Positions 1-8,672 of a stretch of 8,672 nucleotides of DNA are shown here, piece by piece. The position numbers and the translations under genes are program-made. This stretch comes from an uncultured virus (IMG/VR IMGVR_UViG_2593339138_000002) (lineage: Duplodnaviria > Heunggongvirae > Uroviricota > Caudoviricetes), in the IMG/VR virus record IMGVR_UViG_2593339138_000002; one strand, given 5' to 3'. Each line of letters opens with the position of its first letter. The first letter of the stretch is position 1. A model generated the notes under the pieces. The model saw nothing but the letters and a program-made list of their open reading frames with translations, had not been told where the DNA came from and did no database searches.

Positions 1-1818
1 GTATTGCCGGGGAACCATATCCCCAGATACGACCTTGTGGACAGCAGCGGAAATATACTCATAGAAGTAACTTGGGAGAACTTCTTCGAAAGCGAAAATC
101 AGCGGAGATGGACCCGAAAAGAGTCCGTATTCACCATAGCGGAGGAGACCAGTGTCGGCGTATTCTCCAAGATGTTCCAGTACGACAGCTCCTACGCTGT
201 TGATAATATCACGCCCTATCTTGTATTCCGCTACATGATAGTGCCTGTGGACACACCGACATCGCAGTTCAGCGTCACCCTGCCAATATCGGGCAGCCCC
301 GTTATCTCGGGCGAGAGCTGCTGGGAGCCGCACAAGGTAACGCTTGCGCTGACTATCAGCTCAGTGGGTGCAGGCGCAACAGATATCGAGATAGACATCG
401 GACAGAAGCTGACAGCAGGTCAGACGATATCCCTTGCAAGCACTGGCAGAAGTATACCCACTTACTACGGCCGCAATACCATCACCTGTGACAGCGAAGT
501 GCAGCCTACAGTATACATCAAGTACACCGAGCAGGAGCTTGTGCCGATGTGGGCTGAGGAACGCCCTGCGCAGGTGAGCATATATGACATACACGAACCG
601 CAGAGCGGCTTTGACCACAACGGCATTGCTATCCTTATGCCGTCGGAAGTGACGTCAGAAAAAGAGGATAAAGGGCGCTGGGATATCACTCTCACGCACC
701 CGATAGACCCATTCGGGAAATGGACATACATAGTAGGGCAGAACATCGTCAAGGTTAACAGTCAGCTTTTCCGCATAGATGAGACTGAGATAGTCGCAGA
801 GGCAGACTCAGAGTATATCACAGCCCATGCATGGCATATCACCTACGATATGAGCGACTACTGGATAGAGGAGGCACAATTCACAGCCGTCGGCGGCGAG
901 AACTACATCACGCAGCTGAACGCTCACCGCGTCAAGGACTTTCCAAATCAGCAGCACATGGTCGGAGAGTATACGTTTGATATCACATCCGACCTCGAGG
1001 GACAGATGGAATGCGCTATCACCGATCAGAGCATCATCGAGTCGATTTTCGGCGCCGATAACTCGCTCGTCACTCTCTACGGTGGCGAGGTATATCGAGA
1101 CAATTTTCACATGAGCGTCAATCAGACACTTGAGGGAGCACCTGAAGGCAATGCGTTTACCTTGAGGTACGGCACCGACCTTACGAAGATATCCTTCAAG
1201 ATAGATATGTCGGGCTGGGTCACGAACCTGATCGGCGTCGACAATTACGGTAACATGGTAGGCGTATGGTACGATACATCGGGCGACTGGATCGTACATC
1301 ATCATAAGACAAGGCGTATCCATTTTACTTACTCAGACGAGGCAGCCGATGGCATCGAGCGTCTGTGGAAATCTGTATGGCCGTACTGGGATAACATGAG
1401 CACGCCGACGGTCTCCATTGTTGTGGAGGTCGCCAACATCAAGGGCGACCCGAAGTACAAAGATTTCCTGAACTTGCAGAACTACGACGTAGGCTACAAG
1501 GGAACGATCTATGTCGAACATCTCGGCATAGATGTCGAGATGAAGATAGTCTCTATCCGCAGGAATGAGCTGACGGGCGAGGCGATACAGATCACCCTCG
1601 GCAATACCAGACGCTCGCTGATACGGCAGACAGTCATGTCGCAGACCATAGTGTCCCCGAATTCTGTGGAGGGCAAGAACGTAGCCGCCATGCAGTCGAT
1701 GCAGGCGGAGCTGTACAATACTCAGACTGCACTCATGAGTATGAGCATTGCGGGCATGGAAGCGTTCGACATAGCAGAACTTGAGCGCCGAACGATAAAC
1801 GAACTGGAGGGAAAATAA
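1..1818 (+). CDS. Phage tail protein (prophage tail endopeptidase/Tal-like tail-spike family), probably 5'-truncated by the window edge
   Basis: Frame is open from base 1. The C-terminal two-thirds carry motifs typical of siphovirus tail proteins (IYDIHEP..FDHNGIAIL, WDITLTHPID, QLFRI, YGGEVYRDNF, LRYGTDL, VGYKGTIYVEHLGIDVEMKIV..ITLGN). Lies upstream of the lysis genes. Confidence 0.8.
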   Translation, partial: VLPGNHIPRYDLVDSSGNILIEVTWENFFESENQRRWTRKESVFTIAEETSVGVFSKMFQYDSSYAVDNITPYLVFRYMIVPVDTPTSQFSVTLPISGSPVISGESCWEPHKVTLALTISSVGAGATDIEIDIGQKLTAGQTISLASTGRSIPTYYGRNTITCDSEVQPTVYIKYTEQELVPMWAEERPAQVSIYDIHEPQSGFDHNGIAILMPSEVTSEKEDKGRWDITLTHPIDPFGKWTYIVGQNIVKVNSQLFRIDETEIVAEADSEYITAHAWHITYDMSDYWIEEAQFTAVGGENYITQLNAHRVKDFPNQQHMVGEYTFDITSDLEGQMECAITDQSIIESIFGADNSLVTLYGGEVYRDNFHMSVNQTLEGAPEGNAFTLRYGTDLTKISFKIDMSGWVTNLIGVDNYGNMVGVWYDTSGDWIVHHHKTRRIHFTYSDEAADGIERLWKSVWPYWDNMSTPTVSIVVEVANIKGDPKYKDFLNLQNYDVGYKGTIYVEHLGIDVEMKIVSIRRNELTGEAIQITLGNTRRSLIRQTVMSQTIVSPNSVEGKNVAAMQSMQAELYNTQTALMSMSIAGMEAFDIAELERRTINELEGK

Positions 1819-2594
1819 TGAGTACTACATATACGTCGAACTATAACCTCGGCAAGCAGGAAGATCACGCCGACAAGTTCGACATGAGTGTGATCACCGA
1901 GAATATGGACAAGCTCGACACCGCACTGCATGAGCAGGCGGAGAATATCTCGGAAGTGCAGAACGCTCAGAGTGATCTCGATACCGCCGAAGCCGCTGAC
2001 CGTGCCGCACTTGCTGAGCTTATCGACGGCGGAGCGAAAAACCGCCTGCCGATAACATCTGTTGATAGTCTCAAGCAGTTGAATACCTATGGTACATGGG
2101 AGAACAATGTCTACACTCACTCAAGCGGAGTCGTATTCACAGTCAACGATGATATGTCAATCACAGCAAACGGCACAGCTTCGGGAGCAAATGCAGTTTT
2201 CATTCTTTCAATGCCGGGAGGCTTTTCGATTGAGGCAGGCAACTGGATCCTCTCGGGCTGCCCGTCAGGCGGCTCGGCAAGCACATACAACATCGCTATC
2301 GCGGGTACGACGTCCGACACAGGTACGACGGGAAGCTTTACCTCGTGTAGCAAGGTGCTCGTGAGGATCTACGTCATAAATGGCACAAGTATATCAAATG
2401 CGGTATTCCGTCCCATGGTCTGCTCGAAAGCAGCATGGGATATATCACAGGCTTATCAGCCATACCGTCCGAGCTATGCCGAGCTCTACGCGATGGTGCA
2501 GGCGCTTCAGGGCGGCGGCAACAGCCTCAGCTCTGTGCAGTCAACTGCACAGCTTACAAGTACAGATGCAGGTGATAACAATGCAGATAGTTAA
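1818..2594 (+). CDS. Phage tail fibre/baseplate (receptor-binding-like) protein
   Basis: RBS GGAGG at ~1806 and TAATG stop/start overlap with the upstream gene. The N-terminus TSNYNLGKQ..D.FD...NMDKLD resembles tail-fibre attachment segments. It is followed by a beta-rich GAKNRL..GVVFTVNDDMSITANGTA..YQPY domain of the kind seen in clostridial phage tail proteins. Confidence 0.65.
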   Translation: MSTTYTSNYNLGKQEDHADKFDMSVITENMDKLDTALHEQAENISEVQNAQSDLDTAEAADRAALAELIDGGAKNRLPITSVDSLKQLNTYGTWENNVYTHSSGVVFTVNDDMSITANGTASGANAVFILSMPGGFSIEAGNWILSGCPSGGSASTYNIAIAGTTSDTGTTGSFTSCSKVLVRIYVINGTSISNAVFRPMVCSKAAWDISQAYQPYRPSYAELYAMVQALQGGGNSLSSVQSTAQLTSTDAGDNNADS

Positions 2595-2607
2595 GGAGGG
2601 AAATGTA

Positions 2608-3009
2608 ATGCAGTATATAATCATGATAACAGTAGTACTCGGTCTCGCAATAGCGGACTTCATCACAGGTATAATCAAGGCATACATCACACGGAAGCTC
2701 AGCAGCAGCAAGATGCGGAAAGGAGGCTTGAACAAGATAGCTGAGATCATCATAATGACCGCCACCTGCTGGCTCGAGATAGGCATCAAGGCCCTCGGGC
2801 GATACTACGGGGATAAACCCGAGAAGCTGACGCAGATAGCCGGCACGATTGCGGCAATCGCGGTATTCGGGTATATAGCTCTCATGGAGATGCTCTCGAT
2901 GCTTGAGAACTACTGCGTGATAAACCCCAATGCACTATGGGCGAAGAAAATTGTAAAAAGGCTAAAAGTATTTGAAGACGAGGAGGAAAAAGATGAAAAA
3001 CGGAATTGA
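2608..3009 (+). CDS. Phage holin (Phage_holin_4/TcdE-like family), 133 aa
   Basis: RBS AAGGAGG at 2593-2599 favours ATG 2608 over the 2380 start in the ORF track. Has hydrophobic segments, the motifs DFITGIIKA..LSSSKMRKG..K and EMLSMLEN, and a charged C-terminus. Overlaps the endolysin start. Confidence 0.88.
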   Translation: MQYIIMITVVLGLAIADFITGIIKAYITRKLSSSKMRKGGLNKIAEIIIMTATCWLEIGIKALGRYYGDKPEKLTQIAGTIAAIAVFGYIALMEMLSMLENYCVINPNALWAKKIVKRLKVFEDEEEKDEKRN

Positions 3010-3733
3010 CGTCAGCAGACATCAGCTGACTATCGACTGGATCGCAGTCAAGAACAGCGGTATTGAGTTCGCGATTATCAAGGCAGGCGGCTCAGATGAT
3101 GGATTTTATGAAGATAGCACCTTCCAGCGGAACTATGCCGGCGCAAAGGGTGCCGGGCTCGCTGTCGGTGCATACTACATTGTCGGCAGCAAGTGCATAT
3201 CCCGCGAGGACGGTATCGCGGACGCGAAGCGCTTCCTGAGGATCATCGAGGGCAAGCAGTTCGAGTTCCCCGTGTACATCGATCTGGAAAAAACAGCTCC
3301 TGAGCATAAGACAGGCGCAACAGATGCTTGTATCGGCTTTTGTCAGACTATGGAGCAGGCAGGCTACTACTGCGGCATATATGCCTCTGATGTGTACGGC
3401 TTCGCGGAAAGACTCGACATCTCACGCTTGGCAGCATTTGACAAGTGGGTGGCAAGATACGGCAGCAAGCCGCAGTACGTCAAGACTTACGGCGTATGGC
3501 AAAAATCTGACGTGGGCAGAGTATCGGGTATCACCGAGAAAGTCGATCTTGACGAGTCGTACATGGACTACCCATCAATCATCAAGGGCAAGGGCCTCAA
3601 CGGCTTTTCCAAGCCCGAGCCTGTGCAGCAGTCCGAGCCTGTCAAGGCACACACCGTCCATCATCTCAAGGTGATCATCGACGGAGTGCCTATCATAGAC
3701 GATCACGAGTTCAGCGGTCTGCTGGGCGATTGA
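2993..3733 (+). CDS. Endolysin, glycoside hydrolase family 25 muramidase, 246 aa
   Basis: RBS AGGAGG at 2981-2986 before ATG 2993. GH25 motifs GIDVSRHQ, FAIIKAG, VGAYY, YIDLE (DxE), WVARY, WQ and VDLD are present. Directly follows the holin. Confidence 0.93.
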   Translation: MKNGIDVSRHQLTIDWIAVKNSGIEFAIIKAGGSDDGFYEDSTFQRNYAGAKGAGLAVGAYYIVGSKCISREDGIADAKRFLRIIEGKQFEFPVYIDLEKTAPEHKTGATDACIGFCQTMEQAGYYCGIYASDVYGFAERLDISRLAAFDKWVARYGSKPQYVKTYGVWQKSDVGRVSGITEKVDLDESYMDYPSIIKGKGLNGFSKPEPVQQSEPVKAHTVHHLKVIIDGVPIIDDHEFSGLLGD

Positions 3734-3734
3734 G

Positions 3735-3760
3735 AAAGAGCTCCCTTCGGGGAGCTCTTT
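3735..3760 (+). terminator. Rho-independent terminator ending the lysis operon
   Basis: Perfect stem AAAGAGCTCCC-TTCG-GGGAGCTCTTT with a cUUCGg loop, immediately after the endolysin stop. Confidence 0.9.
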
Positions 3761-3785
3761 AATTTTACACAAAACAAAGTTCAGT

Positions 3786-3823
3786 TATTTGTGCAAGTAT
3801 ACAAATATCACTCAATGAGTATT
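3786..3823 (+). repeat. 38-bp exact direct repeat, copy 1 (core of a ~115-bp duplicated promoter module, ~3768-3885)
   Basis: TATTTGTGCAAGTATACAAATATCACTCAATGAGTATT is identical to 5000-5037. Confidence 0.95.
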
Positions 3824-3840
3824 ATTATTTTAAAAACCTA

Positions 3841-3869
3841 TTGACATAGCACTCAATGAGTGCTATAAT
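3841..3869 (+). promoter_or_regulatory. Consensus sigma-A promoter with palindromic operator in the spacer (cassette 1)
   Basis: TTGACA (3841-3846), 17 nt, then TATAAT (3864-3869) with extended TG. Perfect inverted repeat ATAGCACTCA-A-TGAGTGCTAT at 3846-3866. Confidence 0.9.
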
Positions 3870-3930
3870 ATAATCGAGGAAAGGGGGATAGAACCCCGAA
3901 AGATGAACGCCGAAAGGCAAGGAGGGCACT

Positions 3931-4137
3931 ATGACTATTAAGGTAAATGGAATTGAAATCGGTACAATCACAACTAACCGCTCACTCACAATTGAAGAAG
4001 CAATGTACTCACTCGGATATGACATCAACGATCAGGACGATTGCAGAAAAGGCTACGAAAAAGAAGTTGAGGGCTTTTACCTCGACGATTGCGGAAACTA
4101 TTGCTTTGATTACGAAGCAGCAGAAATGGAGTATTAA
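3931..4137 (+). CDS. Small acidic hypothetical protein, 68 aa
   Basis: Strong RBS AAGGAGG at 3919-3925; first gene after the cassette 1 promoter. No family recognised. Confidence 0.75.
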   Translation: MTIKVNGIEIGTITTNRSLTIEEAMYSLGYDINDQDDCRKGYEKEVEGFYLDDCGNYCFDYEAAEMEY

Positions 4138-4139
4138 TC

Positions 4140-4499
4140 ATGAACTACGATTACTACAAAACGCTGATAGGCGAATACATCAACCTCGGGCGCTCGAAAG
4201 AGCGCCTGCTGGGCGAAATAGGATTTCCCGAGGAGCTGAAGCTTACAGTCGATGGGCTGACAAAAGCTGTAGACATAATAGCCGCAGCAGCCGAAAACAG
4301 TATGAAAGAACTCGTGGAACTCTCAGGTCTGAGTATGAGAGCCTTTGCGGGAAAGTACATGATCCCGTATAGGTCCATGCAGAACTGGTGTGCCGAAGGT
4401 AAAGAGGCTCGCACTCCTCCCGATTACCTTGCACTGCTTATCGGCTACGAGCTTATCACTGAGCTCAAGGTGGAGGGCTCAGACGATGTCGATATATGA
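4140..4499 (+). CDS. XRE/Cro-like helix-turn-helix protein, 119 aa
   Basis: C-terminal segment MKELVELSGLSMRAFAGKYMIPYRSMQNW...RTPPDYL matches the HTH_3-type pattern. GGAG lies upstream of the ATG. Confidence 0.8.
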   Translation: MNYDYYKTLIGEYINLGRSKERLLGEIGFPEELKLTVDGLTKAVDIIAAAAENSMKELVELSGLSMRAFAGKYMIPYRSMQNWCAEGKEARTPPDYLALLIGYELITELKVEGSDDVDI

Positions 4500-4944
4500 T
4501 AGGATATGCCGTACTTGTGGAGTGAGCTTTAAAGGCGGTCCTCGGGCATGGTATTGTCCCGACTGCCGCAAAGAGCGTCAGCGCGAACGATCTGCCAAGT
4601 ATCGCAAGAGCACTCCGAAAAGAAGCCTCGGAAGTAAAGACATCTGCCAGAACTGCGGCGAAGAGTACACTGTTGAGGGTGGATTGCAGAAATACTGTCC
4701 GAAATGTCAGGATATCATGCACAAAAAGCTTGACACTGAGCAATCCCTTGAATATTACCGCAAAAACAAAGAGATTATAAATCCTGCGCGTAATGCCAAA
4801 AGGCGAGTGCCAGACGCCCGCTGCGTTATATGCGGCAAAGATTTTAAACGCTCGGGCAGAGCTAAAGCCTGCCCCGAATGCCGCAAAGAATATAAAAACG
4901 GCAACTGGAGAAGCATATACGGAAAGAGGTATACAAAGAAATAA
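4486..4944 (+). CDS. Basic protein with three C4 zinc-ribbon repeats, 152 aa
   Basis: RBS GGAGG at 4472-4476 supports ATG 4486. Repeats are CRTC..CPDC, CQNC..CPKC and CVIC..CPEC, each followed by a K/R-containing stretch. Confidence 0.8.
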   Translation: MSIYDRICRTCGVSFKGGPRAWYCPDCRKERQRERSAKYRKSTPKRSLGSKDICQNCGEEYTVEGGLQKYCPKCQDIMHKKLDTEQSLEYYRKNKEIINPARNAKRRVPDARCVICGKDFKRSGRAKACPECRKEYKNGNWRSIYGKRYTKK

Positions 4945-4980
4945 TAAAAGGAGTTTCCCTTTGGAAGCTCCTTTTATTAT
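4941..4980. terminator. Probably bidirectional rho-independent terminator between cassettes 1 and 2
   Basis: ATAATAAAAGGAGTTTCC-CTTT-GGAAGCTCCTTTTATTAT forms an 18-bp stem with one G-U pair and has A and T tracts on either side. Confidence 0.88.
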
Positions 4981-4999
4981 GTACAAAACAGAGTACAAA

Positions 5000-5037
5000 T
5001 ATTTGTGCAAGTATACAAATATCACTCAATGAGTATT
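5000..5037 (+). repeat. 38-bp exact direct repeat, copy 2
   Basis: Identical to 3786-3823. The flanks (ACAAAACA upstream; TATTGACA..TATAATATAATC.AGGAAAGGG downstream) are also similar. Confidence 0.95.
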
Positions 5038-5053
5038 TTTTTCTTAAAAGTTA

Positions 5054-5082
5054 TTGACAAATCACGCAATGCGTGATATAAT
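5054..5082 (+). promoter_or_regulatory. Consensus sigma-A promoter with variant palindromic operator (cassette 2)
   Basis: TTGACA (5054-5059), 17 nt, then TATAAT (5077-5082) with extended TG. Inverted repeat ATCACGCA-A-TGCGTGAT at 5061-5077. Confidence 0.9.
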
Positions 5083-5144
5083 ATAATCAAGGAAAGGGAA
5101 ACAGCCTTCCTAATACGGTGGCAGATGCCAGAAAGGAGAAGAAA

Positions 5145-5270
5145 ATGAAAAAAATGACAAATGAACAGGCAAGAGAATTTAAAAGACTTGTCGAAGAAAA
5201 CATTAAACTAAAAATTAAAGTAAAGAAACTGAAAAAGAAATTAAAAAAGAAGTCCCAGCCAAAAGGCTGA
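5145..5270 (+). CDS. Small lysine-rich peptide, 41 aa (MKKMTNEQAREFKRLVEENIKLKIKVKKLKKKLKKKSQPKG), missing from the ORF track
   Basis: RBS AAAGGAG at 5132-5138, ATG at 5145, TGA at 5268-5270. First ORF after the cassette 2 promoter. Confidence 0.7.
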   Translation: MKKMTNEQAREFKRLVEENIKLKIKVKKLKKKLKKKSQPKG

Positions 5271-5275
5271 GACCT
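5243..5275 (-). terminator. Minus-strand intrinsic terminator
   Basis: On the minus strand it reads AGGTCTCAGCC-TTTT-GGCTGGGACTT-CTTTTTT. The 11-bp stem has two G-U pairs that would be A-C mismatches on the plus strand, and is followed by a U tract. Confidence 0.75.
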
Positions 5276-5328
5276 CAACTGAACAAAATCAAAGGTTGGG
5301 CGGTATCTGCCGCCGCCCTACCGATGAT
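5243..5328 (-). ncRNA. Predicted ~86-nt antisense small RNA with two hairpins
   Basis: Minus-strand promoter at 5335-5363, a 5' hairpin at 5288-5328, and a minus-strand-specific terminator at 5243-5275. Inferred from these signals only. Confidence 0.6.
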
Positions 5329-5334
5329 ATAATC

Positions 5335-5363
5335 ATATTAGCACAAAGGCAGAAAAAAGTCAA
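5335..5363 (-). promoter_or_regulatory. Antisense sigma-A-type promoter
   Basis: Minus strand TTGACT (5363-5358), 17 nt, then TAATAT (5340-5335) preceded by extended TG. Confidence 0.65.
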
Positions 5364-5401
5364 GTGGGTAATGCAGGTCGCCAGAAGGCAAGGAGGACTT
5401 T

Positions 5402-5680
5402 ATGAAAAAGGAAATAATGAACATCATCAAGAACGGAGGATGCTTCACAGTTAATGAAGCAATAAGCCTTGACAGAGAAGTCGGCGCAAGAATTGCGGGA
5501 GAAGAAGTCGATAAACTTACGGCAAGAATTAAGGTTGTCGGAATAAAAGGCTGGTATAACACCGAGATTATCTCAAGAGAGTATAACGGCATTATCGAAG
5601 AACTTAACGCAGCAATAGAGAAGGCATATGCTGAGGCAGCATCTAACCTCTGCAAGCAGATGAAAGCGGGGTACTGCTAA
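5402..5680 (+). CDS. Hypothetical protein, 92 aa
   Basis: RBS AAGGAGG at 5390-5396; TAATG coupling to the next gene. No family recognised. Confidence 0.75.
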   Translation: MKKEIMNIIKNGGCFTVNEAISLDREVGARIAGEEVDKLTARIKVVGIKGWYNTEIISREYNGIIEELNAAIEKAYAEAASNLCKQMKAGYC

Positions 5681-6153
5681 TGTTGATAGGGAGCAAAGGC
5701 TACCCGATAAGCTACGAGTGCTCAGAGCTTATCGAAGAGTTGAAAAAAGACATCAGAGAATGCGGCAAGGACAAGCTCCTTGCCGTATGGCTAAAGGAGT
5801 ACAAGGAGCACGGTATAGAATTTGCTGTCAACTACGACTTTGTAGTCGACGAAGCACCGATAGAGGCATCGGAGCTTGAAGCCGACGAAAGACTCGCAGT
5901 TATGACAGCGGAGAGCTTGCTGGACTTGCTTATAAAGCAGAACGACCCCGTACAAATATATGACCTGCATGAGCCCCACGTTCGGACGATCAAGGAACTC
6001 CGTACAGCTTGCGATATGACGCAGAAAGAGTTCTCGGAATACTTCGGCATTCCGAAACGCACCATTGAGGACTGGGAGGCGGGAAGAAGAAAGCCCTCTC
6101 AATGGGCTGTGGAATTGATCGAATACAAGCTCAAAAAAGAAGGCTTGATTTGA
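5680..6153 (+). CDS. Protein with C-terminal XRE/Cro-like HTH and an unknown acidic N-terminal domain, 157 aa
   Basis: C-terminus IKELRTACDMTQKEFSEYFGIPKRTIEDWEAGRRKPSQW is a typical HTH_3 pattern. Confidence 0.85.
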   Translation: MLIGSKGYPISYECSELIEELKKDIRECGKDKLLAVWLKEYKEHGIEFAVNYDFVVDEAPIEASELEADERLAVMTAESLLDLLIKQNDPVQIYDLHEPHVRTIKELRTACDMTQKEFSEYFGIPKRTIEDWEAGRRKPSQWAVELIEYKLKKEGLI

Positions 6154-6181
6154 AAATTCCGCACTTTTTGCACTTGACAAA

Positions 6182-6207
6182 AAAAGCCGCAGTTATATGC
6201 GGCTTTT
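6182..6207. terminator. Rho-independent terminator at the prophage end
   Basis: AAAAGCCGCA-GTTATA-TGCGGCTTTT. Confidence 0.8.
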
Positions 6208-6231
6208 CCTCGTGTATATCATTATTGTGCA

Positions 6232-6585
6232 GAGGAACTTGCCCACTTTGAAATGATATCGGCGATACTCTATCAGCTCACCAAGGACCTGTCCATGGAG
6301 GAGATAAAGGCAAGCGGCTTTGATACCTACTTTGTGGATCATACTACGGGCATTTACCCCGTAGCTGCCTCGGGAACGCCCTTTACAGCGGCTTATTTCC
6401 AGTCCAAGGGCGATATCCTTACGGATATTCAGGAGGACATGGCTGCGGAGCAGAAAGCCCGCACCACCTATGACAATATACTCAGACTTGCGGACGATCC
6501 CGATGTAAGGGACCCCATACGCTTTCTCCGTGAACGTGAGATAGTTCATTACCAGCGGTTCGGTGAACCGTTTCGGTCATGGTGA
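6232..6585 (+). pseudogene. cotJC: Internal fragment of spore coat protein CotJC (manganese catalase family)
   Basis: From 6232 the frame reads EELAHFEMISAILYQLT..YFVDHTTGIYPVAASGTPFTAAYFQSKGD..DIQEDMAAEQKARTTY..FLREREIVHYQRFGE, all CotJC-type motifs. Upstream the expected TDIGT is replaced by YHYCA, and there is no well-spaced RBS for ATG 6253. After RFGE the frame gives PFRSW-stop. Confidence 0.88.
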
Positions 6586-6662
6586 AGCACAGTAAGCGTA
6601 GAGCCGCCGCTCCCTGTTTTGCGGCAGCGCTTTTCTGCTGGGAAACTTTTATGCCGCTTATC

Positions 6663-6691
6663 TTGCCTTTTTGAAGCTTTTATGTTATAAT
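6663..6691 (+). promoter_or_regulatory. Sigma-A-type promoter
   Basis: TTGCCT, 17 nt, then TATAAT with extended TG, upstream of the ORF at 6728. Confidence 0.6.
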
Positions 6692-6727
6692 TTATAAAAC
6701 ACAGAGAAAAAGAGATGAGGAGAGAAA

Positions 6728-7093
6728 ATGGATAATTTCTATGAGAAAATGAACGAGGAGTGCGGTGTGAGACTGCCTTTTTCGGGTGAACAGGACTGGG
6801 AGTGGTGTGCAGGCGACCCCAAGCACACAGATGACTATATCGCTTTCTACAACAGGCATTCCGAGGATATGGACATCTGGCAGAAATACCTTGCTGTGAA
6901 CCTTATCGTGCAGGGGATAGAAGACCTGCTGGAGCAGGACGGGGAGCAGGCTGCGGCGGACAGGCTGTGGGCTGACACGAAGGAGATACTTCTCCGCGAT
7001 AATCACAGGCATACCATTTTTTCGTGGTCATGTGTGGACGAGGAGCCCGAGGACTGCTGGAATATCACTCCGCGAATGAGGGAGCTGCTGTGA
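6728..7093 (+). CDS. Acidic, Trp-rich hypothetical protein, 121 aa
   Basis: RBS GAGGAG at 6717-6722 and its own predicted promoter. No family recognised. Confidence 0.75.
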   Translation: MDNFYEKMNEECGVRLPFSGEQDWEWCAGDPKHTDDYIAFYNRHSEDMDIWQKYLAVNLIVQGIEDLLEQDGEQAAADRLWADTKEILLRDNHRHTIFSWSCVDEEPEDCWNITPRMRELL

Positions 7094-7160
7094 GATCAGC
7101 TGATGAACTATAGATCATAACTGAACAAGAACTAAAAAACGCAGGAATTTGAGGAATAAT

Positions 7161-8009
7161 ATGAAGTATAATTTTAGGACAGATTTGAAATATGTTGATA
7201 TAAACGGTCATAAGCTGCACATATTCAGGGCAGGAGATGGGAGAAAGCCAAAGCTTGTGTTCATGTCAGGCTCGGGGACCGCAGCACCCATGTATGTTTT
7301 TAAGATACTGTATGAGAAGCTGATCGGAGATTTCAGGATCATAGTTATAGAAAAATTCGGTTACGGTTACTCTGACTTGTATGAAGGTTCATGTAAAATA
7401 GACGATGTTATAGCTTATCAGAGAAAGGCGCTGGAGTCCGCAGGTGAAAAGCCGCCTTATGTTCTTCTGCCGCACTCTATGAGCGGTCTGGAGGCTATCA
7501 GGTGGAAACAGCTGTATCCCGAAGATGTAGCGGCGATCATCGGACTTGATATGGCAACGCCAATAACCTACATGGAGTGGAGTGACAGTGAGATAAAAAA
7601 GCGAATAGGTCTTATGAAGAAATTTCAGAAGCTCAACAGACTGGGGTTGCTTTTCTGGTATCCATTGAGCAGGCGCGGACTTGATAAAAATGAATGCAGG
7701 GAGCTTAAGCTGCTCAAAAAGAGAAATCTGATGAACGACTGTTATATAAATGAAGCGAGAGCGGTGCAGGCTAATGCTAAGGTCACCGCATCATCGGAAA
7801 TGCCACGCTGTCCTATGCTGATGTTCGTGTCAGACGGTAAACAGGTATCGGCTAATTGGCGTGAGAACGAGCGCAAGTACGCTGCCGGTGTTGGCGCCGA
7901 AACGGTTTTCCTTGACTGCGGTCACTATATCCACTATTTTGAGAGTGAGCGTATCAGCACAAAGATAAGAGAGTTTATATCCAAAAAGGAACTCTTTAAA
8001 GATACATAA
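7161..8009 (+). CDS. Alpha/beta-fold hydrolase, 282 aa
   Basis: RBS GAGGA at 7151-7155 before ATG 7161. Motifs LVFMSGSG, EKFGYGYSD, nucleophile elbow PHSMSG, AIIGLD and catalytic His in CGHYIH. Confidence 0.9.
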   Translation: MKYNFRTDLKYVDINGHKLHIFRAGDGRKPKLVFMSGSGTAAPMYVFKILYEKLIGDFRIIVIEKFGYGYSDLYEGSCKIDDVIAYQRKALESAGEKPPYVLLPHSMSGLEAIRWKQLYPEDVAAIIGLDMATPITYMEWSDSEIKKRIGLMKKFQKLNRLGLLFWYPLSRRGLDKNECRELKLLKKRNLMNDCYINEARAVQANAKVTASSEMPRCPMLMFVSDGKQVSANWRENERKYAAGVGAETVFLDCGHYIHYFESERISTKIREFISKKELFKDT

Positions 8010-8026
8010 GCACCAACGTATAATAA

Positions 8027-8060
8027 AACAAAAACGGGCAGCCTGCAAGTCTTGCCCGTC
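8027..8060 (-). terminator. Minus-strand terminator candidate
   Basis: ACGGGCA..TGCCCGT stem (8034-8059) followed by a T-rich tract on the minus strand. Confidence 0.55.
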
Positions 8061-8094
8061 AGAGTAAACACACCGAACCAAACCAAATAGTAAC

Positions 8095-8121
8095 AGAGCC
8101 GATACGTTATGTATCGGCTTT
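8095..8121. terminator. Hairpin/terminator between convergent genes
   Basis: AGCCGATAC-GTTAT-GTATCGGCT followed by TT and AT-rich sequence. Confidence 0.6.
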
Positions 8122-8195
8122 AATTATAATGTTATTGTCAGGTTTTGATACCGGCATCCTGTCGAAATGATGATCACAATGTTGTTTAATGATGA

Positions 8196-8672
8196 TCAAT
8201 CCTCAAACATTTCATCATAGATATCTCCCCAATCTTCGCCAATGAATTCTTCTGCCATCGACTCGATGTAGAGGGACTTTATTGTCAAGAAATCGTCGAA
8301 ATCGTTGTATTCCTTGGTCTCGCCTTCAAATATTGACATTATTTTTCCGTCAGAACGTGAGATAAAGACTGTTTCTCCGTCGCCGATCACGGAAGCGATG
8401 ATAATTATATCGTTTTCTTCTTTAAGAGTTCCGATTTCGGGCCATGAAAAATCAATAAATTGATCTAAAATAGAAGATTCTGCCGTTAACATGAGCCAGC
8501 TCTTATACTGATGAGGTAAAACTGTATCGTTTTCTTCTTCCCATTCATTGATCTTTTCGAGTGCAGCCGGGGGAGCAAATGTTGAATCTTTGAATTCTGC
8601 CAGAAGTGAACACATATTCTGATAGTATTTGAACTGTTCACTTATTATGGGGTCAATAACAAATTTTTCCAT
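8196..8672 (-). CDS. SMI1/KNR4 (SUKH superfamily) protein, putative toxin-immunity protein; true start may lie outside the window
   Basis: FAPPAALEKINEWEEENDTVLPHQYKSWL..IIIASVIGDGETVFI..FDDFL matches the SMI1/KNR4 pattern; acidic composition. Confidence 0.82.
   Translation of the reverse strand: MEKFVIDPIISEQFKYYQNMCSLLAEFKDSTFAPPAALEKINEWEEENDTVLPHQYKSWLMLTAESSILDQFIDFSWPEIGTLKEENDIIIIASVIGDGETVFISRSDGKIMSIFEGETKEYNDFDDFLTIKSLYIESMAEEFIGEDWGDIYDEMFED

Follow-up and report, generated by a model that had tools for sequence, protein, structure and literature searches.

Textbooks treat elements that interrupt sporulation genes and leave them by excision in the mother cell as a curiosity; only a few cases are known, each with a single element. 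The skin element splits a mother-cell sporulation gene, sigK, in Bacillus subtilis (recombinase SpoIVCA) and in Clostridioides difficile (skinCd, with CD1231 and an RDF); a large serine recombinase is encoded at the edge of the element and excision restores the open reading frame (PMC5595907, PMC4191935, PMC5025042). SPbeta, lodged in the spore-envelope gene spsM, is an active temperate phage that also exists in free form and carries a large serine integrase gene at the prophage end (SprA, acting with SprB); its excision is used for the phage cycle and for rebuilding the gene alike (PMC4191935, PMC5499854). The gin element in the small sporulation gene gerE of Bacillus cereus ATCC 10987 (GirC, GirX) is a non-phage island with cargo and serine recombinase, whose excision needs a small accessory protein encoded in the element (PMC5595907). 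The nif genes of heterocyst-forming cyanobacteria can be cut by multiple elements that each encode a recombinase close to the repeat, and all of these must recombine in a terminally differentiated cell (PMC11249958, PMC4874684); nifBHDK of Calothrix sp. NIES-4101 lies in 13 parts that are joined by seven excisions and two inversions, restoration having been demonstrated by resequencing and PCR (PMC11249958). Interruption of cotJC was listed by Abe et al. 2013 (as cited in bioRxiv 10.1101/2021.11.22.469490), a skin-like element occupies cotJC of Laceyella sacchari (bioRxiv 10.1101/2022.02.25.481979) and phi027 adjoins a cotJC-like gene of C. difficile (PMC11222575, PMC12122855). Each of these cotJC cases involves one interruption, most come from Bacilli, and the sources touch on them only briefly.

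The locus described here shares features with each of these systems and differs from all of them. Three elements of three recombinase lineages sit in one 612-bp cotJC, and the habit of interruption extends to most sampled species of a gut genus. As with skin, a sporulation gene, presumably of the mother cell, is split next to large serine recombinase genes, but the gene encodes a coat protein rather than a sigma factor, there are three elements instead of one, and two of them (prophages E1 and E2) look complete, not defective. E1 resembles SPbeta, except that two such phages lie in tandem with a third element besides; their recombinases, LSR1 and LSR2, are related to SprA at the family level. 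The third element, E3, recalls gin in being a non-phage island with cargo and a small ORF (56 aa) upstream of its recombinase gene, LSR3; however, gin has three recombinase genes and E3 one by Pfam, and the small ORF of E3 matches no family. The likeness to heterocyst nif crosses phylum, cell type and recombinases, and no inversion is needed here since the pieces of cotJC are collinear. Developmental excision has been demonstrated for skin; for E1, E2 and E3 we infer it from precedent. To the reading as a whole, that LSR1, LSR2 and LSR3 made three insertions and that all three elements are removed during development, we would assign a probability of roughly 0.55.

The window (the whole stretch of DNA analysed, 8,672 nucleotides) covers the junctions of an internal cotJC piece, P3, with E2 and E3. 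C7 is the genomic contig that carries the locus.

1..6231, + strand: right-hand 6.2 kb of prophage E2 (Pfam matches to phage genes)
1-1818: tail protein of E2 (Pfam Prophage_tail, 4.4e-12)
1818-2594: tail-fibre-like ORF of E2, 258 aa
2605-3009: holin of E2 (Phage_holin_4_1, 5.8e-13)
2972-3733: GH25 endolysin of E2 (Glyco_hydro_25, 1.1e-27)
4480-4944: double zinc-ribbon protein of E2 (DZR, 3.3e-7)
5680-6153: HTH_3 protein of E2 (HTH_3, 1.7e-9)
6212..6231, + strand: element-side arm of attR2, the final 20 bases of E2; imperfect inverted repeat of E2's first bases beside attL2 (C7:86864-)
6232..6567, + strand: cotJC piece P3 (Mn_catalase, 1.7e-27; tblastn with intact orthologues; 49 of 50 invariant columns kept)
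6232..6237, + strand: att site 2 core GAGGAA, encoding E64-E65; identical copy at C7:86858-86863, the end of piece P2
6561..6567, + strand: att site 3 core region CGGTGAA, encoding G174-E175; its partner, C7:141289-141295, reads CGGCGAA
6568..6585, + strand: element-side arm of attL3, the first 17 bases of E3, translated as PFRSW and stop; inverted repeat of E3's final bases ahead of P4
6568..8672, + strand: left end of island E3 (Pfam matches, promoter scan)
6663-6691: sigma-70-like promoter in E3, predicted by scan
6728-7093: 121-aa ORF of unknown kind in E3
7149-8009: alpha/beta hydrolase gene of E3
8196-8672, - strand: SUKH/SMI1-KNR4 gene of E3, extending beyond the window end

Small ORFs are also present in the E2 part of the window. 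A hairpin at 6186-6207 was considered as a terminator and dropped, as the terminator scan did not call it.

The match of P3 to cotJC is far beyond chance. The translated frame 6229-6585 matches Pfam PF05067 (Mn_catalase) at E 1.7e-27 and 96.6 bits, the curated cut-off being 27 bits, over profile positions 64-189 of 284. In tblastn, intact orthologues from the same genus (about 204 aa) align with P3 over residues 64-175, where they are 87-92% identical to it (E about 1e-63 to 1e-65). P3 thus comprises 112 codons, 64-175 of 203, and is devoid of the first 63 and last 28 residues. Its frame is open from EELAH to QRFGE, then continues into PFRSW, five codons foreign to cotJC, before the stop at 6583-6585. 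An earlier note on the window had described, at 6220-6600, a CotJC segment of 112 open codons with phage genes to its left and unrelated genes to its right, and this description is accurate.

In the genome, cotJC of this rumen-type Ruminococcus consists of four collinear pieces, all on one strand, spread over 88 kb of the single contig C7. The three pieces outside the window are:

P1, codons 1-31, C7, + strand: adjoins intact cotJA and cotJB; 27.9 bits in the genome profile search
P2, codons 30-65, C7:86756-86863, + strand: ends ...TDIGTEE; 41.9 bits in the genome profile search
P4, codons 174-203, C7:141293-141382, + strand: starts GEAL...; tblastn with intact orthologues, E 3e-13

The profile search found Mn_catalase matches on C7 at profile positions 1-31, 29-71 and 61-189, and tblastn supplied the fourth piece. 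Immediately 5′ of P1 lie intact cotJA (CotJA PF11007, 7.3e-20) and cotJB (CotJB PF12652, 5.5e-31). From P3 by itself the earlier note had proposed a gene in at least three pieces that needs two excisions; the split and the collinearity held, whereas the count is four pieces and three excisions. The 5′ piece that it expected to end near TDIG(T) is P2, and the downstream 3′ piece expected to begin with (GE)xL is P4, directly beside a recombinase gene. The note had also placed cotJA and cotJB next to the 5′ piece at the far end of the prophage. Both are indeed upstream, but they adjoin the additional piece, P1, behind a second prophage that the note had not foreseen. Against its own proposal it had set a lack of collinear pieces and an intact cotJC elsewhere: the collinear pieces exist, and profile search plus tblastn revealed no intact copy or paralogue, that is, no second cotJC or Mn-catalase gene, in this 99.7%-complete genome.

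When P1, P2, P3 and P4 are joined in silico, an unbroken ORF of 203 aa results, with no stop and with 91.6% identity to an intact 204-aa orthologue. This bears on the idea that the gene is dead, sporulation or CotJC having been lost in the lineage and the pieces being a pseudogene yet to decay. Breakage into four pieces would fit, as would the standing of these bacteria: to our knowledge, rumen Ruminococcus of the present type is not known to form spores and is classically regarded as non-sporing. We nevertheless consider a dead gene very unlikely, as none of the four pieces has a stop, frameshift or deletion, and, of 87 columns invariant across 12 intact orthologues, the joined protein keeps 86, the sole change being L129I. 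Its dN to orthologues (0.048-0.138) matches the range among intact orthologues (0.043-0.136), cotJA and cotJB are intact, and core sporulation genes are present and open (Spo0A_C, SpoIVA, SpoVAC/EB and two sigE/sigK-like sigma factors). A dN/dS estimate for the segment, proposed in the earlier note, gave 0.005-0.012 for P3, which is very strong purifying selection; the three closest relatives used are themselves interrupted, and the selection is not assignable to the interrupted period. Usable values came from these three only, synonymous sites being saturated in comparisons with orthologues across the genus. E1 and E2 look complete and recently active, so the pieces may be intact for no other reason than that insertion was recent.

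The pieces are separated by the following elements, the third of which ends in the recombinase gene listed last:

E1, between P1 and P2, after codon 31: 33.3-kb prophage
E2, C7:86864-122296, between P2 and P3, after codon 65: 35.4-kb prophage
E3, C7:122633-141292, between P3 and P4, after codon 175: 18.7-kb non-phage island
LSR3, C7:139781-141271: recombinase gene of E3, abutting P4

Outside the window, Pfam matches in E2 include a repressor, TerL, portal, ClpP, capsid and tape measure; E3 carries two two-component systems, two ABC transporter sets, TetR, aldo/keto reductases, flavodoxins, the conserved 56-aa ORF directly upstream of LSR3, and LSR3. By Pfam, LSR1, LSR2 and LSR3 (488, 535 and 496 aa) contain Resolvase and Recombinase domains, to which LSR3 adds Zn_ribbon_recom, and all three match the PHROG 95 integrase family at 1e-93 to 1e-110. 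Large serine recombinases bear an N-terminal Y-x-R-x-S motif that includes the catalytic serine; the translations read YIRVS in LSR1, YLRKS in LSR2 and YARQS in LSR3. The earlier note had expected a recombinase gene beside the pieces, and these large serine recombinase genes abut P1, P2 and P4, their ends lying within about 20-40 bases of them.

Matching cores and inverted-repeat arms are found at all six element ends. The cores are GGCGGTC for E1 (7 bases), GAGGAA for E2 (6) and GAA for E3 (3, or 6 of 7 over the wider region); at site 3 the crossover probably lies in GAA. Arms of E1 and E3 share 12-14 exact complementary bases, 12 of them in the case of E3, and those of E2 are complementary at about 15 of 19 positions when compared by eye with a 2-base offset. 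Intact orthologues at site 2 read GA(A/G)GA(A/G), and all three cores fall in invariant protein columns (G30-G31-P32, E64-E65-L66 and F173-G174-E175). In this genome cotJC was the attB landing site for three different site-specific elements, each inserted by its own recombinase, which recognises its own short core. The four-piece structure and its origin in insertion by large serine recombinases are nearly certain. No site pair resembles another and identity among the recombinases is only 21-24%, so excision at each site should proceed independently of the other two, whatever the order.

E1 and E2 share 2.56 kb at 96.4% identity, a repeat that could mislead an assembler, and one may ask if the tandem arrangement arose from mis-joined repeats or from several strains. 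This is extremely improbable. The probable source run yields contigs in which P3-E3-P4 is covered at an even depth of 186-188, the P3/E3 and LSR3/P4 junctions are spanned by contigs from three metagenome studies, the cores and arms match at all six junctions, and the same three sites are occupied in a second genome, G262, where one contig holds three of the four pieces, and probably in a third (G131).

Across the genus, cotJC is broken at these sites in at least 72 of the 125 genomes with a match. Among 200 genomes of the family, a broken cotJC adjoins 15 of 17 LSR1-like loci (break at aa 25-35), 10 of 29 LSR2-like loci (aa 62-68) and 14 of 29 LSR3-like loci (about aa 175). Occupancy varies among close relatives: L109 is interrupted at site 3 only, L110 at site 1 only and L111 at sites 2 and 3. 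The 17-base arm of E3 follows cotJC codon 175 in L109 as well, and related arms occur in G010 and G011. An ancestral insertion shared with the close relatives was nonetheless discarded, as L109 has the same 17-base arm with another element inside and L111 has another arm. Long residence of the elements in the lineage is not supported, as the elements found at a given site differ between close relatives. Some relatives contain mini-elements of 1.5-3.1 kb that retain the recombinase and resemble skin remnants; in four of four examined, the recombinase gene is open and the flanking pieces join in frame. One recombinase-only mini-element has lost its coiled-coil region.

Site 3 deserves separate consideration, since insertion there might amount to a tolerated truncation in which all catalytic parts of the Mn-catalase fold remain and the last 28 residues are exchanged for a few foreign ones; CotJC would then work without excision of E3-type elements, leaving E1 and E2 as the only true interruptions. 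In 18 genus genomes site 3 is the sole break, the gene running from residue 1 in 12 of them and from residue 3-6 in 6, and the frames stay open for 177-213 aa. G011 and G010 continue into short foreign tails, and in intact orthologues the Mn_catalase match stops near residue 197-198. Yet the last 28 residues are conserved and include 6 invariant columns, all kept in P4, and P4 is open and conserved beside LSR3 here, in 13 of 29 LSR3-like loci, and in G010, G011 and G014. For the present genome the point is moot, as E1 and E2 still split cotJC, and we judge it quite unlikely that truncation accounts for site 3. A related suggestion in the earlier note, that close homologues might naturally end in RFGEP..., did not survive: a naturally short C-terminus is ruled out by G010 and G011, which are interrupted at that very site and have their 3′ pieces elsewhere.

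Excised forms were sought in viral and metagenomic contigs. Two viral contigs, L203 and L204 (LSR1 at 100% and 99% aa identity), contain the attP of E1, with the left end of E1 at C7:53440 joined to its right end at C7:86762-86766 through the core; a third, L193 (LSR2 at 97% aa identity), has the E2 arms joined in a matching junction that was read by eye only. It is very likely that E1, at least, is competent for excision. Inspection by eye of the free phage PQ006094, whose integrase is 54% identical to LSR1, revealed no recognisable attP. Assembled contigs of the probable source run contain the integrated form alone, and contigs of three metagenome runs yielded no clean P3-P4 joint. A joint 479->19332 in run X2 (90% likeness) was set aside; it lies off the cores and probably comes from another organism's intact cotJC.

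In B. subtilis, cotJC is expressed in the mother cell. An AC-N17-CATAATATAA motif, which we take to be a mother-cell sigma-type promoter, is conserved upstream of cotJA in all 12 of the loci printed. A scan of C7:52-142.5 kb with the pattern AC-N16-18-CATAnnnTA (consensus from general knowledge) matched the cotJA promoter and one further site, C7:55646-55674, upstream of a Zn-ribbon/DUF2085/LSR1 operon. Upstream of related recombinase genes the motif occurs at 1 of 17, 3 of 30 and 1 of 29 loci, which is about background; the regions upstream of the LSR3 small-ORF pair share nothing conserved, and neither E1 nor E2 yielded an SprB-like factor or a sporulation promoter. Genes for directionality factors may be located in other parts of the elements. 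According to an excerpt of PMC5814915, sporulation within Ruminococcus has been shown only for R. bromii.

If the elements behave like skin in sigK, SPbeta in spsM and gin in gerE, they would leave the chromosome of the terminally differentiating mother cell during sporulation. Recombination between attL and attR at all three sites would then yield one uninterrupted cotJC of 203 codons behind cotJA-cotJB. Each excision would be driven by the element's own recombinase and a directionality factor, the 56-aa ORF upstream of LSR3 being the candidate in E3 and recalling the accessory protein of gin. CotJC would be made only after all three events, as in a three-input AND gate, and the forespore chromosome would retain the elements; E1 and E2 would also excise as ordinary phages upon induction. 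By analogy with the tested systems, we hold the odds to be even that all three elements excise in the mother cell.

The most serious competing explanation is plain lysogeny in a safe harbour: the elements would use invariant stretches of cotJC only because such conserved landing sites are widely available in a gene not needed for growth, and would excise for their own transfer only (upon SOS induction or, for E3, never), so that cotJC stays off and any spores are made without CotJC. The complete appearance of E1 and E2, the free attP form of E1, the placement of all three cores in invariant columns, the fast turnover suggested by the varying occupancy in L109, L110 and L111, and the background frequency of sporulation-type promoters at the recombinase genes are all in line with this. 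In the available portions of PMC12122855, B. subtilis cotJ mutants have no apparent defect, so loss of CotJC may be tolerated; excerpts of that report and of PMC11222575 indicate that CotJC-family coat proteins appear dispensable or redundant in B. subtilis and C. difficile. On the other hand, cotJC is interrupted in over half of the genus genomes with a match, and yet dN/dS is 0.005-0.03 and the joined gene is free of decay; the mini-elements keep open recombinase genes and in-frame flanks, as expected if excision matters to the host; and, in the extracts of PMC5595907 and PMC4191935, every tested intervening element of such architecture in a sporulation gene excises during sporulation. On balance we regard lysogeny without reassembly as rather unlikely and retain developmental excision as the preferred reading.

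A broader version of the developmental reading, which we put forward tentatively and with some doubt, is that cotJC has become a co-evolved landing pad within the family of gut Clostridia concerned, with a site belonging to each of three or more (possibly five) orthogonal serine-recombinase lineages. All three resident elements would excise in the mother cell as inputs to a DNA AND gate, and the recombinase-only mini-elements would be domesticated developmental switches, not dying parasites.

One small gene with three such elements is an extreme case of a known type of gene interruption. In a major genus of the rumen and gut that is usually regarded as non-sporing, most of the species sampled have elements at these sites. 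Should the excisions prove developmental, endospore formers would have their first example of gene reassembly in several steps, parallel to that of heterocyst nif, and phages and islands would be woven into spore-coat formation of gut anaerobes. The strain appears to be a cultured isolate, which makes reassembly directly testable by PCR. Either way, the locus offers three naturally orthogonal sets of recombinase and att sites useful for genome engineering; attP of E2 was read by eye only, and for E1, attB, attP, attL and attR have all been seen in natural sequence.

The window corresponds to C7:116066-124737 (plus strand), C7 being the contig that holds it in a 3.83-Mb, 28-contig host genome that is 99.7% complete. 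The in-frame translation of window positions 6229-6585 matches the Pfam model Mn_catalase (PF05067; E 1.7e-27, profile positions 64-189 of 284). The cotJC-like frame extends over 112 codons (6232-6567, EELAH to QRFGE), is followed by five foreign codons and a stop, and covers residues 64-175 of intact same-genus orthologues (about 204 amino acids) at 87-92% identity. It is flanked on the left by genes for phage tail, holin, GH25 lysin, zinc-ribbon and HTH proteins, and on the right by an unknown ORF, an alpha/beta hydrolase gene and a SUKH-family gene. An earlier note, made from the sequence alone, had described a cotJC segment flanked by prophage DNA and unrelated genes; the Pfam match and the frame agree with this description, which is accurate.

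The same note took the gene to be split by two elements and expected collinear 5′ and 3′ pieces elsewhere. Such pieces were found, bringing the number to four. A whole-genome profile search gave two further matches to the Pfam model on C7, in order and on the same strand, at C7:53353-53445 (profile 1-31) and C7:86753-86878 (profile 29-71), and tblastn with intact orthologues as queries revealed a fourth piece at C7:141272-141379 (residues about 174-203, E 3e-13). Intact cotJA (PF11007, 7.3e-20) and cotJB (PF12652, 5.5e-31) genes lie directly upstream of the first piece. No second Mn-catalase or cotJC copy was detected in the genome by Pfam-model search or tblastn, the CotJC profile search returning four matches only.

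The cotJC pieces (P1-P4), the elements between them (E1-E3) and their large serine recombinases (LSR1-LSR3)
C7:53353-53446, plus strand: P1, codons 1-31
C7:53447-86755, 33,309 bp: E1, complete-looking prophage
C7:53469-54935, minus strand: LSR1, 488 aa, adjoins P1
C7:86756-86863, plus strand: P2, codons 30-65
C7:86864-122296, 35,433 bp: E2, second prophage
C7:86901-88508, minus strand: LSR2, 535 aa, adjoins P2
C7:122297-122632 (window 6232-6567), plus strand: P3, codons 64-175
C7:122633-141292, 18,660 bp: E3, non-phage island
C7:139781-141271, plus strand: LSR3, 496 aa, adjoins P4
C7:141293-141382, plus strand: P4, codons 174-203 plus stop

A single large serine recombinase gene lies at the edge of each element and adjoins a cotJC piece. 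All three proteins match the Resolvase and Recombinase domains and the PHROG 95 integrase, and their mutual identity is only 21-24%. The three insertions in cotJC are independent serine-recombinase events, and the finding that this spore-coat gene is divided into four, with three recombinase systems orthogonal to one another, is real. E1 encodes RecT, SSB, a replication O-like protein, HNH, large terminase, portal, prohead protease, capsid, tape measure, tail and M23 peptidase proteins. E2, whose right end forms the first 6,231 bases of the window, encodes an S24/HTH repressor, PcfJ, terminase, portal, ClpP, capsid, tape measure, tail, holin and GH25 lysin. E3, whose left end forms the last 2.1 kb of the window, has no phage or conjugation genes by Pfam; its cargo comprises two two-component systems, two ABC-transporter sets (one with an FtsX-type permease), a TetR regulator, aldo/keto reductases and flavodoxins.

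Several minor features were noted in the elements. The tail genes at the right end of E2 (window 1-2557) match the E1 tail region (C7:83042-85574) at 96.4% identity over 2,557 bases; these direct repeats lie about 33 kb apart on both sides of P2, and if they recombined homologously, the two prophages would become one and P2 would be permanently lost. The E2 tape-measure gene contains a 1,184-base run of N (C7:114882-116065) just left of the window, which leaves the finding untouched. Window 4480-4944, in E2 close to its right end and with the lysis genes on one side and the HTH gene on the other, encodes a 154-aa protein with several double zinc-ribbon motifs. The first 100 or so bases inside E3 (window 6593-6690) have 75-82% matches at C12:290878-291068 (two tandem copies) and C19:171055-171159 (one), and are a short repeat dispersed in the genome. 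On the minus strand of E1, an 85-aa zinc-ribbon protein gene (C7:55323-55679) and a DUF2085 membrane protein gene (C7:54952-55323) precede LSR1, which appears to be the last gene of their operon; the true start of the zinc-ribbon protein is probably MNCPKCG..., where there is a good ribosome-binding site.

To locate the attachment sites, the left and right ends of each element (attL, attR) were aligned with the uninterrupted cotJC of five relatives. The cores common to both ends are GGCGGTC (codons 30-32; site 1), GAGGAA (codons 64-65; site 2) and GAA within CGG(T/C)GAA (codons 174-175; site 3), all in columns invariant among 12 intact orthologues. The element-side arms beside the cores contain imperfect inverted repeats (14 exact bases in E1, 12 in E3 and, by eye, about 15 of 19 in E2), as would be expected of serine-integrase attP sites. 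E1 also occurs in a free form: in IMG/VR contigs L203 (35.2 kb; LSR1 100% identical) and L204 (99%), the left end up to C7:53440 continues through the core into the right end from C7:86762-86766, at 96-98.5% nucleotide identity. With its ends so joined, attB, attP, attL and attR are all documented for E1. Contig L193 (LSR2 97% identical) carries the E2 left end up to the core, then an arm that by eye resembles attR2; the remaining right end differs.

Contigs from three ruminant-gut metagenome runs (three studies) span all of E3 and run across the P3/E3 and LSR3/P4 junctions, for the most part with a likeness of 90-99%. Together with the even depth across the region in the probable source run, this indicates that the arrangement is real and also present outside the sequenced strain. 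The assembled contigs of these runs showed no clean excision joint.

A scripted join of the four pieces by coordinates restores a single uninterrupted 203-codon frame, whose product shares 91.6% identity with the closest of the intact orthologues used (204 aa). The joined protein keeps 86 of the 87 columns invariant among the 12 intact orthologues, the sole change being L129I. Its dN against genus orthologues is 0.048-0.138, compared with 0.043-0.136 among intact genes, synonymous sites being saturated. Against the three closest relatives, picked by name search (P3 protein 96-98% identical), dN/dS is 0.005, 0.005 and 0.012 (dS 1.5-2.3), values that do not give the age of the split in this copy, as the shared sites hold different elements in the relatives. 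In all three, cotJC is itself broken, at one or two of the sites. Such constraint shows that cotJC matters in this group.

Genomes of Ruminococcus sp. and R. flavefaciens, from ruminant and other guts, are the nearest named records. We searched 200 family genomes and checked loci with related recombinases for a cotJC piece within 1.5 kb.

Related recombinase loci abutting a cotJC piece
LSR1-like: 15 of 17; break at residues 25-35
LSR2-like: 13 of 29; 10 at residues 62-68, 3 at residues 3-7
LSR3-like: 14 of 29; break at about residue 175

In a genus survey, 150 genomes were searched with a profile of 12 intact CotJC proteins and 125 matched; the tally takes the largest piece per genome among the matches listed, 92 short matches falling outside it.

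State of cotJC in the matching genus genomes
Collinear from residue 1 to residue 200 or beyond: 29
Complete but for the first 2-3 residues: 11
Break at site 3 alone: 18
Break at site 1 alone: 11
Breaks at both site 1 and site 3: 2
Break at site 2 with site 3 empty: 30
Breaks at both site 2 and site 3: 7
Break close to residue 135: 4
Small pieces only: 12
Longer paralogue only: 1

Thus, cotJC is interrupted in at least 72 of the 125 genomes, although fragmented assemblies, through their contig ends, may add spurious cases or conceal true ones, and interruption is the rule in this genus, not the exception. G262 has all three sites occupied (pieces 6-34, 29-73 and 61-178 share a contig, with 3.4 and 1.5 kb between them, and 167-202 is on another), and so, probably, has G131, from another genus, in which pieces 1-32, 62-190 and 170-200 were found and the 32-62 piece was not. 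Two sites are occupied in G014, G207, G261, G263 and G086. The earlier note had read RFGE as a point of interruption, and this reading holds: G010 and G011, with genes ending RFGEP..., each have a separate 3′ piece (in G011, 15.9 kb downstream on the same contig), so that these two endings are not natural termini. Further breaks occur near residues 133-137 in four genus genomes (G267, G354, G311, G013) and at residues 3-7 in the cotJC abutting three LSR2-like loci (L094, L101, L102), 11 genus genomes being without only the first 2-3 residues; cotJC may hold five insertion sites in relatives.

Some interruptions are mini-elements of 1.5-3.1 kb with little beyond an open recombinase gene (for example L068, which also has a remnant of a lysin gene; L039, which also has a PilZ gene and the small ORF found upstream of LSR3; L050; L115). 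In all four, the flanking cotJC pieces join in frame, with no stops. The 1.5-kb mini-element at site 2 in L115 is a single LSR2-like gene (L115:1728-2984), whose product is 62% identical over residues 36-388 and is without the C-terminal part where the coiled coil should lie. Loss of the coiled coil can let serine integrases excise without a directionality factor.

Gene interruption of this kind is already known. In the accessible text of the sources, cotJC is named as an element target (Abe et al. 2013, as cited in bioRxiv 10.1101/2021.11.22.469490), Laceyella sacchari cotJC holds a skin-like element (bioRxiv 10.1101/2022.02.25.481979) and C. difficile phi027 adjoins a cotJC-like gene (PMC11222575, PMC12122855). 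What is new is the four pieces with three orthogonal recombinase systems. A search of mostly open literature found no published account of a three-element split of cotJC or any sporulation gene, or of the cotJC interruption habit in Ruminococcus. The nearest analogue for multi-step reassembly comes from Calothrix sp. NIES-4101, in its nif cluster (PMC11249958).

All three excisions may take place in the sporulating mother cell, in which case cotJC would undergo a programmed three-step reassembly. This proposal draws on precedent, every tested element of this architecture excising during sporulation as far as the accessible text of PMC5595907 and PMC4191935 goes; on a cotJ promoter motif; on the presence of core sporulation genes in the genome; on the frequency of interruption combined with strong purifying selection; and on the recombinase-only remnants. 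A mother-cell-type -10 motif is conserved upstream of the cotJ operon in 12 of 12 loci compared: the AC-N17-CATAATATAA-type promoter motif, upstream of cotJA, is present here and in the 11 relatives compared. After it, in the cotJA leader, the same 12 loci have a conserved GC-rich hairpin (GTGCGGAG...CTCCGCAC type), possibly a leader structure or an attenuator for the operon. In this genome, motif and hairpin lie at C7:52767-52860. The Spo0A C-terminal domain has four matches in the genome (contigs C15, C18 and C6), two of them full-strength (E about 1e-43), which suggests that spo0A-like regulators are duplicated.

A motif scan that included the relatives' loci gave nothing beyond background for a sporulation-type promoter linked to the recombinase genes. 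About 70 bases ahead of the zinc-ribbon/DUF2085/LSR1 operon there is an AC-N18-CATATTATA motif, which is not conserved in relatives. Directly upstream of LSR3 is a conserved small ORF (56 aa here; motif ENLxP...LYDVFxKY; C7:139562-139729, equivalent to L029:17562-17729) that matches no Pfam or PHROG family; no conserved signal was found upstream of the pair. This ORF precedes 16 of 29 LSR3-like genes, including some not next to cotJC, and is a candidate directionality factor.
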